IMG/VR virus record: IMGVR_UViG_3300049255_000541 | Length of the DNA stretch: 64,000 bases | Direction: 5' to 3' (one strand) | Source of the DNA: a virus | Shown: positions 1 to 64,000 of the stretch, piece after piece | Position numbering within the stretch: the first letter of the stretch is position 1 | How the letters are laid out: every line of letters starts with the position of its first letter | Position numbers and translations under genes: made by a program | Notes under the pieces: model-generated | The model's database searches: none | What the model saw: the letters and a program-made list of their open reading frames with translations, nothing else | Told to the model about the DNA's origin: nothing

Positions 1-222
1 CGCGAGCATGCGATCACGCCTCGCCCCGCCTGCGGAACTCCCCAGCCAATACCCGGCAACCATCGTCGTAAGTGACGAAAGCGACACGAAAATCTCGTGG
101 ACGAGGCCATAGTTGCTTGTGGCGAGCGCGTTCTGAAGCATCACGACAACAGCGGCTGCAAAACCCAAAAGAAAAACGACGCTGACGACCAGCTGTGCGA
201 TTTGCTCGCGCAAAGGGGTCAT
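1..222 (-). CDS. Holin-like membrane protein (3' end off window)
   Basis: Not in the ORF track. Manual translation MTPLREQIAQLVVSVVFLLGFAAAVVVMLQ...FVSLSSLTTMVAGYWLGSSAGG has two hydrophobic segments and a YWLGSS motif; GGGAGG RBS; directly downstream of the endolysin. Confidence 0.7.
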   Translation of the reverse strand, partial: MTPLREQIAQLVVSVVFLLGFAAAVVVMLQNALATSNYGLVHEIFVSLSSLTTMVAGYWLGSSAGGARRDRMLA

Positions 223-238
223 GGCGAACCTCCCAAAT

Positions 239-1006
239 TTACGAGGTGGGCGCGGCCGCGTTGAGGGCCGCCAGCGCAGCGTTAGAGAGCGAAATGCGTT
301 CGGCGTTACCGAGCTTCGCCGGGCCGTTTACCTTCGCGGTAATCGCGGAGATCGCCCACGCGTCGGCGAGCGCATTCATCCCGCCCCGGGTGCTCCAGAA
401 CCAACACGCGGAAGCCGCCGCCCCGGCGGGTGTCGCGCACCAATCCGGGCAACCTGCGAGATCCCGGCCCATCGCCTTTGCGAAGGATTCGTGCGCCGTC
501 CGGCCCGTCAGTTGGATTGCTCCGCGGCCGCGGAATGCCCAGCCGTCGCCGGAGGCCTCATCGCCATTCCCAAGCTCTCCGGCATAAACCCTATTGGCAA
601 TCCGCTCCGGCTGCCCGGCATACCCCTCGGCCTCCTTGAGTGACGAGAAAGCGTGAGGGTAGTCCTTGAGCAGCAGCGCGGCGTGAGTGAAATTGTCGTT
701 TTCAGACAATGTGGTCAGACCGCCACTCTCGACGGCAACCTGCCCGAGAAATGCGGCAATCCTGCGAGGAGTGCTGATCCCAGAGGATCTCATCGGCGCC
801 GTAAAGGCAGCTACCCAGGCATCCGCATCGGCGTGGGGCGCCACCGCACGGATGGCATCCGCTAAACTGTCGAGGGGACCGGCCGGAGCGGCGGTTACCG
901 CCTGGGTATCCGTGGCGGCCGCCATGGCCGCGGTGGTGGCCGCCGCCGGCGCAGCCGGGGGTGAACCGAAGCCCAGTGCGGCTTCCGCAGATTCGATGAA
1001 ATCCAT
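239..1006 (-). CDS. Endolysin, glycoside hydrolase family 19
   Basis: IAAFLGQVAVESGG, GNGDEASGDGWAFRGRGAIQLTGR and TAKVNG motifs of GH19 phage lysins. Confidence 0.92.
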   Translation of the reverse strand: MDFIESAEAALGFGSPPAAPAAATTAAMAAATDTQAVTAAPAGPLDSLADAIRAVAPHADADAWVAAFTAPMRSSGISTPRRIAAFLGQVAVESGGLTTLSENDNFTHAALLLKDYPHAFSSLKEAEGYAGQPERIANRVYAGELGNGDEASGDGWAFRGRGAIQLTGRTAHESFAKAMGRDLAGCPDWCATPAGAAASACWFWSTRGGMNALADAWAISAITAKVNGPAKLGNAERISLSNAALAALNAAAPTS

Positions 1007-1024
1007 GATTTTTGGTGGTCCTCT

Positions 1025-1264
1025 CTAGGCGTTGCCCGTGGTGGGCACGAAATGCGATCCGGTGTATCCGCACAGCCAAAGCACGCTGTGCGGGGTCCAG
1101 TCTGGGTATGGGTTTTCGGTGATCGGCAGGCCTACCTCTCTTGAGATGAGGCCTTGTCCAGTGATGATGGCGGCTAACTGCCGCTGGCGGCGGGCCAGAT
1201 CTTCGTCGAAATCCAGATCCTCGCAGGCGTCTTCCGCATCCAGATCGATCTCATCGATGTCCAT
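1025..1264 (-). CDS. Small acidic protein with Rmf/CrpP-like C-terminal motif
   Basis: ATG at 1264 with GGAGG RBS; MDIDEIDLD... then GLPITENPYPDWTPHSVLWLCGY. Confidence 0.55.
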   Translation of the reverse strand: MDIDEIDLDAEDACEDLDFDEDLARRQRQLAAIITGQGLISREVGLPITENPYPDWTPHSVLWLCGYTGSHFVPTTGNA

Positions 1265-1281
1265 GGCGGACCTCCGCAGGC

Positions 1282-1320
1282 AAAAGGAAGGCCGCCGGGC
1301 TGTTGTGCCGGGCGGCCTTT
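1282..1320 (-). terminator. Intrinsic terminator-like hairpin after the A1-like gene
   Basis: 12/13-bp GC stem followed by CCTTTTG on the minus strand. Confidence 0.65.
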
Positions 1321-1344
1321 GGTAGGCGGTGGGTAGCCGGGTGA

Positions 1345-3183
1345 TCAGGCGGCGATCGCGAGTTCCTGGGCGGCTGGCTGCATGCCGCCGCGCCAACGGC
1401 CGCCACGCATCGTGATAAGCGCCCTCTTGCCGTTCGCGTAGATGACGCAATGCGTATGCGACCACGAACTTGGGCCCTTGTTGTAGCCCTGGTCCAGACT
1501 GGCTGTGACACCCACCGTGTAGACGCCCTCGATGATCCCCGCGGTGTGCGTGTGCCCGGTGACGGCTTTCCGACCGAGACGGGTGTATGCCCGGGGCGAC
1601 CCGCGGGATCCGTTTGGCCCGAGATGGCCGTGCACCCCGAGTTCAATTCCGGCGATCGAGAAGCTCTCGTCGGTCTTCAAAAACCGGATGTTGCCGAGGG
1701 AAATACCCTGCTTCGACGCGGAATGCTCAAGGGCAAACCGGAAAACATCGAAGTTGTCGTTCGCGAACTCTGCGGCCTCAAGTGCTTTCCACTTCAGGAA
1801 GTGGAAATACCTGCCGTTCAGAGGATCGCCATCAATCTCTTTGCTGCCCAGTGACAACCATTTTTCGAGATGGTCATGGTGATTGGCATCCGGAACCACC
1901 GTCAGGCAGCGAGGCCGCTGGATATATGAGAGGGTCCGGGCTGTGCCGTCTACCTCATCCTCAACGCGGTCTTTGCCGGAGAAGAAGATCTGCGCCCGCT
2001 CGAACGGGGTCTTCGGGTGGTGAGTCCTTGCGTGCTGGTGGTGCGCGTCATGGACGGCCTGTACGCGTGGATTGAAGAAATCGATGATCCCGCCGCGGCC
2101 CCAGCAAGCTTCCCGGACTACCGGCTGCATATGGAAGTCGTGCAGGTCGCCCCAGACCATGCCTTCTGCAGCCACGCGCTCCACACCTTGCGGTGTGAAC
2201 TTTTCGTCCAAATCGTAGAACGTGCCGTCCTCGTCGGCGATCACTTGCCGGGCGAACCAGGCGCCATCGTCGTCAACTTCGACGTAGAGAAAACCAAAAC
2301 TGTGGTGGAAAGCAGCTTTCTGCCCGGCTTTCCGCTTGATGTAATTCCTCTGGGTCACCGCCCCGGTGGTGTAGAGGAAGCGGGTGTTCTCGCCCTTGAG
2401 GACGGGTTGGCTTTCCATCGCGATTTTGGGGTGTGGGAAAATCCCGGAGGACTGCTTCGAATAGGACTGGTATCCGCTGAGCGGGTTGACGGCCGACGGG
2501 GAAATATCGCTATCCGCCAGGAAGATCAGGTCGTCGGCCAGCCTCAGAGGGGCATTCTGCACATAAGGCGCGACCTCCGGGTCATACCAGAGACCCTCAT
2601 CTTCTTTGGTAATCCTGGACTGATTTCCGGCCCACGCCTTCTTATTGTAGGAGCAGCGCGCTATGTGGAGGGTGGCCCCTCGATGGCGCATGAAGTTTTC
2701 CATGCTGCGGAATAGGGGCTCCAGACCAAAGGTATTGTTTTGGGCCACCGAAAGCATGAAGCGCTTCCCGGTGGCGCGCTGTTCGTAAACCTCGGGGGAC
2801 TGGACTTCGCCGCCTGCGATCGGCTTTTCCGGCTTCTCGGCTTTTGCTTTGGCGTCCGGCTGCTTCGCTGTGGTGGGCTTCTTCTTTTCCTGTGCGGTCA
2901 GCCGCTTCAGGATCTCCGACTGGATTGCCGACTGCCTGATCTGGGCCTCCGCCAGCGCGGCGATCGCGGCCGCCAAGGCTTCGTTAGAACCCGCAGGGGC
3001 GGTGGTGACCGGCCGGGACTTTTTGGTTTTCGGCTCGGGCGTGACGGAGAGAGTATCGCGCTGTGCGTAGCGCCGCTGAACGTGCCCGAACGAGAGGCCA
3101 GAGGCCGCCGCAGCCGCCCGGTAAGTGCCGTGTTCTGCTATAAGGTCCACGACGCGGCGGATCTCGTGTTGCGGATACGGCAT
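1345..3183 (-). CDS. T5 A1-like protein: N-terminal HTH plus calcineurin-like metallophosphoesterase/nuclease domain
   Basis: WGDLH, HDAHH, NHHD, GVHGHLGPNGSRGSP and TGHTH metal motifs; AQNNT, NYIKRKAGQKA and GYNKGPSSWSHTHCVIYANGKR match the recalled T5 A1 family pattern. Confidence 0.8.
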   Translation of the reverse strand: MPYPQHEIRRVVDLIAEHGTYRAAAAASGLSFGHVQRRYAQRDTLSVTPEPKTKKSRPVTTAPAGSNEALAAAIAALAEAQIRQSAIQSEILKRLTAQEKKKPTTAKQPDAKAKAEKPEKPIAGGEVQSPEVYEQRATGKRFMLSVAQNNTFGLEPLFRSMENFMRHRGATLHIARCSYNKKAWAGNQSRITKEDEGLWYDPEVAPYVQNAPLRLADDLIFLADSDISPSAVNPLSGYQSYSKQSSGIFPHPKIAMESQPVLKGENTRFLYTTGAVTQRNYIKRKAGQKAAFHHSFGFLYVEVDDDGAWFARQVIADEDGTFYDLDEKFTPQGVERVAAEGMVWGDLHDFHMQPVVREACWGRGGIIDFFNPRVQAVHDAHHQHARTHHPKTPFERAQIFFSGKDRVEDEVDGTARTLSYIQRPRCLTVVPDANHHDHLEKWLSLGSKEIDGDPLNGRYFHFLKWKALEAAEFANDNFDVFRFALEHSASKQGISLGNIRFLKTDESFSIAGIELGVHGHLGPNGSRGSPRAYTRLGRKAVTGHTHTAGIIEGVYTVGVTASLDQGYNKGPSSWSHTHCVIYANGKRALITMRGGRWRGGMQPAAQELAIAA

Positions 3184-3217
3184 CTATCGGCTCCGTGCAG
3201 AGGCGGCTACACAGTCA

Positions 3218-3249
3218 AGATGCGTAATCGGGAATCCGCACCGCAAGGG
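3218..3249 (-). promoter_or_regulatory. Promoter-family member upstream of the A1-like gene
   Basis: CCCTTGCGG-N17-GCATCT. Confidence 0.55.
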
Positions 3250-3338
3250 TATCAAACACGATTTCTCGCGTTCCTCAGTATGGTCTGTTTACAAACAGGC
3301 CTGCAGAAAACGAAAGAAAATGCGTTGATTACGAAGTG

Positions 3339-3665
3339 TTAATTGTGGCCGTCCTGCGCCTGCCGGATGAGAATGCCTTCGATGCGCCCCAAGCGGTCGG
3401 TATTCTGGCTATGCCGGGAATTCATTTCGTCCTTCAGGGCAATCACCGCATCTTTGATGTCAACTATTGCCTGTACAGACCTTTCCGTCAGCTTCTCTGT
3501 TTTCTCCTTCAGTTCTTCGATGTCCACCCGGTTCTGCATCTGGGAAGCCTCCAATTTGGAGGCCCTCCAAGACACGTGGACAACGCTGGCAATAAAAGAA
3601 ACGAGTACGCCGACCCACTCAGGCAGGCTTTCGGCTCCGAGCAGGTTGTTCGGGTTCGGTGTCAT
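3339..3665 (-). CDS. Single-TM coiled-coil protein (lysis-accessory/holin-like)
   Basis: WVGVLVSFIASVVHVSW TM segment followed by coiled coil and DRLGRIEGIL. Confidence 0.55.
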   Translation of the reverse strand: MTPNPNNLLGAESLPEWVGVLVSFIASVVHVSWRASKLEASQMQNRVDIEELKEKTEKLTERSVQAIVDIKDAVIALKDEMNSRHSQNTDRLGRIEGILIRQAQDGHN

Positions 3666-3706
3666 GGCGGATCTCGTTATCATTATTGGAAAACCACAGA
3701 TCAGTA

Positions 3707-3931
3707 TCAGGCGCCGTGTGTGTGTGTGCATTCGGTAAGCTTGGTCTGGGCTTCTGTGAACACCCTGACGAAGCCATCCATGGCGTCGTCGTAGCGCTCT
3801 GCGGCCTTCGCCAGTTCTCTGCGTAGGCCGATAATCACCGTGGCCTCCCTCCGGCGGCTAATGTCCTCCATGCCGTTGAAGGCGAGGCTGGCCGTCAGCA
3901 GGGTGGCGGCCAAAAAGCTTTTGCGGGTCAC
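3707..3931 (-). CDS. Hypothetical protein
   Basis: 74-aa ORF coupled to the upstream ORF by an overlapping start/stop. Confidence 0.5.
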   Translation of the reverse strand: MTRKSFLAATLLTASLAFNGMEDISRRREATVIIGLRRELAKAAERYDDAMDGFVRVFTEAQTKLTECTHTHGA

Positions 3932-4152
3932 AGCTTTTTCTCCCCAGCTTCCACCATATACCGCTCAAAGCGCACGATGCGCTCGAGGAGGCCCTCGATC
4001 GCCGCGTGAGATGCCTCGATGTGGCGGGCTATCTCCGCTGGCGACAGGTGGATGTGGACGGAGCAGGGGGTTCCCCCGAAGATACTGATGGGGCCCTTCG
4101 AGGGTTCGACGGTATCCGGCGCTTTATGGGCGCCGGGCATGTGAAGGTGCAT
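3928..4152 (-). CDS. Hypothetical protein
   Basis: MHLHMPGAHK... 74 aa, just downstream of the tailspike. Confidence 0.45.
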   Translation of the reverse strand: MHLHMPGAHKAPDTVEPSKGPISIFGGTPCSVHIHLSPAEIARHIEASHAAIEGLLERIVRFERYMVEAGEKKL

Positions 4153-4166
4153 GTTCGTGCTCCGGT

Positions 4167-6233
4167 TTATGCGGTGGTGGTGTCGGTCGCGAGGCCGTAG
4201 GCCGTGAGACAGTTGATGATGGAGGCCACCACCTGTGCTGTGTTGGTCGTCCTTGAGCCGCCGGAGATCACCGGAGGAGCGATGGCACCCATGCCGTTCG
4301 TCCCGAAGTTCCCAGCCACAGCAAGCTTGTTTACGAGAACCTCGCCTGTGGCCTGCACGATAGCCAGTGGTGTATCCACTGGGGCGCCGGTCTCCGAGTA
4401 GCGAACAACCTGGTAGTTGTTCACGTTGTCGAAGCCGACCTGCCACATGATGCTGTTGGCACGCAGGAAGTTCTGGTATCCGCCATAGCCGACGGGCGCA
4501 TTCACCACTACCGCTGCGTCGGCTGCGGCCGGGGCGATGAGCACGCTGCCCAGGGTGAGGCCACCGATGCCGTAACCGATCCAGGTTCCATGACCGGCTG
4601 CGGCGCCAGTGATGGAAGGAATCCCTGTTGCCGGGTTTCCGCCCACGAAAATCTGGACGCCGCCGCATGCATTGAGGATCACCGGACTCTGTCCGGCGGT
4701 CCACTGATACTGGCCGCCGAGCCAGGTATTGTTGCCCTGGTTCGCGGAGTCGCAGATGATGCAGTTCGTGCTCAGCTCGTTATCGAAACCGATGAATTCG
4801 CAGCCGTAGGCACCCTGGTCCACGAAGTGGATGCCCGTGGCACAGTTTCCGCTGCCGCCACCAAAGGTAGAGAACTGCGCACCAGCGATCTCGTATGCAG
4901 TCCCGGTGCCCGTCCCAGGCCCGTTTGCGATGATATTTACAATGGAATTCAGAACTCCATTGACCTTCAGCGCTGCACCTGTTCCCGCATTTTCAACTGT
5001 CATCTGCTCAAACAGGAAGAAGTTCATAGCATCCGGGAACGCGTTGGCCCCGCTATTGAAGTCCTGTCCGATCTGCAGGCCGACACCAGCGGTATTGGTC
5101 TCGAAACCGATACCGGAGAACGTCGAGTAAAATGCGGCGTTGGACGAGCATTTGATGATCACCTGCGGGCTGGCCGTGCACGCCGTCACGTCGATGATCG
5201 TCGAATTTGCCCCTGCTCCCTGGTACATGATCCCGGACTGGGCGACGGCTTCCAGGTCGATCACGAGCTGCGGGCCTGTGACTTTGAAATGACCAGAAGG
5301 GAGGCGTCCAAGCTTCCTTTCCGCCATGGTCCCGGCAAAGAAGGCGTTGATCGCCGCTGTGCTATCAGCCGCGCCCGTCGGGTCAGCGGCGTAGTCGGCG
5401 ACGAGATCTTCCCACGAGGAGATCTTCGCTCCGACGTTGGTGGCCACCGTGCCTGCGGCAGTTCCCTGGTAGCCGACCTTACCCGCAACCAGTTCTCCCC
5501 CGACCCACGCGGTGGTCGGGATGCGGCTGGAGCGGTCCCCGGCGGCTGGCGCAGGAGCCGTGGGCGCACCCTGGAAGGCCGGGGACAGCAGCGGGGCTAG
5601 GCCGGGCAGCTTAGTGCCGATGAATGGCGCCGAATTGGCCTGCGTGATCATCTGCGGGGTAACTGCGGTGACCCCGGCCGGGACGGTGATCACCCAAAGT
5701 TCTTGGTATCCCGCATCCACCCCGGGGGCGACGGGGGACGCCGCCGGCGCACCAGCATAGACCCTGAGGTCGCAGCGCTGCTGGCGCCGGGTAGGCTGGC
5801 TTGCCCCAGAGTTACCGGGGCCCGCCTGCGGTGCGTTCATATTCGCCGCGTTGAAGTACGGGATTACCGTGTCGTTCGTGTCGGATTCCAAAAAGGCGCC
5901 CGCGACCACGTAAATGACCGACTGTCCGGGGGTCGCCGGGGCGGGTGTCTGGAAGACCGTCGGGGCCGTGTTGATGCCCTGCTTCACGACGGGGTCCGAA
6001 GATGCCGCGATGTCCGAGTAAGGCGATGTGTCGATGACTTCGAGCTGCAGCACGGATCCCGGTGCGACGCTGACACCCAGGCCGGACGCGGTGCACAGCA
6101 GACCATCGAAGAGCGTGCTCGTTCCAAGGACGGCCTGCGCCAGGTAGCCTAGTGCCAACATCGCGTTCCGCTGGCCGTATAGCACCGTGTCCAGCTCCGG
6201 GATTGCTCCCAGATACGAAATCTCTCTGTCCAT
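4167..6233 (-). CDS. Tail fibre/tailspike with probable beta-helix (depolymerase-like) domain
   Basis: Baseplate-anchoring N-terminus; DYAADPTGAADSTAAINAF resembles a pectate-lyase-3 start; G/N/T-rich beta-helix-like repeats. Confidence 0.8.
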   Translation of the reverse strand: MDREISYLGAIPELDTVLYGQRNAMLALGYLAQAVLGTSTLFDGLLCTASGLGVSVAPGSVLQLEVIDTSPYSDIAASSDPVVKQGINTAPTVFQTPAPATPGQSVIYVVAGAFLESDTNDTVIPYFNAANMNAPQAGPGNSGASQPTRRQQRCDLRVYAGAPAASPVAPGVDAGYQELWVITVPAGVTAVTPQMITQANSAPFIGTKLPGLAPLLSPAFQGAPTAPAPAAGDRSSRIPTTAWVGGELVAGKVGYQGTAAGTVATNVGAKISSWEDLVADYAADPTGAADSTAAINAFFAGTMAERKLGRLPSGHFKVTGPQLVIDLEAVAQSGIMYQGAGANSTIIDVTACTASPQVIIKCSSNAAFYSTFSGIGFETNTAGVGLQIGQDFNSGANAFPDAMNFFLFEQMTVENAGTGAALKVNGVLNSIVNIIANGPGTGTGTAYEIAGAQFSTFGGGSGNCATGIHFVDQGAYGCEFIGFDNELSTNCIICDSANQGNNTWLGGQYQWTAGQSPVILNACGGVQIFVGGNPATGIPSITGAAAGHGTWIGYGIGGLTLGSVLIAPAAADAAVVVNAPVGYGGYQNFLRANSIMWQVGFDNVNNYQVVRYSETGAPVDTPLAIVQATGEVLVNKLAVAGNFGTNGMGAIAPPVISGGSRTTNTAQVVASIINCLTAYGLATDTTTA

Positions 6234-6314
6234 GTCTGGATTTCCTCGCAAATGCGGGCTCCCACCGCAGGCTGGTGGCCTGCACGGTTGGCGCGGCGGG
6301 TGGCGGTGTGGGTG

Positions 6315-7151
6315 TTAGGAGAACGTCAGATTGATGAGGCGGGCCGTGATCAACAATTTGCCCGCACCTTCAAGGAAGCTGATCTCCGGAGGTGAAGCGG
6401 TGGTATTCAGGTTCGGAAAAATGAAGATCCCGACACGGACGATTGGCCCGGACACCGCGTAGCCTCCGATCGGCATGGCTTCCGATGGGCGGCCATTCGA
6501 ACCGAACTTGATGAGCGTCGCCGGGAATCCGCCACTGGAATCAATTGTGAAGAAGCCGCGGCCGGGTGGTTCCCAAATCGAACTCAGGGCCGCTGGACCT
6601 GGCCCAGGTGTAAGCGGCGCAGTGCTGCTATATGGACCGACAGTCAGGGCGGGGTTCGGAAGATCGGTCACGCCTTCGTTTTGGGTGTTTACGACACCGA
6701 ACGCGCCGCCATACCCGCACAAATGAAAGCCACCCAGGCTGTCCGTGAGAACGATGCCCGCGCCGAGATTGTAGAGGTATGGATGATCATATTCATACCC
6801 TGCGGTAATCACAGATTTTCCTGCGGGAACCGCCATGTCCGCGTAGCAGAGATTTGCACCGGATGCCGTCGCGAGGCACTGGAGGACCAACGAGTCCGCT
6901 TGGGCATCCGATGTTGCACCAACAGGATATCCAAAACTGGCCCCGGCATTCCCGTTCGCCACCAAGGTGAAATCAGCCAGCGGCGGCCGGACCAACGGAA
7001 TACCGGTGACCCCGTTTCCTACGCGTGCTCCGGCAGCGGCGACTGCCGCGGCCGCGGCGTTTGCAACGTTATCCACGGCCTGCAGCGCGGCATTCAGGAG
7101 CGCCGCAGTAAGGGTCTGGCCGTCCTGGAATTGCGAGAAATCCGTTGTCAT
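6315..7151 (-). CDS. Putative second tail fibre/receptor-binding protein
   Basis: Between baseplate wedge and tailspike; FQDGQTLTAALLN N-terminal anchor and a beta-rich C-terminus. Confidence 0.55.
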   Translation of the reverse strand: MTTDFSQFQDGQTLTAALLNAALQAVDNVANAAAAAVAAAGARVGNGVTGIPLVRPPLADFTLVANGNAGASFGYPVGATSDAQADSLVLQCLATASGANLCYADMAVPAGKSVITAGYEYDHPYLYNLGAGIVLTDSLGGFHLCGYGGAFGVVNTQNEGVTDLPNPALTVGPYSSTAPLTPGPGPAALSSIWEPPGRGFFTIDSSGGFPATLIKFGSNGRPSEAMPIGGYAVSGPIVRVGIFIFPNLNTTASPPEISFLEGAGKLLITARLINLTFS

Positions 7152-7909
7152 GCCAGTACACTCGCCCCAAGGATAAAGTTGACACCAAGCGTCTGCCCCG
7201 AAGTTTCCGGCGGATCCTGGATCTGGACCCAGGCCACGATACCTTCAGCCTTGGCGGCCAAAATGGCATTGATGATGTCCTGATCACTGACGGCGGGTGC
7301 CATCTGCACGCCGGACAACCACCGCCACAGGCCGACACCCCAGCCGCTCAGGAAGCCGCCCCATCCGTTGTTGTTGGCCACCGGGACAATGCGCGGCCTG
7401 TAGGCAACGATGAAAAACTGGCACGTAGCCTTGTGATTTCCCCAAGCTCCGCCGGAGCCCCAACCCCACGCGTTCTGGTTCCACCCTCCGCAATCCGTCG
7501 GATTGAACGCCTCCACAAACTTCGGTGCGATCCCCGTCAGCGCGGTGACCCGCGAGATAATCGCCGTCCGCGTGACTTCAGGTGCAAAAATCGCAGCTTT
7601 AATCCGAACCTGGAAAGCCGTGTCCGTCTCCCCGGGTTTCCGAAGAAAGCCTGCGCCGAGGTAGTCCGCGGCAAGCATTTCAAGGAATCTGTCGGTCGCC
7701 GTGGCAATCCGGGTCTGCAGGATCGCATACTGAAGCTGCTGCCAAAGGCCCGCCCAGACGGCTCCGTATCCCTTCAGGACGCCGTCGAGCACCGGGCTAT
7801 TCGATGGCTGACCGGCTGTCGTGGTGGGAAACCAGCTGTAAGGCAGGAGAGCCCTTAGCCTTGCGGCGAACCCGGCGGTTTCGGTGCCCTGAGATGTGTT
7901 GATGGGCAT
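7148..7909 (-). CDS. Baseplate wedge protein (P2 gpI/Mu gp48-like)
   Basis: LQTRIATATDRFLEMLAADYLG..LRKPGETD; follows gpJ. Confidence 0.75.
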   Translation of the reverse strand: MPINTSQGTETAGFAARLRALLPYSWFPTTTAGQPSNSPVLDGVLKGYGAVWAGLWQQLQYAILQTRIATATDRFLEMLAADYLGAGFLRKPGETDTAFQVRIKAAIFAPEVTRTAIISRVTALTGIAPKFVEAFNPTDCGGWNQNAWGWGSGGAWGNHKATCQFFIVAYRPRIVPVANNNGWGGFLSGWGVGLWRWLSGVQMAPAVSDQDIINAILAAKAEGIVAWVQIQDPPETSGQTLGVNFILGASVLA

Positions 7910-7910
7910 C

Positions 7911-9059
7911 TCAGTTCACCGCAACGCTGGTGGCCTTGATCACATCCATAGGGGCCGCAGCAAGGTCTGTGGTCTGCGAACCGCTTGTGTTGATCAGCGT
8001 AATTCCGGACACGTTGGTGATCGACGGGTGCACCGCGTAGGCCGTCTGGGCGATCTGCGTGATGCTGCAGAGTGCGCCGACGGACAGGGTGTTCACGTAG
8101 GTCTGGACGGCCTGCTGCACGAGTGGCTGCAGGTTAGCCTTTACGCCGCCGGGGCCGACGGTGATCACCAAGGACACCTGAATGGGTAGCACCGTGGGTG
8201 CGTGGACGGCAATCATCACGCCCGCGGCGCGCACCGCATCCACGCTGGCGTAAACCGCTGAGATCAGGGATTGCGGCGGTGCACCCGTTCCATTGTCGAT
8301 AGTGCAGATGACTTTGCCGGGGAAAAACCGCCCAGCTTCATCGACGCATTCCGAAATATATGAGGACAACCCTTGCTGTGTCGTGGAGATCGCATACTGG
8401 ATGGCGGCCAGCGTTGCTTTCGCGCGGCTTGCGATGAATGCCGGGAACAAGGATCGCGCCTGAGCGTCAGACTGGGCGTTCACCCCGTTCACGAAGGCGG
8501 CCGCATTGGTGACGGTATCCACGCCCGGGGTGGAAGACCCCATAAGGCTGATGGCACCGATCTGAACGTTGCCGACCGTGCCGGCAGTGGTCGCCTGCAC
8601 ATTGACGGTCAGCGACTGGACATTGGCGGCGATCAAATACCCGCCGGATCCGTTGAAGAGCGCGGCGGAATACGCCGGGTTTGTTGTGTCTGCCAGAATT
8701 GCGAAGGAAACCGAGAGGTCCCCGGTGCGCACCGTGGCGCCGACGGGAACCGAAGCGGCAGCGGTCGCCGAATATCTGCTAAGGGTTACCTGCCCGGTGG
8801 CGGCCACCGCTTGAAGCCGGGTGACACCGAAATCAGCCAGGAAGCTGTCGATGTCAGATCCCGTCGAAGTCGCAAGGCGCGTGGTCTGCAGCACGAGCAA
8901 CAGCAGCCATTGAAACCACGCGGCGACCGCCGCATTGCTCTGTGTGATTGCGTAGAGCACGCTGCCAACACTGAAATCCACAAGCTGCGAACATGCACCC
9001 TGGATGGCGGCCGCCTGTTGCGCGGTCCACTGCTGAAGAGACTGGAAGCTCAACTGCAT
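7911..9059 (-). CDS. Baseplate J-like protein
   Basis: DFSVGSVLYAI, AATGQVTLSR, TAGTVGNV, NGVNAQSDAQAR. Confidence 0.9.
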   Translation of the reverse strand: MQLSFQSLQQWTAQQAAAIQGACSQLVDFSVGSVLYAITQSNAAVAAWFQWLLLLVLQTTRLATSTGSDIDSFLADFGVTRLQAVAATGQVTLSRYSATAAASVPVGATVRTGDLSVSFAILADTTNPAYSAALFNGSGGYLIAANVQSLTVNVQATTAGTVGNVQIGAISLMGSSTPGVDTVTNAAAFVNGVNAQSDAQARSLFPAFIASRAKATLAAIQYAISTTQQGLSSYISECVDEAGRFFPGKVICTIDNGTGAPPQSLISAVYASVDAVRAAGVMIAVHAPTVLPIQVSLVITVGPGGVKANLQPLVQQAVQTYVNTLSVGALCSITQIAQTAYAVHPSITNVSGITLINTSGSQTTDLAAAPMDVIKATSVAVN

Positions 9060-9077
9060 AGTGTCGGCCTCCGGCTT

Positions 9078-9446
9078 TTAGGATACGGGCACGCTGCGGA
9101 GGGTTACCGTCTGGCCTGTCGTGGCGTCCGCATAGGAAATGTTGGCAACCGTGCTGTCGTCGGTTCCCGAAGCTACTGTTACGGTGGGCTCCGGGGTCGG
9201 GGCCACTACCGGCTCCAACAGCATCTGCCTGCGGATTACCCCAGCCAAAGACTGGGGGTGCGCCACGTCGCCGACGCGGCCGGGGAGACCGGCTCCGTAG
9301 CCGAGTGCCCAAATATACTCTTTGGCACCCGTTAGGAGACGGCGGAGAACCCGCTGCTGGCCTTGCTGTGTGCCAGAGACTGTAGCGAGGTCACCCGTCG
9401 GCGAGACTTGGAGGTCACCGCCCCACTGGTGCGCGAGCTCCGGCAT
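9078..9446 (-). CDS. Baseplate wedge/sheath initiator (gp25/gp46-like)
   Basis: GDLQVSPTGDL, QRVLRRLLT, YGAGLP; position. Confidence 0.7.
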   Translation of the reverse strand: MPELAHQWGGDLQVSPTGDLATVSGTQQGQQRVLRRLLTGAKEYIWALGYGAGLPGRVGDVAHPQSLAGVIRRQMLLEPVVAPTPEPTVTVASGTDDSTVANISYADATTGQTVTLRSVPVS

Positions 9447-9461
9447 GATTATGGGTCTCCA

Positions 9462-10124
9462 TCATGCTGTCGGCTTCGTGGTGGTGCCGCTCATGCCTTC
9501 GCCAGTCTGGACATCGGGGTGCGCGTGCGCGTTGTAGTCGCCGCGTAGGTCGGCCACCGTGCCGTGGGCGTTCGCCGCGTCGGAGATGTCGCCTTTGGCC
9601 ACCAGCTTTCCGGTCGATCCTGCGGCGGTGCCGGACAGCGTTACGTCGCCCGTGATCTCGACTTGCGGGGCGTCCATTTTGATTTTCGTGGTGCTCTGCA
9701 GGGTCAACTGGCCGCCCTGCGCTATGATGTAGAAGTCCGCGCCGATGATGCCGAACTCGCCGGATTTCAGCGCCTGCTGGTCAACCGGGCTAGCCGGAAC
9801 AGGATCGGCATCAGAAAAGATGCGTCCGGCCACATAGGGTTGCTCGTGGTCCCCGTGCGCGAAATCGATAATCAGCTGATCGCCGAGGCTGGGCGGGATC
9901 ACGATAGCAACGCCGTTCACGCCGTGCGAAGGCACGGGCATCCAGCCGGAGAGAACACCCTCCGGCTGGTATATGACTTTTACGGAGTGGCCATCGACCG
10001 AGCTGACAATGCCGAAGCGGGGCTGGGCAACCATGGCGTCATTTGCGACGGCCAGGCGCTTGATGGCATCCTGAAGACGCTGCATTTCCAGCCTCGCAAA
10101 AATACCACGGTGTTGGCGCAACAA
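9462..10124 (-). CDS. Baseplate central spike (gpV/gp45-like)
   Basis: OB-fold N-terminus (GVLSGWMP, PPSLGDQL) and C-terminal YNAHAHPDV metal-binding tip. Confidence 0.88.
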   Translation of the reverse strand: MLRQHRGIFARLEMQRLQDAIKRLAVANDAMVAQPRFGIVSSVDGHSVKVIYQPEGVLSGWMPVPSHGVNGVAIVIPPSLGDQLIIDFAHGDHEQPYVAGRIFSDADPVPASPVDQQALKSGEFGIIGADFYIIAQGGQLTLQSTTKIKMDAPQVEITGDVTLSGTAAGSTGKLVAKGDISDAANAHGTVADLRGDYNAHAHPDVQTGEGMSGTTTKPTA

Positions 10125-10135
10125 GCAAGAAGAAG

Positions 10136-11332
10136 TTAGCTACAGTCGGACATCGCGTCCGCAGCATCGGCGGTCTGCGGCGAATGGTTTTTCAGGCGAA
10201 CGTGCTGTTCGATGCCGGAATCCCAACCCCAGGTCCTGGAGATCTCGTCAACAAACATCGGCATCTCGAACCCGTCTTTTCCGGTGCCCGTGCCAATTAA
10301 TTTGACAACTTTTTGCGCCGTCAGGGAAAGCTCGCCCGGCATGGTGATGTCCACCGTGCGGCTGTGTTTGACGATCTCGGTATACAGAGAGGTAGCCCGG
10401 GCCAGCGCGGCCTCCGGCGACAGGCCGGGGATAACGTAAGTATATTCCTGTGCGCCCGCTTTCGCCGCAGGCGGGTATGTCACCACATGGCCAGCTTTCT
10501 GTTTGCTGTTCCACGTTTTGACCGTGACCTTCAAATCCTTTTTGAGCGCGTAATCGCGGTCGTAAACAACGTCCGTGACGGGCACGACAGGGTATGGGTA
10601 TGCGCCAACCGAGCGGTCCTGCATCGTCAGCGCGAGGGAGGGAGTGGTATCCGTGGTGGCGCTCGGGTGGAAATGAATGGTCTTCCCGGTCATCCACACG
10701 TCATACGAGGCCCATTTTGCGAGCTGCGTGAGGACTTCCATCTCGGTCTGCGTCCGGCTGGTGCTGTCCAGCGAGATCTTGTCGTGTTCCAACTTGTAAT
10801 AGCTTCCCACGGGGACTTTGGTTGGCGTCACATCTGCGGTGAAGCCGTGCTCCGTGGCGATCGATTGGACAACCTCAGAAGCCGACTGGTTGGTCCAGGC
10901 CTTCCTGGTTTTCGTGTCGATGAGCGCCGCAAGGTAATCACGGCCATCGAGATCCACGTTTCCGTGCACGGTGTCGAGGTGCAGGTGGTCAACTTTGCCC
11001 TGAACCATGGATACCCAAGCGGCGGAGCCGCCCGCGGCGTCGCCTTGTGCCAGGTAGTAGGACCACTGCGGCTCATCGGTGGTCTGCTGGACCGGCAGGA
11101 AGGATGCCTGAACGTCCACGTCGGGCGCATCGGAGAAATTTGACCACCACGAAGCAGTGCATTGTGGGTCTGCGTTCAAAGCCAACGATACTTTGAAGGT
11201 GGAGGCCTTATGCGCGTTGTTGGAATGCACATCGGCTTTGTAGCATCCGCGCATGATTTTGCCGTTGACCAGCACACGGAAGCGCGGCTGGCGGACAACG
11301 GAGGATACGGCGGGGCCTACAGAGATTGTCAT
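10136..11332 (-). CDS. Baseplate hub (gpD/gp44-like)
   Basis: LDGRDYLAALIDTK, YDVWMTGKTIHFHP, DITMPGELSL; start overlaps the stop of the upstream gene. Confidence 0.8.
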   Translation of the reverse strand: MTISVGPAVSSVVRQPRFRVLVNGKIMRGCYKADVHSNNAHKASTFKVSLALNADPQCTASWWSNFSDAPDVDVQASFLPVQQTTDEPQWSYYLAQGDAAGGSAAWVSMVQGKVDHLHLDTVHGNVDLDGRDYLAALIDTKTRKAWTNQSASEVVQSIATEHGFTADVTPTKVPVGSYYKLEHDKISLDSTSRTQTEMEVLTQLAKWASYDVWMTGKTIHFHPSATTDTTPSLALTMQDRSVGAYPYPVVPVTDVVYDRDYALKKDLKVTVKTWNSKQKAGHVVTYPPAAKAGAQEYTYVIPGLSPEAALARATSLYTEIVKHSRTVDITMPGELSLTAQKVVKLIGTGTGKDGFEMPMFVDEISRTWGWDSGIEQHVRLKNHSPQTADAADAMSDCS

Positions 11333-11517
11333 TGTGGGGGTAAACCTCCGGTCTGTGCGGGATCCGGGTCGGGAACCCTCAGGGTCAGCGGTGCGCCGCC
11401 GAGCCACATGTCATCGATGTCGTTTTCAAGGGCGATCCTGATGGCCTGTGTGGCATCCCCCATGAAAGCGGCCGCCACGTGGAAAAGGGTTGGCCATGTT
11501 CCGGTGACCGTTTGCAT
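11329..11517 (-). CDS. Tail X-like small baseplate protein
   Basis: TLFHVAAAFMGDATQAIRIALEN..D.W....LTLRVP; position. Confidence 0.65.
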   Translation of the reverse strand: MQTVTGTWPTLFHVAAAFMGDATQAIRIALENDIDDMWLGGAPLTLRVPDPDPAQTGGLPPQ

Positions 11518-11521
11518 AGCA

Positions 11522-12301
11522 TCAGGCTCCCGAGAGCATGTTGGAGAGCATGCGGCTGCTGTATGCGGAAGCCGCCGAATACATGGCGGAATCCTGCATG
11601 GTCGCGGACATCGCCGTGAGCGCGGCGGCGGCCGTCATCGCGTCGCTGCCGCCGATCATGCTGCCGCCGGCGGCGGCAGCTACCACTTGGAGTTCAAAAG
11701 TTGACTGCGTGAACACCAGTCCTGCCCCCACGACGCCCGCCGCGGCGGACACAGCGGCGATCGCAAGGTTGAACGCGGCCCCGCCGGGTGGGTCGAAAAC
11801 TGCGCCGGGCGGGATCGCCAGCAATACCTGAGCGAATGCTTCCTGCGCGTCGGTGGGCAACACCGGGAGAGAGGTGGTCGCCTGCGCGTCACTGACGGTC
11901 TGCGACGCGAGATCCGGCGTGCTGGTGTCGCTTACATCGGGAATGACGATGCATTTGATTTTGTACGGGATGATGAAGCCGCCGTAGGTGTAATCCGGGG
12001 TAAACTCGGATACGACTACGGAAAACGAGAAATCCCCCCACGTGAGATCGACAGGCTGTCCGGCCAGCCGGATGGCGTCGATCTGGCGTGCCCGAGGGGC
12101 TGCGAGCGGACCGAGAATTTTCCCGCTGAACTCGATGTCGCGCGGGTCGGGGCCCATCGCGTCGATGACACGAGCACCGCCGGGAAGTTTGTGGACGGTG
12201 GTCTGCATTTGCCCGCCGAAGGGCATGCTGTCCGGAATTTCAAACCCGGTGAACGTGACGGACCCCAGCGTCACCGGGGCTCCGCTGAGGGTTCCGCTCA
12301 T
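11522..12301 (-). CDS. Tail tube initiator (gpU-like)
   Basis: FGGQMQTTVHKLPGGARVIDAMGPDPRDIEFSG, LTWGDF. Confidence 0.75.
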   Translation of the reverse strand: MSGTLSGAPVTLGSVTFTGFEIPDSMPFGGQMQTTVHKLPGGARVIDAMGPDPRDIEFSGKILGPLAAPRARQIDAIRLAGQPVDLTWGDFSFSVVVSEFTPDYTYGGFIIPYKIKCIVIPDVSDTSTPDLASQTVSDAQATTSLPVLPTDAQEAFAQVLLAIPPGAVFDPPGGAAFNLAIAAVSAAAGVVGAGLVFTQSTFELQVVAAAAGGSMIGGSDAMTAAAALTAMSATMQDSAMYSAASAYSSRMLSNMLSGA

Positions 12302-12319
12302 GTCGGTGGTCTCCCGGGT

Positions 12320-14620
12320 TTAGTGGGCGGGCATCGGTGTGCCGGGGTAAGTCGGCACGCTTCTGTCGCTTGGGGCCGATGCGCCTGTGGGGGGTGCCGA
12401 CAACGCGTTGGTCAGCCGGGATACCGTGCCGTTGGCGGCGGCATTCCCGGCGGCGGCACCGACTTCTCCGGCGTTCACCACCTTGACAAGCAGTGTGTCC
12501 GACACCTTTACGGGCACCGGACCGGATGGAGTGCTGCCGCCCGGTGTTCCAGGCGCGCCGTTCGATGTAGGCACAGCATCAGTCCAGCCAAGCGGGTGAC
12601 CTACTGCACCGCCGGTCTTCCGGTAGGCAAAGTCATCGAGCCACCCGGCACCAGGGACATACTTGTCCATGTAGTAGCCCGAGTTGTCATTGGCATCGAG
12701 CTCGTGCACCGCGTAACCCGCCGCAAGCGGAAGGGCTGCCCGGGATGCCAGCCGTGCACCCCAGGGCAGGGCCTGCGCGATCTTCTGTCCGATGAGGCCG
12801 TCTGCCACCGTTTCGATCGCGACACCCGGCGCACCCAGGACTTTTCCGCCACCCTTTGCGGCAAGCCCGGCGAGCGTGACGAAACCGCCAGCGCCCCAAA
12901 GCGCCATGGATACACCCGCAATTGCGGTTGAAAGAAGACCTAGACCGACAACGACTTCTTCTACGCGCTTTGCCGTCTCCGGGTTTTTCGCAGCCCAGTC
13001 TGCCATCTTGTTGAGGGCGCTTGTGAGAAGGTCTAGGACTTTGACCGCATCTTTCATGAGGTTATTGCCGAGCGTGATGGCGAGACGGTCATAAGCCGAC
13101 TCCAATCCGTCGATCTTACCGGGCACCGACTTGTTGTAGATCGCCATATCCTGCGCGGGCGATTTGCCTGCATCGATGTTGAGGCCCTCACGCTGGATTG
13201 CATCATACATCAGGTCGGAGTGCACGAAGAAGCGCTGACCGGTCTGCCTTGAAGCCTCGTCGGCCAACTCCTTCGCCGCCGCCCGGATGAGTTCCTCTTC
13301 GGTGAATTTCTTACCCGGGTTGTGCTTCTGAACATAGGATTTGGCCAAAGGCAGCATTACGTCGTGCACAAAGCGGATGGGGTCGTCCTGGAGTTCCTTG
13401 AAGGTGCCCTTCGGAAGGTGCTTCTCCATGTCCGGAACATGGTTGTGGTCCCAGACAGCCTTCTTGTCGAGCAATCCGACACTCTGAAGGTGAGCATACA
13501 TGGTCTTGGTCATGGTGCCGTGCTGAAGCTCTGCGTAGGTCGCCATTTCTTCAGTGCCGATGCGTGCGCCACCCTCTGCGCTTAGCAGGTATGGCAGTTC
13601 ACCGTAGATGAAGTGCTTGTCTCCAGTCATAGACGCAAAGCCGCCAGTTTTGGCCATTGCTTTATATTGCTCCGGACTTGCCCGGAAGTTGGTCTGGACC
13701 GCAGTCTGGATCATACGATACATGTAGTCGGTAAATCCAGGCACGTCTTTGTGGCCTTTTTCGTCATATAGATGGCCCATCAGGTCGAGCGCCTGGAAAA
13801 CGTTCTGGATCGCGTCTTCGGAAGCTCCGTTATTGATGCCGATCGCGTGCAGGGCCTGGAAACCTGTGGCCATCTGCGGCAGAACAGACATCAGATCGGC
13901 GTCATTGGCCTTGAAGGTTCCATCTGAATTCTTCTGCATGTCCCCCATGATCGCCTTGTTATCGGCGTATATCTTGAGGACTTCCACAGGAGGAACATTA
14001 GTGGCTTTGGAGATCTCCATTGCCTTTTCCTGGACATTGGAGATCATGTCGTCGGAATAGCCATTTGTGAACTGGAGCTTGGTGACCTCCTTCTGCCAGT
14101 CAAGCGAACGTTCTGCCATACCTTTCGCGGGCTCTAGGATGGCGGCACCCACGATGCCAGCACGCATGCCGATATCCATCATGTCCGGGCCATGACCGGA
14201 CTTTCCGGAACCAGCACCGCCACCCCCTGGGCCGAACCTCATCGATCGCGTGTCGTCTGCGGCTTGCTTCCACCCTTCCGCCGCTCTTTTTGCAGCTTCA
14301 ACAACTTTATCGGCTGATTTATCAACCCCGTCTGCCATAGCCGTAGAAGCCGAGATCATAGCATCCTGGGACGACTTGAATTTTTCGGCGGACTTTTCGG
14401 AATTATCTCCAACGCGCTTGGCCGCAGTCGCAAGCCTCGCCATCTGACTAGCCATTTCGGATAGCTTCTCGAAGTTCTTAATGAAGGCTTCCGCCTTCGC
14501 ACCACTCTCCTCGATCGCGGTGTTGAACTGGTCAAACTGCTCAATGAGCTTGCGCACCGTATCCGGGATAGCGCTCTTGAGCTCCATCGTGGCTTCAATT
14601 TCGAATGCCTGGATCGTCAT
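12320..14620 (-). CDS. Tape measure protein
   Basis: 766-aa helical, Ala/Lys-rich ORF with a hydrophobic stretch; between chaperones and baseplate. Confidence 0.85.
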   Translation of the reverse strand: MTIQAFEIEATMELKSAIPDTVRKLIEQFDQFNTAIEESGAKAEAFIKNFEKLSEMASQMARLATAAKRVGDNSEKSAEKFKSSQDAMISASTAMADGVDKSADKVVEAAKRAAEGWKQAADDTRSMRFGPGGGGAGSGKSGHGPDMMDIGMRAGIVGAAILEPAKGMAERSLDWQKEVTKLQFTNGYSDDMISNVQEKAMEISKATNVPPVEVLKIYADNKAIMGDMQKNSDGTFKANDADLMSVLPQMATGFQALHAIGINNGASEDAIQNVFQALDLMGHLYDEKGHKDVPGFTDYMYRMIQTAVQTNFRASPEQYKAMAKTGGFASMTGDKHFIYGELPYLLSAEGGARIGTEEMATYAELQHGTMTKTMYAHLQSVGLLDKKAVWDHNHVPDMEKHLPKGTFKELQDDPIRFVHDVMLPLAKSYVQKHNPGKKFTEEELIRAAAKELADEASRQTGQRFFVHSDLMYDAIQREGLNIDAGKSPAQDMAIYNKSVPGKIDGLESAYDRLAITLGNNLMKDAVKVLDLLTSALNKMADWAAKNPETAKRVEEVVVGLGLLSTAIAGVSMALWGAGGFVTLAGLAAKGGGKVLGAPGVAIETVADGLIGQKIAQALPWGARLASRAALPLAAGYAVHELDANDNSGYYMDKYVPGAGWLDDFAYRKTGGAVGHPLGWTDAVPTSNGAPGTPGGSTPSGPVPVKVSDTLLVKVVNAGEVGAAAGNAAANGTVSRLTNALSAPPTGASAPSDRSVPTYPGTPMPAH

Positions 14621-14632
14621 TTCAGATCCCCA

Positions 14633-15139
14633 TCACACGAGTTGTCCGCCGATAAGCGCGTCGATGATCCTGGCGGCCACGCGATCGACCACCTCTTCGC
14701 CATGCTGGGCGAACACGGCACCAAGCACCGGCCGTGGCGGAATTGGGTAGACCGCATCCGGTGTGCCCATTTCTTGCCATGCGGCCAGCTTCATGTCGGA
14801 CCCGACCGAAACCGTGAATTTCCCGTCCTCTTTTTCCATTTCGTAGACATAGGAGTCACGAAGTTCACCGTCCCGGAGCAGAGGTTGCTGGCCGGGGCCG
14901 TAACCGAGTTCGGTCTTACCCGGGATGCGGAAGCCCGCCTGGTGGTAGAATCCCTCCATCGTCGCGTCGGAAAGCGGTGCCCAGCCCGGATTGCCTTCCT
15001 GTCCGATCGATGCCTTCACCATATCGCGGAGGGCAGCGCCGCCTTCGGACATGGCTTCCACGGCGGATTTCTGGGAGTTCTCCGCAGCGGAGGCCAGAAA
15101 TTCCGCAAACGCTTTGGGAGACGAGAAGGATAGTGCCAT
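14633..15139 (-). CDS. HK97 gp10/virion morphogenesis-like protein
   Basis: WAPLSDAT, PLLRDGELRDS, VGSDMKLAAWQEMGT, IPPRPVLG. Confidence 0.75.
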   Translation of the reverse strand: MALSFSSPKAFAEFLASAAENSQKSAVEAMSEGGAALRDMVKASIGQEGNPGWAPLSDATMEGFYHQAGFRIPGKTELGYGPGQQPLLRDGELRDSYVYEMEKEDGKFTVSVGSDMKLAAWQEMGTPDAVYPIPPRPVLGAVFAQHGEEVVDRVAARIIDALIGGQLV

Positions 15140-15145
15140 CGACTA

Positions 15146-15337
15146 TTACTCCCGCGCCTTCCAGGCATTTTCGTCCCAGAGGAATTCGCCACCCAGCAGC
15201 TCGCCCACGGTGACCACAGCGGCTTTTCGCTGGGTGGGGGAAAGCGGCCGGTCGCGCTGGCCGAAGACCAATTCAGGCGGCGCACCGCCTTTCATGACCA
15301 GATACCAGCCGTCCCGCCATGCCGGGTGGCGGCTCAG
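15146..15337 (-). CDS. -1 frame extension of the tail assembly chaperone (gpGT-like)
   Basis: Open -1 frame LSRHPAWRDGWYLVMKGG...GGEFLWDENAWKARE* begins at the slippery A AAA AAC site. Confidence 0.75.
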   Translation of the reverse strand: MSRHPAWRDGWYLVMKGGAPPELVFGQRDRPLSPTQRKAAVVTVGELLGGEFLWDENAWKARE

Positions 15338-15699
15338 TTTTTTGCGACTGTGAGATCCGCTCCATCACCAGCGCGTCCGGCCTGGATACCTTCCGCTGCG
15401 GCGCCAATTCCGACGTGACCGAGGCGGCGCGACATCGCCTTGATCTCGATCTTATTCTTCGGGGGGATGATCGGCTGGCCGTCGAGCATGGTCACGGCGC
15501 AGACAATGCGCGCCATCCCCATCCACAGCTTATTCTCGACTTGCTCTCCAACAGCTTCGAAAAAGTCGAACATATCGAACGGGTCGAGTTCTTTCACGAC
15601 AAGGGTGCGCTTGCCGAAGTCAAAGCTGACGGATGTCGTACCGTCGGTATTCTTGGTGACCACAATGCCCGTGTCGGGCTTTTCGGTTGTCTCGGGCAT
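15334..15699 (-). CDS. Tail assembly chaperone (gpG-like)
   Basis: 121 aa between tube and tape measure; ends GCA AAA AAC TGA. Confidence 0.85.
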   Translation of the reverse strand: MPETTEKPDTGIVVTKNTDGTTSVSFDFGKRTLVVKELDPFDMFDFFEAVGEQVENKLWMGMARIVCAVTMLDGQPIIPPKNKIEIKAMSRRLGHVGIGAAAEGIQAGRAGDGADLTVAKN

Positions 15700-15745
15700 G
15701 GTTTTTCTCCGCGCGCGCCATCAGGCGGCGATCAGTTGGGGTGGA

Positions 15746-16177
15746 TTACTGGAGGGCAGTGCGTGTGGACGCCATCGCGCTAATTTTGCACGACACTTTA
15801 TCGACGCCCTTGGCGGTGCCCGCGTCGTCGTAGGAAAACGCGCAGTTGTTGAACATGTAGCGGCTCTGGCTGCCGTCTACCTCAGTGATGTAGACGTACA
15901 GCGTGCCGTTCAGAACCTGCCCACCGTTCCAGAAGTTGGTTTCCTCGGCGGCAAAATAGGCGTCGACGGTGTTGTCCGTCCGGTCAAAATCGATGCCGAC
16001 AGTCCATCCCTGCGGGAAACTGGCGTGCTGCGGCGGGGCGTTCAGCGGATCGCTGACAACCTTTTTCCTCTCCTGCTTCTGATGAATGCCTGTCACGTTC
16101 GGCACGATGAGCACGCCGAGCGCGGTGACGATCTGGGCACGGTAAGATTTACCAATGACCCACGGAATGACGGACAT
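15746..16177 (-). CDS. Tail tube protein
   Basis: 143 aa, beta-rich, directly after the sheath gene. Confidence 0.85.
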   Translation of the reverse strand: MSVIPWVIGKSYRAQIVTALGVLIVPNVTGIHQKQERKKVVSDPLNAPPQHASFPQGWTVGIDFDRTDNTVDAYFAAEETNFWNGGQVLNGTLYVYITEVDGSQSRYMFNNCAFSYDDAGTAKGVDKVSCKISAMASTRTALQ

Positions 16178-16195
16178 GGAGTTTCTCCTGAAATC

Positions 16196-16221
16196 AAAAA
16201 GGCCTCCCTGAGGAAGCCTTT
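16196..16221 (-). terminator. Terminator-like hairpin between sheath and tube genes
   Basis: AAAGGCTTCC-TCAG-GGAGGCCTTT followed by TT on the minus strand. Confidence 0.6.
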
Positions 16222-16242
16222 GCTGGGTGGGTCAGTGGATGA

Positions 16243-17817
16243 TTAGATCGGCGAAGCGGTGCCGTATCCTGAAGTGCCGAGCGACTGCGGCGTAATGCTG
16301 ACAGTCTGTCCGCCCTGGATGTTCACGATGAACTTCGCATTGATGGGCGAATACCTGACCGCGATATCGCATTGCACGATATCGTCCTGAAGCTGTGTCG
16401 CCGGGTTGTTTGTCGTGTTGCAGGTTACGGAGAATGGCAGGCTGCCATCCACGCTTCCGATCATGCCGACCGCATACATGTTTGAGAACAGCGTGGTCTG
16501 AACGGTTTCCACCGTGGTCAGGTAGGCGGAATCCACGACATCACCGACATACTGGCCTTCACCAGCCGCGATGGTCTCGGTGATGTAGTTGGTCAGGCGA
16601 GTATAATTGTCACCGTTAACCGCTGAATTGGAAGACGAGTTGATGCCTCCTCGGACACCCCACATGGCACCGCGCGGAATGGGGTTGGTGATGACGTCGA
16701 TCCCGGCCTGGAACAGCTGCTGCAGTTCTGCCGTGCTGTACGTCGCCAGCTGGCCATTCCCGACTTCGCCTGAGGTTTCAGATCCGATGATGCCGTAGAG
16801 CTGTTTGTTCAGCGAGCTCTGTTCGGGCGAAAGGTTTGCGAGACGGCCAGCCACAAATCCCTGCGGGCTGACGAAACGCCGATACCCGTTTACCGGGTCA
16901 TTCCACAGCAGCCAGTCGCCGTGCATGAGCTTTGTCGCGTAGCTGTCGAGACCGGCCGTCTGCTTCGCGGTCACCGCCTCGGCAATGGTGGTGCCCGACG
17001 GCAATACCTGGATCGCGTACATGCCCTCGGCGAGCGCGAACGGGTCGATTGTGGTGAACTGCGTGCTGTCATCGGCATCCGAAACAACAAGGAGGGATGC
17101 CGAGGAGTTGGCGAACACGTAAATCCCGGTGCGCGGAGAACCATTGTTGCCTACCAGCGTCGCCGCGGTAACTCCACTGGCACCGTCGGTGCCCCCGGCC
17201 AGAGTGTAGGTCGCCGCCGCCGGCGCGGTGGTGCCCGCACCTGCGGTGGCCACCAGCCATGCCGAGGCCAGCCTGCTCGTGTTGGCGATACCGTTGTTGA
17301 TCGCGGCCGCGAGATTTACCCAGAAGGCGTTCGCCGTGCCAGGGATGTTGTCGTAAAGCTCAGGCACGCCAACAGGCGGGCTGAACACGGCGCGCCACGT
17401 ATTGACCTTGGACCCCGCCGAAATCGTCAGCTTGCAGCCGTTGATGTAGGAGCCCGTGTGCAGCCCGGTAAGCGTCAGGCAGTTGTTGAGGTCAGTCGCA
17501 GTTGCGGCGACATCCGTGGCGTCGGTCACACGCGAGCACAGGAAGTTCGAAGCGCCCTGCTGGATCGCCGTGGCGATCGGAGTGCCCATGTCGTATTTCC
17601 TGGCCTTCAGGTTTCCGAAAGCGGTATTGTATCCGGCCATGTCGCCGACAACCACCGGGGTGTTGATCGGGCCCCACGAAGCAGTGCCGACGACAGCCAC
17701 CTGGTTGGTGGGGACGCCATTCAAATTGGTGATCGCGGGCGGCACGATCTGCACATAGAGATCCGGCACCACCAAAGCGGTCGTGTTCAGTGCACCGGAC
17801 TGGGTGATCGAGGGCAT
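16243..17817 (-). CDS. Tail sheath protein
   Basis: VVGTASWGP, LAGGTDGA, SPQGFVAGRLANLSPEQSSLNK, NYTRLTNYI. Confidence 0.93.
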   Translation of the reverse strand: MPSITQSGALNTTALVVPDLYVQIVPPAITNLNGVPTNQVAVVGTASWGPINTPVVVGDMAGYNTAFGNLKARKYDMGTPIATAIQQGASNFLCSRVTDATDVAATATDLNNCLTLTGLHTGSYINGCKLTISAGSKVNTWRAVFSPPVGVPELYDNIPGTANAFWVNLAAAINNGIANTSRLASAWLVATAGAGTTAPAAATYTLAGGTDGASGVTAATLVGNNGSPRTGIYVFANSSASLLVVSDADDSTQFTTIDPFALAEGMYAIQVLPSGTTIAEAVTAKQTAGLDSYATKLMHGDWLLWNDPVNGYRRFVSPQGFVAGRLANLSPEQSSLNKQLYGIIGSETSGEVGNGQLATYSTAELQQLFQAGIDVITNPIPRGAMWGVRGGINSSSNSAVNGDNYTRLTNYITETIAAGEGQYVGDVVDSAYLTTVETVQTTLFSNMYAVGMIGSVDGSLPFSVTCNTTNNPATQLQDDIVQCDIAVRYSPINAKFIVNIQGGQTVSITPQSLGTSGYGTASPI

Positions 17818-17915
17818 GAGTTTTCCTCCCGCCAGTTCCGGTCACCCGGTGGCGCTTCATGGGCTGCAATTTTTTCGTAGGGTTGCCCGGCGTCAGCGCC
17901 CCGGGCGGTGCGCTA

Positions 17916-18197
17916 TCAGACCTTGACGGCAGCCAGCGCGGCGTGCACCGCGGCGTCTACTTTCTCTTCGACGGTTTCCTCCTCGGCTTCTGCGGTCGCC
18001 TCGATGTTATGGACGGCGGCGACAAAGTGCTTACGGAGTCCCTCGGAGAGGGCGGCAATCTTTTCAGCGTCGGAGATCACCTGACCTTTCAGGAAACCAC
18101 CGATGGAGCGTTTGGCGACCAGAACAGGCGTGGCGGTAAGCACAGGCGAACTGGTGGCGGCCGCAGGCGCAGCGGCAGCCGTGGTTGTCTCGGACAT
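17916..18197 (-). CDS. Small virion-associated hypothetical protein
   Basis: 93 aa with RBS, between tail terminator and sheath. Confidence 0.6.
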   Translation of the reverse strand: MSETTTAAAAPAAATSSPVLTATPVLVAKRSIGGFLKGQVISDAEKIAALSEGLRKHFVAAVHNIEATAEAEEETVEEKVDAAVHAALAAVKV

Positions 18198-18209
18198 GAT
18201 GTGGGCTCC

Positions 18210-19049
18210 TCAGAGAATGAGTGTTTGCGGCACGGCTGTGCCGAGTTGGATGGATGTCCCGAAAAGGGATTGCGGAAACTGCTTGACCTGGGTCGTCCCG
18301 TATTCCACCGCGACCCTGAGATGCCTGATCCACAGATTGCTGATTTCCGGCTTGTCGTCGTAGCTGTTGGCACCCGGCGTGAGAAAACCCGAGGTTCCGT
18401 CAGCCAAAGGAATGAATTCCGCCGTCAGCGCGGGGGCAACCAAACGGCCGATGGCATCCCGCAGTTCTGCGGATGGACACCAGAGGCTGATTTGGAAAAC
18501 CTGCTTCTGGCGGGTTACCTCTTTGACGCACGTGGTCAACCCGGCAATGCGGGCGGCGAAATCGGGGGCGGGGGGAACCGTAATTGTCGGGCCGGTCGCC
18601 GAGGCCCCGGGCACGAGCGCGGCGAGTGCTGCGGCAATCGTTGCCGGAGTGTCGGTAAGCTGGATGGAGTAGGTGTAAACCACGCCTGAATGGCGGATGC
18701 CGATGCGCTGGGCGCCAATCGTCACACTACCCGAAATGGTAGCCTCGTTGGCGCTGATTAGCAAGGATAACGTGTTCGGCGGGCTGGGCAGCGGAGTCCA
18801 ATCAGGGCGGTATCGGGAACACATCGAGGTCATGTTCGGCAACGGATAAACGGAGATCACCGCTATACTATTGGCGAGATCTGCATTCAGATCGGATGCC
18901 ACGGGCCAGCCTCGCCCGATGCGAACGGTGGTGGTCACCGCGGATGGTTGGCCGTCGCCGTTCGGGTAGATGACGCCGTCCAGCAGGCTGACGAGGGCGT
19001 TCTCAACATCCGCCAGATCGGTGCCAGTGGTGATTGGGTATGCCGTCAC
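18210..19049 (-). CDS. Tail terminator/neck protein
   Basis: GTG start overlapping the upstream TGA with GGAGG RBS; IGRGWP, QISLWCP. Confidence 0.7.
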   Translation of the reverse strand: MTAYPITTGTDLADVENALVSLLDGVIYPNGDGQPSAVTTTVRIGRGWPVASDLNADLANSIAVISVYPLPNMTSMCSRYRPDWTPLPSPPNTLSLLISANEATISGSVTIGAQRIGIRHSGVVYTYSIQLTDTPATIAAALAALVPGASATGPTITVPPAPDFAARIAGLTTCVKEVTRQKQVFQISLWCPSAELRDAIGRLVAPALTAEFIPLADGTSGFLTPGANSYDDKPEISNLWIRHLRVAVEYGTTQVKQFPQSLFGTSIQLGTAVPQTLIL

Positions 19050-19723
19050 AGGGATGCCTCCTGCGCGGAAAGCCGCCAGCCCAATTCTGTTAACTCGCAG
19101 GAAGACAGGATCATGCTGCGGCCGAGGTCGTCGACCAGCACATCGTCCGTGAGTAGCGTGATTCCCGCTGGGAGAACCGGAAGGAAAATGGCCCACCAGG
19201 GGGATCTCGTATCCCCCGGCAGATTCGTGAGCGACTTTTCGCCCTTGGTTCCCTGCAGCATCCCCGCAGGCCACCCCGTGATGAGCGGGGTCATCGCAGT
19301 CTTGCGGGTGGTCATATACCCGGGCTGCTTGCCTGCCACCGGATTATCGGTGGGCCGCGAAATGCTGACGGTGCGCGGGCAGAGCACGGCGACCGGCGGC
19401 AGAAGGGGCTGTTGGCTGGCCACGAAAAAGGTGCGTGCCGGCTGTCCGGTTTGTGTGGGGCTTACCTCAACGAGGTAGTCGCCAACCCTGGTCTGTGTGG
19501 CGTCCGCGTAAAGGCGCCATGTCGCCTTGGCGTATTCGCGTGGACTTTTGAAGGTTCCGTTCACGTCGAACGTGGCGTTGAGGACCGCGAGCGGCGCGCC
19601 TGTCACAGGATTACTGGCGGCGGCCGGGCGGTAGACCTGGAACGGTGTGCCTAGAATGTCGGCGGCGTCCCCAAGGCCCTCGTAGATGGCCTGCTGGATT
19701 TCCGCATAGAGGCTACCGGACAT
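19046..19723 (-). CDS. Head closure/head-tail joining protein
   Basis: Position; LGTPFQVYRP, FFVASQQPLLP, WPAGML. Confidence 0.7.
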   Translation of the reverse strand: MSGSLYAEIQQAIYEGLGDAADILGTPFQVYRPAAASNPVTGAPLAVLNATFDVNGTFKSPREYAKATWRLYADATQTRVGDYLVEVSPTQTGQPARTFFVASQQPLLPPVAVLCPRTVSISRPTDNPVAGKQPGYMTTRKTAMTPLITGWPAGMLQGTKGEKSLTNLPGDTRSPWWAIFLPVLPAGITLLTDDVLVDDLGRSMILSSCELTELGWRLSAQEASL

Positions 19724-19764
19724 GTCGCCTCCGTATTAAGGTCCGGCCATCGGCGGGGGATTAC

Positions 19765-20541
19765 ATGGCGGCGGACGATCCTGAGGAAGGCCTGGAGGCG
19801 GAGCTGTCGGCTACCGAGGAGAAGCCTGCGGATACGATGCAGTGTCCGGTTTGCCGGGAGACGATCAAGGCGGGTGCCAGGAAGTGCGTGGAGTGCAATT
19901 CCGATCTCGATTGGAAGCGCTATTTTACGCTGAGCAATACGACGCTGGCGCTGCTCACCGCGCTAGTCTCGGTTATCGCGACATCTTATCCCGCTATAAA
20001 AAGACTGATGACTCCGGAGAAGTCTGTGATCTCAGTTCACGTTGTCGGAAACAATGCAGACGACACCACGATGAGCCTACTTGTCTCGAATGCTGGACGG
20101 CAGACGGGTTCTCTCAACACTATCGTGTTGGCCTACTCAGGAAAGGAGGGCCTTGTGTGGAAGTTGCCACTACAGCTTCGCGGTGATGGCGTGTTGTTCG
20201 TTGAACCGCTGAAGACGGTTGGCATAACAGTTGATCTCAAAGAGATAGATTTCCACAAATCAGATTTGCCGTATCGCAGGCTTCCTGATGAGTTAGCCGC
20301 GTCAAGGCTGGCAAAGTCAAGGGTGGCAAATCATGACTTTGGCGGAGGAAAATGTGAGTTATATGTAGGGGTAGTTGACTCAAATGGCCTCGATTACCGC
20401 AACACCATAGAAATCGATTGCGAATTCGTTTTCGACTATCTGCAACGGATTTCGTCTGAGGTTGAGGATTTCAAACACCGCGCCTTCGACAAGCCCGACG
20501 CACCTAAGCCACAAAAGCCGCCGGGATCAGCAAATCCATAA
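19765..20541 (+). CDS. Inverted moron: Zn-ribbon, TM helix and periplasmic domain
   Basis: CPVC...CVEC, hydrophobic LSNTTLALLTALVSVIATSY; opposite strand to the late operon; visibly more AT-rich. Confidence 0.75.
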   Translation: MAADDPEEGLEAELSATEEKPADTMQCPVCRETIKAGARKCVECNSDLDWKRYFTLSNTTLALLTALVSVIATSYPAIKRLMTPEKSVISVHVVGNNADDTTMSLLVSNAGRQTGSLNTIVLAYSGKEGLVWKLPLQLRGDGVLFVEPLKTVGITVDLKEIDFHKSDLPYRRLPDELAASRLAKSRVANHDFGGGKCELYVGVVDSNGLDYRNTIEIDCEFVFDYLQRISSEVEDFKHRAFDKPDAPKPQKPPGSANP

Positions 20542-20875
20542 ACGGCCCGCTCTGGATCCCCATAAACCAGCACAGCCGCAGCCGCCATGAACGGAAGAGA
20601 TCTTCCCGCTCGCGCACCTCCCTGGGGTTCCGCGTCCAAACCGCGGCCTGCGACGTGCCCAACTTGGTGCTCGCCGAAGGAATGGCGGTCTCCAGGGAAT
20701 AAAGGTTGCCCAGATAGACCGTGCGGATGACCGCGATGTGGTCGGCCGTCAGCGGCGCCAGTGCGCCGCCGATCACGTCCACGGTGCCCGCCGGCAGAAC
20801 CGGCGGGTAACCGCAGAAGCGGGTGATGTCGATCACTTCCGCGGCCGACAACGGCCCGGTGTTGGTATCCGACAT
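20504..20875 (-). CDS. Head-tail adaptor/connector
   Basis: IDITRFCGYP, YLGNLYSLETAI, QAAVWTRN; downstream of the capsid gene. Confidence 0.7.
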   Translation of the reverse strand: MSDTNTGPLSAAEVIDITRFCGYPPVLPAGTVDVIGGALAPLTADHIAVIRTVYLGNLYSLETAIPSASTKLGTSQAAVWTRNPREVREREDLFRSWRLRLCWFMGIQSGPFMDLLIPAAFVA

Positions 20876-20878
20876 GGA

Positions 20879-21151
20879 TTACCCTTTCGCGCGCTTGCGT
20901 CCTGCCGGGGCGCCTGAGGCACCTTCGGCTTCCGCGTCATCACCGGTGGTCTCGGGATCTTCGGCGGTTTCCGGCTCCACTTCGTCGTAGACGATCTCGA
21001 CGTGACCAGCCTTCACCCAGGCGGCAATCACCGGGTGGTTGGGGCTGTCGAGCGTGAGCTCGCGGGTTTCCCCGGGGGCGACATAGACGAGCTTGCCCCC
21101 GTTTGCATGGAAACCGCGCGGGCTACGCGCCCGGTTGGTGACGGCGGCCAT
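20879..21151 (-). CDS. Small head-associated protein
   Basis: AVTNRARSPRGFH...VAPGETREL, typical ORF after DUF2184 capsids. Confidence 0.6.
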   Translation of the reverse strand: MAAVTNRARSPRGFHANGGKLVYVAPGETRELTLDSPNHPVIAAWVKAGHVEIVYDEVEPETAEDPETTGDDAEAEGASGAPAGRKRAKG

Positions 21152-22107
21152 TAGCAGCTACCGTCCAGGTAGACTACCGCCTTCGGCAGGCGGATGTCGG
21201 TGCCACCGAACCGGAAGATGCCCGGGATTTCCCAGACCATCGGGCCGCGCTGGAACGGGTTCGGGAGGAAGCGGAAGGGCATCGGCAGATGCAGCTTCAG
21301 CACCTCCGGGTCCTTGCGGTAGGCGATGATGCGCCCGACGCCGCCCACACCAGATGTGTCGAGGCCGCGCACGGAGCGCACGTTCAGCTGCATTCCGGTC
21401 TCGGCCGTGTACACGTTATGCTCACGGATGTAGGCAAGAATGGTCTTCTCGCTGTAGGCGTTGAACGGCGTGGTGGCGATCTGGGTGTAGTCGGCCACCG
21501 GAACCAGGACCGTGTCCGCCAGCTCGACGGTGTTGGTGCTGGTGTAGATGCCCGTCAGCGCGGCATTGAAGTCCGCCAGGATCTGCTGCGGGGTTTTGTT
21601 CACCCACAGGGAGGAATTGCCGCCGCCGTTCGCGGGAATGGGGGTGACCGTCACCTCCGGGTTGTTCACCAGGCCGACGAAGCCTTTTTCGGCGTTACCG
21701 AAAAGCGCGCTCTGGTCGATGAACTCCTCGGCCACCCGGCGCGCCACCTTCGCCTTTTCGGCGGTGAGGTTCACACCCAGCATCTGGGCCTGCATCAGCT
21801 CTTCGGTGTTGTAGCGGTAGCCGATGGCCGCCATCTCGACGCCAGTCTCGTACTTCGCGCGCATGATGTCGGCGTTCGCCACGTCGCCGCTGTTGGCGTT
21901 GAACCAGCCAGCCTGACCGACGCCGTCCATGCTGAAATATGTGACCGACGGCATCCACTCGTTGCCCTCGGTGGCCACGGGGATGATGCTGGGGTAGCGG
22001 ATGGCCGGGTAGCGGATCCGGTAGACCTCACGCTCGATGTGCGTGAGCTGTGGAATGAGGAACGCCAGCGCCTGCTGCGCGTCCATGAAGTTGGTGATGG
22101 CGTTCAT
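21151..22107 (-). CDS. Major capsid protein (DUF2184/HK97 fold)
   Basis: AFLIPQLTHIEREVY, GYRYNTEEL, GLVNNP, YRKDPEVLKLHLPMPF, RLPKAVVYLDG. Confidence 0.93.
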   Translation of the reverse strand: MNAITNFMDAQQALAFLIPQLTHIEREVYRIRYPAIRYPSIIPVATEGNEWMPSVTYFSMDGVGQAGWFNANSGDVANADIMRAKYETGVEMAAIGYRYNTEELMQAQMLGVNLTAEKAKVARRVAEEFIDQSALFGNAEKGFVGLVNNPEVTVTPIPANGGGNSSLWVNKTPQQILADFNAALTGIYTSTNTVELADTVLVPVADYTQIATTPFNAYSEKTILAYIREHNVYTAETGMQLNVRSVRGLDTSGVGGVGRIIAYRKDPEVLKLHLPMPFRFLPNPFQRGPMVWEIPGIFRFGGTDIRLPKAVVYLDGSC

Positions 22108-22141
22108 CTTTTCTCTCTCTTCGGGGGGCGGAAATCTGGAC

Positions 22142-22178
22142 AAAGAAAAGGCCGCCGGGCGGGTGTGCCGGGCGGCCT
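22142..22178 (-). terminator. Terminator-like hairpin upstream of the capsid gene
   Basis: GC stem followed by TTTTCTTT; 29/31 identical to the hairpin at 1288-1318. Confidence 0.6.
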
Positions 22179-22199
22179 GTCGGTGGGTGGCGGAGGCGG

Positions 22200-22643
22200 T
22201 TAGCCGAGGCGCAGCTTGACGATCGCGTTCGCGGCGGTGGTCGAGCTGTCGAACGTGCAATTCGGGATCTGCGTGTTCCCGGCGGAGACGTTCGTGATGT
22301 TGCCGTTGGCGTCGTAGTACGCAGGCTGACCTGCGCTCACCGCGACGGCTGCGGTCACCCACGGCACGCCCTTGGTCAGCACGGCGGCATTGCGGCCGAC
22401 CGCATACTGGTTGCCGTCATCGGCAGGCACCTGCGGGGAAACGACGGTCACACCGAGGAACACCGCGTTGGCGGCGACCGGCTGCACTTCGTCATCCCCG
22501 GCACCGCGGAAAGCCAGCACGCCGAAGGCGAGCGGGTTTACCGAGACGACGCGGGAGACGATGTTGTGGAGTTCCTGGTTTGCGACCAGGCCCGGATAGG
22601 CCGCGACGTGCGCCCCCGGGTATGAAGTCTGAACTGCGGGCAT
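22200..22643 (-). CDS. Head decoration/cement protein
   Basis: AVQTSY, LAFGVLAFRG, AVLTKGVPWV; between protease and capsid. Confidence 0.85.
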   Translation of the reverse strand: MPAVQTSYPGAHVAAYPGLVANQELHNIVSRVVSVNPLAFGVLAFRGAGDDEVQPVAANAVFLGVTVVSPQVPADDGNQYAVGRNAAVLTKGVPWVTAAVAVSAGQPAYYDANGNITNVSAGNTQIPNCTFDSSTTAANAIVKLRLG

Positions 22644-23762
22644 TTAAGCGGCTTCCTTCTCATTGGAGGGGGTTTTCCAGGCATCTTTCAGCCCGGCCAC
22701 CATCTCCGCGTAGGAGTCGGTGCGGGCGTCGCGGGTCGGAACGTGTGTCCGGAGCGCGTAGCGGACGGGATCGCGCCCGGCCGGGGCAGACATCGCGGCC
22801 AGCGTGTCGAAGGCGGCGCCGATGTAATCGTCGCTTTTCCCTCCGACGGCCTTGTCGCCCAGCTTGTGCGCCACGGCGGCCCGGCGAATTTCTGCATCGG
22901 ACTTGCCGGATGCATCGAAGCTGTCGCCCAGCACCTTGCGGGCGGAGTCGATCAGGCCAGAGCGTGCGGTGATCAGCTTGTCCAGCGCGGCGGCGTCCGG
23001 AACCTTCGCCTTCAGGGCCGCGATTTCGCCGTCCTTGGTTTCCAGGGCGGTGGTGTGCGAAGCGCGGAGAGCGGCGATTTCGCCGTCCTTGGCTTCCACT
23101 TTCGCCATGGTATCCTTCACCTGTTTGGCGAGCGTCTCGACGGCCTTCACGCTGTCGTCCGCTACCTGGATGGACACGCCATCCAGCAGAATGGTCTTGA
23201 ATTCCATTGTGGTTTCCTTGTGTGTGGGGGCTGGTGTTTCATCGCCGATGCGGCAGTCCGCCCCGGCACGTCCGCGCGCCACGATCGCGACGTGGTTTGC
23301 GCGGATGTTTCTCTGGATGGCGTCGTAAGCCTGTCCGTCGGCGGTGGTGCCTGCGGTCCAGTCGAGATCGCAGGTGTATCCGACTGACAATTCCCGTTTG
23401 CCGGACTGCACTTCATCGACGGCGGCCGCATCGGAGACCATCATCGGCACGCGCACGAACTGGCCGTCGCGCACCACATCGGATCCGACGGAACCGCGCG
23501 CGGTGGCCGACCACGTCTCCGCGGTCACCATCTTCGGAGGGTGACCCAACGTGAGCGGACGGCCTGCCAGCGACGCCATGGCGTCCGCAGCGAAGACCTC
23601 TTCTTCCGGCCTGAGGATGCGGACCATCTTCAGGTCATCACGCCCGACCTCGCGGCCGAGGTAGATCTGGATACCCGTGCGGGCGATGCGCGCGTCGGCC
23701 ACCAGGTAGCCGTCACGTGTCATCCGGGTGCCGTCGAGCACCACGGTGTCAAACATTTCCAT
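22644..23762 (-). CDS. Prohead protease/scaffold (DUF2213)
   Basis: TRDGYLVADARIARTGIQIY, PLTLGHP, GKRELSVGYTCD, NHVAIVARGRAG. Confidence 0.92.
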   Translation of the reverse strand: MEMFDTVVLDGTRMTRDGYLVADARIARTGIQIYLGREVGRDDLKMVRILRPEEEVFAADAMASLAGRPLTLGHPPKMVTAETWSATARGSVGSDVVRDGQFVRVPMMVSDAAAVDEVQSGKRELSVGYTCDLDWTAGTTADGQAYDAIQRNIRANHVAIVARGRAGADCRIGDETPAPTHKETTMEFKTILLDGVSIQVADDSVKAVETLAKQVKDTMAKVEAKDGEIAALRASHTTALETKDGEIAALKAKVPDAAALDKLITARSGLIDSARKVLGDSFDASGKSDAEIRRAAVAHKLGDKAVGGKSDDYIGAAFDTLAAMSAPAGRDPVRYALRTHVPTRDARTDSYAEMVAGLKDAWKTPSNEKEAA

Positions 23763-23771
23763 GTGGAAACC

Positions 23772-25691
23772 TCAGCTTTCGCGGATCGCGGACTGCCAGT
23801 CTTCCTGGACTTCGGCGTATTCCTCGGGGCCCAGAAGGATCGGTCCGCCGAATGGCCTGATAGCGTCCAGGTTCATTCCGGCGGGGGCCGCGTAGGTGAC
23901 GGTCACGTGCGGGACGTAACCCTCGTGATCCCATGAGGCGCCCGCATCGCGGAATGCCTGCCAGCGCTGCGCAAGTCCGGCGTCACCGAATGTCAGGACA
24001 ACCGCATCGCCGAAGCGGCGCAGTTCGCGCGCGCCGGGTGGAATGTCGGTGCCTTCCATGTCCCTTTTGGTCGCCCACCAGTCCACGGGCTGCCGCGAGA
24101 ACGCGACGGTGACGTGCATGTCATCGGGGTCGATTGTGGTGGCGAAACCCTGCTGCTTCGCCCAGGTGGCGATCTGTTCGCCGTTCAGGACGCGGCGGCT
24201 AACGTAAAGTGTACGCTTCCCTGCATCCTCGGTGGACACCATGCTTGTGGGCTTGGTGACCGTGGAAGGATTCGCGGGCTTCGAGCCGTCTGCGGGGAGC
24301 GCCGCAGGTGCCGGGGGAGCCGTGACAGGCGGTGCGTTCTCCAGGCCGTCGGCGAGGCCCGGGTAGATGTTATCGGCCACCATCTGTTGCTGGGCGGACT
24401 TAGCCAGCACCGGAAAGGGAACCGTGCCGGTCGCGGCGATCACCTGCGTGGCCTGGGCCTTCTGGAGCGAGATCGCGGCCTTCTCGGCCTCGGTCATCTG
24501 CCACAGCGGCACCCACTCGTAATCCACGGAGCCGGGGGAAACCCCGGCGTGGCGCTCGAGCGCTTCGTCAAGCCGGAGGATGTCCGGTCCGAGTTCGGTG
24601 GTCTGCTTCGAATTTACGGTGTCGTACCAGTGCCTGATGTTGCTGTCGCCCGAAGCATTCAGGCCGCCGGGCGGCTGGCCGAGAAGGCGGGTGACTGGCA
24701 TGCTGGCGGCGCCGCAGGCGACCTCGAGGAATGCCGCGAGAACCTTCGGGGTGTCGGCCAGCGAAATCTTTTTCTGCTCGTATTCCTCTTCGGCATCGAG
24801 CAGGAACATGCCGTTGATGGACTTCGCCTGCTTGGCCAGGGAGAAGCGGGCGATCATCGCCTGCCGCCAGCCCGCATCGACGGAGTTCCGCGTCAGATCA
24901 CGGATCTTCACCACATCGACTTTGGCTTCCTGCATCAGGCTGGCCAGCGCACCCTGCGCCGCGGCCGCGTTCCGCACGGCGTCGTAGACGCGCTGCAGGA
25001 TTGGGAAACCCCAACCGTCGAACTGACGGCTCATTTCCAGCTGCGGAATGCCCTGGAAGCGCACCACGCGGGACGGATGGATCTGCACCGCACCGTGAGC
25101 TGGCTCGGTCGGCGATCCTGCGGACACGATCTCGTAGAAAATTGGTTCGCCGAAATGCGGAGACAGCGGATCCCGGTCCAGTGCCCCGGCCCAGAGTTCC
25201 CAACGTGAGAGAACATGCAGGTAGGTGATGCCGCCCTTTTTCAACCTGTCGAGATCGAGAGGTTTTGAAACGTCGGTGTCCCTGGTGCCGATGTAGATCC
25301 CAGAGCCGCCGTACAGCCGCGCCTGCCTGAGCGCCGTGGCGACCTTCTGGCGCACCTTCAGCTTTTTCTCGGCCCGCTCCATGGCGGGCACTTGTTTCTT
25401 GCCGCCCTTCCATTTGCGCCAGGCGCGCGTCATGTCATCGGCGACGGCGTCGATGATCGTTCCGGCGAGCCAGTCGGAATAATACATCGCCTCCAGCTCG
25501 TGCTTCTCGAGCCAGTGATTGACGAACTGTCCGTTAGCGCCCTTGTCGGCGGCCGTCCCGAGTTGGGAGACCAGGTTCTGCAGGTTGTCCTGGAACTGCA
25601 TGACGCCCGGCAGGGCGGCGGGCATACCTGATGCCACCTGCGGAGCCCGGGTAATCAGATGGGTATCCAGAGCGTCATACAGGGACAGCAT
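23772..25691 (-). CDS. acb1: Portal protein (DUF1073) fused to a C-terminal Acb1-like 2H phosphoesterase
   Basis: Portal motifs (WLAGTIIDAVADDMTRAW, QARLYGG, HPSRV, PVTRLLGQPPGGLNASGD); Pro/Ala linker; then TLYVS..MHVTVAFSR...GASWDHEGYVPHVTVTY (two HxT motifs) at about 23772-24215. Confidence 0.88.
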   Translation of the reverse strand: MLSLYDALDTHLITRAPQVASGMPAALPGVMQFQDNLQNLVSQLGTAADKGANGQFVNHWLEKHELEAMYYSDWLAGTIIDAVADDMTRAWRKWKGGKKQVPAMERAEKKLKVRQKVATALRQARLYGGSGIYIGTRDTDVSKPLDLDRLKKGGITYLHVLSRWELWAGALDRDPLSPHFGEPIFYEIVSAGSPTEPAHGAVQIHPSRVVRFQGIPQLEMSRQFDGWGFPILQRVYDAVRNAAAAQGALASLMQEAKVDVVKIRDLTRNSVDAGWRQAMIARFSLAKQAKSINGMFLLDAEEEYEQKKISLADTPKVLAAFLEVACGAASMPVTRLLGQPPGGLNASGDSNIRHWYDTVNSKQTTELGPDILRLDEALERHAGVSPGSVDYEWVPLWQMTEAEKAAISLQKAQATQVIAATGTVPFPVLAKSAQQQMVADNIYPGLADGLENAPPVTAPPAPAALPADGSKPANPSTVTKPTSMVSTEDAGKRTLYVSRRVLNGEQIATWAKQQGFATTIDPDDMHVTVAFSRQPVDWWATKRDMEGTDIPPGARELRRFGDAVVLTFGDAGLAQRWQAFRDAGASWDHEGYVPHVTVTYAAPAGMNLDAIRPFGGPILLGPEEYAEVQEDWQSAIRES

Positions 25692-25707
25692 CGTGTGATG
25701 GATCCCT

Positions 25708-27063
25708 CTATCTGGCGCCGGTCACCCAGCTCATGGTGCTGTCGTACGTGGATCCGGTGAGCATGAGATCCGAGAAGCCCCAGATCATGGCGTCTGCCCT
25801 ATCCGGAGATTTGGTGCCCGCGTAGCCATTCGTGGAAAACAGGCAGAGCTGCTCCTCGAGATCCGGAAAGTGTCCGGCGTGCACGACAAGGCCCTGCTCG
25901 TAGAATGCAGCGATCGGCTCGGCGCGCTGCGTCTTGCCGCGGCTGGCGGTGACCAGCGTGACAGGTGCCGTGCGCTCCACGGATCTTATGTTGCTTTCCA
26001 CGAGGGCGCCGCCGAAGTTCCGTTCGGCAACAATCCGGTCGGCGCGCCAGTTTTTGGAGGCATCAACGGATTTCCGGGCCCACCCTTCCGGGCTGTAGCG
26101 TCCCGAAAGATCCGCGAGCAGGTAACCAATGTTGTCACGGTCGATGCCGACAACGCAGATGCCGATCTCGTCGGACCGTTTGTCTTCCTCTCCGGCGCAG
26201 CCGCTGGGGTCCACTGCAACGACGATGCGGCGCATCCTGTTGATGAGGGCCTGCCGCTCCGCTTCGGTAATCCACTGACGTTCGCGCCGACGGCCGATCA
26301 GGTCGGCGGTCCACATCGCGTTGTCGACCTGCGCGAGGTAGCGCCCTTCAAGGAACCGCATGCGGTCCTTCGCGGGCAACGCAGCCAGTTCTTCAAGGTA
26401 TCCTTCACCGAGGTTGCCCAAGTTATCGCCGGGGTTCATCAGGAGAGACGCGTAATCCTGCGGCCGGGAAAGCTTCTCCCCGGATTTCGGTTCGACGTTT
26501 TCCTCGAATAGCTTGTAGGTCCAGTGTGCCCGCGTCGGCGGGTTGAGATCGTAATAGGCCTTCAGCTTCAGACCGGATTTCTGCGCGAGGCGGGTGACGA
26601 CCTTGTTGCGGGCGTCATAGGAGATCTGGCTGCACTCGTTCAGATAGATCGTGCTGTGTTCCTGCCCGAGGATCTTTTCGGTGCGCTCTTTATCGTCGAG
26701 GCCGCCGAACAGGATTTGCGAGCCGTTCCAGAGTTCGGCGAACCAATCTGACTTGTTGAGCTTGTAGCGGACGTTCGGATACGCCAGCTTCATCATCTTT
26801 GGCCACGTGTCGAAAATGACCGAGGTCTTCAGATGATTGAACCGGAACCGCAAAATGGTGTGCCGGGTCTCCGGCATGATGATCGCGCGGGTAGCCGTGG
26901 CGTAGCAGAGAAGAAAAGTTTTCCCGGACCGGCTTCCGCCATACAGGCAGCAATGCCGCGCCGCGCTCGAAAGGAGGTCAACTGCAAGCTTCTGCTTTGG
27001 CGTGAGATCAAAGTCCGGCTGAGTCGGCCCTGACCGTGACAGTTGTGCCGTCCTGCCCGTCAT
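25708..27063 (-). CDS. terL: Terminase large subunit
   Basis: Walker A GGSRSGKT, YLNEC, nuclease VAVDPSG, ERNFGG, SPDRADA. Confidence 0.95.
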   Translation of the reverse strand: MTGRTAQLSRSGPTQPDFDLTPKQKLAVDLLSSAARHCCLYGGSRSGKTFLLCYATATRAIIMPETRHTILRFRFNHLKTSVIFDTWPKMMKLAYPNVRYKLNKSDWFAELWNGSQILFGGLDDKERTEKILGQEHSTIYLNECSQISYDARNKVVTRLAQKSGLKLKAYYDLNPPTRAHWTYKLFEENVEPKSGEKLSRPQDYASLLMNPGDNLGNLGEGYLEELAALPAKDRMRFLEGRYLAQVDNAMWTADLIGRRRERQWITEAERQALINRMRRIVVAVDPSGCAGEEDKRSDEIGICVVGIDRDNIGYLLADLSGRYSPEGWARKSVDASKNWRADRIVAERNFGGALVESNIRSVERTAPVTLVTASRGKTQRAEPIAAFYEQGLVVHAGHFPDLEEQLCLFSTNGYAGTKSPDRADAMIWGFSDLMLTGSTYDSTMSWVTGAR

Positions 27064-27346
27064 CGTCTTTGGCCTTCTCGCGCCAGCCGAAGCGGGTTTT
27101 CAGAACGAAGATCAGCATCGTCTTGTCGCCCTTGCGAGCCATGGCGACGGCCTGCTCCGCGAGTTCGGCGTGCAGCTGCGCCGCACCCGTGTTGATTTCG
27201 GTGCGGTAGTAACGCTTCAGCGTGCTCTCGGATGTCCCGACCCGGGTCGCGATGTCTGGCAGCGGAATACCCGCAGCTACCAAATTCTCGACCACCGCCC
27301 TGATTACAGGCGTCGGCTCATGCGGCGGACGGCCGGTCTTCGCCAT
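27008..27346 (-). CDS. terS: Terminase small subunit (HTH)
   Basis: GRPPHEPT, HTH LPDIATRVGTSESTLKRYY, IFVLKTRFGWRE. Confidence 0.85.
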   Translation of the reverse strand: MAKTGRPPHEPTPVIRAVVENLVAAGIPLPDIATRVGTSESTLKRYYRTEINTGAAQLHAELAEQAVAMARKGDKTMLIFVLKTRFGWREKAKDDDGQDGTTVTVRADSAGL

Positions 27347-27565
27347 GCGCCCGCCCTCCTCCTGGCCGGAGGCCCATGAAATGTAAAACCGCCCGGAGCA
27401 GCGCTCTACGGGCGGCGATAATAAGAACTTGGTCTACGCAAAAATCGCAGCCTATACTTTTTACTCCGGCGTTGGCTGAGATGTCAATGGAAATCCGGCA
27501 ACGTGGTATACTATTGACTTCCTACCGGCTGCGGCCTATCTCCCATCCCGAAGGAGTTCTGTGCG

Positions 27566-27847
27566 ATGTCGAGTGGTCAGAGGGAAATCGAGGCTTTCAA
27601 AGGCGGAATGGAAGCGGCGGGCAGCGTCATGATGGCGCAGGCTTTCCGCGGTCTCTTCGCGGGCATCGCCCAGGCCCGGAACGACGCAGCACGCCGCGCC
27701 TGGGCTGCGGCACCCGCCCAGGCCGCCCGGCTGGCGCACCAAATGACGACGGCCGCCATGGAAGAAGCGGCCGTCGAGCAGGCTCAGGCGAGGTCGAAGA
27801 GCGCCCAGGCTCGCCTGCGCCTGCTGCGCCTCCAGCAGGCGGCCTAG
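27566..27847 (+). CDS. Hypothetical Ala-rich helical protein
   Basis: AAGGAG RBS; TTGACT-N16-CTATCT upstream. Confidence 0.6.
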   Translation: MSSGQREIEAFKGGMEAAGSVMMAQAFRGLFAGIAQARNDAARRAWAAAPAQAARLAHQMTTAAMEEAAVEQAQARSKSAQARLRLLRLQQAA

Positions 27848-28437
27848 TAGGCGAGTTCGGCCTCCAACTCGTCATCGGTGACCACCGCCCTGCGGCTGCG
27901 GTAAGCCGACACCCTATCAGCCAGCCGGGAGTCTCTCTCGGCTGGCTTTTTCGTATCTGCGGAAGACCCCGGCTGCGGGGAGAGTTCCGCGGGCAGGCGG
28001 ACACCCGGGATACGCAGCACGTCGCCCCGCAGGTATCCGGCGAGCTGAGCAATATCTGTGTGCGCCAAAATATTGGCCTCCCCTGGCGACAGCTTCTTGA
28101 TGTAATCGATCACCCTATCATCAAGCTTCCCGGCACTGATCGGCAGACCTTCGAGACGGTCTACCAATGCGCTCTGCAGGTCCGCCGCCAAATTCATGAA
28201 GTGACTGGCGCCCTTCTCGGTCGCCGCAGCCTTGATGGCGGCCGACTGTGCGGCGGACACCGCATGATCGGCGGCCTGCTGGGGCTCATCGGCATCCGCT
28301 ACCCGTCCGCCGCCGGCCGCGCGGACCATTGATTCCCAGAGCAGGCGCGGGGCGCAGATGACAGTGTTGACGGCGGTTTCGAAAAGCCATGCGAAGGCTT
28401 TGAGTGCGCCCATGATGGCAGCGAGGATTGCACGCAT
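27844..28437 (-). CDS. Hypothetical protein
   Basis: AAGGAG RBS before MRAILAAIMG; converges on the previous ORF. Confidence 0.6.
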   Translation of the reverse strand: MRAILAAIMGALKAFAWLFETAVNTVICAPRLLWESMVRAAGGGRVADADEPQQAADHAVSAAQSAAIKAAATEKGASHFMNLAADLQSALVDRLEGLPISAGKLDDRVIDYIKKLSPGEANILAHTDIAQLAGYLRGDVLRIPGVRLPAELSPQPGSSADTKKPAERDSRLADRVSAYRSRRAVVTDDELEAELAY

Positions 28438-28531
28438 TCCCGGATCTCCTTTTTCTTTCGGCCGCCCGCGCACTGAGCTGGGCATGCAACCAAAGTCTGC
28501 TCCGGCGGCGCAACAATCAAGGAAACCGCAG

Positions 28532-28554
28532 AATTTATTAAGTTGACAGGAATT
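28532..28554. repeat. 23-bp direct repeat, copy 1 (AATTTATTAAGTTGACAGGAATT)
   Basis: Identical to 50275-50297. Confidence 0.9.
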
Positions 28555-28562
28555 GCATAGGT

Positions 28563-29111
28563 CTACCGAGGTTCCTCGGCTACCAGCCGGACGATCTCGC
28601 GGTAAACCGCCGCCAACCGCCGGGCATCCGGCAAAGCCCGGTGCACCCTCGGTCCTGAGGCATCCACTGCAGCCTCGGCGGCGCCCACCATGGAGGCCGC
28701 CATTGACTGCCACATCACCAGGGGCAGCCTTGAGAGCAGGGGCTCGAGGGCGAGTTTGTAGAGATCCTGGATTGGCGACAGCTTTACCGAAGGTAGCCCG
28801 GCTGTGTCCAAAAGGCGGTCCGACCAGCCTTGGTCAAATGAGCCGCCGTCGGCGTAGACCGTCGCCCCGGCGGTGGCCCTCATATATAGGTACGCTACAT
28901 CTGCCGACGGCATACCCCCGGCTTCAAGGTATTCCCTTGAGAGACCATGTGTAGCCTCGGCTGCGGGATCCCAATGCGACCAACCGGGTGCCGGCCGGAT
29001 GATGTGGCTTTCCCCGGTGCCGGATGGGTCGCACCAGCCGACCTCCACTGGGTAGGATCCCACATGCAGGCCGGATGCCTCAAAATCGACGATGAGATTA
29101 CGGCCGGTCAT
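28563..29111 (-). CDS. DEDD 3'-5' exonuclease
   Basis: IVDFEASG..SYPVEVGW, HGLSRE, DQGWSDRL, HRALPDA. Confidence 0.85.
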   Translation of the reverse strand: MTGRNLIVDFEASGLHVGSYPVEVGWCDPSGTGESHIIRPAPGWSHWDPAAEATHGLSREYLEAGGMPSADVAYLYMRATAGATVYADGGSFDQGWSDRLLDTAGLPSVKLSPIQDLYKLALEPLLSRLPLVMWQSMAASMVGAAEAAVDASGPRVHRALPDARRLAAVYREIVRLVAEEPR

Positions 29112-29422
29112 CCGTGTTCACCCGGATCCGCAGGCACACCGAGTCGGAGCAACCCGGACATCGTGGCTGCCCAGCCTCCCGCGTGGTCTACGTGCAGTGA
29201 GGTGTATTCCCGCCAGTGCATGACTTCGAAACCGCCCAAATATCCTGTCAAGTTTCCCTCGCCGCCCACTGTGGCGTTCCACCGCTCGAGCACAGGGGCG
29301 GACGCCATAGCCTCTGGGGAAGGCCCATCGTGCGCCAAGATATCCTCAATCATCAAGACGATTTCCTCGAGCCAAGTCGCAGTCGCTTTGAGGTGGGTTA
29401 CCGTCCGATCATCGATCGGCAT
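29108..29422 (-). CDS. DUF6634-like protein (diverged paralog)
   Basis: GPSPEAMASAPVLERW...GGWAATMSGLLRLG parallels the neighbouring gene. Confidence 0.6.
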   Translation of the reverse strand: MPIDDRTVTHLKATATWLEEIVLMIEDILAHDGPSPEAMASAPVLERWNATVGGEGNLTGYLGGFEVMHWREYTSLHVDHAGGWAATMSGLLRLGVPADPGEHG

Positions 29423-29772
29423 CAGAAAAATCCGCCAATTTTCCCGCCTTTCGCTGGTTCGCCTAGGCGATAGACGCGGCTCTCCGTACGTGCCCACCCA
29501 GCACCGTGGTCGATCCCTACAAGCCAGGACGTCGTGATCAGGCGGCCTTCACCGAGCACCGGATGGGTATTCGCGACCCCCAGCAACGCCGCATCCATCC
29601 GAGCATCAACACGCCAACCTGATAGCCACGGGGCTGTCGCCATTTCGGCTTCGGATGGTCTGCCGTTCTCAGCAAGAACCTCGAATTCGGCGGCAATCTT
29701 CCTGTAACGCTCGGCAAGATCCCGCATGCGCAAGCGGAATGCCGCCCGGTTTTCTTCGGTGACGTAAATCAT
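29422..29772 (-). CDS. DUF6634-like protein
   Basis: APWLSGW, HPVLGEGRLITTSWL, GWARTESRVYRLG. Confidence 0.7.
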   Translation of the reverse strand: MIYVTEENRAAFRLRMRDLAERYRKIAAEFEVLAENGRPSEAEMATAPWLSGWRVDARMDAALLGVANTHPVLGEGRLITTSWLVGIDHGAGWARTESRVYRLGEPAKGGKIGGFF

Positions 29773-30428
29773 CGGGGAACTTCCCAGACCTGGGCTTTCC
29801 CCAGTCCACGGAGGATTACCCCGGACGAACAGTCATCTTGGTAATCGCAGTGGTGGTGACCATGCGCATGGTACGTCACACGCATGTCGGCCGCGAGCTT
29901 CCCCAAAGCCTGGAAACCGTGCTTGTGCGGCGGGGCGGACTCGTGTGTGACGAGGATATCCGCACGCTGCCGCGACAGGCGGTCAACGTCATCCGGAAAA
30001 ATGATTTGCTCTACAGTGTTTTTACCGAATTCTCCCAAAGTTCCCTTTGATCTAAGCATTTCCTGACGATTACGGAATTTCGGCTGGTCTTCCTCCGTCC
30101 TGGGGTACCAGACGCGGCCCATGAAAATCCCACCCAGGCCCGCCACGCGCCAGCCGCCGAGTTCAGCCACGTGGCCCGAAATATTCCGTGCGCCGTAGTC
30201 GGCCCATAGCAGGTCGTAACCAAATTCGAGATCGTGATTTCCGGGGATAAAGTAGCATTGGTGACCGGCCGAAATGGCGGGCGCCATGGCAACCCTGTAT
30301 GGCACGACGAGATCGTGGTCACCCAGAGTCACGACGACGCCCGGCGGCAAACGGCATAGTTGGCTGTTGATATCGCGGAAACTCCCGTGCGGATCACCGA
30401 CGAGGTAGAGCGGCAAACGATTGGGCAT
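29769..30428 (-). CDS. Calcineurin-like metallophosphoesterase
   Basis: GDPHG, GDHD, GNHD, THE, HGHHH. Confidence 0.9.
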   Translation of the reverse strand: MPNRLPLYLVGDPHGSFRDINSQLCRLPPGVVVTLGDHDLVVPYRVAMAPAISAGHQCYFIPGNHDLEFGYDLLWADYGARNISGHVAELGGWRVAGLGGIFMGRVWYPRTEEDQPKFRNRQEMLRSKGTLGEFGKNTVEQIIFPDDVDRLSRQRADILVTHESAPPHKHGFQALGKLAADMRVTYHAHGHHHCDYQDDCSSGVILRGLGKAQVWEVPR

Positions 30429-30619
30429 GGTGGAAGACCTCAGGGCAAACGGCTAGCGGCCGCTGGGCGGGGGCCCGGCGGATGGATGGAGTGCTAAGCT
30501 CGTATTTGCTGGGAGGTGCTCATGATGGATTACGAATAACCGGCTGCGCGCCAGGATGCAACTTGAATTCATGCATTCGTGGTCGCTATCTTCATTCCAT
30601 AGGGAAAACGGATTGGACC

Positions 30620-31309
30620 ATGCGGATACCACCAAGCGTGACGGGCCTCCGCTCTGCCGCCCGGTGGGTAGCCGGAGGGGCTTTGCGCCGGCTAACCGGG
30701 CGCCTGGTGTCCGGCGCGGAGCTTCGGGTTTCCACCACCGCGCGGCCTGCCGTATGCCTTACATTCGATGACGGCCCGGACCTTTTGGATGCAGAAATCC
30801 TTGAGGTTCTCCAACGCTACCAAGCTCGCGCCACCTTTTTCGTGCTCGGGGAGGCGATCTGCCGCCACCCGGCGCAGCTGGCCGCGATGGCGGCGGCAGG
30901 CCATGAACTCGGGGTGCATGGCCACAGCCACGCGGCCGTGGACCAAATGTCCGCCAACGAGATCCACCATGAGATCACCGCATGCAGAACGCGGATAGCA
31001 AGGGCGGCGCCCGAGGCCCACCTCAGATGGTATCGGCCTCCGTATGGCAGGATGCGCACCACCGCCGTTGAGGCCGCCCAGCAATCCGGGCTGGAGCCTA
31101 TTCTGTGGACGGTAGACCCGCAAGACTGGCGGCATGCCGTAGAGACGGCTGAGATCACCGACAGGGTGCTGGCGGGCGTCCGGCCCGGTTCGGTGGTTCT
31201 CCTGCACTCCACGTCGGCTGCCACGGCGGCCGCGCTGCCGGGAATCCTGGCAGGGCTGGCGACCAAGGGACTTTCGGCGGTTACCCTATCGGAGTTGGCG
31301 GACGCCTAG
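30620..31309 (+). CDS. Polysaccharide deacetylase (NodB/CE4)
   Basis: LTFDDGP, ATFFVLG, HGHSH, RPPYG, VVLLH. Confidence 0.93.
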   Translation: MRIPPSVTGLRSAARWVAGGALRRLTGRLVSGAELRVSTTARPAVCLTFDDGPDLLDAEILEVLQRYQARATFFVLGEAICRHPAQLAAMAAAGHELGVHGHSHAAVDQMSANEIHHEITACRTRIARAAPEAHLRWYRPPYGRMRTTAVEAAQQSGLEPILWTVDPQDWRHAVETAEITDRVLAGVRPGSVVLLHSTSAATAAALPGILAGLATKGLSAVTLSELADA

Positions 31310-31315
31310 ATGCGG

Positions 31316-31765
31316 TTACGCTGCATCTTTCAAATCGGCCAGCTGGGCGAGCTTTGCAGCCCTTCCGGCTACGGATTTCTCAATCGCTTCGATGAGCGAC
31401 TTCATTACATCCGGAGGGAAACGACACGGCTGACAATCATGACACCAATCCAGGCCGCCGCCTGTTTTCGCTGCGATCTTTCCGTATTTGCCGAAATTAA
31501 CCTGATCAATGTGGATATCCTCGGGATTTTCGCCGCGCCAAAAATACCATTGGCCAACCCCAGTTCCGGTGGCTGCTACCCACGGAGTCCACGCATTTCC
31601 ATCAGGTGGAAAAGCCATGACTTCACTGGGGTAATCCCCAGGCCACCAGTAAGCAACTCCGCTGAACCATATAGCGGGGCGGTGGAATTCGCGCAGTTCC
31701 GGAACGTCGTCTTCTGTGATCCACATGGTACGCCGGGTGGCGCTGATGGCATCTTCGTGGGTCAT
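31316..31765 (-). CDS. Hypothetical Trp-rich protein
   Basis: 149 aa, ATGA overlap with the upstream ORF. Confidence 0.6.
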   Translation of the reverse strand: MTHEDAISATRRTMWITEDDVPELREFHRPAIWFSGVAYWWPGDYPSEVMAFPPDGNAWTPWVAATGTGVGQWYFWRGENPEDIHIDQVNFGKYGKIAAKTGGGLDWCHDCQPCRFPPDVMKSLIEAIEKSVAGRAAKLAQLADLKDAA

Positions 31766-32607
31766 GACGCCCTCCCACTGTAGGATTCCGCGGGCACCGA
31801 CCGGAAAACCTCCAGCCCCGCGAGGTGCGCGTTATCCGGCTGTCTCCGAGACCTCCATGAAACCGGGATGTCGTCATCAGCGCGTTCGGCGACCGCACGG
31901 ACCTTGCGGCCAGACGGCAGGATAATGGTTCCCTCCGCGGTGCTGAAGCCCGCCAGCAGGTCATCCGAGAGAGCATAAAGCAGGCCAAGCAGCCACCTGT
32001 CTTTGCCGCGGCCATCCCGAGACTTGAATACGAGGTGGACCTCTTCTTTCGGCGGTGCACCGGACGCCTCGGCATCGCGGCAGGCCATGATCACCTGCTC
32101 GATGACCTCGGCATCGATGGAGTGCAATAGAGAGGTTTTCCTGGTTTTTCGAGGTTTCCGGCGCTGGCGTTCGGCCGCCAAGACGCACTCGGCAGCCACT
32201 GCAGCATTGTCGGAGAACGCCCCGGCGTAGCGGGCGACCATTTCCCGACCGCGCGCCGATGGACTGACGGTCACCGACGTTTTGGGTTCATTGCTAGACG
32301 CAGTATCGATCTCGAGCAGGCCAAGGGCCTGTGGCAAAGCGAGGGTGTGCGACAGAAGAATCAGGGTTATCGCAGGCTCGTCATCAGCAATGTATTTCGT
32401 GCCCCCCGTGTTCGCGGCCGCCAGGATCTCGGCGAGGCTACCCACGGTCATGCCTGCGTGGTCGCGGGCAATGGTGGCGACCGTCGCGGTCAGGGCCGAA
32501 AGCCACGCCTGCTGGCGGACTTCTTCGATTTGCATTTCCATAACCTCACTCTTTCCGTAACGGCGGCCGCATAGAGCCACGCGCAGCGATGAAACCTGGG
32601 TCATCAT
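31762..32607 (-). CDS. Hypothetical protein
   Basis: 281 aa, TAATG coupling; N-terminal GRRYGKS motif. Confidence 0.55.
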   Translation of the reverse strand: MMTQVSSLRVALCGRRYGKSEVMEMQIEEVRQQAWLSALTATVATIARDHAGMTVGSLAEILAAANTGGTKYIADDEPAITLILLSHTLALPQALGLLEIDTASSNEPKTSVTVSPSARGREMVARYAGAFSDNAAVAAECVLAAERQRRKPRKTRKTSLLHSIDAEVIEQVIMACRDAEASGAPPKEEVHLVFKSRDGRGKDRWLLGLLYALSDDLLAGFSTAEGTIILPSGRKVRAVAERADDDIPVSWRSRRQPDNAHLAGLEVFRSVPAESYSGRAS

Positions 32608-32735
32608 TACCTAGCCCCCAGCAGCACGTGCACGCCATAAGCCGCCGCGCCGGTCGCCGCGGAAACCCATATGAGGATCGCCAACAGCACCCGGTCGTGC
32701 CACTCCATGCGCAGCGCTGATCTCAAGAATTTCAT
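32607..32735 (-). CDS. 42-aa single-TM protein
   Basis: Not in the ORF track; MKFLRSALRMEWHDRVLLAILIWVSAATGAAAYGVHVLLGAR, GGAG RBS, stop overlaps the next start. Confidence 0.55.
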   Translation of the reverse strand: MKFLRSALRMEWHDRVLLAILIWVSAATGAAAYGVHVLLGAR

Positions 32736-32824
32736 CGGACGTGCTCCATCGCTTCCGGCACGCGCTATTATGCGCCCGGGGTTCCGCCAAAATCACGGTT
32801 TACGTAACGACTATTCTTAGAGGT

Positions 32825-33448
32825 TTACCCGGTGTCGTTCCGGCGCGCCGCCGTGCCGGCGGCGCGCCGTCTCTGCTGTGCTTGCCACACTGCCTCTCGG
32901 CTAACCTTCAGTTCTCTGGCGACAGCCGAGATTGACATGCCAGAGTCCAGCAACTCCCACGCGTCCCTCACGCGCTGAGAGGTTTTCCTCGATGGCTGCT
33001 CTCCGCGGTAATTCCTGCGTATCTTGTAGATGGCCTGCCGCTCAACGCCGTGCCTCCGGCCGATCTCGGCAAGCGACAGACCGCTGTCGAGATCGGCCAG
33101 AACTTTGCGGTGATTACATTTCCGGCCCTTGGGTTCCCGGCCTAGCTTTCTGCTGCGGGCCGCGATCTGCTGCTCAATCCTCATCGTGGATTCTCGGCGC
33201 GCTTCGGCCGCGGGGAGTGCCTGCAGTAGCCTTGCTTCGGCTACCATCACGTCTCCCGGGGCGTACGCCATCCGACGTACGCCCAGCCGGGCGCTGATAT
33301 CATCGAGGCGTTTAGCCTCCGGGGCGTATTTCTCGAGCGCATGATATACCGATGCTGGCGGGACTTTCTGACGGCGCGCCAAGTCAGGCACGGACAGGCC
33401 TCGGCAGTGCACGGCAGTCCAAACCTCGGCGGGATGCATCGTCAGCAT
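32825..33448 (-). CDS. Multi-HTH DNA-binding protein
   Basis: Three HTH-like segments (VPDLARRQKV, LAEIGRRHGVERQAI, ISAVARELKVSREAV). Confidence 0.75.
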   Translation of the reverse strand: MLTMHPAEVWTAVHCRGLSVPDLARRQKVPPASVYHALEKYAPEAKRLDDISARLGVRRMAYAPGDVMVAEARLLQALPAAEARRESTMRIEQQIAARSRKLGREPKGRKCNHRKVLADLDSGLSLAEIGRRHGVERQAIYKIRRNYRGEQPSRKTSQRVRDAWELLDSGMSISAVARELKVSREAVWQAQQRRRAAGTAARRNDTG

Positions 33449-33589
33449 CGTCGAACTCCGTTCTTCTTGATTGAAATCGTCCGGTGGATTTAATTTGCCG
33501 TCAACCGGGTTTATTTTCTCGCGGAGGTCTTGCTTTCAAAAGCATTCCATGTGCGTTTTCTTGTTGGCAAACCTAAATAGTTGACAAGA

Positions 33590-34027
33590 TCACGCCAAAG
33601 CAGCGGCGTTTACCGCCATCGCGCGGCGGGCCACCTGGCTGACGCGCGTTGGCGAAACTCCGAGGCGTTCCGCTACAGACCTACAGCTTTCGCCAGCGTG
33701 GACGGCGGCAGCGGCGGCTCCGTGGTCGAATACGCGGCTCAAGCAGCCTATTCTGCAGTTCTCCGGAACCTGCATCGCCGAGCGCTCTGCAGATCTCCGC
33801 GTTGGCCTCCCGGTGATCGATTGCCAGTCCCTTTCTTTCGCAATCGGCGCGTGCCTGGCGAGCAGTTCGAAAATCGCGGGCGGCTTCACGGCGTGGCGGC
33901 GGGCAAGATCATGGACCGGTGTGCCCATGTTGTGCACAAGGTGCCAGACTTCCGAGGGTTCCAAGTTGAGCATTTCGGTATCATCCTTACACATGTACAT
34001 GTCGTCGGGTTTACAGTTCGGCGGCAT
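33590..34027 (-). CDS. Multi-HTH protein, paralog of 32825-33448
   Basis: EPSEVWHLVHNMGTPVHDLARRHAVKPPAI aligns with HPAEVWTAVHCRGLSVPDLARRQKVPPASV; second HTH VAERLGVSPTRVSQ. Confidence 0.7.
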   Translation of the reverse strand: MPPNCKPDDMYMCKDDTEMLNLEPSEVWHLVHNMGTPVHDLARRHAVKPPAIFELLARHAPIAKERDWQSITGRPTRRSAERSAMQVPENCRIGCLSRVFDHGAAAAAVHAGESCRSVAERLGVSPTRVSQVARRAMAVNAAALA

Positions 34028-34206
34028 TACAGACCGTAGAATACCCCGGCCACCGCCGCGCCAAAGGCGGCCATTGCAAGGGATACGAATGCCAACGGCC
34101 CGGCGGCATCCGTCCGGCATGTGGCGGCGACAAAAAGCGTGAAGGCCGCCGCGAGAAAAAAGACGCCGGATCCCGTGATTGCCAAGATATCGAATACAAG
34201 ATCCAT
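34027..34206 (-). CDS. 59-aa two-TM membrane protein
   Basis: GGAGGAGG RBS; two hydrophobic helices; TAATG coupling. Confidence 0.65.
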   Translation of the reverse strand: MDLVFDILAITGSGVFFLAAAFTLFVAATCRTDAAGPLAFVSLAMAAFGAAVAGVFYGL

Positions 34207-34244
34207 TTGGTCCTCCTCCCGCGTCCGGGTTCCTGCAGCCACTT

Positions 34245-34619
34245 TCATGGAACCCACTCCGAAAACATCTCGAGCCCAACTGCGAAAGCGATAGATCGAC
34301 CATCATCATCGCGGCGTTCGAAAACCAACCTCTCGTAGGGCTGCATGCGCCCTCGCTGGGTGACCCAACGGACGGCCGCGACAACCACCGGTCGCCTTCT
34401 AGGCAGGCATCCGGCTTCCGCCAGCCGTCGGATTTCCGCCCTGGCTTCGGTTTCACACGCGTCGGAGATCGGGGTGCACGCGTAGATCTCGTGAGAGCCG
34501 AAGATGATCACATGAGTAGGCGGGATGAGATCCGGGGGTATTCCTTCCGCAAATCGCCTGCCGCGGCCAACGGCATCGTGGTCACCTGTGCGACCGATCG
34601 GCGTCCTCGCGTTTTCCAT
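34245..34619 (-). CDS. Hypothetical protein
   Basis: 124 aa, downstream of a promoter-family match at 34671-34726. Confidence 0.5.
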   Translation of the reverse strand: MENARTPIGRTGDHDAVGRGRRFAEGIPPDLIPPTHVIIFGSHEIYACTPISDACETEARAEIRRLAEAGCLPRRRPVVVAAVRWVTQRGRMQPYERLVFERRDDDGRSIAFAVGLEMFSEWVP

Positions 34620-34670
34620 TGTCGGATCCCCCGGGTCGGTGCCTGCTTCGCAAGTCTTTTGGAATCACGA

Positions 34671-34726
34671 TTATGCGCGCGGCGGACGCAAAACCACAAG
34701 GAAATCGCAACAACTATTTTGTGGAC
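34671..34726 (-). promoter_or_regulatory. Promoter-family member
   Basis: GTCCAC-N18-TCCTTGTGG-N17-GCATAA. Confidence 0.55.
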
Positions 34727-35084
34727 ACAAAGGGCAGATCGGTTGCGATATTCCTCAGGATCGCCGTATAATTCTTGCGGATACTCCGTCCAAATTGCCC
34801 GCTGGGCACAACTTATGGCCGTCCTGGGCAACTGGGGCGGCCATCTTTTTGCTGGTCGCCACTTACCGATGGATGGCCTGGGTTATGATCTCGAGTCCGC
34901 AGAAGTGGAATATCTCGCTCCGGTGGAGGCGCCGGACCCGCAGTGCACCGTCATGAGGACCTTGGGCAAGCCCGGCGTGGGCGATGGCGATTTGGCCGCA
35001 TCCCGCGGCCGCCGTCGCTGTGCCGGCCGAACCGAAGGATCCCGAAAAGTAATTTTGCGGGCTACCCAGATTTCTTGCATGGAA

Positions 35085-35116
35085 CCCTTGCGGTGGAGAC
35101 AGTCGGAATCCTACCT
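35085..35116 (+). promoter_or_regulatory. Promoter-family member
   Basis: CCCTTGCGG-N17-CTACCT. Confidence 0.65.
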
Positions 35117-35161
35117 CATATATGGTCAGCCACAAAGGCGGACGGGAAACGGAGGATGACG

Positions 35162-35476
35162 ATGGAAAACAACAGCGCCGCAGAAACGGAGCGCTTCCTG
35201 AGTATGTGGAAGCCAATGACGGCGGAGGATTTTGGCTACTCTAAAGCGCCAGCGATGACTGCGTCCTCCATGAAGGACGCTGACGTGACCCTACAAGTGA
35301 AATCGGCTGACCGTGATTGGTTGGTTTCCGAATTCGCGGATGCGATCGCCGAATGCATGAATACGGCAGAGCTTTACGAAGCGGAAAACGCACAGCATGC
35401 GGAGCACCTCCGGCACCGTGCCGCCGTCATAGATCGCTTCATCGACATCCTTATGGTGGGCCGGATGAACGACTAA
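35162..35476 (+). CDS. Small acidic early protein
   Basis: GGAGG RBS, own promoter; MENNSAAETERF... Confidence 0.7.
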   Translation: MENNSAAETERFLSMWKPMTAEDFGYSKAPAMTASSMKDADVTLQVKSADRDWLVSEFADAIAECMNTAELYEAENAQHAEHLRHRAAVIDRFIDILMVGRMND

Positions 35477-35561
35477 AGCACCGACGTGCACCACCGCATT
35501 ACACGGCCGCCCGGCACACCGCCGCGGCGGCCGATTTATTTTTAGGGAAACATGCAAGGCA

Positions 35562-35593
35562 CTCTGGCGCCCGACCGGGCACGGTGACTACCT
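35562..35593 (+). promoter_or_regulatory. Promoter-family member (diverged -35)
   Basis: CTCTGGCGC-N17-CTACCT. Confidence 0.45.
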
Positions 35594-35641
35594 CAATCCT
35601 AGACGTCGGATAACCGACGCAGGAGATGGGGTGATCCGACG

Positions 35642-35947
35642 ATGTGCAAGCGGTGTTCGACGGCGACCATGGGACGCGATGTTTTCCGGGAGCCTTGGCA
35701 TTCCTCGGCTTTACGAGAGACCTGGCGGGCGGAGCTGGCGGTCTACAGAACCTGCCTGGTTTGCGGCCGGTTCGGCGTGGCGTCCGACCTAGGGCTGGTG
35801 GACAGCTGGTTTGAGGCGGCTCCCGAGTGGCTCGATGAAGCCCTAGAGGCTTGGGGTGATCGGCTGGCGGCGGAGGATTGCTGCGTCGATGTGGCGCAGG
35901 CCGCGTATTATCGGGCGGCGCACGAACACCAGACGGCAGGCGCATGA
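35642..35947 (+). CDS. Small Zn-binding protein (CxxC...CxxC), paralog of 38565-38891
   Basis: CKRC...VFREPW...ELAVYRTCLVCGRFG. Confidence 0.7.
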   Translation: MCKRCSTATMGRDVFREPWHSSALRETWRAELAVYRTCLVCGRFGVASDLGLVDSWFEAAPEWLDEALEAWGDRLAAEDCCVDVAQAAYYRAAHEHQTAGA

Positions 35948-35962
35948 ACCTCAGGCGGCTTA

Positions 35963-36178
35963 TCACTGGGTGAGATCGGGGATTTCTTCTCGGTAGTAGA
36001 TCACCCGGTCTTCCTGCTGACCCTTTGCGGCTGCCATCAGAGCTTCGATGGATTCATATCGGACCAATGGCATACTCTGCATGGCTTTTGCCCAGCGGTA
36101 GACGGACAGTGCCCGGCGGGCACTGGCGCGGCGGGCATCGACATCACTCCGGTCCGATGATGTCATGGTGGTCTCCAT
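35963..36178 (-). CDS. Hypothetical protein
   Basis: 71-aa ORF. Confidence 0.5.
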   Translation of the reverse strand: METTMTSSDRSDVDARRASARRALSVYRWAKAMQSMPLVRYESIEALMAAAKGQQEDRVIYYREEIPDLTQ

Positions 36179-36232
36179 GGGCAGGGGCGGGGAGCCGGGA
36201 AGGCCGCGCCGCCGGCGCGGCCCTGGGGGTGA

Positions 36233-36679
36233 TCAGGCAGCCTTCGGGGTAGCCGCGGAGCTGCAGGTGTCTCGGGGCTCCGGAACCAAGCGGATCTCCA
36301 GGCTGTCGCGGGTGTGCCGAACCATTTTGCGGTAACCACTCTGCGGCGACTCAAGACGTGTGGTGCCGTCCGGCTGGGCGACTGACACGAACTCTTGGGC
36401 CCAGCCTTCCTCACCACTCAAAAAGTGGAATGTCTCTCCTGCACGGGGATACACCGGTAGCGGCGTGATCTCCGCTGCCACCGCGAATTTGCCCACGACA
36501 TTGAGGCCCACGGCGGAGACCAGGAGGCAGCCATCGGGCAAAAGAGCGGCGATCTCGGCAGCCTCCAGACGGTGTGCAGCGTTTATGAGGGTACGCACGC
36601 CATACATCTCTGGCAGGTCCAAAGGCACGATCAGGCTGTATGCGATCTTCTGACCGAAATTTAAGGGGATGCTCGTCAT
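36233..36679 (-). CDS. Hypothetical protein
   Basis: GGAG RBS, 148 aa, hairpin downstream. Confidence 0.6.
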   Translation of the reverse strand: MTSIPLNFGQKIAYSLIVPLDLPEMYGVRTLINAAHRLEAAEIAALLPDGCLLVSAVGLNVVGKFAVAAEITPLPVYPRAGETFHFLSGEEGWAQEFVSVAQPDGTTRLESPQSGYRKMVRHTRDSLEIRLVPEPRDTCSSAATPKAA

Positions 36680-36905
36680 GGGGTTCTCCGGATAATTCGG
36701 ACGCCCGCAGGCGCCGTGGATACCCAGAGTCTATACCCGCCAGCTTAGGGAAATCACCGTTTACAGACGCCCCGGATTATCCGCGGGAATGCTAGTTATC
36801 GCTGGTAATCCTAGGGGGGCACCATAGAAACCTGGCTTTCTTTCGTCGAATTGGAGATCATGTTCTTAGGCTCTGCCTCGAGGTGTTCCGCATGGGCGCC
36901 GCAGG

Positions 36906-36942
36906 GAGGCCCGCTTTAATCGGCGGGCCTCTTTTGTTTTTT
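36906..36942 (+). terminator. Strong intrinsic terminator with no annotated plus-strand gene upstream
   Basis: GAGGCCCGC-N8-GCGGGCCTC followed by TTTTGTTTTTT. Confidence 0.8.
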
Positions 36943-36985
36943 GGGGGCCACCGCCGCGCCGCCGGCACGGCCTGGGGTGACCCGT

Positions 36986-37024
36986 AAGAACAGAGAAGGC
37001 CGCCCGGGTGAAGGGCGGCCTCTC
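36986..37024 (-). terminator. Intrinsic terminator for 37077-37595
   Basis: GGCCGCCC/GGGCGGCC stem followed by TTCTCTGTTCTT on the minus strand. Confidence 0.65.
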
Positions 37025-37076
37025 GGTAGTCGTGGGATCCAGCCTGCCGGTCAAGAGGTGGCGACGAGGTCTATGC

Positions 37077-37595
37077 CTAGACCGCCAGCGTTTCGGCGCG
37101 CGCCGCATCGTCTTTCGGGCCCTGTACGCGCAGGTAGGTATCAACAAGCGCTTTAGCCATATCAATGGCCAAAGGGTCTTTCACCGACTCGTAAATCTTA
37201 ACCCATGGAGCTTCATCGCACAGGTTTTCGGTGTAGATGCTCAAGGCATTTTCAGCCGTCCAGCCTTCGTGGTGGCTGACCCTGTTGACTACCGCATTGT
37301 CGCGTATCCCATCAATGACGTGGTCGGCTATGATGCCAGCACGATCGGAAGTATTTTCGGAGTGCTGGTATTGGCGGCGAATCTGCAGGTCGTCTTCACT
37401 CCATTCTGCAGATTTCAGAGCATAGTGAAGCTCGTCGATAACCGCTTCACGGAAATCCTCGTAATCGACGCCATTCCATCCCGCGACAACGAGATCTCCA
37501 AGGGCGGCATAGAGGGTAGCTTCCAAAGGAACGCTGTTGCCTCGACCTGCACCAATCATCCGGGGGTCTTCACGTGTTGTCATTTTGATCTCCAT
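37077..37595 (-). CDS. Acidic early protein
   Basis: 172 aa, D/E-rich, own promoter and terminator. Confidence 0.75.
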   Translation of the reverse strand: MEIKMTTREDPRMIGAGRGNSVPLEATLYAALGDLVVAGWNGVDYEDFREAVIDELHYALKSAEWSEDDLQIRRQYQHSENTSDRAGIIADHVIDGIRDNAVVNRVSHHEGWTAENALSIYTENLCDEAPWVKIYESVKDPLAIDMAKALVDTYLRVQGPKDDAARAETLAV

Positions 37596-37627
37596 CTCTT
37601 CCGCCGGAGGATCCCGGCTTACAATCG

Positions 37628-37683
37628 AGATAGTTAATCTCGCTCGAAAGCCGCAAGGGGTCCAGCGAATTTATTCGGTTGAC
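37628..37683 (-). promoter_or_regulatory. Promoter-family member
   Basis: GTCAAC-N18-CCCTTGCGG-N17-CTATCT. Confidence 0.7.
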
Positions 37684-37798
37684 TTAAACTTCTTTCTGAA
37701 TTCCACAACGATGTTGTCAACTATTTGCCCGAAAGAATTCCGGTTGACACAGGTATTTTCGCGAGTGATCCTGGCATACCGAAATAAGGATTACTGTC

Positions 37799-37954
37799 AT
37801 GACGAGTGCAGTCCACGAATCTAAAGCGGAGAGCGATGACGTGCCGTGCGGCGTGTGCGGCTGGACACTCCGCGAGATCAGAGCGGAGCCGGACTTTGAG
37901 TGCTGGTGTAACAGGAAGCCGAAGGTCGAGATCATATCTGCACCAGCCGGGTGA
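37799..37954 (+). CDS. 51-aa Cys-containing protein
   Basis: Not in the ORF track; AAGGA RBS; MTSAVHESKAESDDVPCGVCGWTLREIRAEPDFECWCNRKPKVEIISAPAG; TTGACA upstream. Confidence 0.5.
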   Translation: MTSAVHESKAESDDVPCGVCGWTLREIRAEPDFECWCNRKPKVEIISAPAG

Positions 37955-38046
37955 CCTGGATGGGCCGCCGAGGATGATTTCCGCGGCAGCCCTTTCTGAT
38001 TGCGGCGGCACACCGCCGGTCCTGAAGGTTCCCCGCCGTTCATTGC

Positions 38047-38102
38047 GTAAACAAAATAAATCTGCAGCAGCCCTTGCGGCCCGCTTTTCGGAAAACCTAT
38101 CT
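38047..38102 (+). promoter_or_regulatory. Promoter-family member
   Basis: GTAAAC-N18-CCCTTGCGG-N17-CTATCT. Confidence 0.7.
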
Positions 38103-38147
38103 GTTTTCTAAGAGCGCCGCGGTGGCGCCAGGAAAGCGGATAGCATT

Positions 38148-38393
38148 ATGGAGAACCTAGTCAGACTGAAAAGCGGCACCGAAGTAGAGGTTACCGACCT
38201 GCTAAAGCGGATCAAACGCGTGAAGGAGAAAGTAGATTTCTACAGCACCCTTCGCCAGGAGTTCGTCGATATGTCAGGTGATTACCACGACGACATACGG
38301 CTGGCCGAGATCCAGACCGACCTCCACAATGAGATCTACCGTAATCTCATCGCCGCGCTGGCGGAACACGCTGGGCTGAGGCTCTCTGCCTGA
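38148..38393 (+). CDS. Small helical early protein
   Basis: 81 aa between a promoter and a terminator. Confidence 0.7.
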   Translation: MENLVRLKSGTEVEVTDLLKRIKRVKEKVDFYSTLRQEFVDMSGDYHDDIRLAEIQTDLHNEIYRNLIAALAEHAGLRLSA

Positions 38394-38420
38394 TCCCGGC
38401 CGGTCACCACCAGCAGCAGA

Positions 38421-38462
38421 AGGGCCGCCGCGGAGATCCTCCCGGCGGCCCTTTCTTCTTTC
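38421..38462 (+). terminator. Intrinsic terminator
   Basis: AGGGCCGCCG/CGGCGGCCCT stem followed by TTCTTCTTT. Confidence 0.75.
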
Positions 38463-38469
38463 CATCGCC

Positions 38470-38525
38470 GTCAACATAATATTTTTGGAAATACCCTTGC
38501 GGAAGGCTTTTGCGATTACCTATCT
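38470..38525 (+). promoter_or_regulatory. Promoter-family member
   Basis: GTCAAC-N18-CCCTTGCGG-N17-CTATCT. Confidence 0.7.
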
Positions 38526-38564
38526 CGTTCGTAGGACGCAACGAGACGAACCAGGGGATCCGAA

Positions 38565-38891
38565 ATGGCAGGTAAAGTGATCGATATGGGCCGCGGCCGG
38601 TGCAACAAATGCTTCGAGAACACCTGCGGGGTGAACGTGTTCCGGAAGCCGTGGTATAACGAGGATTTAGCCTGCAAGCACACCCTGGAACTTGCTGGTT
38701 TCCGTAAATGCGCCGGGTGCGGCCGCCCTGGCTACGCTCCGGACAACGGATACATCACCATTTGGCAGACGCATCCCGATTGGGTAGCCGAGGCGATCCC
38801 CGACTGGGAGGCGATGCTGGCGGCAGAAGACCTCGAGGTGCCCGTGCAAGTGTCATCAGGGTATTCCGCATTCTGGGCGGCGGCCGCTTAA
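38565..38891 (+). CDS. Small Zn-binding protein, paralog of 35642-35947
   Basis: CNKC...VFRKPW...ELAGFRKCAGCGRPG. Confidence 0.75.
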   Translation: MAGKVIDMGRGRCNKCFENTCGVNVFRKPWYNEDLACKHTLELAGFRKCAGCGRPGYAPDNGYITIWQTHPDWVAEAIPDWEAMLAAEDLEVPVQVSSGYSAFWAAAA

Positions 38892-38916
38892 GCAGACTTG
38901 GTCTACCAGGAAGATT

Positions 38917-38958
38917 TGAAGGCCGTCCGGCAGGGTTCCGGGCGGCCTTCACCATTTT
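38917..38958 (+). terminator. Terminator-like hairpin
   Basis: 14-bp stem TGAAGGCCGTCCGG/CCGGGCGGCCTTCA then CCATTTT. Confidence 0.6.
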
Positions 38959-39052
38959 GGTCGACCGGATGGCGGGGATAACGTCCCAGCCGGTGATCAC
39001 CAACAGCAACATGAGCGGTCCGCCGCGGCGGTGCATTGCATGGTGGTCGGAT

Positions 39053-39304
39053 ATGTCCGACGGTCACCACCTGATCTTCAAGGGGTCGGCCGTGACGATG
39101 TCGGTGCACGATGCGCTGGAGTTGTGGCAGGAAGGCCGCATGACGGCTGAGGAAGCCATGCGGTGGACCGGTTGCACGTCAGTAGGCGAAATGGTGGCCG
39201 CGTGCTGGAGCTGTGGCGTGCCGGTAGTGAGGGCGGTGTCCCTCCATGAGATGGCGGAAGCCGAAGAAGTGGCAAAGGAATGCCTGGGGTGGCCTCGGGG
39301 TTGA
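39053..39304 (+). CDS. Hypothetical protein
   Basis: MSDGHHLIFKG...; start uncertain. Confidence 0.45.
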   Translation: MSDGHHLIFKGSAVTMSVHDALELWQEGRMTAEEAMRWTGCTSVGEMVAACWSCGVPVVRAVSLHEMAEAEEVAKECLGWPRG

Positions 39305-39393
39305 ACGGCCGGATCGGCGTCTGCTGGCCTTTTTATAGCAGTCCAAAACGACGATGTCGGCGACGGAAATGCTTGTGTCTTGCCTGCGACCGA

Positions 39394-39762
39394 TCAGCGC
39401 GGAAGACCATTCATTGTCCCTTGGTCGACGACTACCTCGATCTTTCCGCCGCGCTCCCTGACCAAGCGGTTATACTCCTCATGGATCGCGCTTTGGGCAG
39501 CCTGCCATTTCTTACCGTGCCCCGCGCGCAGCCCGGCGACCACGTGGGCCAGTTCGTGCACCAGAATTCCGAGAACACTGATGTAAGGCCAGCGGGGGTC
39601 GATCACCACCTGCGGCTTACCGCGCGCGCTGAAGTCGGCGAACCCCGCTGCCGGTTCGTCATCGATGACCCGGAAGGTGACAGTTGTGGATTTCCCCGGG
39701 TATAGGTTTTCGAACGCCTGGATGACCGTGGCAATCGGATCGAAGCGGAGGGCTACTGGCAA
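39394..39762 (-). CDS. SprT-like zinc metalloprotease domain protein
   Basis: ILVHELAHVV...GHGKKW. Confidence 0.7.
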   Translation of the reverse strand: MPVALRFDPIATVIQAFENLYPGKSTTVTFRVIDDEPAAGFADFSARGKPQVVIDPRWPYISVLGILVHELAHVVAGLRAGHGKKWQAAQSAIHEEYNRLVRERGGKIEVVVDQGTMNGLPR

Positions 39763-40040
39763 CGTGACGCCCTCCGGAGATCCGCCAAGTGGCGCTTGAG
39801 GATACCTATCAGCTGCTTCTGTGCATCCCGCAAAGCCCTAGCGGACTGCGTATCCCGCGCCACTCCGGACATCCTCTTTCTGCCTTCCCGGAGGCGCATG
39901 ATCTTTTCGACGAGATCCGCCTCGGTCTTACGGAGATCCACCGTAGCGGGGTGGGGCGCCACTGCTTCCATGTGCACAATAGGCATTGCAGTTCTCCACG
40001 GAACTTGGTGGACCGCCGGACGGTCACTGGCAGGCGACAT
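39753..40040 (-). CDS. Hypothetical protein
   Basis: 95 aa, helical C-terminus. Confidence 0.5.
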   Translation of the reverse strand: MSPASDRPAVHQVPWRTAMPIVHMEAVAPHPATVDLRKTEADLVEKIMRLREGRKRMSGVARDTQSARALRDAQKQLIGILKRHLADLRRASRCQ

Positions 40041-40085
40041 GCCGCGGCGGTCCTCGCCGCCGGCGCAGCCGGTGGCGAGACATGA

Positions 40086-40421
40086 TTATGCGCCGATCGC
40101 CATGACGATTGCATCGTTTACGGCATGATCATCTGGGAGTGCCGCATCGCCGCGGGGCACCACATGCGACTGCCACAAGTTCTCCGCGGCTGCCGCAATC
40201 TCGTAGCGGTCCCATGTCTCGCCTTCGAACACCTGGAACGTACCGACCACCTCACGGGCAGCATGCCGGGCGCCCCGACGGTGCACGCGGAAGTCATAGC
40301 CCTCGATGACGTCCGTCATGAACCCGTTAGATATCCGCCTGTAGATCGGTGCGTATGTCACGGCAGGGGTGCATCCCAAGTCTGCGCGCCACCATATGCG
40401 GCGCTTCCACGGGTCTGACAT
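40086..40421 (-). CDS. Hypothetical protein
   Basis: GGAGGG RBS, 111 aa. Confidence 0.5.
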   Translation of the reverse strand: MSDPWKRRIWWRADLGCTPAVTYAPIYRRISNGFMTDVIEGYDFRVHRRGARHAAREVVGTFQVFEGETWDRYEIAAAAENLWQSHVVPRGDAALPDDHAVNDAIVMAIGA

Positions 40422-40553
40422 CGGGATACCCTCCGCGTTTGGCGATCACTCAGAATACATCTGGGCACCGCAAGAATGGAAGGATATCGACGTGCTTAAA
40501 TGTCTACCCAAGGTCCAATCTGCCGAACTTCTCAACGTTCTTCATCTAGTATA

Positions 40554-43382
40554 TCAAAAACCGTATTTTTCACGCCGCAACTTAAATGCGTTCTCGCCGC
40601 CTTCCATGATCTGCTTAATGGCATCCCTGACATCGGGCACATCAATTGCTCCGACACCCTGGATCGTGCCGCGGGACTGGTCGCCCGATGTCCGGTAGCC
40701 GAACCAGGCGACGAGTTCGGCATCGCCGTTCACGACAAGGTTCGCGTTGTGGCTGGCAAAAACTATCTGCCGGAGTTTCTTCGCATCCCAGAGCTGGTTT
40801 ACGATTTCCAGCATGACCGGGTTATCCAGATCTTCTTCCGGTTGGTCTATGATGAGCGGCGGCCCCGGCTGGTTGAGAAGTGTTTTCAGGAGGGCGGTCG
40901 CCTGCTGTCCCGCCGATGCGTTCTTGAAGGGGATGTAATCCCCTTCCCGGGAGCGAAATTCGTAGATTGGCACGGATGCCAGCGGCGTCAGCGAGACGAC
41001 GAGCCACTTCTCCGGCGTAAGGTATTGGGCCACCCTATCCAGATCCCCCGCGTTGAACCCCAGGCTCACCAGGGTGGCGCCTCCCGGGCGGGTTCCTTCT
41101 CCGCGATCAACGTCGAAGGCCGCCAACGCCTCCAGCTCTGAAACCACCGAAGTCCAGATTGATCTGGCGTCAGCGGCCGCTGCGATACCCTCGCCCAGCG
41201 CCTCGATTTTCGTATTCTGCATACGCGAGCCCTGCAGTGCGGCCCTGAGAGCGGTGATGAACGCCTTGGGATCGGCATACCGCTTGACGCAAACCTTGAT
41301 CATTTCGCCGGATCGTTTGGTCAGCTGGGCGCACTCTTTATCGACCAAATCATCGTGCTCGGCCTGCGCTCCTATCCATTCCTCACGTGCCGTCAGATAA
41401 TCCTTCTCTGCGGTTGCAAGGGTGGCGAGAATTTCCCGGATACGTGTCGTTTCGGCAGAGATCTCGGAGGCTCGTGCTTCAAGGGCACGGAGCTGATTGA
41501 GCTTCTCAGTATGGGAGGACGATCTCTCCATCGCTGCAGCGTATTCGGTTTGGAACGCCGTCTGAAGGGTTTTCCATTCAGCCCAAGGGCCCGAAGCAGT
41601 GTCTTCGTCGACTATCGCCCCAGATGCAGCGACTACCTCATCGAGCGCCACCACGGCCGCTTTCAGCATCGCCTCGTAATCGGCCCGGGCCTTCTCCAGT
41701 GTTCCCTTGGCGGCGGCCGGCTCGACAGGAACATGCTGGATTGCCGTCGCCTGGGATTGAACCAGCTGGCGCAACTCCTTGGCCTTCTGGCTGACAGTAC
41801 TAGCTCCGGCTCTCCACGATGTAACCAATGAGCCCGCGGCGTTGTAATGCTGACCCTGCTCCAATATCGCACGGTCGTCTTCCGTCAGCCCGGCCAGCGA
41901 CGTGCGGATAGTATTGGCCTGCTCGGTGATGGAGCGTTCTTCAAGGGTGCGGTTGTGAAGCGTTGACGTGAGATCCCTGAAACGCTGAAGCGTTGCGTAG
42001 GTCTCCCTGATGCGGTTTGCCCGATCGCTTCCTTTCCGCTGCAGCCGGTCCAGATCGCCCTTGATCGGTGCGGTGATAAAGCGCGTCAGTTCCTCAATGC
42101 GGACACTCACATCGCTTAACTGCTTCTGGCTGTAAGCCTGGATCGGAAGGAGTGCCCGCACCTCCTCCTCCGTGCAGGACTGCAGAGTGCCTGCACCGAT
42201 TTTCATCTGCACGCTGCCGTCTTTGCTGTGGCGCCTGACCAGATGGGAGACGCCGTTCAGGACATAGTTGACATCCACCGTGGCGCCAAACGGCTTCAGG
42301 GTTCCATCTATGAGGCGTGACCGCCTGGCCTGGTAATTGGGTGAATCCTCACTGTCAGTGTCGGGTGGCTGATCGCATAAGGCCCAGCGGATGTACTCGA
42401 GCACAGTGGACTTGCCGGTTCCGCGCCCTCCGATGAGGGCGCTGTATTGAGGGTTCAAATCCAGGTCCAGCGGGCCGATGAAGGTGGACGTGCTGACGCT
42501 GATGGTCGAGATGTATGTTTCCGGAACCTGCGGTAGGAGGTGAGATATCCTTGATTCCTGTGCGAGGCAGGCCTGACGCAGGGCTTCGGCGGTAGGTGTC
42601 GCCCACTTAATCCAGGTTGTGTTCAAGCCGAGGGTTGTATGGTCGTCCCGCCTCGAGTCTGATGTTTGGATGCATGCAATTCGCCTGTTGCCCCAAGCCT
42701 TATCTTTTCCGTTGAGCCTGTTCTTCGTGCCAAGGCTGAGTTTATCGTATGAACCGTCCACATATCCCCCGACACATGGCATCTCCACATACTTGTGGGT
42801 CTGACCAACCCGGAAGAGGGAATGCCTGCCTTCATCTGTGACATTGGGGTAAATTATGTAACGACCCCGCAAGTATTCATGCTCGTCGAGTTTCTCTTTC
42901 AGCTCTGAGAATGTCGTAATCGTTCCAAGCTGCACGACATCCCGGACCCTCGCATCCTCGGGTTTATTTTGACTGATCGCGAGCGCTGTTGTCGCCAGCG
43001 AGAACATGTCTTTGGGAAAATCAGCATCGAAGATCAGGAGAGCCTGACATGGTACGCCGAGCGTCAACTCCATACCAGGGAACACAATCAGTTTTTGGAG
43101 TTTAACCTGGTCGGACCCGTTTTCGTCTAGTTCCTCTTCCGCCGCCTGCCGGATAAATGGCAGGAAGGTCATACAGTGATGGTCGGTGATCGCGACGGCA
43201 TGGAGACCTTTCTCCCGGCAGGCGGCAACAAATCGCCTGCCATAGGCGAGGCGCTCTTCATCGGTTACCGCATCCGGTCCCGCCCAGTTCTTATCCCTCG
43301 GCGTATGGACCTGAAAATCGCAGTGGTAGAAATGCGCGCCTTTATCCACGATCGTATCCACCCATCCGATTGTTTCGGGCAA
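40554..43382 (-). CDS. ppl: PHP phosphoesterase plus coiled-coil ABC/SMC-type ATPase (Ppl/TrlF-like anti-phage protein)
   Basis: DFQVHTP, AITDHH, GMELT, SDS (PHP); GGRGTGKS, SAGQQ, IIDQPE, SHNANL (ATPase); visibly lower GC than the flanks. Confidence 0.85.
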   Translation of the reverse strand: MPETIGWVDTIVDKGAHFYHCDFQVHTPRDKNWAGPDAVTDEERLAYGRRFVAACREKGLHAVAITDHHCMTFLPFIRQAAEEELDENGSDQVKLQKLIVFPGMELTLGVPCQALLIFDADFPKDMFSLATTALAISQNKPEDARVRDVVQLGTITTFSELKEKLDEHEYLRGRYIIYPNVTDEGRHSLFRVGQTHKYVEMPCVGGYVDGSYDKLSLGTKNRLNGKDKAWGNRRIACIQTSDSRRDDHTTLGLNTTWIKWATPTAEALRQACLAQESRISHLLPQVPETYISTISVSTSTFIGPLDLDLNPQYSALIGGRGTGKSTVLEYIRWALCDQPPDTDSEDSPNYQARRSRLIDGTLKPFGATVDVNYVLNGVSHLVRRHSKDGSVQMKIGAGTLQSCTEEEVRALLPIQAYSQKQLSDVSVRIEELTRFITAPIKGDLDRLQRKGSDRANRIRETYATLQRFRDLTSTLHNRTLEERSITEQANTIRTSLAGLTEDDRAILEQGQHYNAAGSLVTSWRAGASTVSQKAKELRQLVQSQATAIQHVPVEPAAAKGTLEKARADYEAMLKAAVVALDEVVAASGAIVDEDTASGPWAEWKTLQTAFQTEYAAAMERSSSHTEKLNQLRALEARASEISAETTRIREILATLATAEKDYLTAREEWIGAQAEHDDLVDKECAQLTKRSGEMIKVCVKRYADPKAFITALRAALQGSRMQNTKIEALGEGIAAAADARSIWTSVVSELEALAAFDVDRGEGTRPGGATLVSLGFNAGDLDRVAQYLTPEKWLVVSLTPLASVPIYEFRSREGDYIPFKNASAGQQATALLKTLLNQPGPPLIIDQPEEDLDNPVMLEIVNQLWDAKKLRQIVFASHNANLVVNGDAELVAWFGYRTSGDQSRGTIQGVGAIDVPDVRDAIKQIMEGGENAFKLRREKYGF

Positions 43383-43464
43383 CCTAATCGGATCGGGGAC
43401 GGAAGACTATGGTGCTCTCAAAGGGTTGCCTAACGGTGGTCAGCCGCCCTCATCCCGTTGCAAA

Positions 43465-44805
43465 TCAGTCCTTGAAGGGGTCGAACTCCCCACTGCCGGC
43501 CATCGCTACCCCGAAAGGCCTGAGGGTGTGCAACACCCGCACGGTCTCCGAATGGTGCGCCAGGACCTCCGGCAGCCTTCGGTAGGCCATCGGACTCTCG
43601 TCGAGATCCCCGCCGACCAGGGTCACCCCGCGCTCCTGCAGCCAGGCATCCATCTCCGGCCGGGAGAACCGCCTCTTGGCTTCCATGCGCCCGAAAAGCC
43701 GCCCGGCGCCGTGCACCGTCGAATAGAGAGAGACCCGCGCCTCCGGCCCATCCACGCCCTCTAGGATGACCGCATCGTCGCCCATGGAGCCGCCCACGAA
43801 TCCCCGCTGTCCTGGGAAAGCCGGGGTTGCCCCTTTGCGCACCACCCACAGATCGCGGCCGCCGTGGTTCTCGCGCCAGGCGTAGTTGTGGTGGTTGTGC
43901 ACCATGTCGGTGATGTGGCCGCCGATGATCTGGCGTACGCGCTCCACCACCCATTCGCGCCCGGCGTAGGAATACCGCCCGGCTAGCTGCATGGCGGCGA
44001 TGTAGCGGCGGCCGATCTCGCTGTCCTCGTCCACCACGGCAGGGGGCACGTGCATGCCATCCCGCCCGCCAGCGGCCTTCAGGTAGCGGGTTGCGCTGGT
44101 GTGGCCGAGGCCGCGGCTACCGAAGTGCACGCCAACCCAGACGTAGCCATCCTCGTCGCGCATCAGGTCGACGTAGTGATTCCCGGATCCCACCGTCCCG
44201 AGCTGGGTGACGGCTTTCTGCCGATATTCCCCCATGTCGGATTCCCGCCATGCATCGGTGTCGTCGAAGAGTTCGTGTTCGACAGTTTCCGCATTGGTGC
44301 GGCCGATGCCGAAGGAAATCACCCGGGCGACATCTTGCATGATCGGATAAATGTTCGCGTGGATGTCTGCAAACTTCGTGTCCAGCCTCGCGGCCATGTT
44401 CCCGCAGCCGATGTCGAAGCCAACGCCGGAGATGGAGATCTGCTTCTCGTAGGCGATCACCCCGCCGACAGGCTGCGCATACCCAAGGTGGCCGTCGGCA
44501 CAGATGACGCCCGCCACCGCATTACCTACCGACATGCAGGACCGCATCTGCGCCACGGTCTTCTCATCGTGGTCGCCGATCACTTTCAGCGGGCTGTCCC
44601 GGTAGGCCTCCGGCTGCGGCATCGGGCCGATGCCCTCGCCGGACATCTGGGCGGACTTCTCCTTTTTGGCGGCGTCCATGTACGACAGCCACACCGGGGC
44701 GCCGCGCGCGCCGTCGGATGTCACGGAACGCGCGTTGGGATCCAGCCCGTCAGCGGATGCCATCTCACGTGCGCGGGCTTCGATTTCGTGCGTGTTCTTT
44801 GCCAT
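43465..44805 (-). CDS. rtcB: RtcB RNA ligase
   Basis: ADGHLGYAQPVGG, VGFDIGCG, LGTVGSGNHY, HFGSRGLG, HNHHN, RKGAT, GGSMG, STVHGAGR, DESPMAYR. Confidence 0.97.
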   Translation of the reverse strand: MAKNTHEIEARAREMASADGLDPNARSVTSDGARGAPVWLSYMDAAKKEKSAQMSGEGIGPMPQPEAYRDSPLKVIGDHDEKTVAQMRSCMSVGNAVAGVICADGHLGYAQPVGGVIAYEKQISISGVGFDIGCGNMAARLDTKFADIHANIYPIMQDVARVISFGIGRTNAETVEHELFDDTDAWRESDMGEYRQKAVTQLGTVGSGNHYVDLMRDEDGYVWVGVHFGSRGLGHTSATRYLKAAGGRDGMHVPPAVVDEDSEIGRRYIAAMQLAGRYSYAGREWVVERVRQIIGGHITDMVHNHHNYAWRENHGGRDLWVVRKGATPAFPGQRGFVGGSMGDDAVILEGVDGPEARVSLYSTVHGAGRLFGRMEAKRRFSRPEMDAWLQERGVTLVGGDLDESPMAYRRLPEVLAHHSETVRVLHTLRPFGVAMAGSGEFDPFKD

Positions 44806-44867
44806 GGACGTTCTCCTACACGGGACAGAAGCCGGAAAACAGGCGGCCGGTGCGACGGCCGAAGGGT

Positions 44868-45491
44868 TCATTGGCCATCATCGAGATCTTCATGCTCCGG
44901 AAGGCCAGCCACGAGATCATGCAGCGCGTTGCACTCCTCCTGCAGGCGCCTGATCTGGTCGGCAGCCTCCCGTGAGTGCGCGTGGCACCACATCGCCAGA
45001 TCGGCATCAACCTGTCCCGCGATTGTCCACCCGAGGCCCCGTCGGGCGATCCGCACGGCATTGCCGGGGAATGCCACCACCGACATCAGTGCGGCCGTCA
45101 TGCGGATGTTTTCCTGACACAGACGGTCGAGTTCTACGTTGTGCTGTTCAACGTCATTTTCCGCGGTCATCATGAGAAGCTCGCTCCATGGGGCGCTATG
45201 CCAATGCCAAACGCTGTGGGTGGCGCGCATGCGTTTGATCAGCTCCATATGCCGCACGATCCAGGCGCCACGCGCGTAGTCCAGCTTTTCAACCCGGCGG
45301 AATCCGGTCGCACGGAATGGCTCGCCTTTGCCATCTACCACGATATGCCTGGGCCAGACGCCGTCCTGATCGAGCGGACTGTCATAAAAGCCAACGCAGA
45401 AATGGTCGCCCGGGTCGCCATCATTGAATTTTGTTGCAAGGACGTAATCGCCCTTCTTCAGGCATGCGGCGGTAGTTTGCTCAACGGCCAT
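44868..45491 (-). CDS. Hypothetical protein
   Basis: MAVEQTT...GDYVLATKFNDGDPGDHFCVGFY; start inside the 3' end of the upstream ORF. Confidence 0.6.
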   Translation of the reverse strand: MAVEQTTAACLKKGDYVLATKFNDGDPGDHFCVGFYDSPLDQDGVWPRHIVVDGKGEPFRATGFRRVEKLDYARGAWIVRHMELIKRMRATHSVWHWHSAPWSELLMMTAENDVEQHNVELDRLCQENIRMTAALMSVVAFPGNAVRIARRGLGWTIAGQVDADLAMWCHAHSREAADQIRRLQEECNALHDLVAGLPEHEDLDDGQ

Positions 45492-45705
45492 ACTGCTCAG
45501 CCTCCGCCAGACACTCATCTATCGCGGCGTCGGATACGGAAATCCTCGCTCTGCGGTAAACGGCCACATCAATCTCCCGCCGGGTCCAGATGGCGCGATC
45601 TCCGCCCTCTACCTCACGGCGCACCTCCACAAAAATGCGTGGCGGGCCGAGGCGTGGCTTCGGGGCGATTTGATCCGCATCCAGACGGGCAACGTTCCCA
45701 ATCAT
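45481..45705 (-). CDS. Hypothetical protein
   Basis: 74 aa, ATGA coupling. Confidence 0.5.
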   Translation of the reverse strand: MIGNVARLDADQIAPKPRLGPPRIFVEVRREVEGGDRAIWTRREIDVAVYRRARISVSDAAIDECLAEAEQYGR

Positions 45706-46211
45706 CGTCTGTCTCCCCCTTGGCCTTCCGGTACGAGATCCACCCACTTCAATGACCGGCCGCCCGGCTCATACCCCGGTCGGGTCATCGACCCGTCCGG
45801 GTAGACTGTCCATTTCTCCGCAGAGAGGTGCGGGAACATAAGGTCATCGGCGTAGCGGAAAAAGGACCGCGACATACGCTCCCCGCCGTCGCGGTCCCAC
45901 CCACACAGCTTCATTAGGGCATTTGCCTTGGAGACAGCTTTGAAACCAAGGCCGCGGCGCTTCCAGAAGAGCGATTGCTCGTTTCCGCGACGCATCAGCT
46001 GCATCGGCCACACGTGCGAAGCCAGGGCGGAGTGGTAGGCCTGCACCAGCCTCAGCAACTCTGCCCGGCTCAGATTATCAAACGGGGTTTGTCCCCATTC
46101 GAGCTTGCGCTGCGGGACCATGCGGCTCTTGTGCGGAAGGCCGGACAGGGGTGGCCAGCAATCGTCATCAGGTGTGCCGGCGGAGATGTGGTTTTCCTTC
46201 ACCATGGTCAT
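45702..46211 (-). CDS. Hypothetical protein
   Basis: 169 aa, ATGA coupling; WGQTPFDNLSRAELL. Confidence 0.6.
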   Translation of the reverse strand: MTMVKENHISAGTPDDDCWPPLSGLPHKSRMVPQRKLEWGQTPFDNLSRAELLRLVQAYHSALASHVWPMQLMRRGNEQSLFWKRRGLGFKAVSKANALMKLCGWDRDGGERMSRSFFRYADDLMFPHLSAEKWTVYPDGSMTRPGYEPGGRSLKWVDLVPEGQGGDRR

Positions 46212-46810
46212 GCCGCCTGCACATCAGGGCAACGCCGGGCTACGCGGAGTGCGGCAGCGCGCTTACGCGTTTCCGAACTGTCGTAGTGTTCCAAAAGAGT
46301 TTGCAGGACTCCGCGAAGAAAGATTCCTAGGCCGCTCCGCTGCACTTCACCCGCATATATTTCGGTCACAGCACGCACGGACAGGCGTTCGACCGCGGTC
46401 AGTACGAGGAGTTCCGCACCGAACCTGCCATGCCTATCGACGATTGCGGAAGTGGCAGCGCGGGAGCGGTCCATGGCGTCCAAAAGACCCTGGCTGTAGC
46501 CGTCATAATTCGTGGAGCTTGTGTCTACCACGACATGCTCACCGCCCCCGGGTTTCCTGGCATTGAAGACGGCCAATTCGTAATCGAGGGCAAAGCGCTC
46601 GGCGGCATCTGAATGGCGGCGTTCGAGTGTGCCGCGCTGCACGAGTTCCTCGATGCCTCCGTAGATGCGCTGGCGGCGCACAAGGGGGGAGTGCGGCATT
46701 GCCTCGTCGGTTCGGTCCACGCCGTGCGTCCAGCGCTCCGATGGAGCGTGGAAAACTGGAGCCTTTGGTGTGGTCTGCTTCTTTTTCCTGCGGGTGCTTC
46801 GATTAGCCAA
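46208..46810 (-). CDS. DUF6456-like putative late transcription regulator/antiterminator
   Basis: ELVQRGTLERRHSDAAERFALDY, C-terminal HTH-like segment; position after the origin. Confidence 0.55.
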   Translation of the reverse strand: MANRSTRRKKKQTTPKAPVFHAPSERWTHGVDRTDEAMPHSPLVRRQRIYGGIEELVQRGTLERRHSDAAERFALDYELAVFNARKPGGGEHVVVDTSSTNYDGYSQGLLDAMDRSRAATSAIVDRHGRFGAELLVLTAVERLSVRAVTEIYAGEVQRSGLGIFLRGVLQTLLEHYDSSETRKRAAALRVARRCPDVQAA

Positions 46811-46966
46811 GATACTTGCCCTTCCGCGCAGCAGTCACCGGAATTGTCGGTGATCGCGCGGCGGGAAATCAACGTTTACGCGGCGGAGCCGTTGGGTATC
46901 CGTTCGGCTTTCACCTCTGCTTATTGGTGGACCAATTAGAAGATCCCGAATTCTCCACAACTCCTG

Positions 46967-47195
46967 CGAGTGTGGGTTTTGAGGGTTATGAGGGTTTCGC
47001 CAGCCGCGTTTCCAGAAACATGCAGCGGACGGAGAACTGTGCGTCCACTATGTCCACATTTTATCTGACAAAATTTTTATTCCAGGTGAAAAAGTCATCA
47101 AAACCCTCAATACCCTCACAGCCTGCCTTTGCTACGGTGACACTTTTCCCAGCCTTAGCTCCGGAAACCCTCAAAACCCTCATAACCCACACTCG
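46967..47195. repeat. Probable replication origin: inverted 9-bp iteron arrays around an AT-rich core
   Basis: 32-bp arms 46967-46998 and 47164-47195 are inverted with 30/32 identity; unit about AAACCCTCA; two more units at 47101-47118; directly downstream of the primase-helicase. Confidence 0.85.
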
Positions 47196-47274
47196 GCAAA
47201 GTTGTAGAAGTCCTGAAAACAAAAACCCCGGCATGAGCCGGGGTCTTGGTAGTCCGCCTGATTTCCTTCGGGGT

Positions 47275-50190
47275 TTACTGCCGGAGAAGGCCCATGCAGC
47301 GTAGAAGCGCATTCTCCGACGTGCAGTAATCGGCGGGGTGTTCACCAAGTGAAGGATGTGTGCTGTGCATCCAGAGGTCCGCCCGCTCCTGCGTCTTCAG
47401 GCTGGCCAAAGCCGCATCATGCAGGCGCTCCGCGCAGCTTGGCCCAGACGACATCGTGACCGGCTCGACGTAGGCTCCATGGGTACATTTGCTGAGATCA
47501 AGCTTCTGCGGGACGGTAGGTTGGGACTTATCCACAGCCTCAAGACGCCATGACACTTGTCCCCGGAATTTCCCGGCCTCTACAATTCGTTTCCCATCAA
47601 CGATCCGGCCTTTGAACTGGGACAGCCATCTACCCAGGCGCTTCGCGCTGATACCTGCAGATGGATTGTTCCCGGCTGCCGCGACACCCATGATTGCCTC
47701 CCGGAAATCAGGATATTCCCACCCGCTGCCGCTGCTCTCTCCAACTACCTCGACAATGTCGCCTGCGCGCACGGTGCGGTCACCGATAGAGTGCCACCAC
47801 CCCTGAATTACACCGTCAACCGTGTCCAGGAATGGGTCCGTTTTCCTGGCTTCCTCGATGGTCACCGTTGGGTCTTCCTCGCCCAGCCACACAAGAGCGT
47901 CGCGGACCATCGACCCCCATTCCTCAAAAGACCCTAGCTTGTCGTAACCGGGGGCACCTGACACGTGCCACGCACGCATGATGGTCAGCGCGGCAGCCAC
48001 GTATTCCGGCCTGCGCTCACGCGCGCGTTTTACGGGGTCATATTCGAACTGGCGCAGCTCCGGCCTTTCCACCTGCGGGTCGAGCCGGCACAGCATGACC
48101 CGGCGCGTGATGTCCTTGCGGATGACCAAATTGTTTCCTGTGGCGCACACCAAAGCCGACGTGGAAATCTCCGGAGTCTCGGATCTCCCGAGGATACGCG
48201 GCTTGCAGAGGTCAGAGGTGACCATCATTTCCAGGAGCTCGCCGCCAAGAGGAACTTCGACGTTATCGATCAGGATGACTGGGTCGCCGCCAAGCAGCGT
48301 GGAAGCCAGCCTCTTTTCGAACTCCTCCGCCGTGCTACCAGTCGCCAGGACTGCAGCCGCCTTTCCGGTTGCCAATACGGAGCAGATGTCGCCGAGCTTC
48401 GTTTTTCCGGACCCGGCCACAGGAGCGCTGAAAGCGAAAATGGGGGCTTTGTCGATCGACCTGCGCACCACTGCGGTCATCATCCCGGCGAGTGCTACCG
48501 ATTTCGATGCGCGGTCAACGAACGGGAACGTCTTGATTAAGTCGTTCAGGACCGCCAGAGCCTTCTCGGCATCCTCTCGCGTCGGGTTAGCCGGCACGGT
48601 GGGAAAGTTCACGCCGCGGCGGTCCAGCAGCATTCCGCTGGCCTCGTCGTAGCCATCCGCGTCCAAGATCGACCCATCTTTACGCAGTGTCGGGGAGGAA
48701 ATCACACCGAGCAGGGCGGGAAGACGCAGGCGCCCGGCGCGTTCGAGCAGAAGCCCGGCAATCGCGGTCGGGGGTGAAATCAAGCTGTCAGCCTCTTTCC
48801 TGGCATCGAACCGCACGAAATTTGCCGAAGCGTCGAGGTGCGCCACGAGGCCGCGCTCGCCGACGGAAAAAATTCTCTGCCCCGCGATCTCCCGGCCCGC
48901 GCTGGTGATGATAGGGGCTTCCCCGACTTCGACGATCGAGCCGAAGCGCTGGTAGAGTCCACGGCGTGCCTTGATCAGAGCATCCTCGGCGGCCGCCGCG
49001 GCGGCGTTAATGGCACCGACCTCGATTTTGATGATCGGCAGGTTTTTCCGGTCTTCCGGCAGGCGTTCATCGATTGGCTTCGCCTTCGCCTTCGCGGGCT
49101 TCTCTGCTCCCTGCTGCCTGTCGCTCCCCACTTTAAGTTTCCCCTCAGAGATCTTGGCGATCATGCGCGCGATGTCGGATTTGATCGGCCCCCGGATCTC
49201 ATTCGGAGCCCACCGGCCTTCGGTCTCGGCGTGCTCCAGAAAGGCCTTCTCGGCGGCCGTGCAGCAGACCGCGGCGGTCGCCGGATCCTTGGCGGCTTCT
49301 GCGTTATGGATATTGGCGATCACCGCCTGCCAGCAGCATGACCGCAGGAATTCATAACGACCGTCCGTGACCTTACCATTCTCCACACGCCACTTCGTGG
49401 GATCGTGGATGACCACCGGAACACGGACGCCTTCGGCATCTACGGTTGCCCACGATGTGGCGGCGCCCTTTCCGCCGGCGGCTGCCACCACGAAAGGAAA
49501 ACGGCGGTCCACCGCGTTGAGGAATTCCGCAAGCTTCAGGCTGGTCACCACCGGGGCGGCTTCGGGCCCTGCGAGCAGGGGGTTCACGTCGAGCCATTTG
49601 TAGTAGCACCCGGTCTTGTGGTGCTTGCCGTGGAATGTGACGGCCTTCCCCGCTGCGAGGATTTCAACCTGCCAACGGTTGGTGCCGTCGATGGTGCGGG
49701 AACCCGACAGGATCATGTCGTCTGCCGTGCAGCGGTAAATGAGTGCCAGTTTCGGTGCCATCCCGACGCGTCGGAACGGCGTATACCCAAGTATCTCGTC
49801 CGCTATTGAAGTGATCGCCGCTGAAGCATCGGAGTCCAAAACGTCGATATCGATGGTAAATGCGTAGCCTGAACCCTCACCCATCATCGCGGCGGCGTTG
49901 CTCGTGCCGCACTGGTGAACCCATGCCTCGACCACCACTGGATCCGGCAAGCGTTGGTCAAGATGGTGGTCGCTGATGGGTTTGATCATCGCGCCATGCG
50001 AGACCGCCGGACGGCGATCCTGCTGCTGTGGAAATATCGCCCATCCGCGGGTCGCGTAATCCTGTGCGGTGCCCGAGAAAATGCTCTCGGACAACGGATA
50101 CATCAGGCTGTCGCCTTCCTCAGCGAGATCGTCCGGCACGTAACCTGAAACGGTATCGCAATACTTTGGTGCGGCCATCGTATCAATCAT
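47275..50190 (-). CDS. Primase-polymerase plus helicase-like replication protein
   Basis: Prim-Pol motifs WAIFP, TIDIDVLD, FHGKHHKTG..YKW; C-terminal P-loop APVAGSGKT, ILIDNV. Confidence 0.88.
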   Translation of the reverse strand: MIDTMAAPKYCDTVSGYVPDDLAEEGDSLMYPLSESIFSGTAQDYATRGWAIFPQQQDRRPAVSHGAMIKPISDHHLDQRLPDPVVVEAWVHQCGTSNAAAMMGEGSGYAFTIDIDVLDSDASAAITSIADEILGYTPFRRVGMAPKLALIYRCTADDMILSGSRTIDGTNRWQVEILAAGKAVTFHGKHHKTGCYYKWLDVNPLLAGPEAAPVVTSLKLAEFLNAVDRRFPFVVAAAGGKGAATSWATVDAEGVRVPVVIHDPTKWRVENGKVTDGRYEFLRSCCWQAVIANIHNAEAAKDPATAAVCCTAAEKAFLEHAETEGRWAPNEIRGPIKSDIARMIAKISEGKLKVGSDRQQGAEKPAKAKAKPIDERLPEDRKNLPIIKIEVGAINAAAAAAEDALIKARRGLYQRFGSIVEVGEAPIITSAGREIAGQRIFSVGERGLVAHLDASANFVRFDARKEADSLISPPTAIAGLLLERAGRLRLPALLGVISSPTLRKDGSILDADGYDEASGMLLDRRGVNFPTVPANPTREDAEKALAVLNDLIKTFPFVDRASKSVALAGMMTAVVRRSIDKAPIFAFSAPVAGSGKTKLGDICSVLATGKAAAVLATGSTAEEFEKRLASTLLGGDPVILIDNVEVPLGGELLEMMVTSDLCKPRILGRSETPEISTSALVCATGNNLVIRKDITRRVMLCRLDPQVERPELRQFEYDPVKRARERRPEYVAAALTIMRAWHVSGAPGYDKLGSFEEWGSMVRDALVWLGEEDPTVTIEEARKTDPFLDTVDGVIQGWWHSIGDRTVRAGDIVEVVGESSGSGWEYPDFREAIMGVAAAGNNPSAGISAKRLGRWLSQFKGRIVDGKRIVEAGKFRGQVSWRLEAVDKSQPTVPQKLDLSKCTHGAYVEPVTMSSGPSCAERLHDAALASLKTQERADLWMHSTHPSLGEHPADYCTSENALLRCMGLLRQ

Positions 50191-50234
50191 TTCGGCTCCG
50201 TCCTGTCCCAGTGTGCATTCGCACTTGCAATTCA

Positions 50235-50290
50235 AGGTATGCTCCAGCAATCGCCATCCGCAAGGGCTCGGGGAAATTTATTAAGTTGAC
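50235..50290 (-). promoter_or_regulatory. Promoter-family member for the primase; includes copy 2 of the 23-bp repeat (50275-50297)
   Basis: GTCAAC-N18-CCCTTGCGG-N17-ATACCT. Confidence 0.7.
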
Positions 50291-50334
50291 AGGAATTCCC
50301 AAAGGTCTTCGGAAAACCGGGCGTTCACCTTCTG

Positions 50335-50449
50335 TGCAGTGCCTGCACCTTACGTGCACCGTGCCTGCACAGTGCACGCACTGTGCAGCAACCACGACTG
50401 CACCGTATTGCACAGTGCAGCACTGTGCAGCACCTTATTTTGAGGTGCA
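50335..50449. repeat. TGCA-rich palindromic array
   Basis: 11 TGCA tetramers in 115 bp; duplicated inverted repeat TGCACAGTGC-(AC or A)-GCACTGTGCA at 50366-50387 and 50409-50429. Confidence 0.85.
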
Positions 50450-50609
50450 CCCCACCGTCCGCCAGGCAACCACCTGACACACCACGGAATTCCGCATGTC
50501 AGATTGTGTTACCCGGCAGCCGTCAAGCTGTTACCGATTTCCCTAAATGTGATTCCTACTTCCTAGAATGCGTTTCTCGAAACCGCCCTACGGCCTCCCG
50601 GAAAGCGTT

Positions 50610-51617
50610 TCACGGGTGCGGTGTAATAGGGAGATTGCCGCCCAGATCTTCTTTCGGAACCCTCCGGTAGACGGCCGACGGAACCGATCTCACCCGGTCA
50701 ACGTCATCCGATGCGGGCACCGGTGGCGCCGGGCGCACTTCGGGATCCCAGGCAGCTTTGCGGCGGCCGTATGACCGGCTGGCGGTCCTCGTGCTCGAGT
50801 GACCGAGGATTGCCGAGACTTCTCGCAGCGGAAGGCCGCCCTTCGCGTTCGAGTTGGCCTGATGACGCGCGGAATACAAAGGATAATGTCGGTCACCGCG
50901 GGGCCAGAGTCGGCGGCATGCCTGGTAGAGCACGGCGGAAACCCGTTCTTGCATGAGCTCGTACGTGCCGTGCTCCCCCATGGTTTGCCCGGCCTCGACC
51001 ATAGCGGCGACCACCGCCATTTCGGTGGCGCTCAACCCGCTCAAATCTAGCGTCCGACTTTCACCGAGGCAGCGCCATGTGCTGAATTTGGCCGTCGCAA
51101 GCGTCAGGCGTGTGCCGGCCAGCCGGGAGGCCGACCATTCGCAGGGCCGGGCTCCGGTTAGGATTGCGGCATGCAACCACTGCAGCGCGAGGCCCGCGTT
51201 CTCCGATTTGCAGAAAACCTTCAGATACACGAAGAGCTTTTGGAAATCTTCCTCGGGGATACGCTTCTGCTTCAGAGCGGACGTACGTCTCGCCGCTTTC
51301 CTTCGTGGAAGGGTTTCAACCACTGGGTTCGTGGCATCATCCCGCAGGATATCCCGGGCGGCCTGAGGCGCATCAACGGTTGAAAGCCAGTACTCCGCGG
51401 CCCGCCGATAGAGGCGCCACGTGGAACCGCGCAGCTCCGGCTTTCTCGACAGCAGCCACTCGGCAAACCCAACATGCGTGGGATCTGCATCCATCTTGAT
51501 GTATGCGCGCCACAGTGTGGCCGACCTGCAAAGGTAATCCGCGCGGGAGGCATCGGAAACATGGCGCCCCAGAACTTCAAAGTTGACAATGTTGGCAACG
51601 CCGGATGCCTCAGACAT
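50610..51617 (-). CDS. Second tyrosine recombinase (topo-IB/resolvase-like; YxxR variant)
   Basis: TGARPCE (R), TAK (K), YSARH, LGH, SYGRR (Y). Confidence 0.8.
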   Translation of the reverse strand: MSEASGVANIVNFEVLGRHVSDASRADYLCRSATLWRAYIKMDADPTHVGFAEWLLSRKPELRGSTWRLYRRAAEYWLSTVDAPQAARDILRDDATNPVVETLPRRKAARRTSALKQKRIPEEDFQKLFVYLKVFCKSENAGLALQWLHAAILTGARPCEWSASRLAGTRLTLATAKFSTWRCLGESRTLDLSGLSATEMAVVAAMVEAGQTMGEHGTYELMQERVSAVLYQACRRLWPRGDRHYPLYSARHQANSNAKGGLPLREVSAILGHSSTRTASRSYGRRKAAWDPEVRPAPPVPASDDVDRVRSVPSAVYRRVPKEDLGGNLPITPHP

Positions 51618-52002
51618 GCGCTGCCTCCCGTGCTGCTGCCCTCGCTGCCTGCGCCGCCCTGACGCGATCCAGGTGGGAGATCCGCGGCGGTGGCTCCGGC
51701 CGTGACGTGCTGCCGAGCAGCCGGTCACGGCCATCCACGCCGAGAAGGCAACGCTTTCCGGCGTATTTCCCCAGGCGATCCACTTCATCGATAAAGCGGT
51801 TCGCCTCAGAGTATGGAATGCTCCAGGTTTTGGTTGTCCGGCAGAACTTCCCAGACGGCGCGACGCGACGGCGGATGCCGAGTAGAAACTCGTCGTATCC
51901 AAAACGAATTTTTATGAGATCTTCGTGGCGCATATCGGCGGCCCTCCCTTCATGAGGTAGGTAATCGCCAACAGCCGCCGCAAGGCCTTTTTCGCAAGCC
52001 AC
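51610..52002 (-). CDS. Small HARP-like domain protein
   Basis: IKIRFGYDE...GKFCRTTKTWSIP; overlaps the recombinase start. Confidence 0.5.
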   Translation of the reverse strand: MACEKGLAAAVGDYLPHEGRAADMRHEDLIKIRFGYDEFLLGIRRRVAPSGKFCRTTKTWSIPYSEANRFIDEVDRLGKYAGKRCLLGVDGRDRLLGSTSRPEPPPRISHLDRVRAAQAARAAAREAAHV

Positions 52003-52007
52003 CGATT

Positions 52008-52238
52008 TTATCTGAGGCGCCGCGATGCTCTTTCGGCGAGCTCTACCGAGGCCAAGCGCATGGTCCTGGCAAAAAGGCGGTCCGCCGCGTCCGGATGGAT
52101 CTCCATCTTGTCGATGGCGCCCTCCACGCTGCGCGCGAATTTCAGGTGACGCCCCGCGAAGCGTTTGACATCCGCCGTGCGCTGGAGGCCTACGCGGCGC
52201 AGCCGGGTAGCCAGATCAGCCTTCGGCTTCCCCTTCAT
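52008..52238 (-). CDS. Hypothetical basic protein
   Basis: GGAGG RBS, MKGKPKADL... Confidence 0.55.
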   Translation of the reverse strand: MKGKPKADLATRLRRVGLQRTADVKRFAGRHLKFARSVEGAIDKMEIHPDAADRLFARTMRLASVELAERASRRLR

Positions 52239-52827
52239 CGTCGTCCTCCGCCCCATCACCTGCATCCCGCAGTGCCCTCGTACGCTGCCACGCTGCGTCG
52301 CTGCCCATGCCGCAGCGCGCCGCCCGGATCTTCTCCCGGGCTTCGAGATGGCGTTTTTGGTCCGCCAAGATCTCGAAGACCTCCATCGAACCAATTTTAA
52401 GCCTGCGGCACACATCAGAGACCGACACTTTCTTGTGGTGCACAAGATCCCACACGGTTTCCCCCAACGCCGGGGCCGGCGGGATCCGCGGTTCCCGTTC
52501 TGCAACCGCGGCTTTCATAAGGGTATCCAGGATAGCGAGGCTTTCCCGTTCGGTCCTTTCGTCAACCCTTGGGCGCGGCTCCCGCACGGGGCGCACGAGG
52601 CAGGAATCCTCACTGGTGGTATGCCCGAGGATTGCGGCGAATCTTTCCGCTCTTTCACGCTTGCCGAGCTTATGCAGACGCCGTTCCGCGGCGGCCTTCG
52701 AGCATCCGAGCTGGTTTGCCATTGCGCTGTAATTCAGACCCTGACGGCGCATCTCTGATAGCCGGGCATCGAGCTTGTCATCCCACCGCATCTTCGGTGC
52801 CGCATTGGGCTGTGTAGGGGATGGCAT
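52216..52827 (-). CDS. GcrA/Myb-like HTH regulator (Cro position)
   Basis: WDDKLDARLSEMRRQGLNYSAMANQLGCSKAAAERRLHKLG; second HTH-like segment; divergent from the repressor. Confidence 0.65.
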   Translation of the reverse strand: MPSPTQPNAAPKMRWDDKLDARLSEMRRQGLNYSAMANQLGCSKAAAERRLHKLGKRERAERFAAILGHTTSEDSCLVRPVREPRPRVDERTERESLAILDTLMKAAVAEREPRIPPAPALGETVWDLVHHKKVSVSDVCRRLKIGSMEVFEILADQKRHLEAREKIRAARCGMGSDAAWQRTRALRDAGDGAEDDDEGEAEG

Positions 52828-52917
52828 CGCGCTTGCACTCGACAGGAAGGGGTACGCCAGGAATTATCCGGGCATCACGGCGCCCAGATCAACGTTTACG
52901 CCCGAAGGACACCCGAA

Positions 52918-53571
52918 ATGGCTAAGGCAGCACCGAAGAAGCCAGCCGCGAAAGCCGCAGAGAAACCCGTCCGGCCCGCTGAACAGCCGGAGGCTCAGCC
53001 CGCCACGGAGCATATCGGCACAATTGCCGACCGCCTGGAGGGTATAATGGCCGCCCGGGGCATGAACGCCCGCCAGCTTTCTCAGGCAGCTGGGATCTCA
53101 GGGGATGGTATACGAAACATCGTCCGAGGTAAGAGCAGGAACCCGAAAAAAAGCACTCTGGAAGTCATCGCCCGCGGGCTTGGTGTCAGCACCGCTTTTC
53201 TCATGGGTTTGCGGGGATCTAAACCAAGCGACCCGCCGGACTCACCGGTTCCGGATGAGGCATTCCCCGCGGCAATGCCCGCCCACCAACCCCGGGTGCA
53301 CGCCCAACTGGCTACCCCGGCACCCGTCGCCGCCAACGCTCCCGATGCCGCCCCGGATACCCGGCAGGAGGATCCGGCAACTCTGCGGCTGGAGCGCATC
53401 CTCCTCAGACTGCTGTGGGAATCTGTTTCAGCCGCTTTTGACGCGACCGACGAGGAGAACGGAAAGACCGGCTGCGCGTCCGCTCTGAGGGAAGCCCACA
53501 GATCCTTGCGGGCGGCCCAGTCAGCCCTTGGCGAACTCCGTATCCTTAGGCCGGAAATCGACTGGCTGTAG
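52918..53571 (+). CDS. XRE/Cro-C1 HTH repressor (CI-like, no evident S24 peptidase domain)
   Basis: IADRLEGIMAARGMNARQLSQAAGISGDGIRNIVRGKSRNP..STLEVIARGLGV. Confidence 0.85.
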   Translation: MAKAAPKKPAAKAAEKPVRPAEQPEAQPATEHIGTIADRLEGIMAARGMNARQLSQAAGISGDGIRNIVRGKSRNPKKSTLEVIARGLGVSTAFLMGLRGSKPSDPPDSPVPDEAFPAAMPAHQPRVHAQLATPAPVAANAPDAAPDTRQEDPATLRLERILLRLLWESVSAAFDATDEENGKTGCASALREAHRSLRAAQSALGELRILRPEIDWL

Positions 53572-53576
53572 GGCGG

Positions 53577-53762
53577 TCAGCCCCGTCCGCTCAGGGCGGA
53601 CTCCGGAAGCTCCCCTATTGCCCAGCCGATCTCGGTTTCGGTGAAACCGCGCTGGCGCATGAAGTCAGCCATATGGCGTTTCTCGGCTAAGACCCCCGGA
53701 TGACCGGGCGTGCAGTCGGCCTCTTCGAGGTTGGCCAGCAGATCATATGCGATGTCAGCCAT
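53577..53762 (-). CDS. Small hypothetical protein
   Basis: GGAGGGGAG RBS before MADIAYDLL. Confidence 0.55.
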   Translation of the reverse strand: MADIAYDLLANLEEADCTPGHPGVLAEKRHMADFMRQRGFTETEIGWAIGELPESALSGRG

Positions 53763-54128
53763 CTCCCCTCCGTCCCCCCGGCCTGCGTAGCACCCATTTG
53801 TCCCGGCGGGGCACCCGTGTTCATCTCGATACCCAGCGTGCCCCCGCGTGGCGTGGCCAGCCATGCTGTACTATATATAGGTGTGCTCCCAGAGGTCCGG
53901 AAGTGTTGTCAACTATTCAGCGGCTATTGCCCGGGTTAGTTCAGAAATGAACAAAGTATAGGGGCATCCTGGGGGCGCCTTTTACAGAATTCCGAAAATA
54001 AATCTTCTTCCGGAGAAAAAGGGGCTTGACACGCAGATTCTACCAGGATCGCCTGGAATTCCGTTGTCTAAACGTGGCGAAAACAACGGGTTGGCGGAAA
54101 AAAACCTGTTGCATATCCCCGGCTTCCG

Positions 54129-54896
54129 GTGGACCTTCCATACATGGAAGCAATCACTGACAACGCCCCGCCGTGCACCTTCGCCCTGCGAATACTCGGA
54201 CGGCCTCCCCACTCACCCGGGGCGAAGGACTCATATAAGGGGTATGGGTACTGCTGCATCTGCGGCCTGCCAGCCGATACCCATGGCCCGGCTTGGAAAC
54301 GCACATCCATCATACCCGAATCCTTCGGATCTCCGGAGTTCTTCGCCCGCCACGACAGCCCGGCGGCGTGCGGCGCCTGCGCGTATTTCGCGATCGGGGC
54401 CACGTTCAAGGATGAAATCGAGAGGCGAAGCCTTCCGGTCAAGACGTGGTGCAATGTTGCCTGGCGCAGCTACTCGCATGTTTTTTCAGGAGCGGGGCAC
54501 ATCGTGCCGAGGCGTGCCGACTGGCGGGCGTTCTTGCTTTCGCCGCCGGCACCACCGTTTCTCGCCATTATGACGACGGCCGGGACCAAGAACCTGCTTT
54601 TCCGCGCGCGTGTCGCGACGGATGCGGCGCTCTTCCCGGTGCTCGTTGAAGAATCCATGGTCTGGGTCGATCCCGGACTGTATGGCCAGGTACTTGCGGA
54701 CTTCGAGGCGGCCCGTTTTGACGGTCTCCCGCGCGATGGCCTGCTGACTGGCAAATACCCTTCCTCCGCCCTGTTGCGCGTGGGTCCTCGTGTCTTGCGA
54801 AGACACGAGGAGGTGGTTGGTGCGCACCGCGCTACCCGCCTTCAGCTCCTGAGGCTCGCACATGCGACCGCCGAGAGCCCCCAACACGCAACATAG
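54129..54896 (+). CDS. csf1: Csf1 (Cas8-like large subunit)
   Basis: CCICG and CGAC Zn sites, LLSPPAPPF, KNLLFRARV; alternative ATG at 54144. Confidence 0.85.
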   Translation: MDLPYMEAITDNAPPCTFALRILGRPPHSPGAKDSYKGYGYCCICGLPADTHGPAWKRTSIIPESFGSPEFFARHDSPAACGACAYFAIGATFKDEIERRSLPVKTWCNVAWRSYSHVFSGAGHIVPRRADWRAFLLSPPAPPFLAIMTTAGTKNLLFRARVATDAALFPVLVEESMVWVDPGLYGQVLADFEAARFDGLPRDGLLTGKYPSSALLRVGPRVLRRHEEVVGAHRATRLQLLRLAHATAESPQHAT

Positions 54897-54909
54897 GAGA
54901 CTTATTACC

Positions 54910-55293
54910 ATGCTTGGTTACGATACCGACCGCGCGGATGCCGCGGTGGCGGCGTGCATCGTGCACGTCATCTACGCAAGCCGGGACCGATCCCGCTTCA
55001 AGGTAGACACGGAGATGTGGGCGCGCATCGAGCGTTTTGTAAAGTCGGCCGCGAAGCGCTCCGGCAGTCTCGGCATTTTCGTCGAGAGGCTGAAACCGCG
55101 TCTCTCCTGCGACACGGTGCGGCCGTCACGCTACGACGACGACAGCCGGGACTTCATGACCGGACTGCTCTCCCGGCCGCCGTGTGACGCCGCCGACATC
55201 ATCCGCGCGCTTTACCGGGAGACATCGCTGGTCGTCCTGCTCGTACGTGACCGCATCGAGCGCGAAAAAACAGAACTCCAGGCCGCAGCCTGA
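54910..55293 (+). CDS. cas11: Cas11-like small subunit
   Basis: 127-aa helical protein between csf1 and csf2; MWARIERFVKSAAKRS..L..FVERLKPRL; AGGAGA RBS. Confidence 0.8.
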   Translation: MLGYDTDRADAAVAACIVHVIYASRDRSRFKVDTEMWARIERFVKSAAKRSGSLGIFVERLKPRLSCDTVRPSRYDDDSRDFMTGLLSRPPCDAADIIRALYRETSLVVLLVRDRIEREKTELQAAA

Positions 55294-55321
55294 TCAACCC
55301 GACCGACAAAGGACAAACAAA

Positions 55322-56248
55322 ATGACGACGGATTATTCCTACAAAAGCATTTGCCTCGCCGGATGCTTCACAACCCGCGCGCCGCTCAGCCATATCAGCG
55401 AGTCGGTCAGCACGACCAGCTATCTCGTGCAAGACCCGATACTCCAGCCAGACGGGTCCGTGGCCGAGGTCTTTTGCTACTCCGGCAATGCGTGGCGGGG
55501 TCAGCTGCGCGACCACATGGCGCGCTTCACCGCGGAGGCAGCGGGCGGCAGGCTTCCGGCCGACTCTTTCCATCTGCTCTTCTCAGGCGGCCGGCTCGAT
55601 CAGGCGGAGAAATCCGTCGACCTGCAGGGCGCCCGCGACATACGGCAGGCCATACCGATGATCGCCCTTCTCGGCGGCGGCATCGGCACCCAGCTGCTGG
55701 CGGGACGCCTGAGGGTCTTCAACAGCTACCCGATCTGCCGGGAAGCAAAACCGGTGCTTCCGGAGCGGTTCCACGAGGAGGCCAACCGTACGGCTTATGC
55801 GGACTGCACTTTCGAAAAGGAGTTTTCGCGGAAAGACGACAGCAAGGGGGAGTGTGGCCAGCTGTGGATGGAGGCTGAAGCCGCCGATCCCAAAGTGAAG
55901 GCGAAACCCGAGCAGATGCGCATGGGCGCAGAACTCGTTGCGCCGGGCGTGCGCCTTTATAGCGAAATCCACGCGGCTAATGTTTCGGGCACCGAACTTG
56001 GTTGCCTTGTTATGGCTCTCGAGCATTTCGGCAGGTCGCCCTGCATCGGCGGCCAGGCGAACAAGGGCCATGGGCTGGTGGATCTCTATTACGACATCTC
56101 CGGCCACATCGAAGAGGAATCCTTCATCCGCATAGCCGACGGGAAAGTTGTGCTATCGCGCACGGCGCAGGATCTCAGGGACGACTACCTCATGAAACTC
56201 AACAACGGCCGCGACGCACTGCGCGCTGCCCTGCGCTGCGCTGCATGA
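55322..56248 (+). CDS. csf2: Csf2 (Cas7 backbone RAMP)
   Basis: TTRAPLSH, YSGNAWRGQLRD, LFSGG, LLGGGIG, G-loop IGGQANKGHGLV. Confidence 0.92.
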   Translation: MTTDYSYKSICLAGCFTTRAPLSHISESVSTTSYLVQDPILQPDGSVAEVFCYSGNAWRGQLRDHMARFTAEAAGGRLPADSFHLLFSGGRLDQAEKSVDLQGARDIRQAIPMIALLGGGIGTQLLAGRLRVFNSYPICREAKPVLPERFHEEANRTAYADCTFEKEFSRKDDSKGECGQLWMEAEAADPKVKAKPEQMRMGAELVAPGVRLYSEIHAANVSGTELGCLVMALEHFGRSPCIGGQANKGHGLVDLYYDISGHIEEESFIRIADGKVVLSRTAQDLRDDYLMKLNNGRDALRAALRCAA

Positions 56249-56340
56249 GGAGACCAGACATGTTCCTAGATACCGGAGACGGTCCTGTGGAAAGCTACTG
56301 CGACCTTGATTACGGCGACATCAGAGACATGCAGGAGGGC

Positions 56341-62576: not shown

Positions 62577-64000
62577 GCAGCCTCGGCCGGCACAAGGTTG
62601 GCGATGAAATTTCCGGTGGCCTCCGGCGCCTGCGCTTCCCACATCTCCGCTACCCAGGCGCACCAAGCCTGCATGATGGATGCTTTTTCATCAAAATACG
62701 GATCCCGTTTGTATCCCTCTGTCACCGAACCTGTCCGGCCTTCGGCATGATCGAGGATCCTTGCGATATCGACGTCTGAAAATCCAGCCTTCGACATGTA
62801 TGTCGCGAAGGCATGTCTGAATAGGTGACACCTGCTCATAGACCCGAGCGCCCGCTTTACGGTTCCATAAATTGCTCTCTTTCCCAGGTGCCCGTCTGCC
62901 TTTGCCCCCTCGCGCCTCGGCCGTTGCTGTGGGAACAAATACCCGTTCTCTGGGTCGGAGATAGCAAGAGCGCGTTGGACAACGATCATCGCGGCGGGTG
63001 TCAATGGAACGATGTGCGGCTTCTGCGCCTTTCCTCGCTTTCCTTTTTTGCTCTTCCTACCCTTCATCTTATGGGCGGGTATTGACCAGTAAGGAATTCC
63101 GCCATCGTCGGGTTTCAGCACGAATTCACGCTTCTCGGCAGACGCGACATTGCTGAGCCGCTGGACAGTCAGCTCGATCAGCAGCACGGCCAGCCGTGCT
63201 GCCTCGCATGTGCCGCGGCTGTATTTGACGTACGGATTATGCTCGAGCCCATCAAGTAGCCACGGCAAATTTCCTAGTTCTTCCGGAGTGTAGAGATGGT
63301 CTGAAATAGATCCACCCTCGTCCTCATCGTCTTCATCAACCTCATCCCGGTTCGGCCTCTTCGGAAGGCGCAGCCTTGATGCCGCATTGAAATCCACTTC
63401 TCCGTGTTCAGTTCTGATGTCCAACCAGGCATACATCCCCTTCAAGATGTCGATGATCTTTTCGGCCTGCCTATATGATTTCCTGTCCCACACTTTGTTA
63501 ACGCATCCCTGCAGGATCTTTCCGGTGACTTCCGTTGTGGACAGTTCCTCCGCCGCGGCAAAATCACGGTATCGGACCGAAGTCAGGGCCTTCCTGTAGT
63601 CTTCGTAAGTCGCGACTTCCCCGGATACACGGACGTGCTCCAGGAAATCCGCACGCGCTGTAGTCCACGGCACAAGGCCAGCCAGCCGCTTCTCCTCGGC
63701 TTCACGCGCCGCCTTCTCAGCCAGCGCCTTTGCCTCTGCGGCACGCTCCGCTGCGCGGTCACGGCCTCCACTTTCCAGCTCAAGGTATTCTCCCGGATCC
63801 TGACCGGCACGCGCCATTGCCTGCGCCGCGCGGGCATTCTTTCGGGCGACACGAAGGGACATCGTGCGGGCATCGCCGACGCGCCACGAACTCTGACCGC
63901 CGCCAGAGATGCGGCCGCGCAGGATCCAGCTGGCGGTGCGTTTCCCGATGCGGAGTGAGAGGGCAGGGAGGTCTTGGTCGGCGACTTCGAAGGGTTCCTT
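62573..64000 (-). CDS. int: Tyrosine integrase (5' end off window)
   Basis: Frame is open to 64000 (DLPALSLRIGKRTASW arm-binding region); catalytic VQRLSN, HKMK, HLFRH, LDH, GY. Confidence 0.92.
   Translation of the reverse strand, partial: KEPFEVADQDLPALSLRIGKRTASWILRGRISGGGQSSWRVGDARTMSLRVARKNARAAQAMARAGQDPGEYLELESGGRDRAAERAAEAKALAEKAAREAEEKRLAGLVPWTTARADFLEHVRVSGEVATYEDYRKALTSVRYRDFAAAEELSTTEVTGKILQGCVNKVWDRKSYRQAEKIIDILKGMYAWLDIRTEHGEVDFNAASRLRLPKRPNRDEVDEDDEDEGGSISDHLYTPEELGNLPWLLDGLEHNPYVKYSRGTCEAARLAVLLIELTVQRLSNVASAEKREFVLKPDDGGIPYWSIPAHKMKGRKSKKGKRGKAQKPHIVPLTPAAMIVVQRALAISDPENGYLFPQQRPRREGAKADGHLGKRAIYGTVKRALGSMSRCHLFRHAFATYMSKAGFSDVDIARILDHAEGRTGSVTEGYKRDPYFDEKASIMQAWCAWVAEMWEAQAPEATGNFIANLVPAEAA

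Follow-up and report, generated by a model that had tools for sequence, protein, structure and literature searches.

Enzymes of the Acb1 family serve phages to degrade the cyclic oligonucleotide signals of bacterial CBASS defence. Acb1, the product of T4 gene 57B, and its counterpart from Erwinia phage FBB1 (7t26/7t27) are free proteins of 144–152 aa, with a C-terminal lid and a catalytic mechanism described by Hobbs 2022 (PMC9117128). The same fold is found in PDE-9 of Burkholderia phage BCSR5 (9q2g/9q2y, deposited as Acb1), which cleaves cyclic dinucleotides (bioRxiv 10.1101/2025.08.21.671373). PDE-9 superimposes onto the domain presented here with a TM of 0.70; it is a stand-alone enzyme whose lid is N-terminal and whose substrate preference is narrower, whereas our domain has the Acb1-type C-terminal Trp segment. 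The same preprint on viral 2H phosphodiesterases includes two multi-domain enzymes, PDE-13 and PDE-16, and makes no mention of portal or capsid fusions. Two other papers naming both 'Acb1' and 'portal' draw no connection between them.

Fusions of portal or MuF proteins to 2H domains were described in 2017 (PMC5512222) and 2022 (PMC9503650), and were predicted to be packaged in the head, injected, and to degrade the nucleotide signals of SMODS (CBASS) or CRISPR systems. Both papers are comparative-genomic predictions. Two reviewed Swiss-Prot entries, each titled 'Anti-CBASS protein Acb1', consist of a DUF1073 portal, a tether and an Acb1 domain: P0DTK9 (Caulobacter sp. RHG1, 627 aa) and A0A494TJG7 (Sphingomonas paeninsulae, 624 aa). 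Neither organism name was found in the text or supplements of Hobbs 2022, where nine homologues were assayed, and the literature search returned no experiment on any portal-tethered form of Acb1. Among phages with this fusion, cyanophage Pam3 alone has a solved virion (8hds; PMC9942802), in which 442 of the 621 portal residues are modelled. The 2H domain is unseen in the map, perhaps being flexible or removed, and the Pam3 paper makes no mention of a 2H domain of the portal.

The window examined here is the whole stretch of 64,000 nucleotides of viral DNA from IMG/VR record IMGVR_UViG_3300049255_000541. It encodes a 639-aa protein in which the Acb1 domain forms the C-terminus of a portal, where the T4 and FBB1 enzymes are free proteins. 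Its architecture aligns over the whole length, by structure, with those of P0DTK9 (39% identity) and A0A494TJG7 (35% identity), which are alphaproteobacterial prophage proteins from a different phage lineage. The architecture class and predicted role are identical to those of the head-fused/polyvalent 2H class of Iyer et al. (2017); with a 2H domain and a portal in one polypeptide of a terminase–portal phage, the protein fits this class. Compared with the partner list of Iyer et al., the relatives reported below, in which the domain precedes a prohead protease or a DUF2213 protein, are a modest extension. The portal–Acb1 fusion is common and not new: it is present in reviewed Swiss-Prot entries, in the solved Pam3 portal and in cultured phages, and has been in print since 2017. 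As the architecture, the family assignment and the idea of a packaged counter-defence are already public, the locus adds little as a discovery. Its value is one of annotation, in that a temperate phage has a likely anti-CBASS enzyme concealed in databases as 'portal protein'.

The fusion gene and its head operon

The gene and its neighbors are arranged as follows.

25708..27063, minus strand: large terminase subunit (Pfam Terminase_6N, Terminase_3 and Terminase_6C), directly upstream in the same operon, ending 16 nt before the portal gene
23772..25691, minus strand: portal–Acb1 fusion gene, 639 aa plus stop, ATG start, stop codon at 23772-23774
24336..25583, minus strand: portal core, aa 37-452, with clip, stem, wing and crown helices (Pfam PF06381, AF2 model, Foldseek)
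24216..24335, minus strand: flexible Pro/Ala/Thr-rich tether, aa 453-492 (pLDDT <50 at aa 469-489 in the AF2 model)
23775..24215, minus strand: Acb1-family 2H phosphodiesterase domain, aa 493-639 (PF23474, AF2, Foldseek, profile search)
22644..23762, minus strand: DUF2213 head-maturation protease/scaffold-like gene (PF09979, E 3.9e-58; phrog_530 'head maturation protease', E 4.5e-108)
22200..22643, minus strand: cement protein of the E217 gp24/Pam3 gp6 type (PF22758, E 1e-29)
21151..22107, minus strand: major capsid protein, 318 aa (PF09950, E 7.9e-81)

The protein has three parts: a full DUF1073/Phage_portal_3 portal, a disordered tether of about 40 aa and a C-terminal Acb1 domain of 147 aa. 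The full-length AF2 model follows this order, the crown helices extending until aa 452 before the disordered tether and the Acb1 domain. PF06381 (Phage_portal_3) spans aa 65-416, covering positions 2-356 of the 357 of the profile (E 2.3e-101; 339.5 bits for a cut-off of 33.8). The best Foldseek matches of the core are the portals of 8hds (Pam3), FCWL1, E217, T1 and Pa193. The HMM score, the portal fold and the position directly after TerL identify the protein as a DUF1073 portal. Portal gp3 of Pam3 is the best solved match (Foldseek E 3.5e-28, 35% identity), and its sequence carries the same C-terminal domain (profile E 3e-49). The Pam3 head module likewise includes a DUF2213 protein and a gp6-type cement protein.

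The head operon has the order TerL–portal–protease–cement–capsid. The DUF2213 gene lies 9 nt downstream of the portal gene and has a Shine-Dalgarno sequence that overlaps the stop codon of the latter.

It is exceedingly improbable that the fusion is an artefact, whether because a frameshift from sequencing or assembly joined two neighboring genes or because the domain is in fact made from an internal start. The portal and the Acb1 domain are encoded by one uninterrupted open frame. The identical 639-aa protein is called on at least five contigs from several samples, and the two-domain architecture is common to 60 further 90%-identity clusters; on these two grounds, an assembly artefact was rejected. 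Many cultured phages have the same architecture, among them phages of Pseudomonas, Rhizobium and Synechococcus. The linker contains a single in-frame ATG (M484, 24239..24241) with no Shine-Dalgarno-like purine run upstream, as had been noted in the first-pass annotation, and an internal translation start for the Acb1 domain was consequently rejected. No support for an artefact was found.

Identity and catalytic residues of the C-terminal domain

The first-pass annotation had read the protein as a full DUF1073 portal followed by a linker and an Acb1-like 2H phosphodiesterase. This reading is borne out by the fold, the catalytic tetrad, a score above the Pfam gathering threshold and profile matches to solved Acb1 structures. 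The strings that it quoted (LYVS, MHVTVAFSR and GASWDHEGYVPHVTVTY) are all present in the translation, its two HxT motifs are located at H526-V-T528 and H595-V-T597, and residues 453-492 are indeed rich in Pro, Ala and Thr.

PF23474 (Acb1) matches aa 493-634 over positions 1-143 of 144 (E 2.7e-34; 118.4 bits for a cut-off of 27). When a profile built from 48 homologous domains was run against PDB sequences, only Acb1 structures (7t26 with E 1.6e-19, 9q2g and 9q2y) and the Pam3 portal were returned. Structure prediction, proposed earlier as a check, gave an AF2 model of the domain with a pLDDT of 93.5 and a pTM of 0.85. Its best solved matches in Foldseek are 7t26 and 7t27 of FBB1 Acb1 (E 1.2e-7; TM 0.66 by query and 0.76 by target), ranked above LigT. 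The domain thus belongs to the same Pfam family as the T4 and FBB1 enzymes and has the same 2H fold and HxT/HxT tetrad, at about 19–20% identity to FBB1 Acb1 by Foldseek; its activity is predicted.

24108..24116, minus strand: first catalytic HxT (H526, T528), invariant in 48 of 48 aligned domains and aligned with the first HxT of FBB1 Acb1
23901..23909, minus strand: second catalytic HxT (H595, T597), with H595 invariant, aligned with PHITLSY of FBB1 Acb1
23796..23798, minus strand: W632, near-invariant Trp of the C-terminal segment, aligned with the C-terminal lid Trp of Acb1

In T4 Acb1, the catalytic tetrad consists of H44, T46, H113 and T115, the bases are stacked by the aromatic residues Y12, W74, F107 and W147, and adenine is contacted by E141 (PMC9117128). 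The HxT/HxT tetrad of the family is intact in the domain, and the two Hx[T/S] motifs are kept in 119 of 120 related domains. The domain, of about 147 aa, also has a Tyr in an N-terminal LYV and a Trp in the C-terminal lid segment: Y496 (of LYVS) and W632 are near-invariant and lie where the N-terminal and lid residues would be expected. His589 stands at the position of T4 F107, that of E141 aligns with A626/E627, and W74 has no mapping. As the F107 and E141 positions are not clearly conserved, the substrate specificity may differ from that of Acb1.

A 2H phosphoesterase could also have another function, such as RNA 2',3'-cyclic phosphate healing (LigT-like, in tRNA repair), cleavage of 2'-5' oligoadenylates, or the degradation of other or narrower signals, for example only the cA3 of type III CRISPR systems. 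This is thought to be quite improbable here. The two base-contact positions that are not clearly conserved would be compatible with such a function, as would the varying substrate range among viral 2H phosphodiesterases (bioRxiv 10.1101/2025.08.21.671373); phrog_755, the PHROG that covers the domain, is labelled 'RNA ligase', and LigT structures are the next-best fold matches with a TM of about 0.55. However, the domain scores 15.7 bits with Pfam LigT (PF02834; cut-off 23.3) and 14.3 bits with 2_5_RNA_ligase2 (PF13563; cut-off 27), compared with 118 for Acb1, and the profile search of the PDB gives Acb1 entries and the Pam3 portal only. A LigT-type role in RNA repair was therefore considered unlikely. 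Furthermore, head-fused 2H versions were never seen associated with RNA ligases by Iyer et al. (PMC5512222). No RNA ligase module was found in the head operon, which comprises only the TerL, portal, DUF2213, cement and capsid genes.

Fusion partners and the predicted role of the domain

An unbiased search for relatives of the domain returned at least 1,962 cluster representatives, most of which are fusions to proteins of the capsid interior. The share of multi-domain proteins is 89% among the nearest 150 relatives; stand-alone relatives also exist. In 83 multi-domain near relatives, the main partners are the DUF1073 portal (24), the S78_2 protease (10), an Alt-like ADP-ribosyltransferase (8), DUF2213 (6) and MuF (4), followed by the Mu portal (3), the HK97 portal (3), the S78 protease (3) and ART-PolyVal (2). 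Single cases are a type IB topoisomerase (two Pfam models, one member each), an NAD:arginine ADP-ribosyltransferase (PF01129) and a ParB-like nuclease. Every recognised partner belongs either to the capsid-interior proteins or to the kind of effector domain that packaged polyvalent proteins contain, and no tail, terminase or shell protein was found among the recognised partners of these 83 proteins. Portals carry the domain at their C-terminus, proteases and DUF2213 proteins at their N-terminus.

The domain tree requires 27 partner switches, indicating that fusions arose repeatedly. The domain of the 639-aa protein falls outside the main portal clade, on a basal branch that is unresolved, and the nearest named relatives of the protein are alphaproteobacterial prophage proteins. 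A scan of genome contigs found only a portal in a Methylocystis MAG with 43% identity over residues 35-446 and without the C-terminal domain. No charge signature of packaging was found, fused and stand-alone domains being alike with a pI of ~5 in all classes.

The portal is expected to form the dodecameric DNA-entry ring of the head, with the Acb1 domain hanging from the C-terminal crown by its tether of about 40 residues. The C-terminus of the portal faces the capsid interior, so each head would contain up to 12 enzyme copies. By homology, 3'3'-cGAMP, cAAA and other such cyclic di- and trinucleotides of CBASS would be cut by the domain at their 3'-5' bonds, independently of metal and with the HxT/HxT tetrad, which would keep CBASS effectors off. 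The fusion gene is presumably transcribed and translated together with the head genes.

As the recognised partners are capsid-interior proteins or effectors of the packaged-polyvalent type, capsid loading is favored. Loading of an Acb1-type counter-defence enzyme into the capsid is probably the reason for the fusion, and is the most likely one; activity would also be expected from free or unassembled portal, either late in an infection or once the prophage is induced. Anti-CBASS activity during head assembly, possibly with packaging in the virion, had been suggested in the first-pass annotation. This is plausible, and the partner pattern favors the packaging half of the suggestion.

It is possible, if rather unlikely, that the same enzyme acts on the same substrates only in the producing cell, through portal that is freshly synthesised, unassembled or bound in procapsids, at the time when CBASS is triggered by head assembly. 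Those copies that end up in finished heads would then be a functionless by-product, and the fusion would secure co-expression and stoichiometry with the late genes, a proposal that carries the same reservation. Consistent with this, the gene is tightly coupled within the late head operon and the Pam3 virion map is without a visible 2H domain. Moreover, a portal-tethered domain would have to be cut free before it could exit the capsid, a point missing from the first-pass annotation. Timing alone, however, could be obtained with a separate gene in the late operon, as the existence of stand-alone relatives illustrates. The domain has been fused independently and repeatedly to capsid-interior or packaged-polyvalent effector proteins, never, among the recognised partners, to a tail, terminase or shell protein, and is oriented into the head; this pattern of partners and orientation makes an explanation by timing only a hard one.

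The tether and its boundary motif

Any arrival of head-tethered Acb1 domains in the next host cell, and any release, is a general matter that extends beyond this locus. If they do reach the next host, phages would have in them a widespread means of bringing along pre-loaded anti-signalling enzymes, and the cluster representatives found here provide many natural test cases.

The end of the tether contains a short motif.

24213..24227, minus strand: D-A-G-K-R, aa 489-493, the local version of the tether-closing motif D-A-x-P-R

It could be imagined, with considerable doubt, that D-A-x-P-R is a site for the adjacent DUF2213 head-maturation protease, so that the Acb1 domain would be clipped in the prohead to give about 12 free cargo copies, ejected with the DNA. 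If this were true, the phage would bring protection against CBASS (and cA3-type) signalling into the cell ahead of the expression of any of its genes. The literature search found nothing on the specificity of DUF2213 proteases. The motif closes the tether in 52 of 54 DUF1073-portal fusions, with near-invariant alignment columns at D489, A490 and P492, and it is absent from N-terminal fusions and stand-alone forms. The tether itself is unconserved in sequence in the 54 homologous fusions, where it is rich in A/P/E/D and ranges in length from 11 to 76 aa, with a median of 37.

A portal and an Acb1 domain in one polypeptide

The head module of the window is of the Pam3/E217 type. The portal-Acb1 gene lies there in a tight head operon, and the top solved match of its portal core is the portal of cyanophage Pam3 (8hds).

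Features of the head operon and of portal-Acb1
25708..27063, minus strand: large terminase, in a tight head operon with portal-Acb1
23772..25691, minus strand: portal-Acb1, single open reading frame of 639 aa
24213..24227, minus strand: D-A-G-K-R (aa 489-493), local version of the D-A-x-P-R tether motif, from alignment A2
22644..23762, minus strand: DUF2213 protein, with a full-length match to 'head maturation protease' PHROGs (E 4.5e-108)
After the DUF2213 gene: cement protein of the E217 gp24/Pam3 gp6 type
After the cement gene: major capsid protein (PF09950)

The first-pass annotation had proposed a portal fused to an Acb1-like phosphodiesterase, and this fusion is real and correctly named. 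Pfam detects a complete Phage_portal_3/DUF1073 domain (aa 65-416, E 2.3e-101) and a complete Acb1 domain (PF23474, aa 493-634, profile positions 1-143 of 144), the latter with 118.4 bits for a gathering cut-off of 27 bits. LigT_PEase and 2_5_RNA_ligase2 scored 15.7 and 14.3 bits, both under the Pfam cut-offs. The Pro/Ala/Thr-rich linker that had been described is present at aa 453-492. The reported lack of an internal ribosome-binding site also holds, as no Shine-Dalgarno sequence was found upstream of M484, the sole in-frame ATG of the linker. The sequence GAGGGA stands about a dozen bases 5' of the true start, and the portal stop codon is overlapped by the ribosome site of the downstream DUF2213 gene. 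Since a single open reading frame has its own start site and no internal Shine-Dalgarno sequence, and since at least five contigs, belonging to several samples, encode the identical 639-aa protein, the fusion is genuine and made as one polypeptide chain.

A full-length AlphaFold model, computed with 54 homologous fusions as input (mean pLDDT 85), consists of a portal core (aa ~37-452) ending in crown helices, a disordered segment (pLDDT below 50 at aa 469-489) and a compact α/β domain (aa 493-639). Modelled separately with a 48-sequence alignment, the Acb1-type domain reached a pLDDT of 93.5 and a pTM of 0.85. Its closest solved structures are those of FBB1 Acb1 (7t26 and 7t27, E 1.2e-7, TM 0.76 by target), followed by E. 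coli LigT and the phosphodiesterase of Burkholderia phage BCSR5. The 48-domain sequence profile matched only four distinct sequences in the PDB: the Pam3 portal (E 3e-49), FBB1 Acb1 (E 1.6e-19) and, from BCSR5, two entries that carry the name Acb1.

In the DUF2213 protein, encoded directly after the portal, the Pfam domain spans aa 14-175 only. The C-terminal half is rich in Ala, Lys and Glu and looks like a scaffold.

Catalytic residues of the Acb1 domain

The two HxT motifs noted in the first pass are H526-V-T528 and H595-V-T597, with coordinates verified by translation. H526, T528, S532, Y592 and H595 are invariant across the domain alignments, and both Hx[T/S] motifs are retained in 119 of 120 related domains. 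The active site of Acb1 comprises an HxT/HxT tetrad and stacking aromatics, with a Trp borne by a C-terminal lid and a Glu for recognition of adenine N6 (Hobbs et al., PMC9117128). In portal-Acb1, Y496, the Tyr of the LYV motif, and W632, the Trp of the C-terminal segment, hardly vary among relatives, but His stands at the position of T4 Acb1 F107 and E141 falls opposite Ala-Glu in the alignment. With the tetrad, Tyr and Trp kept and these two positions not clearly conserved, the catalytic machinery is judged intact, whereas the exact substrate range is not fixed by sequence alone. The enzymatic role is a strong homology-based prediction.

In two metagenomic relatives, P0028 (728 aa) and P0035 (710 aa), the Acb1 domain is in two pieces (aa ~200-265 and ~450-530), the two HxT halves being separated by about 190 residues without Pfam family. 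A domain or a mobile element may have been inserted into the 2H fold at this point.

Prevalence and fusion partners

A domain search of 5.8 billion proteins, limited to lengths of 351-1119 aa, matched 103 clusters in addition to portal-Acb1 itself, all with PF23474. About 60 share the DUF1073-portal architecture; partners in others are HK97-type and Mu-type portals, S78 prohead proteases, DUF2213, MuF and polyvalent-protein domains. Portal fusions occur in cultured Pseudomonas phages phiPSA1 and MR15, the Rhizobium RHEph04/05/06 group, Synechococcus phages, Aminobacter phage Erebus and Pseudanabaena phage Pam3, and prohead-protease fusions in Roseobacter and Edwardsiella phages. The PHROG phrog_146 ('portal protein', 587 positions) spans the entire fusion. 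Two reviewed Swiss-Prot entries titled 'Anti-CBASS protein Acb1', P0DTK9 (Caulobacter sp. RHG1, 627 aa, 39% identity) and A0A494TJG7 (Sphingomonas paeninsulae, 624 aa, 35% identity), align with portal-Acb1 along the whole of their length, so that curated records already give the Acb1 name to orthologous portal fusions. Hobbs et al. (PMC9117128) report activity for all nine further homologues that they assayed, from a source set including 112 prophage sequences; their text does not confirm that the two entries were among these. Fusions of 2H domains to MuF or portal were proposed to degrade the nucleotides of nucleotide-activated defence systems (Iyer et al. 2017, PMC5512222), and in 2022 the same group took 2H fusions to suggest head packaging and injection against SMODS, cyclic-mononucleotide and CRISPR signalling (PMC9503650). 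The fusion type is very common and already known, and portal-Acb1 is one further member of a well-populated class, annotated and discussed before.

An unbiased HMMER search with the domain of 1.84 billion cluster representatives gave 1,962 matches at E≤1e-3 (315 at E≤1e-30). Among the best 150, 17 are of stand-alone size, and the domain is C-terminal in 46, N-terminal in 45 and internal in 42. Pfam was run on 83 multi-domain near relatives (alignment A3). The head partners were DUF1073 portal (24), MuF (4), Mu portal (3), HK97 portal (3), Peptidase_S78_2 (10), DUF2213 (6) and Peptidase_S78 (3); no tail, terminase or capsid-shell protein was among the recognised partners. Portals carry the Acb1 domain at their C-terminus, whereas proteases and DUF2213 proteins carry it at the N-terminus. 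The maximum-likelihood tree, built from 120 domains, requires 27 partner-class changes, and its well-supported branches impose several origins per class. From the partner list, the domain orientation and these switches, it is concluded that the module was joined repeatedly and specifically to prohead-interior proteins or to effector domains of packaged polyvalent proteins.

Members of A3 also unite the Acb1-like domain with an Alt/exoenzyme-type ADP-ribosyltransferase (8), ART-PolyVal (2) or, in single cases, type IB topoisomerase (two Pfam models, one member each), NAD:arginine ADP-ribosyltransferase (PF01129) or ParB-like nuclease; they look like multi-effector head cargo. P0027 (1105 aa), an HK97-type portal-Acb1 fusion, has a LAGLIDADG_3 homing-endonuclease match, which suggests an intein or endonuclease insertion in the portal. 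P0057, P0063, P0073, P0076 and P0080 (826-956 aa) group tightly in one clade; each begins with an Acb1 domain, and the 700-800 residues that follow it have neither a significant Pfam match nor a further PHROG match.

Deployment and tether

Portal C-termini point to the capsid interior. Three points speak against simple delivery at infection. Late assembly has been connected with the activation of CBASS (bioRxiv 10.1101/2023.05.21.541620), so that activity of the free portal would be of value even inside the producing cell. A portal-tethered domain needs cleavage before it can exit. The model built into the Pam3 virion map (8hds) comprises only 442 of the 621 residues of the portal. The Acb1-like domain of the Pam3 portal (aa ~463-620) is missing from these coordinates and is not mentioned in the structure paper (PMC9942802); in the virion it is either mobile or gone. 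If late timing were the sole need, a late gene of its own would suffice, and relatives of stand-alone form do exist. For this reason, and because of the recurrent joining to prohead-interior and packaged proteins, capsid loading is favoured as the selected property of the fusion. Across the class, the domain may be deployed tethered, clipped, delivered or in the cytoplasm only.

In this fusion type both the length of the tether (11-76 aa) and its sequence are hypervariable. D-A-x-P-R nevertheless ends it in 52 of 54 DUF1073-portal fusions, and is absent from the aligned N-terminal fusions and stand-alone relatives. This small new observation could mean that the neighbouring head-maturation protease cuts there, that the motif serves in docking, or that the fusions of the main portal clade share it by ancestry.
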